DNA of 60,762 nt, counting the filler, from Dimorphilus gyrociliatus (Eukaryota > Animalia > Annelida): NCBI GenBank assembly GCA_904063045.1. It is 4 parts of 4 records of this genome, joined end to end, with 100 filler letters (N's around TTAATTAATTAA, not from the genome) between each part and the next. Parts side by side here need not be neighbours in the genome. Positions count along the whole stretch, not along the records: positions 41,604 to 52,578 come from CAJFCJ010000269.1; 3 more parts are not named here. The stretch is one strand, 5' to 3'. The position numbers and the translations under genes are program-made. This document shows positions 1 through 60,762 of the stretch, piece by piece; the stretch's first letter is position 1; the number at the start of each line of letters is the position of its first letter. Under the pieces are notes generated by a model that saw nothing but the letters and a program-made list of their open reading frames with translations, had not been told where the DNA came from and did no database searches.

Positions 1-480
1 TCATTGAGGAGTCCAGACCCATAATCATTATTGTATCAGAGAACAGTGAGAGTTTATATACTTGAGCTTGCCTCTGATATCCAATCATCACTTTACAGTT
101 GCCAAACTGTCTATTTCATATTTATCTTAGAAACAGATCTTTCAAGGTTCAACATTTAAGAAGGCTAATATACAATAACATTGGTCAAACACAGACTTGG
201 TTAGTCATCTGTAAGTTCATATTTAATTACCAGTTAAAGTTTAGCAAGTTGTAATTAGTTAGCTTTCTACTCCTCAGCATAGGAAACAGTTAGTAATTTG
301 GCAATCTGCTATTACAAACTATTTGCTCTGCTATTGAACATTGATATTGTTATTTCCTTTAGTATTCTGCGTTAAATAAACCATTTAAAGTGTTCGAGAG
401 AACAGTATGTTTTAACTGCAAACTTATAATTGACCAAGCAGGCATTACAATAGTCTGTCTCATCAGCATCTGTATTAAGT
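1..480. repeat. Rearranged copy of dispersed 600-bp repeat family A
   Basis: About 40-165 is the reverse complement of the family A middle (gcctctgatatccaatcatcactttacagttg). About 176-480 matches the left and right parts in + orientation (cf. 24120-24620). Confidence 0.75.
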
Positions 481-2149
481 AAGATGTAAGTATTTTGACA
501 TCCATCTTTTCAATGTTCTTTGTTCCTTTATTAGTTACATAGTGTATCCATCTAACAAAGTTTCCAAAATGGAGGTTTAAGCTAAATTCTTTTCATTATT
601 TGTAATTCAGATGAGTTAAAGTCAAAAGAAAGCCTCAACTGTTAAAAATGATTCATGGTGAGCTTCTAATATTTTTTAACTATTGAAATTACCTGATTTT
701 GTGTTCTTTCACTTCATTATCTATTGATGATTCCTTATTAATAGCACTTTCGTCATTTTCTTGAGGAATTATTACTTTGATGATAAATATCTATGTTCTT
801 TAATTTAATAAATAATTTTCGGTTCATATTTGTGAAGATTCCAAAATGGAGGTTTAAGCTATTAAGTCTGTATTGATAACAAATATCCTCTTATTGCAGC
901 CCTGCAAGAAGGACACTCAGATTTCGGAAGACTCAATAGACATTGTTTACAAGTCAGCACATGACTACAGGGTAAAATCAGCATATATAAGCTATTACAA
1001 CACATTTTTCATTCCAAACTGCGCAAAACTTCATGAAAAACTTTGCTTGTTCATTGATGAACTGACTGAATCATTTGTATTTCTGGAATTATATTATATC
1101 AAAATTCCAAAATATGGAAAAAAAAAGACAAGACTTACTTTTTAGACATTAATACTTACTGTACGTGTATATCGGTTAGATATATTTTGCAATAGATAAG
1201 TAGTGTAAACCGTGATTGTGCTGTGCTGATAGCACTGGTAGAGATAAGCAGTGACATAGAACTAAGGTGAATAAACAATGTGCCACAATAAATTCCATTA
1301 AATTATAGACATATAGTGTATTTCAATTATGCTTGTTCAGTTGTCCCAATCCAACTTGATTGGTATCAGTGTGAACATACATCCATCAGCTATATTCTAC
1401 AATAGAGAAGTAGTATTGAACCAGTATTGTACAATGCAGATAGCACTGATAAAGATAAGCAGTAGTGACCTAGTTTCGCATAGGGCAGTGCATACACATT
1501 ATGCAGCAATAAAACCCATTAAATTATATAAAGAATATTTGCTATTTGCAACATAGCATTAATATTACAATTTATTAATCCATACATTTATGATTTTGAA
1601 CTAAACACAGTGCAATCAAGTATGAATTATGCTTAAATTCTAAGTTTAGATTATATTGACTATTCAACAGTATTGTATACACAATACTGTTCTTCTTAAC
1701 ATGCATTAATCAGATATACTTCCTCTGCATATGCTGATGCTAAATTTACTAACTCAATCAATTCAATATCATTATTAAGGTAGAATATAAAAACGGTCAA
1801 ATATACAATCTACATGTTTTCTTGATTGTTCGACTTGTCCTACTAAACTTGTTACATCTTATGCAACTCTCCAACCTGAGAAATTCAACTATTATTTAGA
1901 AGAGGAAAACAATAAAAACATGACCATATTTACAACTTTTCTTTCTTTGTCTTCAAATGTTACTTTTGTTTTTGTGAACATTGAAATTTGTGAACTATCA
2001 ACCCTTAAAAGAGTATAGAAACCCTACGAAATTAACAGTTGACAGTTCACTTTTCTAACCGTCAGCTAGTTGTTTAAACTAGCTTGTTTAGAACTAGAAG
2101 CTCATTTTACTCAATACATATTCTTTGGATGAAATATTGGTGTTTTGTT

Positions 2150-3002
2150 GATTAATTTCTACCGAAATTGCCTTTGTTAGACTATTTGTGGACAAACTTT
2201 AAAGGTTCTATTTGTTTGAGTACTTTGGCAAGTTGGTAAATGATTGGAAAGGACGATTACAGTTGTGACGAACCAGAAATTCCTACAATTACAATACAAC
2301 AAAGTACACTCAAGATGGATTCCTCGCCAACTTGATTGGTATCAGAAAGACAAAAGGGTGGAGAAGTCTATAGAACTCCCAGAAAAATGTGTTGAAGAAG
2401 GAGGTGATTTTTTGTTAAAAATTGTTACTGGAGATGAAACATGGGTGTTCTATCATAAAGTAATCACTAAAGGAGCTTCTTTAGAATACTATACAAAATT
2501 TTCACCATCACCAAAAAAGGTTAAGATGGGTAAGTCTGCAGACAAACTTATGGCATGTGTGTTTTGGGATAGGGGAAAGCTTATTCACCTAGAATCAGAC
2601 TAAATTCAAAATTTTACGTCAATATCCTAAAGTAATTTAAGCAATGAATTAATAAAATCAGCCTTATGAAGAAGTGATTTTCTTACAAGACAATGCCAGA
2701 TCTCATACCGGCCTACTAACTAGCCAATATCTTGCAGCAACTGGATAGGTAATATTGCCTCATCCAGCCTACAGCACAGATCTGGCATCATCTTTTCTGA
2801 AAATTAGAGGGTTACCTTCGTGGTCAAATATATGAAAATAATGATGAATTGAAAAAGGCAGTAAGGGCATCTTTTAGGTCCAAACTGCCAGAATACTTTG
2901 CCAAAATTGATATGTACCCCACCAGGTGGCAAACATGCATTGATAATAATGGCAATTCAAAGTTAAAATACAAATGATAAAAACTTTTAGAATACCTCCT
3001 AA
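2150..3002 (+). mobile_element. Decayed mariner (Tc1/mariner, DD34D-type) transposon, 5'-truncated
   Basis: ORF 2244-2603 has WIPRQL (WVPHEL-like), IVTGDETW and KLMACVFWD. Downstream frames give LQDNARSH, HPAYSTDLA (HPPYSPDLAP-like) and RWQTCIDNNG, with stops and frameshifts. A mariner-like right end aaaacttttagaatacctcc-TA lies at about 2977-3002. Confidence 0.9.
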
Positions 3003-3833
3003 TATTTATCTTCATGATTACTAACTTAGTATAGACAGAAGAGTACCAGAATATAAGTAGAAATTGTTTTTAATGTCAAATTTTTGTGCATTTTTCCCTG
3101 ACTGCTTGGGACCATAAGGACTTGGGACTTTTGAAATGTGAGAATTCTGTTTTTCTTTTGCAAATCCTAACCCTTGCTACTTATGTTCCTAAAACCTACT
3201 TAATCGATTTAAAAAAGAAACTGTTGATTGATTTATTTAAAAAAATTTACAGTAGAAACTGTGTTCTATTTTGAAGAACCTTTCGGGTAAATTGTCCATA
3301 TTCTAGAATGTTTTCTGGACAAACATCTGTATGAATTGCAACAAGTTTGTCTATTGAAAAATGAAAAAAGATTTTTCCACATTCCTATTAGAGAGAGTTT
3401 GTTAGCATTGTAATTCTATTTATTGGATATTTGACCTTTTTATAAATGTTTTCAAATGTCAATTTTTCATCAAAACATAAAAGTTTGCTATGCATAAAAG
3501 CAATAGATCTTATCAGTAATTTTAAAACATGGGAAGCATTGTAGATTTGATAAAATTTTTTATCAATGTTTACCCTTAAAAAGCTATTTGAAACTGTATA
3601 AATAATTCTATGTTTTTCACTGTATTGAAAAAAATCTAAACCTGAAAAATTATGATTTTTGATTGGTTATTTAAGAGAAGAAAGGAGAAAAAGAAAAGAA
3701 AATAGTTACAATCTTTTCTTCCATTCAGCATTTGATCCCTTCGCAATAGTTCACTGATAGAAATGAAAGAAAAGGAAAAATCTCAAAGAGGATACAAATG
3801 TTTGATTATAGAAATAACATCAAAATTATGAAA

Positions 3834-6800
3834 TTACCCTCTAAGTTGAGACTTTTTCTTTGTATTTGTAATTAAATTTGAAAGTTTATTAATGAGAAAA
3901 GCCCAAGGATTGAGAAACGAGTTTATTGGCATGAAAATAATGATAATTAAAGTATAAATATCATTATTGATATTTATGTGTACCATAAATGATAATAGGC
4001 CTAAAATTGAGAATGGCATCCAGCATAATAAATTTGTTAGTACAATGATAATAACTGATTTAGACAAATTTCTCTTTGACGTATTCTCATTGGAAATTTT
4101 TATGAGTGTTTTCCTTGAGTTTTTTATAATAAAGAATATATGAATATAGCAGACAACAACTATAATATAAATGATAAAAAGAAGAATATTGAATATAATA
4201 AATGATATGAACCATCCATCTTCCCGTTCATTTCTAATATAGAGATTAAAGCATATAGACGTTTTAGCAAAGTAATTCTAATGAAAATGTTTTTAGGTTA
4301 GGCTTTTATTTCTTATTGACCTAATTACCGGATAAAATAGTGAAGGTACAATTGATATTATAAATGCTGTAATAATTATGAATATTAAAAAGTATATCTT
4401 CTTTTGCTTTAGGATTGTTAATCCGAAATTTTTGAGTACAAACAATCTTTCGAATGTTAAAAATAGAATGCTCACTGATGACATAAATAATCCGTAAGTC
4501 AGTAAATTTCCCAATAGTGTACACAGAGCGCTAAATCTCCAATTCTGTTCGTTATGGAGATAATCATCGCGATAATACAAATCAGTAGATACAATTGTTA
4601 AAAGATATATAGACGTTAAAAAATCACCAGCGGTTAACGTCAACTGGTAAGAGACGTAAGATTTCCGTTGAATATTTTGGAAAAAACTGGCAAAAGCTAT
4701 TGAATTGCCAAAAAAACCGCTTATGCCATAAAACCAAAATAATACTCTTATCAAATTATTCTGTAATAAGTTTGTACATGTTTGAATTCGAGATGGAATT
4801 GGCAAACATATTATATTTTCACTAATAAAATTCCATACTAAACAGCAGAAATTATAGTGTAAACTGAATAATTTTCTTAAATTACTTAAACTTTTAGTTA
4901 TCATGTGTTCAGAATTTATTAGTATTTCAGTATTGTTCAAGTGTAATTCTGTCAATTTTGACAATTGATTCATAAAATTCTTATCAACTGCTTTAATTCT
5001 GCAATTTGTTATTTTTAATATTTTTAACTCTTGTAATTTTTGTTTTATATCAAAATTTAAAGTTGATATCTTAGTATCAGAAATATCTAGATAATACAAC
5101 ATCCCAGCTTGAAATGATAGTAAAAATTCCATATTTTCAACTGGATTAAAAGAAATATCAATATACTGCAATAATTTTGGTTTAATTTCCAATTCATTAA
5201 GAAATTTTGAAATATTGTTTTTTTTTAAAACTGCAAATATTAAATTTGGAAAATATTGAAATGAAAATGTTGAAAAATTATTGTTTTCCATAATTAGAAT
5301 ATGCAAATTAGTTGAAATGTTATTAATAATCTCTATTTGGAATCTTCCAACTATGGATAATTTTTTGATATGTTCGAATAATAGAATATTATTGGTAGAA
5401 TGATAATTGTTTTTCCAGTGTTTGTTGTTGCAAACTAGATTGAATAGATTCATTTCCGTACAGAAGTTCGTTACAGTGATATTACCGATGCACAGTTGTT
5501 CGTCACTACCGAGGTAACAATCGACAATATTATTACACACCTTTTCCAATGGGATATAATGTTTTCCTTTTCTGCATTTGAAGAAACCTTGCGGCTGGAA
5601 AGTTTCTATGAAAAATTAAAAATATAACCTTGACATTTTTTTAAAGATGATAAAAGGCAAGAAGAAGACAGAAAATGTCTTATTCTAGGGAAAATTTTAG
5701 GTAAGGACTAGCTAAGGTTATGTTAGGGTTAGGGTTTAGGTAAAGTCATTAAATTCGTCCCCACTCATTCTAAAAAATAAACAGTTACTTACCATCGCAA
5801 AAATGTTCATCGTCACCGTAAAGACAATGGTTGATACCATCGCAGAATTGTTCAATTGATACGCAAAAATTATTCACAGAACAAAGATATTCTCCGGGAT
5901 TACAGGCAGCCTTTTTACAATCTGTCAATTCTTTGAATGGAGAATGCGGTCTAGTCTTCATATATCCCATTGAGTCATACTCTATTCTACAGTAGGTTTT
6001 CGATTGAGCGTTATTACAAGCAGTTTTAAAAAGGTTGCCGTAAGAGGCTTGGCATGTTAACCATCCCTCGTCAATTTTAGTTTGGCAGTCATATCTCAAA
6101 TTACACAAACTGCTTAAAGGCAATAATTTCCCTTCACAAACTAGTCTGTCATTTCCTAATAAAAAAAAAATATGATAACTAAAAAACAAAATGTTTGTCA
6201 AGATTCCATTCTAACCAACATAATTATTTTGTATTTTAGCGTACAAATAATCCTCATCACTTCCATCAAAGCAATTTATTTCACTATCTCCAAACTGATT
6301 CAAATTGATGCACTGTCCATTTGAGCAATGTCTAAAAAATATTTAAATGTTTCATTTGAGTTTTTTTTTAGGTTCAAACTCTGATTAAATCAATCACCGA
6401 AAATCTTTTGAGCAATTCTTTAATTCTGAAATAGTAACGCAAACTTTTTTCTTACCAGTTTTTTTTTTTTTTTTTGTTCAATTAAAACTTATACCGCAAA
6501 ACATTTCATCAGATCCATCGGGACAGTTGGTGATAAAGTCGCAAACGAATCTATAATTAACGGTACTAGTTGAATTAAAGCATATAAACGAATAGGAAGA
6601 GTCTTCTTCGCAGTTGGTTTCATCTTCTCCAAATGGACAATCGGATAATCCATCACAAACGTAGAGATAAGAAACGCATATTATAGAACTTTTACAAAGA
6701 AATGAATTTTTTGGACATTTGAATTCGTCATTTGATTTCAAGGTAAATGAATTATGAATAATTAATTTATTTTCCTCTAATTCTATACAAAACAAGGAAA

Positions 6801-9320
6801 ATGAGTTAATGTAAAAAAAGAAAGGGAGGGAATATCTTATAAAAACTTGATTGCTTTTGACAAATGTAAAATACTGTTCTAATATTATCGCATTTTTGAT
6901 CATTGAATATGAAAGCTGATTGCTCATTTGCATAATTGATTGTAAAACAGTCAAGCGTCATAAACTTTGCAAACGAACCAGACTGAACTTGTTCATATAA
7001 TCTTAATTCGTCACATTTCTGAAACGAAAAAGTTTTACATTGCGCAATTCCTATTTCTAATTAGCATAAAAGCCTATATATATATTATTCACTTTTGGAG
7101 GATGGAGTAACACTTGTTGTCTATTTGAAACTGGTACATTACTAGCTGTGACAGAAATTGGCCGACCTTTTCTCGTAAATTTATGATATATTTCTAAAAT
7201 ATTTGATAAATGTTTAATGCTATTTTAATAGATTATGACTAGAATGTAAAAAATGAAGATACTATTGGGAAAGTTATAGGAACCATAGTTTCCGAAAGAC
7301 ATTACGTAATGTTGATAATAAATTATAAAAAGTAATGTAAAGGACATTTTAGGACTTGGAACATCAGTTAGTGTTAAATTCTGTTCTTGGCATTTCTTTT
7401 CAATTTCATTCAGTGTTTGAATTTCTGAATTTAAAAATAGATAATAGCAAATATCATATATTGCTATTACATTCTCTCCAGAGCATTCAACTTCTGAAAA
7501 GCATTATTCAATTTTTTTCAATTTTTCTTTTAAATTAAAAATATTGACTTGAAATTTTTGAACAGATTAGATAAGCTTCAATGAACGCTTTAGAGCTAAT
7601 TTGGCAGCATAAAGAATTAATATTTTTTATTGCTTTATGATTATTTAAAATGTCAATTTACACTTTAGACTGAAACTCTTCAATTTGACAATTATTCAAA
7701 CTTGTTTTTGAATCATAACAATGAAGAGTTTTAGATAAAACTGCTGAGGTTTTAACTAATTCTTTTGTATATTCTTCATCAGGTTGTTTTAATGTCCCGT
7801 ACAAAAATCCAAATTGTTTACATATAGTTTGAATCTCTCTATATTTCAATGCTAAAAAATAACTTGAAGTTTTTCCATTTACAATAAAAAATCTTCCAGA
7901 AAAAGAAGTGTAGCTGTGTTTTTGACCTGAATACAAAAATCCATTCCAAACATGAGACAGTACATATTTATAGACAACTGCAAAATTTCAAATATACAAT
8001 AAATAGATATTGTGTTTATTCTATGACAATAAATGGCTCAACATACCTGTAGAATCTTTTGAGCAAACAGGATTCAAGTGGCAGAAACCTCCAATTAGCT
8101 GGTAATAAGGATGACATCCTTGGATAGTACCGTTTATATAATTGCAATTTGTAAGTGCAAAACTTTTAACTTGATTGAAATAATACGTTTCGTCTATAAC
8201 TGAATGAGAATTCTTGTCATACAATTTGCAAAAAACGTCATTCAGAACAGGATAATCCTTCTTCACTGGACACTTGAAATAAGGAGGAAGTAATCCGTAT
8301 GATTTCGAGATGAATACATAATTTGAAATTGGATATTTTGGATATTTTGGATATTGTCCTTTTAGTATTATTCTAAAACTTGGATCAGATTTTGTTTCCT
8401 TTACCTCAATATCTATTGACACAGTATTTTTCTTTTTATACAACAGTTTTCCTACAAATCTAAAGAAGATTTCTGCAAAGACAAAATTCTTACCTTCCAG
8501 ATCTAAAAAACTACAACGAAGATATTGATAAGAATTCTGAATTTCACTGATCTTTTTAAATTGAATATTTGATAAATTTCTATGTAAAATTGCAGCAAAA
8601 TTTTCATTTTCAGTTCCATCAAAAAATTCTTCATTATCATTATCAAAAGTCTCTTTCGAGACTATAAATTCAGAATAATTACAGAATGAATAATGATTAT
8701 TTTCATTTAATCTCATTGTTTTAAAATTCTGATTTTCATGTCTAAAGTATAGATAGTATAATTTTGAATTATCTTTCATCACTTCGGATTCTTTAGCGAA
8801 AATATCTTGAAAAAAAAATGATACAACATATATTTTTATTTAAAAGGAATAGTAAACCAGTCTAAATACAAACACGAAGCGTTTCTTTTGTAACATTTTA
8901 GCAAAGTTGCATAAGATAATTTTCCACGTCCAAAAACACTAAATGAAAAACAAAAATTTATTAATAATATTATTTTTTGACTTTGGAAAAATTATTTGTT
9001 TTTCACATATTGCAGCATTTTGAATTTTGCACTATCAAGAATGCAAATGTTTGTAATTTGTTATCATTATCAATTTTGTAAGAATAAGCCACTGAATGAA
9101 TTGAATCGTATCCCATACGATGACATAAATTATACTTGAACGTTTCTAAATGTCTATCGTATTGAAGCGAAATATTATTTGTTTCTTTATCTTCGTTTCG
9201 CTCGATTACTACTAGGCCTTCTGCAAAAATTTCACTCTCTTTTGTTACTCTTAAACCAGTTTTCTGGTAACATTTTACAAGCAGTGCAGAAAGTAAATAA
9301 ATCAAATAAATAGCCTTCAT
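3834..9320 (-). CDS. GRL101-like / LGR-type GPCR: signal peptide, SRCR-like and C-type-lectin-like segments, about 6 LDLa, LRRs, 7TM (multi-exon)
   Basis: Signal-like MKAIYLIYLLSALLVKC at 9320. LDLa motifs CDGLSDCPFGEDE, CDFITNCPDGSDE, CDGINHCLYGDDE and CNNIVDCYLGSDE. LRRs lie in 4293-5549, followed by TM helices with TFERL, CWMPF and INSFLNPW. A 51-nt GT-AG intron at 4278-4328 removes the in-frame stop and restores an open 7TM frame to TAA at 3834. Upstream exon boundaries are approximate. Confidence 0.88.
5660..5765 (-). mobile_element. Truncated TTAGGG-containing MITE in a GPCR intron
   Basis: gacagaaaatgtc end plus ttagggttagggttt core, resembling the 34690 variant. Confidence 0.55.
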
Positions 9321-9889
9321 TTTTTTGTTTTATTTCTATTTGAAAAAAAGCAAAAATATTCACTTTTATATAAATTTATATATTTAATTTAAATAAGTAA
9401 TATAACCTTTTCAAGCTGACATTTTCATAGTGAAATGTAGAGTATTTTAAAGGTCTTGATATTCTTTAGACTTTTGAGTTATTAAAGTTGGTGAAGTAGA
9501 GAAAAAAAAAACAACTTAACAGTGTTTTGGTATATTTCTAGACCATCATGGATAAAAGACAGTTTACCTCTGAAATCTTAATTATTTTCCTTTATTTTAG
9601 GTATGCAAGACAAATTATTAAATTTAAACAAATGTTTAATTTTAAACAATTTATTCAAAATAAAATTCCTAAGCAGGTAGCCATATTAAAGTTTAGTAGC
9701 AGAGTAGATAGTTGACATTAGCAGGATGCTCAAATACCAGACTAGCATCCAACATTAAGGAGTAAAAGGTTTGTTTTGAGTATTTAATTGAAGATCATCC
9801 TTTTTAAAATTTGCCCAAATTAAGAAAAGATTATTTTGAATTAGTGTATAAACCTTCATTTGAAGTCTAACTATTTTTCTCTCATTTAA

Positions 9890-10030
9890 GATCCTTTTGT
9901 AGATATTAAGTAGATAAAAGATAAGATTATAAATAACCAAACATGTTGACAATAACCATAACTGTTAAAAAATAATGTAACAATTGACTCTTAAGGGTTT
10001 ACCTACACAAAGTTGTTGTTTTGTTTACTT
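9890..10030. repeat. Dispersed repeat, inverted partner of 19080-19225
   Basis: aaacatgttgacaa...acctacacaaagttgttgtt is the reverse complement of the 19080-19225 segment. Confidence 0.65.
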
Positions 10031-10104
10031 AATATATCAAATAAAAGAATTGCATATAAATACCAAATTTATATTTTTTGATTTCAAAATAAAAAGAAAA
10101 TTTT

Positions 10105-10436
10105 CTTAAATGTTGAACCTTTTAACATTCTGTTACTAAAGATAAATATGACCTACACAGTTCGGCAATTGTAAAGTGATGATTGGATGTCAGAGGCAAA
10201 CCTCAAAGTATCCTCAAAAAAAATCCTCACTATTTTCATTCTAAGCATTCCTATCTGGACTGAAGGACCTGGGAAGATAACCTGGAAACAGCCGCCACTG
10301 GAACATGGTTCCATCTACTCCTCAACATTGGAAGACAGTTTTGATCTTTTGATTTAAACATTTATTTAAAGGTTTGAGTAGAACCAGTATTGTTCTAACT
10401 TGCAAACACATAAATTGGCCAAGCAAGCACAGTACA
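10105..10436 (+). repeat. Family A repeat, partial copy with internal deletion
   Basis: Aligns to 24205-24621 (aaatgttgaacct ... ggccaagcaag..gtaca). Confidence 0.85.
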
Positions 10437-10640
10437 CTATCTTACTTTGTGCAATGAGTTTCTTCATGATTTGGAAAAATTCGAATTTCATTATCTACAT
10501 ATATCTATGTAAATACTAAGGTCAAGGACAAAACAAAAAGAAAAAATGATTACACCAGCCATTGCTAATTCAGTGGAACTATAAAAAATATAGTCTAAAT
10601 CTAACTAATTTAATGGCTGTTTTGTATCACATCAATAAAT

Positions 10641-10800
10641 GGGACCAGTCAAAAATGGTCGTAAATGAAATATTTGAAGTTAAGATTTCAGGTTGGGAAA
10701 TGGTCAGGAGGAGTAAGATGGCTATTGATTTGTGCTTAGGTGGGTCCCATCTAACGGTTAGGGTAAAGCAATAGATTTATGACCGTTTTCTACTACATCC
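10641..10800 (-). mobile_element. MITE copy with internal deletion
   Basis: Ends gggaccagtcaaaaatggtcgtaaat and atttatgaccgttttctactacatcc match the family termini. Confidence 0.85.
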
Positions 10801-11499
10801 ATAGTAAACTGAGTATTTATAATGTATTAAAATGAAGAAAATTTCACTTCTATTTGAACTAGATAAATTCAGTTGGGAAGAGAAAAAAATTTTCTGCAAT
10901 CAACTTTCAACAAAATATAAAAAGATGTAGCCTTGACACTCAAAGGAAAGAAAATATCTATTTTATTGAATTTTTTATCATTACAAGTAATTAGTTGTGC
11001 AATAATCAGTAAACTTCTATTAAAGTTTTATGTAAAATGACAACATAAGATGTTGGTCATGTGACTATTATTTTTAAATTGTTATTTGAAAAAAGATGAA
11101 TTTAACATTTTGGCTAATTTATTAAATTGAATGAATTAATTGAAATATATAAATCTCTGTTTTCATCAAGGAATAATTTAAATGTCCTAGATTTTGGACA
11201 TTTTGCTGATAAGTAACGGAAATAAGTAGAGAGAATAAAAAACAATTTATTTCCAAAGATTTTCAATAACAAATTTCCATAAAAAGTATCTCAGTATTGT
11301 AATTTATTGCATAAACTTTTAAAATGGTTGAAAATTGAAAATTTGAAGTTTTAATTAAATAAAATCCAAAATATACAAATTTATGATAATTTGAAAATTG
11401 AAAATATTAATCATTGGTAAGTGTTTGAAGACAATTTGAATTTTCTTCAATTGATAATGAATTTATTGAACATGCAAAAGATCCATTAGTTAATGTACC

Positions 11500-11770
11500 T
11501 AAATTGTTTTTATCTTTAGATTCCTTCTGACCAATAACATATACTTCACATATTCTGGTATGATCATTTCTGCCATTTTTATAGAATGACACTCTATTGA
11601 CAATAAATAAACAATCATATGTTAAATGAACTTTAAAAGTTCCATTTGATGGAAGGCAAATTTGTATTTTATTTATATAATGCTTATAGCATTCACCAAT
11701 CGACTGAGTACTAATTGTATGATTTATTAACAAATTTGATCCCCCAACAGTTCTTTCTCTCTCTAGAATT
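11500..11770 (-). pseudogene. Possible fucolectin / F5-8-type-C-like exon fragment
   Basis: Ends in TRICEVYVIG, resembling the LCEVEVFG terminus of such domains. No complete gene model found. Confidence 0.3.
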
Positions 11771-12730
11771 AAAAGTTCACCTGTAAAGAATCAATACTTT
11801 TCCATAAAACAGCTGTTTGTATATTCTATAAACTGGTATGTAGATAAATCTATCTTATAAGGAATTAAGGTTATAGATAAAAAAATCTTTTGTTAAGGAC
11901 TTCTAAATTATCTACTACTGCCTAACTAGTAGCAAAGTATGGAAAATTTTTAGATCAGCACTTTGTAGTTAAAAAATTAACCTCAGGCATGAGGAGAATG
12001 CTAATAAATAAACTTTGTAGAAACATTATTGGTGTGGGTTAATACATGACTGATTAGATTTGATTTCAGCTTACTGCTGTTAAAAATCCATTCAAATATT
12101 CAAGTGGAGATTTTTCAGATTAACACACAAGAGCTAAATTATTTCTATATACTACTTACAGATAGTAATAATTATTTTGGAAAGTCTATTTCTTCTTTTT
12201 TTCGTATCTCTATCCATTTTATTCACTTCAATAAGTCCAGGTTTTCTTTGTGACTTCAATGTTTCTTCTGCCAACAGTTAAAGGTAAATAATGATGATGC
12301 AATGGTAAATCTTTATAGAATTTTTAATAATCTCTCAATAGATAATATTTTTACTAAGGTGACTGGGAAAAAATTTAATTATGATTTTAATTTTAAGACT
12401 TTGCACAAATCAGTTGCTATTTTCTTTTGCCTAACCATTTTGATTTTTATTTCTAATCATCAAGTGAAACTTTAATTTGGAAAGAAAGATATGTTTTATG
12501 GATGGCTTATATTTAAAGTAAATTATACATTTTATGTTTTTAAATAGTTTTAAAAATAAATTCTAACTTTATTCCAAGAACACCATGCTATCTGCAAAGA
12601 ATCAGCCATTTTCATCTATCATCTCTTCTACCAAATTGGACCATTTTCTCCCAATCCCGTTTTCAGAATCTAAAAATGAAACAAAGGAAAAATGGTTCTC
12701 ACTCTTATAGAAAGAACAGTAATTGGGTAA

Positions 12731-12937
12731 GGATGTGGTAGAAAACGGCCATAAATCTATGGTTTTACCCTAACCCTAACCCAGCCCTTGTTTTTGCCTA
12801 ACCTTTTTGAATACCCCTAACCCTTAGATGGGACCCTCCTAAGAACATATCAACAGTTATCTTATTCCTCCTAACCATTTCCCAGGCTGAAATCTAACTT
12901 TCAAATATTTCATTTATGGCCGTTTTCGACTGGTCCC
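12731..12937 (+). mobile_element. 207-bp Mutator-type MITE with (CCCTAA)2 core
   Basis: Perfect 16-bp inverted repeat GAAAACGGCCATAAAT near both ends. Flanking 9-bp TSD attgggtaa/attgggtca. Confidence 0.92.
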
Positions 12938-13145
12938 ATTGGGTCAGATATATTCCCAAATCATTTTATCATTTAATCATTTCTGTTTTTTACAGCATTA
13001 CTAACATTATTATTATTCTGATGATTATAAACACCAGGGGCCAGGACATTCTGACCAAAGACATTGTGTCTTACTTGAAGATATTTCTAGTACAAAATAA
13101 TTATTAAAAGTAATAATTATGATGTTTCATTTTTTAAAGCATTAT

Positions 13146-13736
13146 TGTCTACAACTTTTGTTATATTTCATGCTTAAACTATATTACTGCACACAACTTA
13201 AATATGTACCTCTTCAAACCTACACAAGGAAATGCATTAACACTTCATCAAACATAGATCTTGCCATCCTGAAAGTTCATTTTTAATTACCAGTTAAGGC
13301 TTGGCTAAGCTATAATTCAATTAGTTTGACTAATGTGTGGCCAACTTATAATTCAAATTACTCTTCCTAAATGTTGAATCTTGTTCTCCTACTAAAGATA
13401 AGTATGAACTAGACAGTTTGGTAACAGTAAAGTAATGATTGTATATCAGAGGCAAACCTCAAAGAATATAAATCCTTACTGTTTCATTTCAATCATCATC
13501 TGAGAAGATCATCTGGAAACAACTCCACTGGAACAAGCCTTCTACTTTTTAACATTTGAAGACAGTTTGGTAATTTGGCCAACCTGCTATTACAAACTAC
13601 TTACTCTGCTGTTGAATCTTCACAATGTCACTTGCTTAAGTATTTTATTTTGAATAGACTATTTCACTTAATTAATTGTGTAAGCAGTACTGTTGAAACT
13701 CTCAAACACATAAATTGATCAAGCAAGAGTAGTACA
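13146..13736 (+). repeat. Family A repeat, full-length (about 590 bp)
   Basis: Colinear with 24025-24621 and 34021-34617. Confidence 0.85.
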
Positions 13737-13984
13737 ATCACTTTCACTTGATTCTTCTCCACATTTTCCTAATTTCTTACTTCTTACTTGGTCATTCTCG
13801 AAAGATATGACTAAAGAGAGTGTGAGGCAGATACCAAGAAATAGGGACCAATTGAGTAAGAGACAAGAAGGAGATATGGTGACTGAGAGAAATAGAAGAA
13901 TTGAAAGACAATGATTGAGAAAGACAAATGAATAGAACATGAACAGAACGTTACATGTTAACGTTCTGTTCACATTAAATGTTA

Positions 13985-14590
13985 AGATTGAAAGTGAGTT
14001 AGTGAATGTATGGCAGTATGTGAGCGTAAGAAGGGAGTTTGACTTAGCCTAAAGCCGGGACAGTCTAGTTAACTTGATGTTATATCACCAGGTAAATAAT
14101 GGCATGGCACAACGTGGCATGAATGTGGCAACACAGATGAGCACAGCCAAACACCCAGTTAAGTGACGCTAGCAAGGTATAAAAGGGAGTGAATGTAATA
14201 GAACGGTGTGAGAGACCAAGAATACCTAAAATACAATTTATACGAAATTGTTCGCAATTTTGTAATATAAGCGAAAAACAAAATCTTATAAAGAACATTT
14301 ATACATTATGTGTTAATGTTAGTCAGTGTGAGTCAGTGAATGTATGTCAGTATGTTAGCATCACTTAAAAGAGGAGCTTGACTTAGCCAAAGTTAGGACA
14401 GTGGATAGAGAACGACATGGCATGAATGTGACATCACGAATGAGCACAGTCCAGTACCCAGTTAAGTGACGCTAGCAAGGATATAAAAGAGAGTGAATGT
14501 ATCAAAACAGTGTGAGAAAGCTAACAGTACTTAAAACATAATTTTAGATGGAACTGTCCTCAATTCCGTACTACGAGCAAAAAACAAATA
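13985..14590. repeat. Diverged tandem duplication of an approximately 310-bp unit
   Basis: Both halves share agtgaatgtatg.cagtatg, gacttagcc, catggcatgaatgtg, gttaagtgacgctagcaagg.tataaaag and agtgaatgta. Confidence 0.85.
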
Positions 14591-15502
14591 ATGTAAAACA
14601 AATATGGAAGGACAGTTACTCTGTCACTCCTTGCCCCTCTTCCTCCCTAGACCTAACCATTTTTCAACAAATTTCTTTTTCAGGCAGCTTTTCACTATTT
14701 GAATAGACTGCCTGCAAAAATTCTTCTGACAATTAAAATCCATTTTTTGTTAAACATACAAAAGGAAAAATTTCACACTTGCAACAAATTTAAAAATGGT
14801 GAAATGATAGAAGCTCAGATTTTAGAAAATTGATTTAAAATATATAAAATTTACATTAGATATGTGTCACTTCATTAGTTCAAATAATGGCTTCTGGTAG
14901 TTTAAAATTTTTTTAACATTTAAATTTACTATTTAAAGTATAAAATTAGGCCTTTTGCCATTTTCATCCCACCTCTGGCCATTTTCTATTCTGGTCATTT
15001 TCAATCCTGTATGTTTTCTACTGGTCCCCATAAAGAGAATGGCAAAAGTTTGCTATACTTTTAAAAAAGATAATATATTTTCAACTTGTTAATACAATTA
15101 TGAGAATAATATTCAAGTTTACTGCTCAATTAACCTGGATTAGTCAAATATACCTGAAGATGGAAATGAAGCAAATTGTGTCTTGAAATTGAAAGAATGC
15201 AACTGTACACATGTATTGACCCCAACAGTTAGATTTATCTTTTTTAAAGATTGTAAATGACTTGTAAAACAGCACGATAAAAGAAAAAAAACACTTGAAG
15301 ACAAAAAAATTGATTGTAAATGCATGAGACGTTAACATTTTGACTTAGATTTTGATAAAATCTCGTTCATTTTACTTTCCTATCATATTTCACTTTATCT
15401 CTAAGATATCTTTAATCAAAAACAAAAAAATAAATTCTTGGATTTTTCAACTATAAAAGTAACCAAAAATCCTTTTGTTTTTTAGTAGATCAAAAAGAAA
15501 TT

Positions 15503-17464
15503 ATGAAATTCTTAACTATATTTTTAATTTGTAAATATTGAATCTATCATTTCTTTCAATCATTTCTTTTGTTACTTTTTATTCTTTCTCCTTCTCTAAC
15601 AGTTAAAACACTAATTGAATGGAACAACTCACAGTTTGCTTGTCCATTTGACTCTGAATAGAAACCAATTGATGGCTCATATCCAGATCCAGAAAACTGT
15701 GGAATTTATTATCATTGTATCAATGGTACTGCACATCCACAGCAATGTCCACCTGGACTTTTATTTACCGTTTCCATAACAAACTGTAAATATTCCCTAT
15801 GTGTTAAACCAAATCAGGCTGATTGTTCTGGAGGAACTTTATCTTCAGGAATAATTGAATCAGACATTGCTATTGAATGTTCAAAGGATGATGTCAAGAC
15901 ATCTGAAAAACCTTGTTACATCAAAAATGATGATTGTGAAGGAGGTCAGAATGGAACATTTCCAAATAAAAATGATTGTCGACAATACTATCATTGTTAT
16001 AATGGTGTTGCCTGGCCTCAGCAATGTCCCATAGGCTACTTTTTTAGTCCATCATTAAATATTCGTGATTGTACAACAAGAATTTGCGTTACAGCAGAAG
16101 AATCTAAATGTCCAGTAAAGGGTGGATGGTCTGAATGGTCAAGTTGGAGTAATTGCAATCCACAATGTGGAGATGGATTACGAACCCGAACAAGAAGTTG
16201 TACAAATCCTCCACCATCCAATGGAGGAGAGAAATGTGAAGGAAGTTCAGTTGATATAGATTTATGCTCAAATCCTCCATGTAATTTAAATAGAAATCCA
16301 GCATTCATGGTATCATTGACAAGAACAACATCAGTTGGAAAGGGAAAGGTCATTTGGCATAAAGTAAACCATAACAATGGAAATCTGTTTAATACAACTA
16401 CTAACACATTAAATATTGAAAAAAATGGTTTCTATTTTCTCTCAATAACTGGTACAACAGCATTATTGGCAACCAACCATTTCTTGATGGACTCATTGAA
16501 TCTAGGATATGACATAAGCTTATATCAAACATCAAGTTCTGATAAAGGAACATTTTGTAGATCAGGAATCTATACTCTAAGAACTGTTTATCGCCAACCT
16601 TTCATTGAGTTCACTTTTCCAACTGGAGCTATAAGCAGTGAAGATGGTTTTGAAACATCTTGGTCAGGTTTTAGGTATGAAGCAAACAATGTATTCTTTG
16701 TTGGTCCAAGATCTGATTTCTTCACTGTAAGACAACCAATTCCACTTACTCAGATTGTTTCACTGAGGGGTGCCAGTCTAAGTAGTAACAATACACAGAT
16801 AAGAATATCATCAACTGGATGGTATTTTATCAACTTTGGTGCTGGATTTTTCAGTAAAACATCTTGCATAGTAAGCATAACATTAAATGGCGAATATCAA
16901 TCTATAGAGAGATCTATAGCAAGAAATCATGAAGAGTCACTATTCTCTCAAGCATCTAGGGGTATAATTGTTAAATTAAATGAAAATGACCTGGTGTCAT
17001 TAAAATTGCATTTAGGCAGTGCAAGGGCAGGAAGATTATATACTTATATCGCTGGATTTAAATTAAATGCAACTGAGCAACGTCCTGCATTCTATGCATA
17101 TAGAACTAATGATGTAATAATAGTATCTAGAGCAAAGATAGCCTTTAATGCAATTGTCATTGACACAAATTCTGGTTGGAATTCTTCAGAAAATGTTTAT
17201 AAGGTTGCAATTTCTGGACTCTATCATATTGATGTGTCTGTTGGCACATGGCCAAATTCACAATCTATAATATATATTATGGTAAACAATGAACAAAGAT
17301 TAGGTATGAGAAGAGTTAAATCAACACCAAACTATGAAATAATGAACAGAGCAGGCTTATTGAGATTGCAAATGAATGATAGAGTATCCATAGAGACACA
17401 TACTAATTTACATAGCAGTGTTTGGAAATTAACATCATTGGCTTTGTTTTATGTTTCTTTTTAA
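15503..17464 (+). pseudogene. Secreted 2x chitin-binding (CBM14) - TSP1 - 3x C1q protein gene with a single in-frame TAG
   Basis: Exon 1 is 15503-15530 (MKFLTIFLI), followed by a GT-AG intron 15531-15602. The frame is then open to TAA at 17464 except for TAG at 15659-15661. Motifs: YPDPENCGIYYHC..CPPG, FPNKNDCRQYYHC..CPIG, WSEWSSWSNC..CG.G.RTRTRSC, and three C1q repeats (G.Y.. strands, ..GF.Y/L ends). Confidence 0.85.
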
Positions 17465-19079
17465 AAAAATATATTTTGTTTGCTTTTTATCTATCTGAAT
17501 CTAATTTGTAGTGGAGACAAAGTATCTTAAGACATCTGGCTGCAATAGACTAGTTCAATTGATTAATTCCTTTTTATTGTATTAAACTCTCTGTTTGGTA
17601 ATAGGGAAAACAACTTCTCCAACCATAAAGTGATGTTTGAATGGTAAGAGACCAACCACATGGTATTAACTGTTAGTGGTCGGTTCCAATACATCTATTA
17701 ATCTGATAAAATTATCTGTTTTGGCGGAAGGCTTTGTACCTGCTGTTGATTTTTGATAAATTTATTTTTAAATATGATATTATTGAATAAATTATTTATA
17801 TGAAAGATTTATTTTAATGGTTGATTCTTGCAGAACCAGTAGTGTCTTTATCTTAAAATAAAAGACAAAAAGAAGAGTTAACATATGCTGCAGTTGGAGG
17901 CTTAATTATTTCTCTTTAGGTTTAGTATTTCATTAGAAATTTTTGTTGGAAGTTAGATTACACATGCAAATATATATAAATAATGTTATTTTATATAGCA
18001 ATATGGAACAGCAATTAGTGTTTTGTTTGTAATATTTTTATAATAAGAATATATTAACAAATCCAAACATAAAAACACTATTGTAAACATTGCATTCTTT
18101 CTCATTTGAAAGAATTCAGCAGCCAGTTTTTGGTTGAGGAGATCTTTTTTATTTATCTTTAATAAACAGCTGTTAGACAATCCAATAATGAATATTTTTC
18201 GGGATCCAGGGCAAAAGTAGGCTTAAAAAGTATATCATAGCCGTGTGATGTTTTTCAATAACATCCAGTCATGTGATTTGCTTAGAGGTCATTTTCCAAT
18301 GTCAAATTAAAATATTATCTCAGTCATAGACCTATAGACCACTCAATTGCTTTTAACCTTTTGCCAAAAATAGATTTTTTGGCCTGCTATTGAGAAGACC
18401 AGTATATAATAATGATAATTTGTTGTTTTAGTGAGAAAACTGATAGTAAAATACATTACAATCCTTCAAGTTGATAATACATTGAATCATAATTAAAAGG
18501 AAAATGACTATTGTATTTAGAATGAATGCTGGACAAAATGTCCCTATGTTGTATTTTTACTCTAATCTAACCCAACAGTGGGTAAAGTAATTTCTGCTTT
18601 TTTATCCTTAATCTTTAGATCGTCCTTGTCATAGACTGAAACCAATGAAATTGAATTTTTCTTAACCCTAAAAAAGCCCCCCAGCTAGCCCTAAAGTTTA
18701 CCTTTAGGGAACACTTTGTCTCGACCCCTTCCAGAATTTATGTTACTTAGATAACAAACACAATTGTACTTTCCCGCTGAGGTTGTAGGTAAGTACTGGT
18801 CCAAATAGAACCAAATCAGAAGTAAGCCACTTAGAAGAGAGATGTAGAATTGAGGGAGGTTGAATATAGAACCAAAATGTAAGAATAATATAACTGTATT
18901 CTAAAGTAATACTAGACCTGTTCACTAAGGGAGTTGATTCAGGACTGAATGCCTCTTACTACCTACGCCCTGCTTTTATGCAATTCCGTATCAGTTGTTT
19001 ATGCCTTAGCTGTCAACAACAAGGGTCTAACCCCAGATAAGGGTTGTTCACAACAAATAGGGTCAAGGGTTATCAAATT

Positions 19080-19225
19080 ATGCAATAGTGATGTAAACAA
19101 CAACAACTTTGTGTAGGTTACCCCTCAAGGGTCAATTCTTACATCATATTTATGTAAATAAACACTTGTTGTTGTTGTCAACATGTTTGTTATGTAATAT
19201 CTTATCCTTTGCCTATAAAAGGGGT
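19080..19225. repeat. Dispersed repeat, partner of 9890-10030
   Basis: Reverse-complement similarity over about 140 bp. Confidence 0.65.
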
Positions 19226-20074
19226 TGATTCTGGCAGATGGGTACCATCTACCCTAGAGGCAACATCTATTTCAACACTTCTACCATATAGTAAGTATCA
19301 TTTATAAAATATCTATAAACTATAGTTCATAAGTGTTCAACAATATTATAGGATTAGTATATGAGATTTAAAAGGGAAATTTTTTTCAAGTTTGTCACAA
19401 ATTACAATGTCAGCTGACTTGTTTGTTTCAAAAATTTTAATCTTTTTGGATTATTTTTTGTACTAATCTAAGTTATAATCATAAGATGGCAATTATTCAT
19501 TTAATATGATAATATTAATATTTTATAAGATAAATTTAAACAACTCAATTATTTAGTTCTTTTTGAAGATAATTTGTATGATGCAAATAGAAATAGTCTA
19601 TAGAAATATTCAATTTCATCTACTAAAGCTTGTCTGGTAAAAAGGTCAAGGAGAAATGACCCGCACCCATGGTTTTTGTTAAAAAACAAACAAATAAATA
19701 TACACTGTAATGTCAAAGTTACAATACCTTGTCTCATCCACAAGAACACTAAATATTTTGGGGCATTTTTTTTTCTTTCTTTAGTCAATTATATACAATA
19801 TTTAAAATTTGTTTTTTCCATTTTCAAATCAATTATTCAAACCATGTCTTTTTACATGATCAAAATTGTTTAATTTAGGTATTAAATCAACAATTAATCA
19901 TTTTCTCAACAAAAACTGCTATATTTCAAATGAATTTTTTAAAAGGATGAATTGAGAGAAATTGATGAGAAAATTTCTTTTTGGTACTTATTTATAATCC
20001 CTCACATTTAGGCAATGGATCAGCCATTTTGGTGAAGTTTTTGTTGGTTTTTTTTTACAGAAAAATGAACAATT

Positions 20075-22872
20075 TCCTATGGGAACTTGTCCCTGGGAAA
20101 AATCATCCCTTTTTAGGAAAACTTCTCCCCTTTTTTTGGAAAACTCACCCCCTTTTTGTAAGAGCAAGTTTTAGCATTTTTAAAAGAAATAAAAGGAAAA
20201 ATGTATATAGTATAGTTGATGAAAAATAAGAAATTTATCAGAGTTAACAAACTAAACACAACATAAAAATGCTAAATATATGAAAATCACAATGGGAAAT
20301 TTAAAGATAATGTTATTCAGAATAAATGGTTCCTGTTTTTTTCCAATAGATCAAATGCTGTTATTTGACCAAATTTATATTCATCCCATATGTCAAAAAT
20401 TTTCTTCTGTTTTGTTATTGTCATTTGCATTTGATATTTTCTTAATTTCTTTTCAGTTAGAAGTTTTTGAAAAACTGGAATCAAAGAAGCTTCATGTTTC
20501 AAGCAATCAACTAATAAGTAGAAGCAAGAATTAGGCAAAGCTTTTTCATTAAGTCCCCTATGCCATGCTTCAACATCATTATTTGTGGGAATGCTCATTC
20601 CAAAAACAGACCAGCTTTCTGGTGTCCAAATAGAATTTCTAATCCAGGTATTTTCTATATATTCATATAAATGTTTATATACATTTTTCTTGTAAGCTTC
20701 TTTTAAAGATGAAAAAATATGGGGTATTACTTCAGAAGGAAGAAATGGAAGAGCCAATAAATTTCTCATCATATTTTTAGAGGCCAGACTAGTTTTATAT
20801 TCAGTTGCATATCCCAAATTCTAAAAACATGAAATGATTATATAATTAAAATATGTAATATAATATATTACTTGGATTTTTCTGAAAACTGCTTGTGTCC
20901 AATGGAAAACACATCCTTGAATTGGTACATTTGGATAAACAGATGATAAAGCAGTCCATAATCCTAACTCATAATCAGCAAAGAACTATTTTGGTTTTGA
21001 ATAATTTGTAATTGTTTGAATTTCCTAAAGAATATCATGAAATTTAGAGGTTAGACGAAATGTTTATTAACTCACCATTAATACTTGTTTAAATGCTTTC
21101 TTCTTCTTTGATGTCATGAAAATAAATGCCAAAGGAATCTGCTTTGTTTCTTCATCTTTTTTAATAAAAGAATGGATGGAGAAAAGTTGAACAAGTGGTT
21201 CTTTGACAACCTTAAATGTACCATCCAGATACCAAACTTTGCTTTTGGGTAAAAGGTCACACTGTTGTTTGGAAGCAAATATGATTATTCTCTGATTTCC
21301 AAATGAAACATCTTTTTGGAGGAAATTTGTCAGGAAGAAAATCAATATTTTTTTCAAAAAAGGATCATTTGATGTTATAGATCTTTTCTTCTGTCTGTTG
21401 ATATTGGCTAATCTCCTCAAATTTTCCATATATGGCAAACTATTCTCCTCAACTGAACACTTTAATAAAATATCCTCAGCAATTTTTCTCCCTAATGACC
21501 TGACATCATTATTACAAATACTCCTTAGTTCTCTCCTTGCCTTTATACTTGATATTAAACTCTTCCTTTTTTCATGGTTATGATTTATATGACTTGAGAC
21601 AAATAAATTTCCTCATTGTTTGATCATTGCAGGACAAATTTTTTTTTATTTCTGACAGAGCATCTCCAAATTGTCATATTCTCACTTCTTTTCTTTATAT
21701 TAAAAGCAAATTCATCATGTGATAGAATATCCTTGCCTCTCTGGCTTCCTCCAAGAAGATGTGTAAATTTTTCATTTTGATCAGCTTTTTCTTCCTCATG
21801 CATTTCAAATGAGTCCTCTATAAAATTATTACAATCCATACTATTTACAATAGTTGTATAAGCTTCCACTTGTTGATTTTCAGAAACATTACCATTATTT
21901 GTGGCATCTAAAATAACATTTCCGGATGTGGTAGAAAATGGCCATAAATCTATGGTTTTACCCTAACCCTAACCTATCCCTTGTTTTTGCCTAAACTTTT
22001 TCAATGCCACTAACCCTTAGATAGGACCCTCCTAAGTACGTATCAATAGCTATCCTATTCTCCTCACCATTTCCCAGTCTAAAATCTGACCTTCAAATAT
22101 TTCATTTATGGCCATTTTTGACTGGTCCCAACATTTCCATCCAATCTCTTTAGTCTAATAAAATATGTTTTCTTGGTAATGGTATTACAAGATTCACAGA
22201 AGCCTTCACTCATTTCTACTTGAATTAAAGAAATAAATTAAATATCTTAAAATTAATTGAATAATTACCTATACATGTATGATTGCAATATAAGCATTTT
22301 AATGTCATTTTGGGGAATGGTTCACAAAGATTGCAAATGTGCTGAGTTGGATCTTTAAAAAAGAGCTTAAAGACATCTACCTTTGAGACACTTTTGGTGG
22401 AGAAATTTTTGGCATTTAACACATTTTATCTTCTTTTGTCTGCCATAAAATCGAATGTCACAATTTGGACAAAGTGAAGCCATCTTTGAATTTAAGATTT
22501 CACTGGGAAAAAAATGTAACAACCTATATATGAAATAAACATTTTTTTAACATTAAAATTATACTCACAGGATTATGTCCTTAAAAGGCTAAGCAAATAT
22601 AAAAATATTAAATTTTACCTTTACACTTTCAAATCATGTAAACAGGAAGTAAGGGACTACTTTCTTTGTCACGAAATACACATGGTAATGCAGAGTTTGA
22701 TATCTACCAGTTTTCTCAAAAGCAGAGTTTTAGCTTGCTAAGTATTGTAACTACAAAAATAAGTTTCTCATTTTACAGTATATATATTTCATATACTTTC
22801 TTTTAAAAATGATAAAACTTGCTGTTACAAAAAGGGGATGACTTTTCCCAGGGACGAGTTTTCCATGACCCA
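20075..22872 (-). mobile_element. Mutator/MULE transposon (about 2.8 kb) with TIRs and an intron-containing, frameshifted PHD-like + FLYWCH + DDE transposase
   Basis: TIRs atgggaacttgtccctgggaaaaatcatccc (20079-20109) and the reverse complement of 22834-22870, with subterminal tandem units. Minus-strand peptides: CNLC..CLYCNHTC..CESC, GGSQRGKD..WRC, WYLDGTFKVV, GCVFHWTQ, TNNDVEAWH. Confidence 0.9.
21924..22129 (+). mobile_element. 206-bp MITE inserted in the MULE transposase exon
   Basis: Perfect 9-bp TSD aacatttcc (21915-21923 and 22130-22138), family termini and CCCTAA core. Confidence 0.95.
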
Positions 22873-23067
22873 CTTTCTACTTTGGATTGTAAAAATTAAC
22901 CTAGCCTTATCAGTAAAAATAGCCATAGACCAGACTAGATTTTTGCTATTAATTTTGAGGCAGTATTCTTTTCTCCATTTACAATCTTTGGAGGTAAGAT
23001 CAGTTCTTTGCCTGACTCTTTTATACTTGAAATTTTGTCTTTTCAGCTCTACTTCTAATTCCTTTAA

Positions 23068-23167
23068 NNNNNNNNNNNNNNNNNNNNNNNNNNNNNNNNN
23101 NNNNNNNNNNNTTAATTAATTAANNNNNNNNNNNNNNNNNNNNNNNNNNNNNNNNNNNNNNNNNNNN
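23068..23167. other. Assembly gap (44 N + TTAATTAATTAA + 44 N)
   Basis: Identical 100-nt spacer occurs three times, with a six-frame stop linker. Confidence 0.98.
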
Positions 23168-24024
23168 GTGAATTAGTTGTCTATGGAACTTCTGAAAATA
23201 TGAACATCAAAGTAGAAACAGTTAGTTTTATTTGTTTTGTCCAATTTCTTTCATCATCTAACTTTTTCAATAATTAACAGATACAAAAGAATTCATCAAT
23301 TCAATTGAATTTGGAGGTTTAGATGTAAAATCAATTTTAACTGATAATAAATATTTTGGTGTTGAAGAATCAAATTATATTAAAATTAATCAAAATGAAA
23401 TAATTAAATTACAAACTCCATCAATTGAAATAGTATCATTCTGCAAACTGGTAAATAATTTAAATTCAATTTATTTAAATATATACACTCTCTTTCTCTA
23501 CAAAACAGTATTAAATACTAATTTACAAATGGATTTATTGTTAAACTGTTTAAATCAATAGCTGATACAATTGGTAAAGAATTCTTCTTAGTACAAACTT
23601 CTCATCTTCTCAGACATGCTGCCTTAACAATATGAATTATGAGGCAAAATCTATTGAAATAATCTCTAATGATCAACATATCATATCCGAAATTGATATT
23701 ATTAGTACAAGTAATGTATTTTTTCTTTTAAATAATTCAAAAGATAACATTACTCATAAAATTTTATTGCTAAAACACAATTCTACTCATTTAAAAATTT
23801 GAAAGTAAGGGCTAGAAATATTTTAAAACATCTGTTTTAAATTAGAGTTCAATTAAACAAATTAGTGGGAAAAGTTCCCAAAAATACTTTTTTCAAAAAT
23901 AAAACACTTTAGCTTGAAAAATGATTATAAAAACTCAAACAAACAAAAATAGATTTAATGAGGATTTTAACATGGCATAACTCTTGTCTTCAGTTCTGTT
24001 CCCAGTGTATTTTTTCTGGTGAAC

Positions 24025-24621
24025 AGTCTACAACTCTGGTTATATTTGATGCTTGAACTATATTACTTGATGCAACTTATACATGTACCTCTTAAAACCT
24101 GCACAAGAAAACGCTACAACATTGGCCAAACACAGGTCTGATTAATCAGCTTGAAGGGTCATTTTTAATTACCAGTTAAGGTTTGGCCAAGTTATAATTC
24201 AATTAATCTTCCTAAATGTTGAACCTTGTAACATCCTGTTAGTAAACATAAATATGAACTACACAGTTCTGCAACTGTAAAGTGATGATTGGATATCAGA
24301 GGCAAATCTCAAAATATATAAATCCTCACTATTTTCATTCTAAGCATTCCTGTCTGGACCCAAGGACCTGGGAAGATAACCTGGAAACAAACCTCCACTG
24401 GAGCCATCCATCTACTCGTCAACATTGGAAGACAGTTTGGTAGTTTGGCAACCTGCATTTACTAACTATCTACTCTGTTATTGAACTCTCATATTGCTAC
24501 TTGCGTAAGTATTATTATTTTGAATAAACCATTTTGATTTAAACATTTATTTAAAGGTTTGAGTAGAACCAGTATTGTTGTAACTTGCAAACGCATAAAT
24601 TGGCCAAGCAAGAGTAGTGCA
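24025..24621 (+). repeat. Family A repeat, full-length
   Basis: Colinear with the other copies. TATATAAA at about 24315, AATAAA at about 24523. Confidence 0.88.
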
Positions 24622-24904
24622 ACACTATGAATATTAAATTATTGTTTCAATAAATTTTTCACTTGTACATTACCTTTATAGATGAGAGAATGTATGCCTC
24701 ATTGTTTAAAATGGAATAAATAGTGGAATAGTTTATCAGAATACTTTTCATAAAGTAATAAATAACTCATTTGTATGCAAACTGTGAACTTGTTTTAGAA
24801 AATGAAAATGGACGCCAAAATTACATTACCAGATTCAGATGCATTCATGACTAAAACAGTAATTCATTGTTTTTTAAGGCTTTTTAGCAAAACTATAAAA
24901 TATC

Positions 24905-25111
24905 AGAACCGGTCAAAACGGCCATAAATGAAATATTTGAAGGTCAGATTTCAGTCTGGGAAATGGTTAGGAGAATAAGATAGCTATTGATATGTACTTA
25001 GGAGGGTCCCATCTAAGGGTTAGGGGCATTTAAAAAGGTTAGGTAAAAACAAGGGCAAGGGGTTAGGGTTAGGGCAAAACCATAGATTTATGGCCGTTTT
25101 CTACTACATCC
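24905..25111 (-). mobile_element. 207-bp MITE
   Basis: Family termini in reverse orientation, near-TSD taaaatatc/taaatatc, and core gggcaaggggttagggttaggg. Confidence 0.9.
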
Positions 25112-25633
25112 TAAATATCTTATGTTACTTTCATTAGAATAGAATATATGATATCCTTTTAAAAAGGGCATAAAAGCCTCCATTAAAAGACTATTACCAA
25201 ATTTGAAATAAAGAAAACGTTGTGTTTCTATTCTAGAGTTTTAGGGAATATGTTTTTTCTTAAATATTTAATTCTGCGTTTTAAATTTGCCACCAATTTT
25301 ACCTATTGTCCAATAAGAAAATTTAAATTTAACTTTTACTTGATGTAAATATTGCGGAATTTTCAATAACATCAATTGAAGAAACTTATTATTACATATA
25401 TGGATCACTAAGACTAAGAATATTCCATACAAATCGAACTGAAATAATTGGATACGAGTCTACTGCTGGTATGAATATATTAAAACTACATGCTATTATA
25501 TGAGTTATGATAATATACACACAATTTCCCAAGTATGTGAACATGAATTTGGTAATAAGAAACAGCAAAATAAAGTGATTTATTGTTGTATTTTAATAAT
25601 CTAAATATTATAATTTTAGAGGAAAAAAATTAT

Positions 25634-27750
25634 TTATCTTTGTATTAAAAAATTTTTAGATTCTTTTTTAGAACATTTAAATGCTGAAAGAGGATTAAAT
25701 TTTATCTTTTTCTTAGATCTAAGAGTACTCATATGGATAAGGGAAAAGGTCATTTTTGTATTAAATGCTTCAAAGTTAACAAGCATGTTTGATATTTTTT
25801 GTCTATTTTCCCTATAAATGTATTTATTCTTCCATTTTGCTTCTCTACATATGGTTCTATTTCCTTTACAGTTTTGTGGTAATTGCAGTACTTTTAAGGT
25901 TTTGACAGAAGAGTAAAATCCAGTTAGAATATATTTGAATCCACTAGATTCAAATCGGTAGAGTCTAATAATAAAAGTTTCAATATTTTGACAAGAATTT
26001 AACAAATCTCCCAAAGCTATACAACTTTTTCCAGTAAAGAAAATTCCAGTAAGCTGCAGAGTCTTTAAACTTTTCGAAGATGATTTAAATTGATTTAGTA
26101 ATCCTTTGGAAATTTTAAAGAATTCTTGACCAAATGTGAACATATTTAATAGAATATTATCAAGATTTCTACACAATTTAAATAGATATCTTAAATATTT
26201 CATTTCTCTTTTACTTAGGCCTTCATAACTCAATCCAAAGTTTGTTACTGTTTTAGAAGAATATTTTAAACCTTCGAATATTGGATATAAATCACATTTT
26301 CCTTCTGGTGAGCATAGTTTAAATTCTTTGATTTTTTAACATTTTTTAAGTTGTTTGCACAGATTCGTAACACCAACGCTATCGAGTGTACACCGATCAA
26401 TAATTAACTCTTTTATAGACGTAAATAGGCTTTAATAATGTATATTTTTCAAATTATATAATTTCAATTCCTCTATGATATTATCCTTTAAAATAGCAAG
26501 ATTTTCAATATTTGAAAATCTTTTATTATCATTAAATGGAATTATTAAGTTATGTCATTCTTTTAAATGTATTATTGTATTTAAAGTTGTCTGCAATTGA
26601 TTTTAAAGACAAATCCCTTAATGTTAAAATATACATTAGAATATTTCTATTATATGAAAAATATACTCTATCATTATAGTCTAGTTTAGCATAATTAAAG
26701 TTGATTCCAGTTGTAAAATACGGTGTCCATAAGTAGATAGTACAGTTAAACAAACACTAGAAAATTTCTTTTGCCTTGTTTGTAAGGTTGCAATTTTGAG
26801 CTTTGTGTATGTGTGTGTGGGGGGATATTCTAAAAATAGACTATCTACAATAGATGTATTGATGTATTCTTGTACTAATCTAAATTATTTTACTAATGAA
26901 ATTAATTATTTATTAAATGAAAAAATTTGTGATTTTAGCAAAATTATTATCTAAATGAAGTGTATCCGTTTCTGAAGGACTTTCTTTAAAAATGTACCAA
27001 AACTGACCATATCTTTCTTTAATTCCTCTTCCTTTCCGGAAACCAGATGTTTAGTGGTTAAATTATAGAATTTACCAATTTTATTTAGCTACAAGATATT
27101 ATATGGAGCATAAGTCATTTTGAAATTATTAAATAAACAATATACAAACAATTAGGTAAATATTTGAAAAATCAATAAAACCATTGTAAGAGAGATTGTT
27201 TTTATGAGCAACTTTTAAAAGTTTGCAAATATCTCTTCCAATTTCATAAATATTTTCCATTTCGTAAAACTTTTGATTATTCCTAAGTCTGTCTAAAAAG
27301 ACTAGTGAATTTTTATCCAGTGAACAGTTATTCAATAATTGAATATATGATAAATCTGGAAAAGAGAAAACAGTATTGAAATTTCCTAACTAGTTTTATT
27401 TTTATGTTATTCTAATAAAAACAATTTGAAAGATTTAACGCTACGACGTCATTAATTTGATTCAATCTGAAAAAGTTAAATATTCAAACAAACTGTAAAA
27501 ACAAGAAATGTGTATACCTTCTATTGTTGAATAAAATCTATTACAATTGGACATATTGAAAACTTAATGGATATTTGTGAAATTTCTATTGTTTGAATAT
27601 AGAAATGTTTATTCTAAAATAATCCCTTTCGATAAGTAATCCATCAAAGTATCTATCTTTAATTTGAGATGTTATATTTTCAAATAGTTCTGCTCCTTTA
27701 TATAAAATATTTAAAATTTAGAAAATAGCTACAAATTTACAAATCCAAAT
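25634..27750 (-). pseudogene. Decayed gene: kinase-like remnants followed by RI-type LRRs
   Basis: LRR frame 25634-26550 (SSKSLKTLQL, LGDLLNSCQNIETF) has in-frame TAA at 26336-26338 and 26432-26434. Upstream exon remnants EIGRDICKLLKVAHKNNLSYNGFIDFSNIYL and IKLVN..WFPE..KIWS resemble kinase subdomains VI-IX without catalytic residues. Confidence 0.55.
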
Positions 27751-27999
27751 TGTGTACATTGTGAGTTAACATAAATCCCTGTTTTGTGGCAGAAATGTTC
27801 TATATCATCCAAATTTAAGAGATAAATGGTTTACCAGTTTGATTTGATCAAAACTGTAAAAAAAAACAAAATAATGTACAGTTCAAGATAAGCAGGAATC
27901 TGAAAATGAATGAATGATAGACAATATACAGTATATATACATAAGCAAAGTCTTACTTTTTAACAAATAACTTGTAATTCTTTAAAACACTTTTTACAT

Positions 28000-28150
28000 A
28001 ACATTTTATGAAGACAAGTAAAATAGCCTTTCTCTATCTTTGAAAAACATCAAGCACCCTGGTATTTGATTACATTGTAATCTACATCACCTTCTGCTTC
28101 CATTATTGTAAGTGTAGAAGTGTCCTTGACATTAATATGACTCATAGCTG
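28000..28150 (-). pseudogene. PAN/apple-domain-like fragment
   Basis: Minus frame reads CQGHFYTYNNGSRR*CRLQCNQIPGCLMFF (C-x3-C-x4-C pattern) with a stop. Confidence 0.35.
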
Positions 28151-28609
28151 TTCTAGACGTCCTATATCACTAACACCAATAAAGTCTACCAGGTGGTTAA
28201 TAAGAAGAAAGTCTGATAGGTGGTAAAAACAGGCCTATGAATCATGAAATGAACGTCCCATTTCAAATGAAATAATCCTATCTTTTTTAATTTGGAGAAA
28301 CTTTAAAGCACAATTTTTTTTACACTGCAAACATGTTTTAACATTGTGAAATTTTCTTGATTTGGCATCTGATGGGTTGTCCAAATCCAAACTACAATAT
28401 TTAAGAGGAAAATTGGTAAATTTTTAAGACATTTCTTTTTAAAAAAAAAAAAAAAAAATAAAACTTTGTCTGCCGCAACACAGGATGTAATATGCATATC
28501 TCAAAGACCTGTAATAACAAACAATTTAGTATTTGTTTACATTGGCAACAATAGATTTAATGTAAAAAACTCTGCCAAGCAAGAGACAACACTATAAGTC
28601 TAACATCTT

Positions 28610-28910
28610 CCAAACATCAAGTTTCCAGTTACAACAATACTGGTTCTAATCAAACCTTTGAACAAATGTTTAAATTAAAATGGTTTATTCAAAATACTAA
28701 TACTTAAACAAGTAGCAATATAAGAGCTCTTGAGGGAGAAGCTACTTTAGAAATGATATAGAAATGTTGAACCTTGTATCATCCTGTGACTAAAGATAAG
28801 TAATGGTAAAGCGATGATTGGATATCAGAGGCAAGCCTCAAAGTATATCAATCCTCACTATTTTCATTTTAAGCATTCCTATCTGGATCCAAAGACCTGG
28901 GAAGATTGAA
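28610..28910. repeat. Family A repeat, rearranged (inverted right end followed by forward middle)
   Basis: 28610-28730 is the reverse complement of the family right end. 28760-28910 is the forward middle. Confidence 0.75.
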
Positions 28911-30649
28911 CTGTAATACCAATGCCAAGAAGTATTCAAAAGTTTATTGGACAGAATAGAATACCTTCAAGTACAATGTTTATGCTTGATTGTAACACAA
29001 TTGGTCAATTTCCATTAGTGTTTATGAAGTCTGAAAATATTGAACGAGTTGCAAAGGCTCTGTGTGTAACTTTAAATAAAACACTTAATCCTCTATTTCA
29101 AATTATACCCATAAAAGACCTAGTAATAATTTTACTAATACAAGAGATATTATCTATACTTCTTTAAAAAAAACTTTTCTTATGTTATAGATCAGAGATG
29201 ATTGTGTCTATACAAAACATTTTTTCAAGTACAATACCCAATTTGCTTTATATCTTAAGTCTAAATAGATATATCATTATATCTAAGTTCAACATATTGC
29301 TTTAACATAATAAAGCAATATGTTTTAATAAAAGTTTTTGGTTTCTTATTATAATTCCATTCAATAATTTCATTTAAAAGAATTACACAAAAGATATTTT
29401 GCACCGCAATACTGAAAAGTAGATCAACACGGCTTATCTCTAAGAGATACATTCATATTCTGTGCAAAGAAAAACTGAACATTCAGTTGTACTCAAAGAT
29501 ATGCTAAAGCTCTTCCTCTTACATACATCTTTTCCAATCATTTATGAATTTGTCAAAAATAGAATATCAAGTACAAATCCAATCTAACAGTGCAATGTAA
29601 TTTTGAGACAAGCTAAGCTTATGTATTGTATAAATTGTAATTTTTGAAATTATTCAATTTTGTGTAGCTGTGTTTATTATTTCTAAGTTTATGTTATAGT
29701 TAATTATAATTACATAATCAGTATGTTTTTTTCAGTTGGTTCATGGACGGTTTCCGTCATGGACATTTTCTTTCATTGACAATTCTATCGATTCCAATAA
29801 AGTATTGTCTTTAAGAAACGGTTTTTAACAATTAATTCTTAATGAAATAATGGTACAAGCTCAAATCATATTGAAACAACAACAGCAAAAAAGAACTGAC
29901 AAGAAAAGACAACTATCACATCATTATTTTGACAACCAACAATAATAACAATCCAACAACCTGTCTTGTGAGCTCTATAAAGAACATGGAACATTCAAGG
30001 TAAGTAAGAACTATTGTAAGCAAAGAATCATTTATTTTAAGCTTATTACACCTTATGAATAAAAGCCAAGCTCTATGTATTTCCAACATCACCAATTAGA
30101 CCACCAGAAGCTTGTGAGATACCTCTATTATTGTCCTGGATCTTTATATTAACATAATCAGTATTAAACATATTTAAACTTTTATAGATGTAGGACTTTT
30201 CATATAAATTTAGACAAGAAAGACTACTTTACAGGGAACAAACAATTTCAACTGCTAATTAAAGGTTGCTCTATCAAACTTTACAGTATCCACATATTCC
30301 GGGTGTTAACTTTTTTTTTTAAAATCAGTTATTCTTATTTTAAAAAAATATTTAAACATGCCAAAAATAGTCCAGAAAATAACACAGTATGTTACTGAAA
30401 TGGGATGAAAAGTCCAGCCATGAGAGATGAAATTTTTGGCAGCAAATTATTGATTGATGAGTGTCCAAGAAGCATTATTGTTTGTTGATATTACTTTTTA
30501 ACTTCTTTACTTAAAAATTCCTTAGCATCTCAATGAAAACAAATAAAATATATTAAAAATAAGACATTCATTTCTTTATAATCTATAGCTGGCTTTTGAT
30601 AAAAAAAGGTTCTATCTAAATTCTATATATAATTTTCTACAAATTTGAT

Positions 30650-31548
30650 ACTCTTACGTAGTTTCATTTTTAAAATATTCGGACAATTCAGTTTTGCTAG
30701 CAAAACTATTATTTCTAATAGAAAACATTTCTATAGGCAATTTAGAAGATCTTTGCCATTTGTAAATTATTCTACCAAAAATTTCCAACATCAATATTAT
30801 ATTTCCTCCAATATTGAAATTACAGGAGTTTTATCCATCCAGTGATATGGCTGACCTGGAGATGTGTGATATAAACCTATCCAAAAACTTTTAGTATAAA
30901 ATTCAATTGTTCTGACATACCATGAATACTAACCATGCTACCTTAAAAAGAAGTTCTTTTATGGCATTCTTGCAAGGCTTCCTTTGTTGAAAGTACATTA
31001 TAACTTGAAAACAAGTAGCAGTAATTTCCAAAAATTTTCCAGTCTTCTTGATTTGGAGTAGGACATAATTGATTAGAATAAGGACTTTTAAGTGTAAAGT
31101 CTACTTGCATTTTACAAATGCTTTCTAGCTGTGTGCTACAAGGAAGAAATTTCCATTTTCCTGTAGATAAAAATGCCACACAATGATAACTATTGTCAGA
31201 AGATACATCCCAACTTGTAAAATTCACTGTGGTATGATCACTCCATCTTAATGAGTCTTGATCCTTGTACTTATATATTCCAATCCAAAAATGTTTTTTA
31301 TTCTTCATAATATGATGTTGTATTTTCTCATTTAAACTTAAAGAATGTATGGATGCCAAATTCATTTCCTTCAAAGTGTAAGACTTGTAAAAATTACCTG
31401 TCATATACAAAATGCATTGATTTACCTGACTCAGACAAGAATTTAAAGATTCTTTCCAGGTTTTTATGTCCTTTTGTATATTGTAACAACCATCCCCAAG
31501 AAATTCTCCTTTCTGACATATCATTTTCTTTGAAGGAGTTGTAGACAC
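30650..31548 (-). pseudogene. Tandem C-type lectin domain pseudogene (mannose-receptor-like)
   Basis: CTLD1 has LASIHS, FWIGI, WSD, CV..GKW..PC..SIC. CTLD2 reads GNYCYLF..C.*GSMVSIH..FWIGLY..WMD with a stop at 30943-30945 and frameshifts. Confidence 0.8.
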
Positions 31549-31656
31549 ATTTTATCTGAATATAAATACATAATAGCACTAAAATGGTCTTTTTTTAAGA
31601 AAATTTGTTACCTTTAAACAAAATTATTAATTTCCCATATAAGTTGGACAGTGCAG

Positions 31657-33400
31657 TGACATTTCGGCCCAGGACTTTTTTGTCGACTTTAGGACATTTC
31701 GGCCCATTTTAGGACAATTTGGCCCCAGGATATTTTAACCCATTTTAACAAAATTTTTCATCAAAAAACAAGAACTATAAAGCCAATAATAAATTTATGA
31801 ATGGAGAGTTCTAGCAGGGTAATGGATACCAGTTTTCTCTTTTTCAAAAGTATATGTTCCTTACTTTAACAATCTCCTTTTCCTGTGTTGACAAAAAGTA
31901 GAAGACATATTTGTTTTATTGCATTTTTCCCACAAGGTTTAATAGAAATCAAAACATGAATTCGAAAACCTGTTGGAAGTGTAGATTGAGATTTCATTGG
32001 AGGCAACAAAAATTCAGATGCAAGTTGTGCAGACATTTTTATCATGCAAAATGTTCAAAAAGTAAGTAAACTCTCTAACTTTCTCAGGTATAATGTTATA
32101 TCATTCATATATTAAGATACAGATTATTGTTCTGATTGTCATGATGTCAGGAAAAGAAAATTATTTATCAAATTGAAGAAAATAGATAACTATCATCAAA
32201 GTAAAATTCCTCTAGAATGTGATGAAAGTGCTCTCAATATGAAATCATCAATCGATAATACAAGTAAAAGCTACACAAATGAGGTACTTTCAATTGTTGA
32301 AAAGTATTGTTACCTAACCCTAAATCATTTTTAATGGTTGAGACTTTCTTTTGACTTTAACTCACCTGAATTACCAAATAATGAAATAGAGTTGAATTTC
32401 CCTGAAGATAGACAAGATATGGCAAAGAGAGTTGACATAAGTGATGAAACTTCATTTGAAATGGAGAAGCAGTACAGCATCCTGGAAACTGAAAGAGATG
32501 GTTTCAAAATCCTTGTAGGTGGAAGTACAAAAGGTAAAGACTTACTTCTACACAAAAATTGTTCATATTCTGTGAAAAGAAAAACTAAATGTTCAATCAC
32601 CTGGAGATGTACTCAACGATATGCTAAAGCTCCTTGTCCAGCATACATATTACAAAAAGGAACAAAATTCACTGTAAAAAATGAAAACCATTTTCATAAA
32701 TTGCATAAAAATCTGGAAAGTGTTCTTCAATCAAGAATGGATTTGAAAGAAATGCTAATTGGTGACAATGAAAAAACTGGTAAAAGAATAGCAGAAGATG
32801 TTATCTTAAAATTTAAAGATAATATTGAAGACTTGCCAGAATTAGAATCACTACGAAGAAAAGCTTCCAGATATAAAGAGAGTAAAAGACCAAAGCATCT
32901 CAGAGATTTAGATTTTGAAATAAATTTGGCTGAAATTCCACTGAATTTCTTATTGAAAGATATAAAAGAAAAGAAAAATCATTGTATTTTATTTTATTAA
33001 TCATCAAGTTGAATTACTAAAATGTTGTAAAATATGGTTCATTGATGCAACATTTAAAGTTGTTAGAGATCAACTCTTTTCAATTCATGGATTCTTGAAA
33101 AAACATGATGAATATCAACAGGTTCCATTGGTCTATGTTCTAATTAGTAGTAAAAAGAAAAATTGCTATATCGCTGTGCTTCAGGTTTGAGATATTTCAG
33201 TAGTGTATATTCACTTTTAATTTATCTGTTTATATTTGAAAACAGGAGATAAGAAAATTAATTGATGATAAAACAACCAGAAAATGTGTGCTTGATTTTG
33301 AAAAGGCAATATGGATGGTACTTAAAGAACAATTTCCCAAATCTGACATTCAAGGATGCTCTTTTCATTTCAAACAAGCAGTTTAGAGAAACATTCAGGT
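31657..33400 (+). mobile_element. MULE transposon copy 2, 3'-truncated: PHD - FLYWCH - DDE with introns
   Basis: Left TIR-like gacatttcggccc repeats at 31657-31730. Peptides CWKC..CKLC..YHAKC|..CSDC, GGSTKGKD..WRC..C..HFH, WFIDATFKV. Intron 33185-33245, then DFEKA..FP..GCSFHFKQ with TAG at 33384-33386. Confidence 0.9.
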
Positions 33401-34020
33401 AAATTTAATGTTATCATTACATTACTTTCATTCATAAACATTGGAGAGAATGCTGTCAATACAGATTTATCGGATGAATTTAAAGCAAAGTATCCTTTAA
33501 CATTGTCATTTGTTTCAATGTAAACTTTAAACATTAATATATGATTAACGAGAATAGTTGATATTGTTTCTAAATAGAGACAAAAGTACATTAACAGATA
33601 ATAAAACATTGTCTTGTCAATAAGACTAACAGAATATATCATTTATAAACCATGTTAATGCTTTTAAGTAAATTATTTTTTTTTTGTAATTAAAGACATT
33701 AAATTGGCTTTCAAAGAAATTGCTATTTAACAGATATATGTTTTTTTCTTTTTTTTAAAAATGTAGTTTTTATTTTATAATATATTTTAATAAAAGAAAG
33801 ATGATCAATTGTAATTCTATTGATTAACATCTTACTTTACACAATAATTACACTAACAAATCTATTTTAAATAAAATTACCTTTCAAAAACATGTCTAAT
33901 GAAATTTTTTTCTTGCATAGACCATATGTGCATTAATACTTTTTTATGTGCAGACATTTTTTTTCATGTAAAATGTTCAAAAAATAAGTAAACTCTCTCT
34001 AACTTTCCCAGGTTAAATGT

Positions 34021-34617
34021 TGTACAACTTTGGTTATATTTTACATGCTTGAACTATATTATTTTATGCAACATATACATGTACATCTTAAAACCTACTC
34101 AAGAAAATGCTATAACATTGGCCAAACATAAGTCTGATTAGTCAGCTTCAAGGCTCATCTTTAATTACCAATAAAGGTTTGGCCAAGTTATAATTTAATT
34201 AACTTGCCTAGGGTGTGGCCAAGTTATAATTCAATTAACCTTCCTAAATGTTCAACCTTGTAACATCCTCTTACTAAACATAAATATGAACTACACATTT
34301 CGGCAAAACTGTAAAGTGATGATTGGATGTCAGAGGCAAACCTCAAAGTATATAAATCCTCACTATTCTCATTTGGCATGCAGCTTCCATCTGGACCCAA
34401 GGACCTGGGAGAATCATCTGGAAACAACCTCCACTGGAACCATCCATCTACTCCTCAACATTAGAAGACAGTTTGGTAATTTGGCAACCTGCTTTTACAA
34501 ACTATCTACTCTGCTATCGAACTCTCATATTGTTACTTGCTTAAGTATTATTATTACGAATAAACCGTTTTAATTTAAACATTTGTTTAAAGGTTTGAGT
34601 AGAACCAGTACTGTTAT
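34021..34617 (+). repeat. Family A repeat, near full-length
   Basis: Colinear with the family. The first 280 bp are nearly identical to 55811-56090. Confidence 0.9.
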
Positions 34618-34689
34618 AGAATAGTCTATTTTGGCGTCCTTTTCCAATTTGAAAAAATTATGAGATTCAAATATTTGAATAAATAAAAT

Positions 34690-34896
34690 GGGGCCGACAG
34701 AAAATGTCCCCAAGTGAGATTTTTGAAAGCAACATTTCAGATTGAAAAATGGTTAGGAGGAGTAAAGAAGCTTTTGATTTGTAGTTAGGGGGCTTCCATC
34801 TAAGGGTTAGGGGCAATCAAAAAGATTAAGGAGAGACAAGGGCTAGGTTAGGGTTAGGGTTAAACCATGCATTTGGGGAGGTTTTCTGTTGTATCC
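34690..34896 (-). mobile_element. 207-bp MITE, variant subfamily
   Basis: TIR acagaaaatgtcccca / tggggaggttttctgt, TSD aaataaaat/aaataaaac, and ggttagggttaggg core. Confidence 0.88.
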
Positions 34897-34914
34897 AAAT
34901 AAAACTGGTCATTT

Positions 34915-35750
34915 ACCATTGAGACATATTTCATCTAATAAATCCAAGCAATTCCTTTCACCATTGAACTTTTCTCCTTTACCAATGCATTGACCACTTG
35001 TACATCTAAATCTGAGTAGTGAATGCACATGAATAGCAGATAGGAATTGAAAATTTTGCAAAAATTACTATTTTGTAGGCAAACATTTCTTAAAGTCTAA
35101 AAGGAAAATGATAAAAGGATTAGAAATTATTTCATAAATATGCAGTATAATGATAATAATTTACTGCAAAAGCTTTCATCTTCAGCTGCTCCACCTCTCA
35201 AATCTGGAATATAATCACACATGCTTCTCACATTTAAAACATCTCTATCCTGAACTGTGAAGAAATATTGTTCAGGGGAAATTTGTTTCATCTTCACCAA
35301 GAGGCAATCAGTTTCATTATCACACCAATAAATTTTATTGATTAGAATAAACCTACACTTTTTGAAATGGATACAAGGGTAACAACCAATTAGCCTTTTC
35401 AACAATAAAAAAGCTTGGGTATATTTGCCACCATGAACAAGTAGCATAATTCCAAGTTGTCATTTTAATTTCCAAGATACCTTCAATCTCCTGATCATAA
35501 TGCACAACACTTGAATAACTACTGTTTACTACAGACAATTTTGTATTCTTTGCAGTATAAATGGTATCATCACTTTGTCTTAGTCTAATATCACTATGTC
35601 TAAACCTACTTTCTTTCAAACAGAACAAATGTCCACAATAATAATTATTCCTTTCAACTATTTCATAATAAATGTATTGTAGTTTGAACATTAATTTTTC
35701 AGGTTTAAACATAAAAAGACCATGAAAGTTTATTGTATCATTGTGCACTT
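34915..35750 (-). pseudogene. Decayed LDLa-repeat exons (paralog fragment of the GRL101-like gene)
   Basis: YWCDNETDC, SMCDYIPD..EDESFC and FRCTSGQCI...NC.D..DE.C, with frameshifts and lost cysteines. Confidence 0.65.
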
Positions 35751-36269
35751 CAGTTCAATATAGATGCTCTTTTAGAAAACCATAGACTTAATTCAATACT
35801 ATTTAATATGAATACTTAACAATAGCATTATGAGCTGGGTATGCACAATTCTATTATACATATATGCAGCAATGCAGGTACACACATGAGCATATAAAAT
35901 TCTTGCAAACAAATGCAACGAATTTAGCATTAACTATAGAACTACATTAGTCTTACTTTAATCACTTAAAAACATTTATTTAGCCGCCAGTTAAAGAGTA
36001 TCAAATGGTCAAACTAAACTATTGTTGACTTTTGGACCAGTTCCAATTTCTCACTTTCAATGGTTGAATTGAATGTTACCAAAATTGCTACATCTTACGA
36101 AAGAAGCTGACCATCTAAATTTATCTGACCTAATTACTCAGGATGAATGAAATCAATTAAAGGTGGAACCATTTTTAGAACTTTCAATTGTGTTAAAATG
36201 TTGCTTTGCATTGTTCAAACTTTGAAATTGTGTATTGTTAAACTCTTAGGAAAGTATATAAACCCTATG

Positions 36270-36545
36270 AATTTAACAGTTGTTAGCTTAGTTTTCTAAC
36301 CTCTTGCTTAGAGATAAAAGCTCAGAATATTCAATACATATCTTATTTGGAAAATACTGGCTTTTTGTTGAAGGTTTGATATAAAACTTTGGACAAATAT
36401 CATTCATTTGTTGATACTTGTGGACAAACTTGAGGTTCTATTTGGACAAATACTTTGGTGTAAAATTAAATGAGCCGTACAGACAAATACACTTGGGATC
36501 AGAACGAAATTCCTACAATCACGATACAACAGACTACAATCATTA
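36270..36545 (+). repeat. Fragment related to 2020-2315 (left part of the mariner-associated sequence)
   Basis: Shared blocks gtggacaaact..aggttctatttg and gaaattcctacaat.ac.atacaac. Confidence 0.55.
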
Positions 36546-37328
36546 ATGCTACATCTTTGAATGGAAAGGTAGAAAATGATAAGGAATACCAGCTTGCATA
36601 TTGCATCGAAATACACATTGAAATGTGAATGTTTAATCAAATTTTCTTGAAAGATAGATAGCTGAGAAGAAATTCTCTTCTATAGTATCTGCTAAATTAT
36701 CACAAAGTGTCCAATTTAAATTTAGATATACAATGATAATTTTCCTTCCTGTTTAATAAGCTTTTTAATTTTTTTCAATTATTTTACAGTGGCTACAATT
36801 TAATCCAGGAGGTTATTCCCAGGTTATCTTCCCAGGTCCTTGGGTCGAGATAACAGACAAATACAGTTGGGACAAGAATGAAATTTCTACAATCTCAATA
36901 CAACATAGTACTAACAAGGTGCAGTTGACAGCCCACAGAAATGCTTCAATGAATGAACTATTGGTCTTTGAAGTGGAAGCAGCAAAAACCAAAGAGTAGA
37001 TGAGTATTTAACTAAAATTAATGAGTTAATGTTAAGAATTAAGAATTGTGGAGACGAAATCTTTGGAAATGATTTTATAAGATACCATTTAATGACTGGG
37101 GCAGCTACAATTCCTGAAACTAAGGGTTATGTTAAACCTACAAAAAATCAATGCTTGGATGAACCTATGCAAACTAATGGATTGGAAAAGACTATTGCTA
37201 GCCTCCTAATTGATGCTAATGAAAAACCTAATACAACTCTCCTTAGAGCCTATTCTGGTAAAAAAGACACTTTGAATTTTAAAAGAAACTTTCAAACAAC
37301 TTGTCGATTGAATATTTGAGATATGTCA

Positions 37329-38310
37329 GCAAAATTTGGCCCTGGACAGTTGTGCCCACTTTTGGACATTTTGGCCCATTTTACAACATTTTGGCCCATT
37401 CTAAGGCAATCATATCAAAGCATTGTGTCTCACTTAAAGATAGGTTTAGTACATATTAATTGATAAATATGACAATCTTCTTTATTCTTTTATTAAAGAA
37501 TAAAAGTTCTCATCCATTTTCAAATTTTAGTTGAGTCTGGAATGTCATGCCTCAACATGATTGTTTGTTCAATTAATTGATAAACAGACCAAAATTGAGG
37601 AGGTCAAGTACTGCTTTTAATGAATGTTTCTTCTATATATTCAAGCAAATCTGTAAAAATTTCTTTCCACAAAGTTTTTCTTTAAGTTGGACAAACTTTT
37701 GTTCAATAAAATTTGAAGGAAGATATGCTAAACACATCAATTTTTGTAACATTTTTTTGTACCCATTTTCTTTATAATCATTAATGTATCCAAGTTTCTA
37801 ATAAAATAAATATTTAATTATTTTCTTCATACTATAATTTAATCTACCTGGACGTTCCTGGAAACTGCTTGTTTGAAATGATAAGATCATCCTTGAAGGT
37901 CAGAACTAGGAAATTGCTCTTTAAGTGCCATCCATAGAACCTTTTCAAAGTCAAGTACACATTTTCTGGGAGTTTTATCATTGATTAATTTTCTTATCTA
38001 CTGTTTTCAAATGAAGAAAACAATATATCTTATACTTGTTGTCAAAACAGGCAAAGGAAATTGTAAAACAATGTAAAATATACTTTTGAAATAAGGAAAA
38101 CTGGTATCCATTACTTCCATAGACTGAAAATATTTTGAATTTTACAATAATTCTTTTACATATCTGAAATTACTATATTATATTACTTATTACATTTTTT
38201 ATTAATTTTATATTTCTTTGTTTTTCTATTTATTGTATATAATTAGCAATTAACTCAAAATGTCACAAAGTGGGACGAACTGTCCTGGGCCAAAATATCC
38301 TTCCCAAAAT
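37329..38310 (-). mobile_element. About 1-kb internally deleted MULE derivative with both TIRs
   Basis: TIRs ttggccc(t/a)ggacagtt...cccacttt..gacatt. 38040-38120 matches 31820-31915. It retains decayed DFEK..FHFKQ and NHVEA.H exons. Confidence 0.85.
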
Positions 38311-38399
38311 GTTACTGCACCTTTGAGATACACAGGAGAAAAAGATTAGACTGTTGAGAAAATCATTTTTTATTTGAAAAAAAAAACTGTTTAAAACTT

Positions 38400-41300
38400 T
38401 CTCCTAAATATTTAGCATGTTCATCATTCAAATCAAATCAGTAAAGTTCAATTGTTTAAATTGACATTCAAGAAGATTTTAATCCCTCAAATATCATCTC
38501 AAACCCTTGACCCATATTGTTATTCTATTTCAAAGAAATATCTTCCTGTTTTAAAGAGTGTCTAAATTTTTAGATTACAACTATCAACTATAAATTTCTT
38601 CAAAAACTTTGAAGAGGATTTGAGTCCATCACATATCTCTTTAAAACAATTCAACTTATTTATTTTTCAATAAAAGATTCTCAATGCTGAACAGTGTTTA
38701 AATGTTTCTCCTAAACTTTGAGCTTGTTCATCATTCAAATCACACCTACCAAGATTAATTGTTTTCATAGACATTAAAGAAGATTTGAGTCCTTCACATA
38801 TCACTTTAAAGCCATTCCCCATGTTACTATTCCCTGAGAAATCAACATTCTCCAATGCTGAACAGTGTTTAAATGTTTCTCCTAAACTTTGAGCTTGTTC
38901 ATCATTCAAATCACACCTACCAAGATTAATTGTTTTCAATGAGATTGAAGAAGATTTGAGTCCATCACATATCACTTTAAAGCCATTTCCCATTTTACCA
39001 TTCCTTGAGAAATTAACATTCTCCAATGCTGAACAGTGTTTAAATGTTTCTCCTAATCTTTGAGCTTGTTCATCATTCAAATCACACCTACCAAGATTAA
39101 TTGTTTTCAATGAGATTGAAGAAGATTTGAGTCCATCACATATCACTTTAAAGCCATTTCCCATTTTACCATTCCTTGAGAAATTAACATTCTCCAATGC
39201 TGAACAGTGTTTAAATGTTTCTCGTAAACTTTGAGCTTGTTCATCATTCAAATAACACCCATGAAGTTTAATTGTTTTCATAGACCTTGAAGAAGATTTG
39301 AGTCCATCACATATCCCTTTAAAGCCATTCCCCATGTTACTATTCTCTGAGAAATCAACATTCTCCAATGCTGAACAGTGTTTAAATGTTTCTCCTAAAC
39401 TTTGAGCTTGTTCATCATTCAAATAACACCCATGAAGTTTAATTGTTTTCATAGACCTTGAAGAAGATTTGAGTCCAACACATATCACTTTAAAGCCATT
39501 CCCCTTCTTTCTATTACATGAGAAATCAACATTCTCCAATGCTGAACAGTGTTTAAATGTTTCTCCTAAACTTTGAGCTTGTTCATCATTTAAATCACCA
39601 TGAAGTTTAATTGTTTTCATAGACATTAAAGAAGATTTGAGTCCTTCACATATCACTTTAAAGCCATTCCCCATGTTACTATTCCTGAGAAATCAACATT
39701 CTCCAATGCTGAACAGTGTTTAAATGTTTCTCCTAAACTTTGAGCTTGTTCATCATTCAAATCACACCTACAAAGATTAATTGTTTTCATAGACATTGAA
39801 GAAGATTTGAGTCCATCACATATCCCTTTAAAGCCATTTCCCATGTTTTTATTCCCTGAGAAATCAACATTCTCCAATGCTGAACAGTGTTTAAATGTTT
39901 CTACTAGAGATTGAGTTTGGTCATCATCCAAATCACACCCATGAAGTTTAATTGTTTTGATAGAGTTTAAAGAAGATTTAAGTCCATCGCATATGTCTTT
40001 AAAACTGTTTCCCATGTGGTTGTTTTTTGATAGGTTAACATATTTTAATGATGCACATTTTTTTAAGTTTTTACCTAATATGTTTGAATTTTGACTATTT
40101 AAGTTACAATCTACAATCACAATATGGCTTAAGGTATGTTTAAATGGGTCGAAATTAAAATATGTATGAGCTTTTTTATAACTTTCAAATATTAAAGTTT
40201 TCATTTTGGTACATTTTCCTAGAAGTTCAGGCAGAGTTCTTTGCTGTTTTTCAAAGTTGGTGTAAGATTTAATATTAAATATCTCCATTGTTTGGCACAA
40301 TATTTCAAAAACATCATTTAACGTTTCTTCATAATTTGCAATATTTTTTATATTATATAATTCTACTGGAAAATGACACATGGTAACAAATTTTTTTTTC
40401 AATGCCCATTTTATGCACTCCAAGGTGTTTTTGTTCAAGTTGGCAATCCCACTTTCATCAACTGTCAGTTTTGCTCCTGTGGCATTGAAAGAAACTTGCA
40501 GTTTTTCATTACTGAAAGCTTTAATCTGAATAACATTTGATGTTGAGTTATTATCAAAATATGAATGGAGTGATAAATCTTTGGATATATAACTGTAATA
40601 GTCCAAAAAGAATTTGTTTGTGAGATTTATTATTGAGCTATCTTGTATAACCAATTTTTTAAACTGGTAATGCTCCCTTTTAAATTTTAAAACATTAAGA
40701 AATTTGTCCAAATCAATTGCAGAGACAATTTTGTTTTTCAGAATTATATCATTCAGATTATGGTGTCTTTCAATATATTTTAGTGATGCCTCTTTGTAAA
40801 ATATTTCTGAATTGTATGATATATCTGTTAAATTTGTTAATTGATTATTTCCAAATGTCACTTGAATCAACCAATTGGTTTGGTATTTATTACTAGAAAT
40901 TTCTAATTTCTCAATTTGCATTTTTGATAGTATACCACTTTTACCATAATTCTTTTTTTTGATGAAAAATTTAATATTATGTACAATCAAATATGTAATA
41001 TTAGTTGATGTTATCAATGCCAGCAGTTCTTTAAATATCATTTCATAGGAAAAATGAAAATCTGTATTCTTTATTTTAATGTTTGTTAGGAATGGGGAGT
41101 GTTGTGCAAGTTGTTTCAGAAGAAAACTAATATTTATTTTGGTCTTGTAAATGTAAATATCCAATAAACCACTCCCTCTGCTTTCTAATAAAAGGCTAAC
41201 TATAGTATCATTTAAATGTTCATTAGTTAAATAAATCTTTTGGTTGCTTTCTAAACCATTTGATAGATAATTTTGTACACTTTCACTACAATCAAACATT

Positions 41301-41503
41301 TGTTGTGCAATTTGAGATGAGAGTAGAATATTTTGAAATATTGATTGAGAATATTGTTTAACAAAATCTAAAGTATTATATATATTTATATTGTTATTTT
41401 CTTTAAACAATTCATCCAAAGTTTTTTCATCATTCAATGAAGTTGTCAATGTCCAAATTGTTTCTTTGGGTTTCTTCTCAAACTCTTTTATCAGATATTT
41501 AGC
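38400..41503 (-). CDS. Large LRR protein (NLR/RI-like C-terminus) with about eight 171-nt tandem units; 5' end lost in the gap; frameshifts at about 39684 and 38682
   Basis: ORFs 39653-41449 and 38667-39674 join across a single-base deletion (attcctgag versus attccctgag in sister units). 57-aa unit: LENVDFS.N..MGNGFK.IC.GLKSS..S.KTI.L..C.LNDEQAQSLGETFKHCSA. The frame is open up to the gap. It may be a pseudogene or carry consensus errors. Confidence 0.8.
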
Positions 41504-41603
41504 NNNNNNNNNNNNNNNNNNNNNNNNNNNNNNNNNNNNNNNNNNNNTTAATTAATTAANNNNNNNNNNNNNNNNNNNNNNNNNNNNNNNNNNNNNNNNN
41601 NNN
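41504..41603. other. Assembly gap with TTAATTAATTAA linker
   Basis: 100-nt N spacer. Confidence 0.98.
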
Positions 41604-41830
41604 TTTTTAATGGTGTCCCTCCCCATTCTCCAGGTGTAGCCATTATTGATTCTAATGAGATCTTTGAACTGTGAGATAGCCATTTTGGGATCTTTGCAGT
41701 TTCTCATATATCTAGTTAGCTGGCTCATTAGGATACCTCTGAATGGTGTGTGTGGATGATTGGATTTGGTGGTGTAGCAGTATTCTGGAGTCAGTAGCCT
41801 TAAAATGGGTTTCCCAGGAAAGAGAGTTCC

Positions 41831-43153
41831 CTAGTATATGTAGGTCCAAGTCCAGAAAAGTACTTGATTTAGGGTTCTGGACCAAGTGAGCTTGATATCT
41901 GGATTTCTGTTGTTTAGTCTTGTCTTGAACTCCATGATGTCCCTGTCTGGTTTAGTGACCAAAATGATATCATCAATGTACCTGCCATAGTACTCAATGT
42001 CCTCTGTAAAATCTGTGACCAATTCGTGTTCCCAGGTGTGTAACACTATGTTTGCATATGCTGGACTAAATGGAGCTCCCATAGCTGTGCCCTTTATTTG
42101 CAGGAACCTGTGGTTCCCAAAGGTGAAATCATTGTTGTTGAGACAAATCCAAAGGAGTTCCAAGATTAGTTCATCAGGTCTACCTTCATGGTAGTGGGTT
42201 AACATGAACTCTTTAACAGCTTTTATGCCCCATTGAGGGTTAATGCTTGGGTATAGAGCTTCTACATCTGCTGTGAAGATCCCTCTGTTTTGCCAATTAT
42301 GTATCATAGATAGTTTGCCAATGCAATGTTGGGTGTTTTTAACATAGCTAGTGGTACTTTTTGCCATTTTGACCAGATAGTGATCAACAAATTTAGATAT
42401 TTTATATAGATCAGAGCCTACATAGCTCACCACTGGTCTCCCCTTGGGGATCCTATATGGTACTCTCCATTGGGAGCTGTGTTTATGAATTTTAGGTAGG
42501 AGGTAAAACTTTCTATCTCCTGGGCTATTCTGTGGAGCCATCAGAGTTGCTGTAGATTTGGTAATAATTTTCATTGTAACCAATTCATTAAGGATTTCAT
42601 TTAACCGGGTCCATTGGGTAGAGCTTATTTTATTGCTGACCTGTTTGTAGGTTGTTCTGTCACAGAGCTGTGTCATGGCTTCAAAGACATAGTCCTCTTT
42701 GTCCATTAAGACAATCCTTCTTCCTTTATCAGCTGGTTTAATGATAATGTTAGGATGATTGTTGAGGAAGTTTTTCATTAGGCCTTGATTTTCAAAACCC
42801 TTCTGGGCTCTATTAATTTTTTCAGAGCCCTTTATAATGTCATATATCCTGTCTGTGATATGGTTAATTTCTGGAATATGACTAGAGGGCATGTAATTTA
42901 ACTCCCTCATTAGTTCAGGTAGAGATGGTGCTTGTATGTCAAGAAGTTTTTTCTTTAGTGGATTATTTCGAAATCTTGGTGTACCATTTTTCTCAATGAT
43001 CTTTAGCCATTTTAATGTATAATCCAAGATCCCTGTGAAGTGCAAGTTTATAAATTTATTTGGGGCCCAAGTCCAGGCAAAGCCTAGACCTTGTGCCATA
43101 GTGTTCAGGCAAGAACTCTTGATGTTAGAGTTCCTACATAGGTTAAAAACCAT
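41831..43153 (-). CDS. PLE ORF2 (RT) copy 1, frameshifted at about 41878 and truncated by the gap
   Basis: Nearly identical to the first ~430 aa of the 758-aa ORF (one substitution). One-base loss in gggttctgg(g)acc near the contig end. Confidence 0.85.
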   Translation of the reverse strand: MVFNLCRNSNIKSSCLNTMAQGLGFAWTWAPNKFINLHFTGILDYTLKWLKIIEKNGTPRFRNNPLKKKLLDIQAPSLPELMRELNYMPSSHIPEINHITDRIYDIIKGSEKINRAQKGFENQGLMKNFLNNHPNIIIKPADKGRRIVLMDKEDYVFEAMTQLCDRTTYKQVSNKISSTQWTRLNEILNELVTMKIITKSTATLMAPQNSPGDRKFYLLPKIHKHSSQWRVPYRIPKGRPVVSYVGSDLYKISKFVDHYLVKMAKSTTSYVKNTQHCIGKLSMIHNWQNRGIFTADVEALYPSINPQWGIKAVKEFMLTHYHEGRPDELILELLWICLNNNDFTFGNHRFLQIKGTAMGAPFSPAYANIVLHTWEHELVTDFTEDIEYYGRYIDDIILVTKPDRDIMEFKTRLNNRNPDIKLTWSRTLNQVLFWTWTYIY

Positions 43154-43224
43154 ACTTGGTTCTGTTTTATTGATAAAAACATGTTTAAAAACATTATAAT
43201 TGTTATGCTGTTGTGCTTGAAGAG

Positions 43225-44007
43225 TTAGGAGTTTCCCTGGTCCATAGTCTCCTCATCAGCACTCATTTTCTCTGTAATTCCTTTAAATAAGACAGTCATG
43301 ATTGCCAATTCCTTTCTTAGTTCTGAGATTTCATCCTTAGAGTTCTTGTAAGGTTCTTTGTGTCTGGTTTTGTCTGCTGGTTTCTTGGATCTCTGTATGG
43401 TAGGGAGCTCTTTGAAATTTTCATGGAGCTCTCTATTGAAAGAGTCATCTAAGGGAGCTTTTAGATTTTTGGTAACCAAGTATACACTTTCTTTAAGTTG
43501 GGCCCAATTAATCTTTTTGCCATATTTTTGTATCGATCTGGTTTTGGCTACTTCAATAGCTTTCTTAACCTCTGATTGATTGTAATTTTGCTGATCATTT
43601 TTTATCTTGTCCCTCATTTTAGAGAGCCTCTCATTGAGCTCCTCCAGCACCACTCTATTTGTTTCTCTAGCACAAGTATTGGCTATTTCATGTAGTTGGT
43701 TGAGTCTTTCCCCAGTGATGGGACCTCCTGTGATTCTAATTGAGTCCATCATATCCATGGCCTTTTTGGTCCAAGGGTTATATTCCTTAAGTCTCTCAAT
43801 CTGGTGAATAGAACTGTAAGTTTTACTCATAGCTCTAGTCAGGGCTTTTTCCTTGTCACTTAGAGAACCTTTAAAACCATTTGCATCAGGTGCAGTCTGG
43901 CTCTTTGTGACTTGTACCCATCTGGGTTTGTCTGGAGCTCTGGAGTAGGGTGTCTTTCTTCCTGTTTTTTTTGTTCTTCTAGGAGCTTGGTTTTGTTTAG
44001 GGTCCAT
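43225..44007 (-). CDS. PLE ORF1, basic coiled-coil protein (260 aa from first ATG), copy 1
   Basis: Identical in three copies. The first ATG gives MDPKQ. K/R-rich N-terminus and heptad-like ELNERLSKMRDKIKN. Confidence 0.7.
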   Translation of the reverse strand: MDPKQNQAPRRTKKTGRKTPYSRAPDKPRWVQVTKSQTAPDANGFKGSLSDKEKALTRAMSKTYSSIHQIERLKEYNPWTKKAMDMMDSIRITGGPITGERLNQLHEIANTCARETNRVVLEELNERLSKMRDKIKNDQQNYNQSEVKKAIEVAKTRSIQKYGKKINWAQLKESVYLVTKNLKAPLDDSFNRELHENFKELPTIQRSKKPADKTRHKEPYKNSKDEISELRKELAIMTVLFKGITEKMSADEETMDQGNS

Positions 44008-44368
44008 TGCCAAAGTCTGTACTGGGTAGGTTAGGGTTTGGTAAGGGTTATGGGTTAGGCCACTCACACAACTCTGGTAATGTTTTTGGGAACTGGTTAG
44101 CTAGTGTTCCAGTGTAATACCTAACTTTTACTCAATGTTAGGTAGGGGTTCTCCTTGGTCAGGATTATAGATCTGGGCTCCCAGTCTTAGTCAGGTTTTG
44201 GGAACTGGTTAGTTGGTGTTCAAGGGTTCTACCAATTTTCCAATAGGTAGGAGTTCTCTATGTCTGAGCTCCTTGGTGCTTCAGTGCTCTGTCAAACTCT
44301 TAGTCTTATTCAATAACAATTAAATTTTTTCTTTTTCATCAACTTTTTATTTTAAACTTTAAAACATA

Positions 44369-44413
44369 TTACAACAATATTTCGCCTCTACTTGAGGCTT
44401 CATCAGGTTGTAA
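44369..44413 (-). ncRNA. Minimal type I hammerhead ribozyme
   Basis: Minus strand: TTACAAC-CTGATGA-A-GCCTC-AAGTA-GAGGC-GAAA-TAT-T-GTTGTAA. It has a 7-bp helix I, a 5-bp helix II, a conserved core and a palindromic ATAT helix III. Confidence 0.85.
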
Positions 44414-44526
44414 GTTAAACTGAACACCAACATAAGTATTTATACCATCACCACAAAAAAAAAAAAAAATTTTATATATAAAAAACATGAAAACAAGATG
44501 GCTGCCCTTGCACTAGCGCCACCTAA

Positions 44527-44718
44527 CTACATTTTTCTTTGTTTCTTTGAAGGTACTACTTCAAATTCATCACCTGATCTTTTGATTAGGAGTCTTTGTT
44601 GTATTCCAATATTGCTATTCTCTTTTGGAGTGCTTTCATATTGATACTCACCATCTTCCATATCATCATAGTTGTCATCATCTTCTTCCTCCTCAGTCTG
44701 TTCCTTGGTAGGGACCAT
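44527..44718 (-). CDS. Small acidic ORF (63 aa) with C-terminal NLS-like PSKKQRK, within the PLE unit
   Basis: ATG-initiated, identical at 48636-48827. Expression is unknown. Confidence 0.4.
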   Translation of the reverse strand: MVPTKEQTEEEEDDDNYDDMEDGEYQYESTPKENSNIGIQQRLLIKRSGDEFEVVPSKKQRKM

Positions 44719-44984
44719 TTCTTTGTCTGACTAAGTTGTAAGAACTGTTGAAGCTCACTTGAGCTCTTGGAGCTCTATTGAGTTCATGAGCTCTACTGAG
44801 CTCTTGGAGCTCTTGGAGCTCTACTGAGTTCTTGGAGCTCTACTGAGCTCTTCAAGGTCTCCTGTGGTATTGGAGCTCAACTGAGCTACTGTAGCTCCTT
44901 GGAGCTCTTGGACCTTATTGTAGCTAACTGTAGCTTTTGGAGTTCCTTGTAGCTTGTAGAGCTTGTTGTAGCTGCTGAAATTCA

Positions 44985-47261
44985 TTACAGTTCTTGGAGT
45001 TCACTTTGGCTTTTCTGGAGTAGAATTTTTTCTATGTGTTTTTCCATCATCTCATCAACCTTCTTATTGATAAGCCAGTGTCTGGTAGTAGTTGGGATCC
45101 TAAAGGCAGTTATTGACTTATACATTTGGAAGTGAGAGCTGTTAGGGGCTAGCTGGTGGATTGTTCTCTTGACTTTCTCAGCTATTAGTTGGGCTCCATT
45201 GTGTTGTGGTATGAGGAGTGGTACCATTTCCTTGGTGGTAAAACCTTCATGTTTATTAAGACCATGTGGGAACAGTGTATCCAAATGGTTGATGATTTCA
45301 GTTTCTTTTCTCATTAACCAAACTATTACTGAGCTCTCTGTGAGTTCCTTAGGAGCTACAGCAGCTATGTAGATCTTGAACTTCTTGATATCATGTGTTG
45401 CCATATGGTTATATAGTGGTCTATCTATCTTGTTTTTGAAGCCCAAATTATGGGTACCCCATCTACACTTGATAGTATCTGTAGTCATACCCACATATGC
45501 TAACCCACACATAGAGCATTGTAGGATATAGACACAACCCTTGGTGTTACAGTTAATGCTTTGGGTTAAGCTCCAAGAGTTGACCTGGTATAGGTCAAAT
45601 ACCTCATCTCTGGAGTCCAGTCTGAGGCAAGTATCACATCTAGTGTTACAACATTTATTGACTTTATACCTCAGTGCCTTTTTTTCTTCAGCTCTGGTGT
45701 TGAATTTTTTAATGGTGTCCCTCCCCATTCTCCAGGTGTAGCCATTGACTTTATTGATTCTAATGAGATCTTTGAACTGTGAGATAGCCATTTTGGGATC
45801 TTTGCAGTTTCTCATATATCTAGTTAGCTGGCTCATTAGGATACCTCTGAATGTGTGTGGTGGATGATTGGATTTGGTGTGTAGCAGTATTCTGGAGTCA
45901 GTAGCCTTAAAATGGGTTTCCCAGGAAAGAGAGTTCCCTAGTATATGTAGGTCCAAGTCCAGAAAAGTACTTGATTTAGGGTTCTGGGACCAAGTGAGCT
46001 TGATATCTGGATTTCTGTTGTTTAGTCTTGTCTGGAACTCCATGATGTCCCTGTCTGGTTTAGTGACCAAAATGATATCATCAATGTACCTGCCATAGTA
46101 CTCAATGTCCTCTGTAAAATCTGTGACCAATTCGTGTTCCCAGGTGTGTAACACTATGTTTGCATATGCTGGACTAAATGGAGCTCCCATAGCTGTGCCC
46201 TTTATTTGCAGGAACCTGTGGTTCCCAAAGGTGAAATCATTGTTGTTGAGACAAATCCAAAGGAGTTCCAAGATTAGTTCATCAGGTCTACCTTCATGGT
46301 AGTGGGTTAACATGAACTCTTTAACAGCTTTTATGCCCCATTGAGGGTTAATGCTTGGGTATAGAGCTTCTACATCTGCTGTGAAGATCCCTCTGTTTTG
46401 CCAATTATGTATCATAGATAGTTTGCCAATGCAATGTTGGGTGTTTTTAACATAGCTAGTGGTACTTTTTGCCATTTTGACCAGATAGTGATCAACAAAT
46501 TTAGATATTTTATATAGATCAGAGCCTACATAGCTCACCACTGGTCTCCCCTTGGGGATCCTATATGGTACTCTCCATTGGGAGCTGTGTTTATGAATTT
46601 TAGGTAGGAGGTAAAACTTTCTATCTCCTGGGCTATTCTGTGGAGCCATCAGAGTTGCTGTAGATTTGGTAATAATTTTCATTGTAACCAATTCATTAAG
46701 GATTTCATTTAACCGGGTCCATTGGGTAGAGCTTATTTTATTGCTGACCTGTTTGTAGGTTGTTCTGTCACAGAGCTGTGTCATGGCTTCAAAGACATAG
46801 TCCTCTTTGTCCATTAAGACAATCCTTCTTCCTTTATCAGCTGGTTTAATGATAATGTTAGGATGATTGTTGAGGAAGTTTTTCATTAGGCCTTGATTTT
46901 CAAAACCCTTCTGGGCTCTATTAATTTTTTCAGAGCCCTTTATAATGTCATATATCCTGTCTGTGATATGGTTAATTTCTGGAATATGACTAGAGGGCAT
47001 GTAATTTAACTCCCTCATTAGTTCAGGTAGAGATGGTGCTTGTATGTCAAGAAGTTTTTTCTTTAGTGGATTATTTCGAAATCTTGGTGTACCATTTTTC
47101 TCAATGATCTTTAGCCATTTTAATGTATAATCCAAGATCCCTGTGAAGTGCAAGTTTATAAATTTATTTGGGGCCCAAGTCCAGGCAAAGCCTAGACCTT
47201 GTGCCATAGTGTTCAGGCAAGAACTCTTGATGTTAGAGTTCCTACATAGGTTAAAAACCAT
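44985..47261 (-). CDS. PLE ORF2: intact reverse transcriptase - Cys linker - GIY-YIG endonuclease (758 aa)
   Basis: RT motifs TADVEALYPSI, GTAMGAPFSPAYANI, YIDD and FLDL. Linker CCNTRCDTC. Endonuclease GCVYILQCSMCGLAYVGMT..R..H..E..GLN. Confidence 0.96.
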   Translation of the reverse strand: MVFNLCRNSNIKSSCLNTMAQGLGFAWTWAPNKFINLHFTGILDYTLKWLKIIEKNGTPRFRNNPLKKKLLDIQAPSLPELMRELNYMPSSHIPEINHITDRIYDIIKGSEKINRAQKGFENQGLMKNFLNNHPNIIIKPADKGRRIVLMDKEDYVFEAMTQLCDRTTYKQVSNKISSTQWTRLNEILNELVTMKIITKSTATLMAPQNSPGDRKFYLLPKIHKHSSQWRVPYRIPKGRPVVSYVGSDLYKISKFVDHYLVKMAKSTTSYVKNTQHCIGKLSMIHNWQNRGIFTADVEALYPSINPQWGIKAVKEFMLTHYHEGRPDELILELLWICLNNNDFTFGNHRFLQIKGTAMGAPFSPAYANIVLHTWEHELVTDFTEDIEYYGRYIDDIILVTKPDRDIMEFQTRLNNRNPDIKLTWSQNPKSSTFLDLDLHILGNSLSWETHFKATDSRILLHTKSNHPPHTFRGILMSQLTRYMRNCKDPKMAISQFKDLIRINKVNGYTWRMGRDTIKKFNTRAEEKKALRYKVNKCCNTRCDTCLRLDSRDEVFDLYQVNSWSLTQSINCNTKGCVYILQCSMCGLAYVGMTTDTIKCRWGTHNLGFKNKIDRPLYNHMATHDIKKFKIYIAAVAPKELTESSVIVWLMRKETEIINHLDTLFPHGLNKHEGFTTKEMVPLLIPQHNGAQLIAEKVKRTIHQLAPNSSHFQMYKSITAFRIPTTTRHWLINKKVDEMMEKHIEKILLQKSQSELQEL

Positions 47262-47332
47262 ACTTGGTTCTGTTTTATTGATAAAAACATGTTTAAAAAC
47301 ATTATAATTGTTATGCTGTTGTGCTTGAAGAG

Positions 47333-48115
47333 TTAGGAGTTTCCCTGGTCCATAGTCTCCTCATCAGCACTCATTTTCTCTGTAATTCCTTTAAATAAGA
47401 CAGTCATGATTGCCAATTCCTTTCTTAGTTCTGAGATTTCATCCTTAGAGTTCTTGTAAGGTTCTTTGTGTCTGGTTTTGTCTGCTGGTTTCTTGGATCT
47501 CTGTATGGTAGGGAGCTCTTTGAAATTTTCATGGAGCTCTCTATTGAAAGAGTCATCTAAGGGAGCTTTTAGATTTTTGGTAACCAAGTATACACTTTCT
47601 TTAAGTTGGGCCCAATTAATCTTTTTGCCATATTTTTGTATCGATCTGGTTTTGGCTACTTCAATAGCTTTCTTAACCTCTGATTGATTGTAATTTTGCT
47701 GATCATTTTTTATCTTGTCCCTCATTTTAGAGAGCCTCTCATTGAGCTCCTCCAGCACCACTCTATTTGTTTCTCTAGCACAAGTATTGGCTATTTCATG
47801 TAGTTGGTTGAGTCTTTCCCCAGTGATGGGACCTCCTGTGATTCTAATTGAGTCCATCATATCCATGGCCTTTTTGGTCCAAGGGTTATATTCCTTAAGT
47901 CTCTCAATCTGGTGAATAGAACTGTAAGTTTTACTCATAGCTCTAGTCAGGGCTTTTTCCTTGTCACTTAGAGAACCTTTAAAACCATTTGCATCAGGTG
48001 CAGTCTGGCTCTTTGTGACTTGTACCCATCTGGGTTTGTCTGGAGCTCTGGAGTAGGGTGTCTTTCTTCCTGTTTTTTTTGTTCTTCTAGGAGCTTGGTT
48101 TTGTTTAGGGTCCAT
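47333..48115 (-). CDS. PLE ORF1 copy 2
   Basis: Same sequence as copy 1. ATG at 48115, stop 71 nt upstream of the ORF2 ATG, in a different frame. Confidence 0.7.
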   Translation of the reverse strand: MDPKQNQAPRRTKKTGRKTPYSRAPDKPRWVQVTKSQTAPDANGFKGSLSDKEKALTRAMSKTYSSIHQIERLKEYNPWTKKAMDMMDSIRITGGPITGERLNQLHEIANTCARETNRVVLEELNERLSKMRDKIKNDQQNYNQSEVKKAIEVAKTRSIQKYGKKINWAQLKESVYLVTKNLKAPLDDSFNRELHENFKELPTIQRSKKPADKTRHKEPYKNSKDEISELRKELAIMTVLFKGITEKMSADEETMDQGNS

Positions 48116-48476
48116 TGCCAAAGTCTGTACTGGGTAGGTTAGGGTTTGGTAAGGGTTATGGGTTAGGCCACTCACACAACTCTGGTAATGTTTTTGGGAA
48201 CTGGTTAGCTAGTGTTCCAGTGTAATACCTAACTTTTACTCAATGTTAGGTAGGGGTTCTCCTTGGTCAGGATTATAGATCTGGGCTCCCAGTCTTAGTC
48301 AGGTTTTGGGAACTGGTTAGTTGGTGTTCAAGGGTTCTACCAATTTTCCAATAGGTAGGAGTTCTCTATGTCTGAGCTCCTTGGTGCTTCAGTGCTCTGT
48401 CAAACTCTTAGTCTTATTCAATAACAATTAAATTTTTTCTTTTTCATCAACTTTTTATTTTAAACTTTAAAACATA

Positions 48477-48521
48477 TTACAACAATATTTCGCCTCTACT
48501 TGAGGCTTCATCAGGTTGTAA
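48477..48521 (-). ncRNA. Minimal type I hammerhead ribozyme, copy 2
   Basis: Identical to 44369-44413. Confidence 0.85.
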
Positions 48522-48635
48522 GTTAAACTGAACACCAACATAAGTATTTATACCATCACCACAAAAAAAAAAAAAAAATTTTATATATAAAAAACATGAA
48601 AACAAGATGGCTGCCCTTGCACTAGCGCCACCTAA

Positions 48636-48827
48636 CTACATTTTTCTTTGTTTCTTTGAAGGTACTACTTCAAATTCATCACCTGATCTTTTGATTAGGA
48701 GTCTTTGTTGTATTCCAATATTGCTATTCTCTTTTGGAGTGCTTTCATATTGATACTCACCATCTTCCATATCATCATAGTTGTCATCATCTTCTTCCTC
48801 CTCAGTCTGTTCCTTGGTAGGGACCAT
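48636..48827 (-). CDS. Small acidic ORF copy 2
   Basis: Identical to 44527-44718. Confidence 0.4.
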   Translation of the reverse strand: MVPTKEQTEEEEDDDNYDDMEDGEYQYESTPKENSNIGIQQRLLIKRSGDEFEVVPSKKQRKM

Positions 48828-49093
48828 TTCTTTGTCTGACTAAGTTGTAAGAACTGTTGAAGCTCACTTGAGCTCTTGGAGCTCTATTGAGTTCATGAGC
48901 TCTACTGAGCTCTTGGAGCTCTTGGAGCTCTACTGAGTTCTTGGAGCTCTACTGAGCTCTTCAAGGTCTCCTGTGGTATTGGAGCTCAACTGAGCTACTG
49001 TAGCTCCTTGGAGCTCTTGGACCTTATTGTAGCTAACTGTAGCTTTTGGAGTTCCTTGTAGCTTGTAGAGCTTGTTGTAGCTGCTGAAATTCA

Positions 49094-51370
49094 TTACAGT
49101 TCTTGGAGTTCACTTTGGCTTTTCTGGAGTAGAATTTTTTCTATGTGTTTTTCCATCATCTCATCAACCTTCTTATTGATAAGCCAGTGTCTGGTAGTAG
49201 TTGGGATCCTAAAGGCAGTTATTGACTTATACATTTGGAAGTGAGAGCTGTTAGGGGCTAGCTGGTGGATTGTTCTCTTGACTTTCTCAGCTATTAGTTG
49301 GGCTCCATTGTGTTGTGGTATGAGGAGTGGTACCATTTCCTTGGTGGTAAAACCTTCATGTTTATTAAGACCATGTGGGAACAGTGTATCCAAATGGTTG
49401 ATGATTTCAGTTTCTTTTCTCATTAACCAAACTATTACTGAGCTCTCTGTGAGTTCCTTAGGAGCTACAGCAGCTATGTAGATCTTGAACTTCTTGATAT
49501 CATGTGTTGCCATATGGTTATATAGTGGTCTATCTATCTTGTTTTTGAAGCCCAAATTATGGGTACCCCATCTACACTTGATAGTATCTGTAGTCATACC
49601 CACATATGCTAACCCACACATAGAGCATTGTAGGATATAGACACAACCCTTGGTGTTACAGTTAATGCTTTGGGTTAAGCTCCAAGAGTTGACCTGGTAT
49701 AGGTCAAATACCTCATCTCTGGAGTCCAGTCTGAGGCAAGTATCACATCTAGTGTTACAACATTTATTGACTTTATACCTCAGTGCCTTTTTTTCTTCAG
49801 CTCTGGTGTTGAATTTTTTAATGGTGTCCCTCCCCATTCTCCAGGTGTAGCCATTGACTTTATTGATTCTAATGAGATCTTTGAACTGTGAGATAGCCAT
49901 TTTGGGATCTTTGCAGTTTCTCATATATCTAGTTAGCTGGCTCATTAGGATACCTCTGAATGTGTGTGGTGGATGATTGGATTTGGTGTGTAGCAGTATT
50001 CTGGAGTCAGTAGCCTTAAAATGGGTTTCCCAGGAAAGAGAGTTCCCTAGTATATGTAGGTCCAAGTCCAGAAAAGTACTTGATTTAGGGTTCTGGGACC
50101 AAGTGAGCTTGATATCTGGATTTCTGTTGTTTAGTCTTGTCTGGAACTCCATGATGTCCCTGTCTGGTTTAGTGACCAAAATGATATCATCAATGTACCT
50201 GCCATAGTACTCAATGTCCTCTGTAAAATCTGTGACCAATTCGTGTTCCCAGGTGTGTAACACTATGTTTGCATATGCTGGACTAAATGGAGCTCCCATA
50301 GCTGTGCCCTTTATTTGCAGGAACCTGTGGTTCCCAAAGGTGAAATCATTGTTGTTGAGACAAATCCAAAGGAGTTCCAAGATTAGTTCATCAGGTCTAC
50401 CTTCATGGTAGTGGGTTAACATGAACTCTTTAACAGCTTTTATGCCCCATTGAGGGTTAATGCTTGGGTATAGAGCTTCTACATCTGCTGTGAAGATCCC
50501 TCTGTTTTGCCAATTATGTATCATAGATAGTTTGCCAATGCAATGTTGGGTGTTTTTAACATAGCTAGTGGTACTTTTTTGCCATTTTGACCAGATAGTG
50601 ATCAACAAATTTAGATATTTTATATAGATCAGAGCCTACATAGCTCACCACTGGTCTCCCCTTGGGGATCCTATATGGTACTCTCCATTGGGAGCTGTGT
50701 TTATGAATTTTAGGTAGGAGGTAAAACTTTCTATCTCCTGGGCTATTCTGTGGAGCCATCAGAGTTGCTGTAGATTTGGTAATAATTTTCATTGTAACCA
50801 ATTCATTAAGGATTTCATTTAACCGGGTCCATTGGGTAGAGCTTATTTTATTGCTGACCTGTTTGTAGGTTGTTCTGTCACAGAGCTGTGTCATGGCTTC
50901 AAAGACATAGTCCTCTTTGTCCATTAAGACAATCCTTCTTCCTTTATCAGCTGGTTTAATGATAATGTTAGGATGATTGTTGAGGAAGTTTTTCATTAGG
51001 CCTTGATTTTCAAAACCCTTCTGGGCTCTATTAATTTTTTCAGAGCCCTTTATAATGTCATATATCCTGTCTGTGATATGGTTAATTTCTGGAATATGAC
51101 TAGAGGGCATGTAATTTAACTCCCTCATTAGTTCAGGTAGAGATGGTGCTTGTATGTCAAGAAGTTTTTTCTTTAGTGGATTATTTCGAAATCTTGGTGT
51201 ACCATTTTTCTCAATGATCTTTAGCCATTTTAATGTATAATCCAAGATCCCTGTGAAGTGCAAGTTTATAAATTTATTTGGGGCCCAAGTCCAGGCAAAG
51301 CCTAGACCTTGTGCCATAGTGTTCAGGCAAGAACTCTTGATGTTAGAGTTCCTACATAGGTTAAAACCAT
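49094..51370 (-). CDS. PLE ORF2 copy 3, split by homopolymer indels
   Basis: Extra T in a T-run at about 50575-50580 and a missing A at about 51365. Otherwise identical to the 758-aa ORF. Confidence 0.88.
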
Positions 51371-51441
51371 ACTTGGTTCTGTTTTATTGATAAAAACATG
51401 TTTAAAAACATTATAATTGTTATGCTGTTGTGCTTGAAGAG

Positions 51442-52224
51442 TTAGGAGTTTCCCTGGTCCATAGTCTCCTCATCAGCACTCATTTTCTCTGTAATTCCTT
51501 TAAATAAGACAGTCATGATTGCCAATTCCTTTCTTAGTTCTGAGATTTCATCCTTAGAGTTCTTGTAAGGTTCTTTGTGTCTGGTTTTGTCTGCTGGTTT
51601 CTTGGATCTCTGTATGGTAGGGAGCTCTTTGAAATTTTCATGGAGCTCTCTATTGAAAGAGTCATCTAAGGGAGCTTTTAGATTTTTGGTAACCAAGTAT
51701 ACACTTTCTTTAAGTTGGGCCCAATTAATCTTTTTGCCATATTTTTGTATCGATCTGGTTTTGGCTACTTCAATAGCTTTCTTAACCTCTGATTGATTGT
51801 AATTTTGCTGATCATTTTTTATCTTGTCCCTCATTTTAGAGAGCCTCTCATTGAGCTCCTCCAGCACCACTCTATTTGTTTCTCTAGCACAAGTATTGGC
51901 TATTTCATGTAGTTGGTTGAGTCTTTCCCCAGTGATGGGACCTCCTGTGATTCTAATTGAGTCCATCATATCCATGGCCTTTTTGGTCCAAGGGTTATAT
52001 TCCTTAAGTCTCTCAATCTGGTGAATAGAACTGTAAGTTTTACTCATAGCTCTAGTCAGGGCTTTTTCCTTGTCACTTAGAGAACCTTTAAAACCATTTG
52101 CATCAGGTGCAGTCTGGCTCTTTGTGACTTGTACCCATCTGGGTTTGTCTGGAGCTCTGGAGTAGGGTGTCTTTCTTCCTGTTTTTTTTGTTCTTCTAGG
52201 AGCTTGGTTTTGTTTAGGGTCCAT
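51442..52224 (-). CDS. PLE ORF1 copy 3
   Basis: Identical protein. Confidence 0.7.
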   Translation of the reverse strand: MDPKQNQAPRRTKKTGRKTPYSRAPDKPRWVQVTKSQTAPDANGFKGSLSDKEKALTRAMSKTYSSIHQIERLKEYNPWTKKAMDMMDSIRITGGPITGERLNQLHEIANTCARETNRVVLEELNERLSKMRDKIKNDQQNYNQSEVKKAIEVAKTRSIQKYGKKINWAQLKESVYLVTKNLKAPLDDSFNRELHENFKELPTIQRSKKPADKTRHKEPYKNSKDEISELRKELAIMTVLFKGITEKMSADEETMDQGNS

Positions 52225-52578
52225 TGCCAAAGTCTGTACTGGGTAGGTTAGGGTTTGGTAAGGGTTATGGGTTAGGCCACTCACACAACTCTGGTAATGT
52301 TTTTGGGAACTGGTTAGCTAGTGTTCCAGTGTAATACCTAACTTTTACTCAATGTTAGGTAGGGGTTCTCCTTGGTCAGGATTATAGATCTGGGCTCCCA
52401 GTCTTAGTCAGGTTTTGGGAACTGGTTAGTTGGTGTTCAAGGGTTCTACCAATTTTCCAATAGGTAGGAGTTCTCTATGTCTGAGCTCCTTGGTGCTTCA
52501 GTGCTCTGTCAAACTCTTAGTCTTATTCAATAACAATTAAATTTTTCTTTTTCATCAACTTTTTATTTTAAACTTTAA

Positions 52579-52678
52579 NNNNNNNNNNNNNNNNNNNNNN
52601 NNNNNNNNNNNNNNNNNNNNNNTTAATTAATTAANNNNNNNNNNNNNNNNNNNNNNNNNNNNNNNNNNNNNNNNNNNN
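52579..52678. other. Assembly gap with TTAATTAATTAA linker
   Basis: 100-nt N spacer. Confidence 0.98.
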
Positions 52679-53413
52679 TTTTTGTAATGTGCCTTCTTTG
52701 CGGTTTCATCATTTCTTAGATTCACACAATGGAACTTAACTTATTTCGTGCGATAAGGTGGAATTATCCAATTGGAACAAAAAAAAGAATGTTCTATTTT
52801 TCGAATGTTCCCAAAAAAAAGGTAATAATTCTTAATTTAAATGGAATAGTAAACAATTTCAACCGGAAATAGTTTTAAATTTTGAAAAAAATCTTAAATA
52901 CTTTATCTAAGTTCAAGTAGCTGTTGCTAATTTACAGGAAGATCATTATGGAGGATTTTGCGATATGAAAATTTCTGCCATTAGTGATAATATTTATAAC
53001 AGACACATTTTCTCCTATAATCAAGAGACTACAACTAAAATTACAAATTTGTATTATATTAATATGATTCCTACAACTCATACACATCCAAGTAATGTTG
53101 AAATTTTTTATGTATATCCGTCGTTAATACTAGTTTCAAGTAGCTCTACTCTATAAAATTTTATTGTCATATTCCTTTTGCTGACTTTGTGTTTTTTCTC
53201 CCCAGTCAATTTAGCAATACTTGATTCAAACACACTATGACAATGTCGATGTTAATCATGAATAGTTTAAACAATGGCCTGTTAATGTATGTATCTAAGG
53301 TTTAGGAAATATAGAATATACATATTCTTTGTGTTGTTTTTATTAGGAAATACTAGATATCTTGAGAGAAATGAATTAATCTAATATGAATAAACAACAG
53401 GTATATCTAAACC

Positions 53414-55156
53414 ATGGAAATAGTTAGTTTCTTTAATATTTTCAAAATGGCTACCAAACGTTGTTTTACAGCGAATGAAGAATTAGAATGTTCTATTTGT
53501 TTTAATTCTTCTTTAGAAAATGACTATAAGGTATTTTCTTGTCAACACACCTTTTGTTTGAAGTGTTTAGATGAGTTTCAAAAGGAAAATTGTGAAATTA
53601 CGTGCCCAAAATGTAAGCAAAGCTGTATTCGATCTGATGAATGGATAAACCAACCACAAAATAATATTTTATGTAAAGAACATGAGCAGGAATGGTTAGT
53701 TTATTGTCAAATGCACAGTATGGGAAGAAATACATGCATATTATGTAGGGAAGAAAATTATAAGAATTATAGAGATTTTTCCAAAGCGAAACTTAAAGAA
53801 AGACAAAATTTAATTGAATACTGCTTATCTGCTGAAGACATAAGAAAAAACTCAATAAAAATAATTGATATGTCGAACAATAAAATTGAAGATAAACAGC
53901 TGAAAAATATACAAGAAATTATCCAGTCAACTGAAAAATTAATGAGAATTCATTTGAAGGATTGTGCTTTAAGTGATGGAGATTGTAAACAGATTGGCAA
54001 GCTTCTGAAAAGTTGTTCAAAAATAGAAACAATCAATCTAGGATATAATGATAACATAGGAAATGGGTTAGAAAGTATATGTGAAGGACTTTTTCATTCG
54101 TCAAATACATTGAGGCAAGTTAATTTTGAATTGTGTAATGTGAATGAAGAAGCTTGTAGAAAGATAGGAAACCTATTGAAAAGATGTTCCAAAATAGAAT
54201 CAATTAATCTAGGATATAATGATTGCATGGAAAATGGCATAGAAAATATTTGCCAAGGACTCTTCCATTCACTAGACACTTTAAAGCAAATCAATCTTTG
54301 GTGTTGCAACTTGAATAAAGAAGACTGTGAAAAACTAGGAAATCTATTGAAAAGTTGTTCTATAATAGAACTAATCAATCTTGGAGATAACGCAAATATA
54401 AAACATGGATTAGAAAATATTTGTGACGGACTTGTTCACTCTTCAAATACTCTAAAGCATATCAATTTTGAGTCCTGTGATCTTGGGGAAGAAGAATGTA
54501 AAAAGATTGAAAATCTGTTGAAAAGTTGTCACAAAATGGAAACAATCAAAGTAGGATGGAATACAAATATTGGAAATGGATTAGATAACATTTGTCAAGG
54601 ACTTTTTCATTCTAAAAATACTTTAAAGCATATCAATTTCGATAATTGCAAATTGAATGGAAAAGAATGTAAAGGGATAGAAAATCTGTTAAAAAATTGT
54701 CATAAAATGGAAACAATAAATCTAGGATGGACAATAAATATGGGAAATACTTTGGAAAATATCTGCGAGGGTCTTCTGTATTCAAAAAATACTTTAAAGA
54801 ATGTCAATTTTAATAATTGTCAATTAAATGAACAAGACTGTAAACAGATAGGAAACCTGTTGAAAAGTTGTTCAAATATAGAAACAATCAATCTAGGATG
54901 GATTGAAATTAAGGGAAATGGAGTAAATAATATTTATGAAGGACTTTTTCATTCATCAGATACTCTAAAGAATGCAAGTTTTCAGTTTTATAGAATAGAT
55001 GAAGAAGGATGTAAAAAAATAGGAATCTTATTTGAATATTGTTCCAAAATAGAAACAATCAATGTCCAAGCAGCAAAAAGCAAATCTTCTCAATTTTCCA
55101 ATTTCCAATTGCAAAGAGATGGAAAAAATACATTTCAAATTTTGAAATCAAGTTAG
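53414..55156 (+). CDS. Single-exon RING (C3HC4) - B-box-like - RI-type LRR protein (580 aa)
   Basis: CSIC..CQHTFCLKC..CPKC, then CKEH..YCQMH..CILC, then about seven 57-aa units (IETINLGYN.NIGNGLE.ICEGLFHS.NTL..VNF..C). Confidence 0.9.
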   Translation: MEIVSFFNIFKMATKRCFTANEELECSICFNSSLENDYKVFSCQHTFCLKCLDEFQKENCEITCPKCKQSCIRSDEWINQPQNNILCKEHEQEWLVYCQMHSMGRNTCILCREENYKNYRDFSKAKLKERQNLIEYCLSAEDIRKNSIKIIDMSNNKIEDKQLKNIQEIIQSTEKLMRIHLKDCALSDGDCKQIGKLLKSCSKIETINLGYNDNIGNGLESICEGLFHSSNTLRQVNFELCNVNEEACRKIGNLLKRCSKIESINLGYNDCMENGIENICQGLFHSLDTLKQINLWCCNLNKEDCEKLGNLLKSCSIIELINLGDNANIKHGLENICDGLVHSSNTLKHINFESCDLGEEECKKIENLLKSCHKMETIKVGWNTNIGNGLDNICQGLFHSKNTLKHINFDNCKLNGKECKGIENLLKNCHKMETINLGWTINMGNTLENICEGLLYSKNTLKNVNFNNCQLNEQDCKQIGNLLKSCSNIETINLGWIEIKGNGVNNIYEGLFHSSDTLKNASFQFYRIDEEGCKKIGILFEYCSKIETINVQAAKSKSSQFSNFQLQRDGKNTFQILKSS

Positions 55157-55810
55157 CTAAATTTTCAGAATTCAATTCAATATTTTTTAATTCACAGTCT
55201 TTTTGGATCTGCACACGCTCTCAGTATTTTTTTTTTGTATCAATAGCTTTGGTCCGAATAAAATCAAAAGTAAGAGATATTTTCTTGAAATGTACTCAAA
55301 AAATGATCTTTTGCAACATTTGCTCTTGTATTATCAAAATATATTTAAGCTCTTATTTGCCAATTTAATAAAATGAGACACATGACTCTTTTCACATAAG
55401 TAATAATTTTTCTAAATACATCTAGTAATTGAATTTCTTTGACTCTTTCAGTAACATTAACCATTTCAGTGAAAATCATCCAATACATCCCATTTGTTAA
55501 TTTTCAGTTTTAGGATTATGTGAGCTTTCAATAACAGCTTAGCTTTCCAGTAGTATATTTCTCTGCACTCTAGTCAGAAATGCTTGACAATTGCTTATTC
55601 AACAAAAAGTAGAAAATGAAGCTGAAACCAGAAAAATGACCACACATTTTCAAAATGGTGGTAAGGTGAAATTTACTTAGGATCTTGGGAAAGAAATGAT
55701 CTAAGAATATTTCCTTGTCAGCATAAAATTTGTATTAAATGTTTACAGCAATTACAAGATAAAAATGACCAAATAATCTGTCCAAAATGTAGACAAAATA
55801 TCACAACATT

Positions 55811-56090
55811 GTACAACTTTGGTTATATTTTACATGCTTGAACTCTATTATTTTATGCAACTTATACATGTACATCTTAAAACCTACGCAAGAAGATGCT
55901 ATAACATTGGCCAAACATAAGTCTGATTAGTCAGCTTGAAGGCTCATCCTTAATCACCAATAAAGGTTTGGCCAAGTTATAATTTAATTAACTTGCCTAG
56001 GGTGTGGCCAAGTTATAATTCAATTAACCTTCCTAAATGTTCAACCTTGTAACATCCTCTTACTAAACATAAATATGAACTACACATTTC
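55811..56090 (+). repeat. Family A repeat, left 280 bp
   Basis: Only about 7 substitutions versus 34021-34301, including the same internal tggccaagttataatt duplication. Confidence 0.92.
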
Positions 56091-57379
56091 AAATCGTATA
56101 TTTGACCTTTAAACAATAAAATATGGGAAATAATGTTCTTTTTTAAAATGTATATAAAACATATACTCACTTAAATCTATTTGTAGCCAACTATTATTCG
56201 TACTGGCAAATTTTACCAAGACTTTTCAATTCAAGCATTTTCAGCATAATAATGCGTTTTAGAGCTTTTAAACGCTGAATTAAGAAATTTCTTTTCATTA
56301 TAGATTCTTAGTATCGTATTGTTACAATATAAACAGAAGATAAGAGTTTTTTATTAAAGTACTCAGAGTTAGAAAAGAAAGAGTAGATGATAAACTAAAA
56401 TAATCTCCTTAGTTTGTTTAACAGAAAAATTTTCAATATATCAATTTTGCAGCTGAACATGAAAATTCTCTTAACGACATTTAGATCACTTTTTAGGATT
56501 ATTTTAACCCACATTCTCTTTAGGATTTTTATCATATTATCAAATAATCCTTTTTTGACATAGGTTCATGAATTCGCTTTGACTAAAATTTTTTCCTGAT
56601 GTCAACCTATAATGATGCTCTTTGCATTTCAAACTATTTAATTTTAAATTTTAACTTGTTATTCTAAATTTAGCATTATTTTGTTGCATTGGATAGACAT
56701 AGTGAAAATTAATTATGCCTGATGATTGAGATAATGAGATAATTCAAGGTTAGATTTTGGATTGAAAAAAGGTAAGGGAGACGAAGACAGCAACTTATTT
56801 GTTCTTAAGGAGGGTTCAATCACCGTGTTTGGCTTAGAATTAAGAGTCGTTGATTTGTGAACATTTTCTGTTGGACAAATGGAAAATTCCATCAAGTGCC
56901 TTTCCTGTAATTCTCAACTTAAGATTTGATATTTCTCGTTTGACAATAGGATTATTAGCTGATAATTGTTTACAATTTGGGAAAAAAATATTAATTGATA
57001 ATTTCATATACTATTTTCAGAAATAGAAATCAATAATTAAGGGGGGAAACTCTCTATTCATCATTTTACTGTTTAAATATTTATTCAAATATTATATTAG
57101 TTAATGTCACAATAGTATAGGTTTTTTTAATTCGTATTTATTGAAAATATGTAAATATAAATATTCAATACACACATACATGCATATATACAACAAATAT
57201 ATCATTCTTCTTACTTCCCGACAAAGATCAGTTTCCACAAAAAAACAAAAAGAATTTCATTTTCCTTCCTCAATGTTTAAAGATTTGTTCTTTCTTTTTA
57301 TATTTTACTATTTGGAATTCTATTTTACAAGTGAATTCTTTATTGAATTGTCCTTGTTATCTCTCTCTTTCTAATTCTC

Positions 57380-59720
57380 TCTTTTATTTGTTCTCTAAAG
57401 AATGCTGCAAATCTAACAATAATTGCGTACACTATTATGAAAAATGTGTTGAAGTCAAATGTGAAAGTAAGAACCCATATCAGGGTTTAATGTGTGAAAA
57501 AGGTAACTTGAATGATCAAGCTAATGATAATGATAATATATGTTATATTTTATAGTATTAAATTATGTACCTACAAAAGGGGATTGTATTATTAACAATT
57601 TGTTGAATATACACTGTCAAGCCAGTTTAAACATCTCGACTGTTATTATAAGTTGTCTTGAAATGTGCAACATTAATCAAGATTGTAGAGCTATTTAAAT
57701 TTTTGTGATTAACAGTAGAAAGGAGTATAGATGCTATTTTAAATCATCTTGCCAATATAAAAAATTCTTTCCAAATTTCTATTCAAAAGTTTATTCTATG
57801 GTTCATATTGGTAAATAAGAAATTATTCATTAAATGTAAACATAATTTGTTTGTTTGTTAAAAAGACACTTTTACAACAGATTTTTGCGGTAGTACAGTT
57901 TTTAATGAGGTAAGCGTCGAGAAGTGTTTAACTGGGTTAGTGGAGAGGATATTCAATATATCAAATTCTACTGTAAAAAATATTTGTATTCAAGATTTTG
58001 CAAAGTACAATATTGCTCTTCATAAATCAATAATTCATAATTATCAAGTTGCTTCTTCCGAGCATATTTATCACGAAAATCATTTAACTGATGGAGTAGT
58101 CAATACCAATAAAAAATTAGGTGGTTGTACAGAAATAATTGGTGATTTTAATGATAAATCTCAGATTTTTATCCTTATCCGTGTAATTCTGTAATAGAAA
58201 TAATCATAACTCCTCCAAATATTTCAGGTAAGATATTACAATATGAGAAAGTCTCCTCTTTCCTCTTTTCTTCCCTCTCACTCAATTCTCACCCCTCATT
58301 CTTTTAGGATACAGAAGAATACTTTCGCTAGCAGTTACAAATTCATCTATTCTGTCTGTAATTGACAATTACTGTGGCAATGATAATGATAATAGAATAA
58401 CCTTTGCTATATGAAACCGGATGCGACAGAAAACGACCACAAATCAGTGCTTTTACCCTAACCCTAACCCAGCCCCTGGCTGTACCTAACCTTTTCTATT
58501 ACCTCTAACCCTTAGAGGAGACCCTCCTAAGTACATATCAGTTGCTGTCTTCTTCCTAACCATTTCTCAATCCAAAATCTAGTCTTGAAATTTCTCAGTT
58601 GTGGACGTTTTCTGTCCACCCCTATGAAACCAAACAATAAAGATGCCAAAGTAGTATTCTTTCTGGTAATTATGTAAATATTTCTGTTATTGGGGCGTCC
58701 AATATAACAATTTGTGAAATTGAAATCTATACAAGTTGGTATCTTTGTTTCAAAAATAAAAATCATTTTAGTAAAATTCTCTTTATCTTTCTTCTCTCAA
58801 GATAATTTAGCTCTCAATGGAGATTCATTTGTGATGAGTGTAAAAGAAAATGGAAACTCCTATGAAAAATATGCTCTGATGGAAAAGTCTATAACAATAA
58901 ACAAATATTCATCTTTAATCAGCAAATCCAATTATTTTGCTGTTCATTTAAAAGGAAAATTTCTGATATATGATATCAAATTATTTCAGATCTCTCTTGA
59001 AAAAGTATTTGATATCTCAATTACAAATAGAATATCTTCATTGATAATGATTCTACTAAGGACGAACATTGTCTTCACTCAGAAAGTACATTTTTCAATG
59101 CAGTTATCATTTGTAGCCATCTCTACATTGGTGAATTTGTTGTTATCCAGAAAACGCATTCTACCAGTAACAGAATGGTAGTAGGAAGTATTGAAATCAC
59201 TGGACTTTTCATTGCTGAACCAAGTAAAAGTTTTGTCTTGTTTTCCTTTCTCTCTCTTATCATGAAATTATTACTACAAAAACTTGCATATATTTTCTTA
59301 TTTTCTTCAATAGCTCTCGGAGTGTTTTTGAGTCTTTATTCAATGATTTACCTTTCATCTATAGATTATAGGGAGATAATAGGATTTTATCAAATGATGG
59401 ACAATCAATTAAAATCAATTCGTATAAATCATAAAATATCAATGGTAAAAAATTTAAAGAAACTTGAATGAAAATGGTGACAAGAGATTTTGTTTAATGA
59501 CAAAATTTCATAAATTATGAGTAATATAAAATGACAGCGCTATTATGTAACTCTTTAAAAAGTCTTACACAAACCAGAGTTTATCAGATTAGTGTCTTTT
59601 ACAATCCAAGCTTCCATTATTCTTTGGTTAGTAAATTTGAGTCTTCTAGCCGCATTGATGATTAAAAATACATTAAAAATGTTAAAGATTGGAAAACACT
59701 TGTACTCGATTTCTAATCAA
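57380..59720 (+). pseudogene. Heavily decayed coding remnants: EGF-like, PAN-like and possible ionotropic-receptor-like TM segments
   Basis: CCKSNNNC..C..YQGLMC; SCLEMCNINQDCRAI..RCYFKS; EPSKSFVLFSFLSL..LGVFLSL; SIILWLVNLSLLAALM..IKNVKD. Many stops and frameshifts. Confidence 0.3.
58419..58622 (+). mobile_element. 204-bp MITE
   Basis: TIR gacagaaaacgaccacaa / ttgtggacgttttctgtc and a perfect 9-bp TSD tatgaaacc. Confidence 0.94.
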
Positions 59721-60382
59721 CATTCTATTTTATCTTACTCAAAGATTTTACATAATGGATAAATCGGTTGGAAAAGTTAAATTCTGTTCAACAAATTTAG
59801 TAAAAGAAAGGTAGTTTAGCAACAAGTCAAAAGGGAAAAGTTTGTAATAAATTTCAATACAACAGATATGGATATCAAAACTTTTAGGATTTATTACTCT
59901 ATTCGTTCCTTTTAAATTCATAACCACCAATTTTGACTGCTCATGTTTTATTTTTTAAACAAAGTTTTAGACAGAACATACCTTTAAATTCCACCACTTT
60001 ACATCTATAAACTAATTTGTAAAGCATGATTATAACTGAAGATTTTTCCTTTGAATATTAATTAAGCATGTGTTATTGTTTCTAAACCAAAGAAAGTATA
60101 CATATTATTTCATAAACTGCATCTAGTAATGTGAAATTTCACACAAAAATATATAAAAACTGGTAGAAAATATATTTATCTATAAATTCTGAAAAAAAAG
60201 ATATCTGCCAAGAAATCAATAATTCCGCTTTGGGAGTTAGTACAGCTAGCGAACAAGGACTTTGTCCCCCTAGTGGACAAATTGAGAGAAAATTATTTTT
60301 CTGATTTCCTAGTTTGTAAATCTGTTTGTATAGATATATACTGAAGACATCCTGGCTGTTTGCTTTCCTATGATAATCGAAA

Positions 60383-60762
60383 ATGGATAAAAATCAAATG
60401 TGTGAGGTAAAAATAAAATATCTTTAATCATAAAAATTTATGCAAAAAAAATCCATGTTAACTATGACGAGGATTGATGATGAATAAAAGAAAAACATAA
60501 TAAAGATGCTAATCACGTTACTACTAAACAGTGGAAGTATCTTTATGTTCCATTTCTCTCACACAGTACGAAGTTGTTAGAAGTGTTGGTGTTAGAGAAC
60601 CAGTCGTTACTTTTAACTATGCAAGTAATTTTGAAAATGAAAGAAGAGTTGAAAATACACCACCATCCACCATTGTTAAGAGATATACTAAAGTTGGTTG
60701 TTGTTGTTGTTCATTGTTATTTATATTCGTTGCATGTTTTATTTTCATAAAGATATATCTCT
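60383..60762 (+). CDS. Putative 5' end of a type II membrane protein gene, running off the window
   Basis: ATG exon 60383-60406 (MDKNQMCE), GT-AG intron 60407-60566, then an open frame ending GCCCCSLLFIFVACFIFIKIYL. Confidence 0.4.

Follow-up and report, generated by a model that had tools for sequence, protein, structure and literature searches.

When full-length retroelement copies lie head to tail with a ribozyme motif at each junction, the question is how the array arose and whether a circular RNA was its template. We addressed this question at a locus of the annelid Dimorphilus gyrociliatus (assembly GCA_904063045.1). The window, that is, the whole stretch of DNA analyzed, spans 60,762 nt, of which positions 41604 to 52578 (here called the piece) come from contig CAJFCJ010000269.1. 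A sequence-only reading of the piece had described a concatemer of Penelope-like elements (PLEs) with one hammerhead ribozyme per unit and had proposed a circular RNA as its possible template. The host is evident from the encoded proteins: ORF1 is 100% identical to D. gyrociliatus DgyrCDS14471 over 265 aa, and residues 19 to 240 of ORF2 are ~97% identical to DgyrCDS14535.

Repeat structure of the array

The piece is a minus-strand head-to-tail array of units of 4108 to 4109 nt (Table 1; unit limits are given in element sense, in the order U3 to U2 to U1). Direct repeats with a period of 4108 to 4110 run through the whole piece, and no inverted repeats occur in it. The direct repeats and the unit alignments both bear out a head-to-tail array of near-identical PLE units. 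The earlier count of at least 2.7 complete units held as a total (2.67 units) but not as a number of complete copies, as one unit is complete, one is nearly complete, and one is partial. Both ends of the piece fall inside units, so it contains no array boundary or flank. The tandem organization that produces pseudo-LTRs (pLTRs) and is among the criteria for PLEs is present, with array ends that lie outside the piece.

Units U2 and U3 have 4093 matching positions, no substitutions, and four single-base indels, all in homopolymer runs. Between U2 and U1 there are one substitution and five indels (one of 6 nt), all within ~430 nt of the contig end, and these differences in the last ~430 nt of U1 look like errors. 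Both comparisons agree with the earlier description of copies that differ by homopolymer indels and contig-end noise. Since all intercopy differences resemble long-read consensus errors, the copies are indistinguishable; polishing of a repeat contig may in part contribute to this near-identity. ORF1 is also intact in U1 (43225..44067) and in U3 (51442..52284). ORF2 is truncated in U1, and in U3 it is broken by two single-base homopolymer length differences from U2 (at 51366 and 50580) and is thus listed as two pieces (50565..51317 and 49094..50608).

Table 1. Coordinates of features in the array (positions in the window)
Feature	Position	Strand	Details
Unit U3	48484..52578	-	4095 nt; 5' end cut by piece edge, ~13 nt missing
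Unit U2	44376..48483	-	4108 nt; sole complete ribozyme-to-ribozyme unit; both ORFs intact
Unit U1	41604..44375	-	2772 nt; 3' part cut by piece edge
ORF1	47333..48175	-	280 aa from GTG; first ATG at 48115
ORF2	44985..47261	-	758 aa; RT and C-terminal GIY-YIG endonuclease
Candidate -1 frameshift heptamer G_GGA_AAC	47339..47345	-	ORF1 frame; 6 nt before ORF1 stop (47335..47333)
Degenerate 19-nt tandem repeats	44748..44973	-	~71-80% matches; GAGCTCTTGGAGCTCTACT as on + strand
Predicted ORF1 first coding exon	44652..44718	-	MVPTKEQTEEEEDDDNYDDMED + 1 nt; ends at donor G/GTGAGT
Predicted spliceosomal intron	44022..44651	-	630 nt across U2/U1 junction; GTGAGT ... polypyrimidine-CAG
Same predicted intron, U3/U2 junction	48130..48760	-	631 nt; contains second hammerhead
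Minimal type-I hammerhead	44369..44413	-	Predicted cut after U17, 44376/44375
Second hammerhead, identical	48477..48521	-	Predicted cut 48484/48483

Coding capacity and class placement

ORF2 matched the Pfam families RVT_1 (E = 8.8e-11) and GIY-YIG (E = 3.3e-6), and together with the separate ORF1 these matches uphold the identification as a multi-ORF PLE. Its reverse transcriptase (RT) motifs are DKG (142-144) and YIDD (392-395), followed by a linker of the CX2-5CxxC type (CCNTRCDTC, 537-545) and by the endonuclease (EN) motif at 575-591, with embedded C582, C585, H604, and H619. ORF2 has 608 PLE-type homologues. In an alignment of 15 such homologues, the DKG and YIDD positions are invariant, and C582, C585, H604, H619, R600, E653, and N669 are all present in ORF2 in invariant columns. 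The RT and GIY-YIG domains, the motifs, the tandem, and the hammerhead support classification as an endonuclease-positive (EN+) PLE, and the linker and zinc-finger motifs place the endonuclease, on motif grounds, with the Neptune/Nematis type. Canonical PLEs of this type with a C-terminal EN (Arkhipova 2006; Craig et al. 2021, PMC8557442) likewise have GIY-YIG after the RT, DKG, YIDD, the CX2-5CxxC linker, CCHH in the endonuclease, a hammerhead in the repeat region, and tandems.

The upstream ORF1 of such PLEs "can be separated by a frameshift" (PMC8557442, Fig. 1 legend). Here the ORF2 frame is open from 47360, with an ORF1 overlap of 25 nt, and GGGAAAC sites identical to that in U2 occur at 43231..43237 and 51448..51454. 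Among relatives with a -1 overlapping upstream ORF, 37 of 47 carry a canonical slippery heptamer at this place. A -1 frameshift at GGGAAAC thus probably joins ORF1 to ORF2, in an arrangement conserved in relatives. The 106 nt downstream of the heptamer held no structure better than shuffles (z = -0.08) by a method that cannot predict pseudoknots. ORF1 itself had no significant Pfam family and no lead in the protein atlas; the homologue search found no relatives outside D. gyrociliatus, and there was no detectable similarity to the ORF1s of two relatives with tandem units (L041 and L043). It is short (280 to 287 aa), unlike the ~490 to 770 aa of the metagenomic relatives, and may, by analogy, be a nucleic acid-binding or chaperone-type protein.

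Hammerhead motif and predicted intron

Each complete junction carries one hammerhead motif between the ORF2 stop and ORF1, the same inter-ORF place as in relatives. Helix I has 7 bp (UUACAAC/GUUGUAA) and is followed by the CUGAUGA core; helix II has 5 bp (GCCUC/GAGGC) with loop AAGUA and is preceded by a bulged A. On the 3' side of helix II come GAAA and an AUAU palindrome as stem III, with U at N17. The minimum-free-energy fold yields helices I and II. Our descriptor matched exactly twice in the piece, both times on the element strand, and had no match in 300 shuffles of the piece. The sequence-only reading had put one ribozyme at each junction, with cuts at 44376/44375 and 48484/48483, and this is where the descriptor places the U17/G cut. 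A third hammerhead would fall just past the end of the piece.

Rfam models run on the whole piece gave no match at E<=1, and a 121-nt excerpt reached only 11.6 bits with Hammerhead_3 (E = 7), below the gathering score of 48.5. Canonical descriptors are known to miss minimal PLE hammerhead variants (PMC4209133), so the Rfam result weakens the formal call but not the structural reading. The ribozyme call relies on the explicit descriptor, the shuffles, and the relatives: the same architecture was present on the coding strand of 20 of 80 related loci and on the opposite strand of none, and stem III was a perfect 4- to 8-nt palindrome, which the descriptor does not demand, in 20 of the relatives' 21 motifs. 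Stem III of a monomer would be a single base pair closing a 2-nt loop, so the ribozyme should act only as a pair, via the AUAU palindrome. In an RNAcofold run with two copies of the ribozyme, no AUAU helix formed between them, a result that is uninformative for a 4-bp A-U helix. The motif resembles the dimeric minimal PLE hammerheads (Cervera & de la Pena 2014; Lunse, Weinberg & Breaker 2017, cited in PMC6765202) in its type-I topology, CUGAUGA...GAAA core, unpaired base 5' of a relatively long helix II, and 4-nt palindromic stem III, which implies a dimer. It differs from them in its long helix I (7 bp) and in a stem III made up entirely of A-U pairs (AUAU), the weakest possible pairing; AUAU is shared with one relative (L076).

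The 19-nt repeats closely follow the ORF2 stop and precede the predicted first exon of ORF1; the same block recurs in U3 (~48857-49082). The predicted first exon (22 codons) thus sits after ORF2 in the unit, with an identical copy at 48761..48827. We inferred the splice sites from the annotated D. gyrociliatus proteins P0121 and P0125, in both of which the 22-aa exon continues into ORF1 of the following unit; donor GTGAGT and acceptor CAG are present at every junction. The gene models suggesting the intron may be ab initio predictions, and they vary between copies (P0121, P0125, P0127, and P0123/P0124). The predicted intron of 630 nt includes a run of T residues (T15), a TATAAAT sequence (44444), the hammerhead, and an AATAAA within an AT-rich stretch. 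The hammerhead lies wholly within it, ~350 nt upstream of the predicted acceptor, so a ribozyme-to-ribozyme monomer would split ORF1: the annotated ORF1 start belongs to the preceding unit and lies 5' of the ribozyme, and a linear 48483-to-44376 monomer would therefore have the first exon at its 3' end.

A comparable layout is known from Penelope of Drosophila virilis and the Poseidon element PAc of Anolis carolinensis (PMC4209133; PMC11167929; PMC2377424 as cited in PMC8557442). Their loci are likewise tandem or partial-tandem and carry, close to an intron, a minimal hammerhead whose stem III is a small palindrome. They also have the promoter plus intron in the pLTR or 5' region and the multicopy transcripts that are predicted for the present element. 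Unlike the present element, they encode only one ORF and lack the CX2-5CxxC linker. Helix I of the Penelope ribozyme has the intron end at its 5' side and the ORF of PAc starts inside the ribozyme, whereas the ribozyme here is predicted to be wholly intronic.

Origin and expression of the array

The best explanation, to which we give a probability of about 0.65 as a whole, is a young array of an autonomous two-ORF D. gyrociliatus PLE with cross-junction splicing, frameshifting, a dimeric ribozyme, and an origin like that of ordinary PLEs. The region from the ORF2 stop to the body of ORF1 would act as a pLTR composed of the 19-nt repeats, the first exon, and the ~630-nt intron, the last of which would hold the TATA-like box, the ribozyme, and the AT-rich tract. 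Transcripts would cross the unit junction, splicing would join the upstream exon to ORF1, and a -1 frameshift at GGGAAAC would yield RT-EN (ORF2) fused to ORF1. Ribozymes could pair on multimeric or neighboring transcripts from the tandem; one cleavage product would end in a 2',3'-cyclic phosphate at U(44376), and the other would begin with a 5'-OH at G(44375). Our best guess for the array itself is target-primed reverse transcription of a longer-than-unit RNA and/or insertion beside an existing copy; unequal exchange may later have expanded or homogenized it.

The array could instead be an assembly artifact, in which the overlap assembler chained reads of partial-tandem copies (pLTR-ORFs-pLTR) at several loci through their common terminal repeat or extended a repeat contig too far. 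The contig is only 11 kb of pure repeat with noisy ends and solely error-type differences between copies, and other family members lie on at least five other contigs (57 to 305 kb). The published D. gyrociliatus assembly combines PBcR assembly of PacBio CLR reads with Quiver and Pilon polishing (PMC7854359), and such pipelines probably leave small unplaced repeat contigs. We nevertheless consider an artifact unlikely. Consecutive ORF1 gene models on two contigs (144 kb and 57 kb) suggest, by their gene numbering, anchored adjacent units, and relatives from independent assemblies have two full units (1.86 units in L041 and 2.18 in L043, with both ORFs twice in each). The 5-kb size selection also makes ~10-kb reads spanning more than two units plausible. 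A missed SMRTbell adapter was rejected as a source, as it would yield inverted repeats.

The sequence-only reading had ribozyme-cut 4108-nt monomers that could circularize and be copied by rolling reverse transcription. In full, an RtcB-type host ligase would close the monomers, the RT of the element would copy the circle more than once, and the concatemeric cDNA would integrate. The reading had set the case apart from retrozymes as one of an autonomous multi-ORF element, but for autonomous PLEs a 2014 study (PMC4209133, Discussion) had already proposed this route from cleavage and ligation to circular RNA, more-than-unit reverse transcription, and head-to-tail arrays; a 2019 review (PMC6765202) restated it, and relatives share the layout. 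The model accounts for perfectly uniform junctions that each rebuild an intact ribozyme with helix I spanning the junction, and a circle or multimer would reunite the first exon of ORF1 with its body. Unequal exchange, or the copying of a linear multimeric transcript, would however be expected to give uniform junctions just as well, and the predicted intron holds the ribozyme, so that a linear monomer would split ORF1. [quoted passage not shown] In vitro reconstitution has been achieved for one PLE, PAc; mutating its ribozyme left insertion unchanged, and RNA-seq gave no reads that end at the cut (PMC11167929). Tandems and pLTRs also occur in PLE clades without canonical ribozymes (PMC8557442). 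Many relatives do assemble as full tandems or closed-cycle contigs (~1/5 of 80 distant relatives), and 10 related metagenomic contigs have end-to-end overlaps of 91 to 127 nt. We rejected these 10 overlaps as decisive evidence of circles, as de Bruijn graphs also give closed-cycle contigs from ordinary pLTR-flanked, multicopy elements. On balance, this route is improbable.

Animal non-LTR retrozymes, likely derived from PLE pLTRs, offer a parallel to such a route: each of their head-to-tail DNA repeats has one type-I hammerhead, the RNA is cleaved to unit length with ends that RtcB can ligate, and rolling reverse transcription has been proposed (PMC7229834; bioRxiv 10.64898/2026.07.22.740005). 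Those elements are 170 to 400 nt, noncoding, and nonautonomous, with demonstrated circular RNAs, whereas the unit here is 4108 nt and encodes ORF1 and RT-EN; it thus falls outside the retrozyme definition (small, noncoding, nonautonomous). More doubtful still is a stricter version, in which the array is the direct rolling-reverse-transcription product of a circularized 4.1-kb RNA, gene order is permuted relative to the ribozyme, and circularization or a tandem is obligatory for the ORF1-ORF2 message. The ORF1 start exon would then lie at the monomer 3' end and the body at the 5' end, translatable only from a circle or multimer. A copy of the element on extrachromosomal circular DNA, sequenced or amplified in concatemeric form, would fit a pure tandem without flanks and the 10 related contigs that close on themselves, but it is very improbable, as the word "amplification" has no occurrence in the D. 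gyrociliatus genome paper (library preparation), a 4.1-kb circle is below the 5-kb size cutoff, 11-kb direct-repeat reads would presumably need rolling-circle amplification, and family members are annotated on large contigs.

The young PLE array that we favor is, as a sequence feature, an ordinary instance of a described organization: the tandem or multicopy layout, the pLTR promoter and intron, and the dimeric ribozyme with a palindromic stem III have all been published for PLEs (PMC6765202, PMC4209133, PMC11167929, PMC8557442). The contig is a clean, fresh example of it and not a new kind of element. Hammerhead function in PLEs "is still unclear" (PMC8557442), and the in vitro work on PAc found the hammerhead dispensable (PMC11167929). 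The present family is a potentially convenient test case, being young and intact in appearance, with few copies and a ribozyme inside a predicted intron, in an annelid that can be cultured, has a 74-Mb genome, and is covered by public PacBio, RNA-seq, and ATAC data sets (PMC7854359). It could show whether cleavage competes with splicing, whether an autonomous PLE has unit-length or circular RNAs, and whether full-length tandems form in one step.

Arrangement and coding content of the array

The piece at 41604-52578 (10,975 nt) contains zero N and is flanked by N/artificial linkers. Direct repeats with a period of 4108 to 4110 nt span it completely, and no inverted repeats were found across it. 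Because all long open reading frames (ORFs) of the piece lie on the minus strand, we took this as the sense strand of the element. With unit limits placed at the predicted ribozyme cut, the piece divides into three successive copies of a Penelope-like element (PLE), U1 to U3. U2 and U3 share 4093 matches with 0 substitutions and four 1-nt indels, all in homopolymers, and U2 and U1 are separated by 1 substitution and 5 indels, all within ~430 nt of the contig end. All of these differences resemble errors in the long-read consensus; the copies are therefore indistinguishable, and their identity tells little about age. The repeat period and the copy alignments bear out the head-to-tail array of near-identical units proposed in the sequence-only reading.

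Features of the Penelope-like array in piece 41604-52578
Feature	Coordinates	Strand	Remarks
Unit U3	52578..48484	-	4095 nt, ~13 nt missing at 5' end
Unit U2	48483..44376	-	4108 nt, complete
Unit U1	44375..41604	-	2772 nt, truncated by piece edge
Hammerhead 1	44413..44369	-	predicted cut 44376/44375
Hammerhead 2	48521..48477	-	predicted cut 48484/48483
ORF1	47333..48175	-	280 aa
ORF2	44985..47261	-	758 aa; RVT_1 E=8.8e-11, GIY-YIG E=3.3e-6
Candidate slippery heptamer GGGAAAC	47339-47345	-	G_GGA_AAC in ORF1 frame; 6 nt before ORF1 stop
Predicted intron	48130-48760	-	~630 nt; spans unit junction, from gene models
Predicted intron	44022-44651	-	~630 nt; spans unit junction, from gene models

ORF2 has 608 significant homologues of the reverse transcriptase (RT) plus GIY-YIG type, and the catalytic positions of both RT and endonuclease (EN) were invariant when it was aligned with 14 of them. 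It carries the motifs DKG (residues 142 to 144) and YIDD (392 to 395), the linker CCNTRCDTC (537 to 545) and, within the GIY-YIG domain, C582/C585/H604/H619. This combination is found in canonical C-terminal-EN PLEs of the Neptune/Nematis type (PMC8557442), to which we assign the element, its clade being judged by motifs alone. The first 222 residues of DgyrCDS14535 are ~97% identical to ORF2 residues 19 to 240, after which the two diverge.

ORF1 matched no Pfam family. It is 100% identical to DgyrCDS14471 of Dimorphilus gyrociliatus over 265 aa, and its other relatives are four to five further D. gyrociliatus gene models, with none outside that species. The ORF1 and ORF2 identities assign the contig to D. 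gyrociliatus or a very closely related annelid, and not to human. The ORF1s of related elements are more than twice as long as that of the window and lack similarity to it.

Hammerhead ribozymes at the unit junctions

A descriptor scan of both strands yielded two hammerhead sites and nothing else, with 0 matches in 300 shuffles of the piece. There is one at each complete junction, and the predicted cut sites match exactly those named in the sequence-only reading. In sense-strand order, both consist of UUACAAC, CUGAUGA, A, GCCUC, AAGUA, GAGGC, GAAA, UAU, U and GUUGUAA, a type-I hammerhead with a 7-bp helix I, a complete catalytic core and an unpaired A preceding a 5-bp helix II. Helices I and II were recovered in the minimum-free-energy fold (71 nt). 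Rfam did not call the hammerhead in a scan of the piece and an excerpt, as expected, since minimal PLE variants were also missed by earlier canonical descriptors (PMC4209133).

Stem III consists only of the palindrome AUAU (A15.1 to U16.1), followed by U17. In a monomer it would amount to 1 bp closing a 2-nt loop, from which we infer, on established hammerhead knowledge, that two copies must pair. We also surveyed 80 distantly related loci (29 to 40% protein identity): 20 share this architecture on their coding strand, and 0 have it on the opposite one. The descriptor placed no palindrome requirement on stem III, and this stem was a perfect palindrome in 20/21 motifs (ACGU, AGCU, AUAU, ACCGGU, ACGCGU, AGCGCU and AUAGCUAU). 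A palindromic stem III of this kind marks PLE hammerheads that act as dimers (PMC4209133; Lunse et al. 2017, as cited in PMC6765202).

Predicted frameshift and junction-spanning intron

Two features go beyond the sequence-only reading, a candidate frameshift site and a predicted intron. From unit position 1124 onward the ORF2 frame is open; lying in the -1 frame, it shares 25 nt with the end of ORF1. A -1 overlap of the upstream ORF with the RT ORF was present in 47 related loci (from the set L001-L071), 37 of which have a canonical slippery heptamer within the overlap, often no more than ~12 nt from the ORF1 stop. These heptamers are mostly UUUAAAC or AAAAAAC, with UUUUUUA and UUUAAAU also seen; by our estimate, chance would place a heptamer in the overlap in a few per cent of cases. 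Given this recurrence and the in-frame GGGAAAC near the ORF1 stop, an ORF1-ORF2 fusion is likely expressed through -1 frameshifting. The arrangement agrees with Fig. 1 of PMC8557442, according to which the ORF1 of PLEs 'can be separated by a frameshift'. Folding predicted no stimulatory hairpin downstream of GGGAAAC.

Two annotated proteins of the ORF1 family, P0121 and P0125, start with MVPTKEQTEEEEDDDNYDDMED and then continue into ORF1; MVPTKEQTEEEEDDDNYDDMED makes up the opening 22 residues of a small acidic ORF (44718..44527) located downstream of ORF2 within the unit. The P0121 model implies a donor G/GTGAGT at 44652/44651 and an in-frame acceptor CCCAG/ at 48130/48129 of the next unit, sites found at every junction; P0125 has the same exon with an acceptor farther downstream within ORF1. 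Each predicted intron holds a T15-16 run, the whole ribozyme, an AT-rich tract with AATAAA and, ~30 nt upstream of helix I, a TATAAAT box. Three other family models (P0123, P0124 and P0127) use a different donor or an internal ATG, so the hammerhead-containing intron is a tentative lead from gene models. It fits known PLE biology, in which pseudo-LTRs carry a promoter and, for some PLEs, an intron; in Drosophila Penelope the intron abuts the ribozyme (PMC6765202, PMC4209133, PMC8557442), whereas here it is predicted to enclose it.

The predicted ORF1 start codon (44718) is located after ORF2, in the preceding unit. Degenerate 19-nt tandem repeats occupy 44748-44973 (minus strand) and again ~48857-49082, where they separate the ORF2 stop from the predicted first exon of ORF1; a promoter or enhancer role is a guess. 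Residues 1 to 255 of P0123 (DgyrCDS14951) resemble the endonuclease terminus of another PLE, with a linker-like motif CMTNKCKLC, and the model joins this N-terminal part to the present family's acidic exon and ORF1. The fusion could reflect a nested or neighboring PLE or a merged gene model.

Origin of the array

Our preferred reading (probability about 0.65) is that the piece is an ordinary, young PLE tandem following the ordinary route. Transcripts would run across the unit junctions; spliced RNA would yield ORF1 and, through frameshifting, ORF1-RT-EN, and unspliced RNA would retain the ribozyme. The ribozyme would be active solely when two copies meet, which the tandem would supply, and cleavage would leave the standard hammerhead ends, 2',3'-cyclic phosphate and 5'-OH.

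The observation in the sequence-only reading stands, and its interpretation does so in part. Its premise that PLEs seldom form full concatemers fails: 'tandem or multi-copy repeats' are described as needed for PLE expression (PMC6765202), and tandems occur among the 80 relatives. Two contigs are composed entirely of about two full head-to-tail two-ORF units, with both ORFs present twice: L041 (1-9274; 1.86 units of 4995 nt), with a hammerhead ~75 nt upstream of each ORF1, and L043 (1-10652; 2.18 units of 4882 nt), with zero hammerheads by the descriptor. Three further loci have ~1.2 units. Ten metagenomic contigs (L015, L030, L032, L033, L036, L048, L049, L054, L055 and L056) are self-closing, with terminal overlaps of 91 to 127 nt (mostly 123 or 127 nt) and assembly-graph cycles of 4.9 to 6.5 kb, and are compatible with tandems, circles and pseudo-LTR-flanked multicopy elements alike.

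Uniform junctions are equally expected if a multimeric transcript was copied, if a circle was copied by rolling reverse transcription, or if one tandem insertion was followed by unequal exchange; the sequence does not discriminate among these three routes. The circular-RNA model is not new for an autonomous element, as had been supposed: self-cleavage, ligation into circular RNA and more-than-unit reverse transcription have already been invoked for head-to-tail PLEs (PMC4209133 Discussion, PMC6765202). That this route produced the array is unlikely. Ribozyme mutants of PAc, the Poseidon PLE of Anolis carolinensis, inserted normally in vitro, with 0 reads ending at the cut site (PMC11167929), and PLE clades without a ribozyme still form tandems (PMC8557442), which counts against a necessary ribozyme role.

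An assembly-chaining artifact also seems doubtful. The published assembly used PacBio RS II CLR reads with 5-kb size selection, PBcR, and Quiver and Pilon polishing, and its authors mention transposable element families with 'very recent bursts' (PMC7854359). Annotated family members lie on contigs of 57, 144, 151, 283 and 305 kb, two of which carry two consecutive ORF1 models each (DgyrCDS14470/14471 on the 144-kb contig and DgyrCDS14951/14952 on the 57-kb contig); their gene numbering suggests neighboring units in anchored sequence. An extrachromosomal DNA circle is highly improbable as the source.

A junction-spanning intron would mean that the expression unit exceeds one unit and straddles the ribozyme, and a linear ribozyme-to-ribozyme monomer would have the predicted ORF1 start exon at its 3' end. 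With the order of the genes thus permuted relative to the ribozyme, circular or multimeric RNA might be obligatory, although we think this improbable. The family is a further example of a described organization, absent by name from the genome paper (a text search of PMC7854359 did not find the word 'Penelope'), and its usefulness lies in its tractability as a test system.
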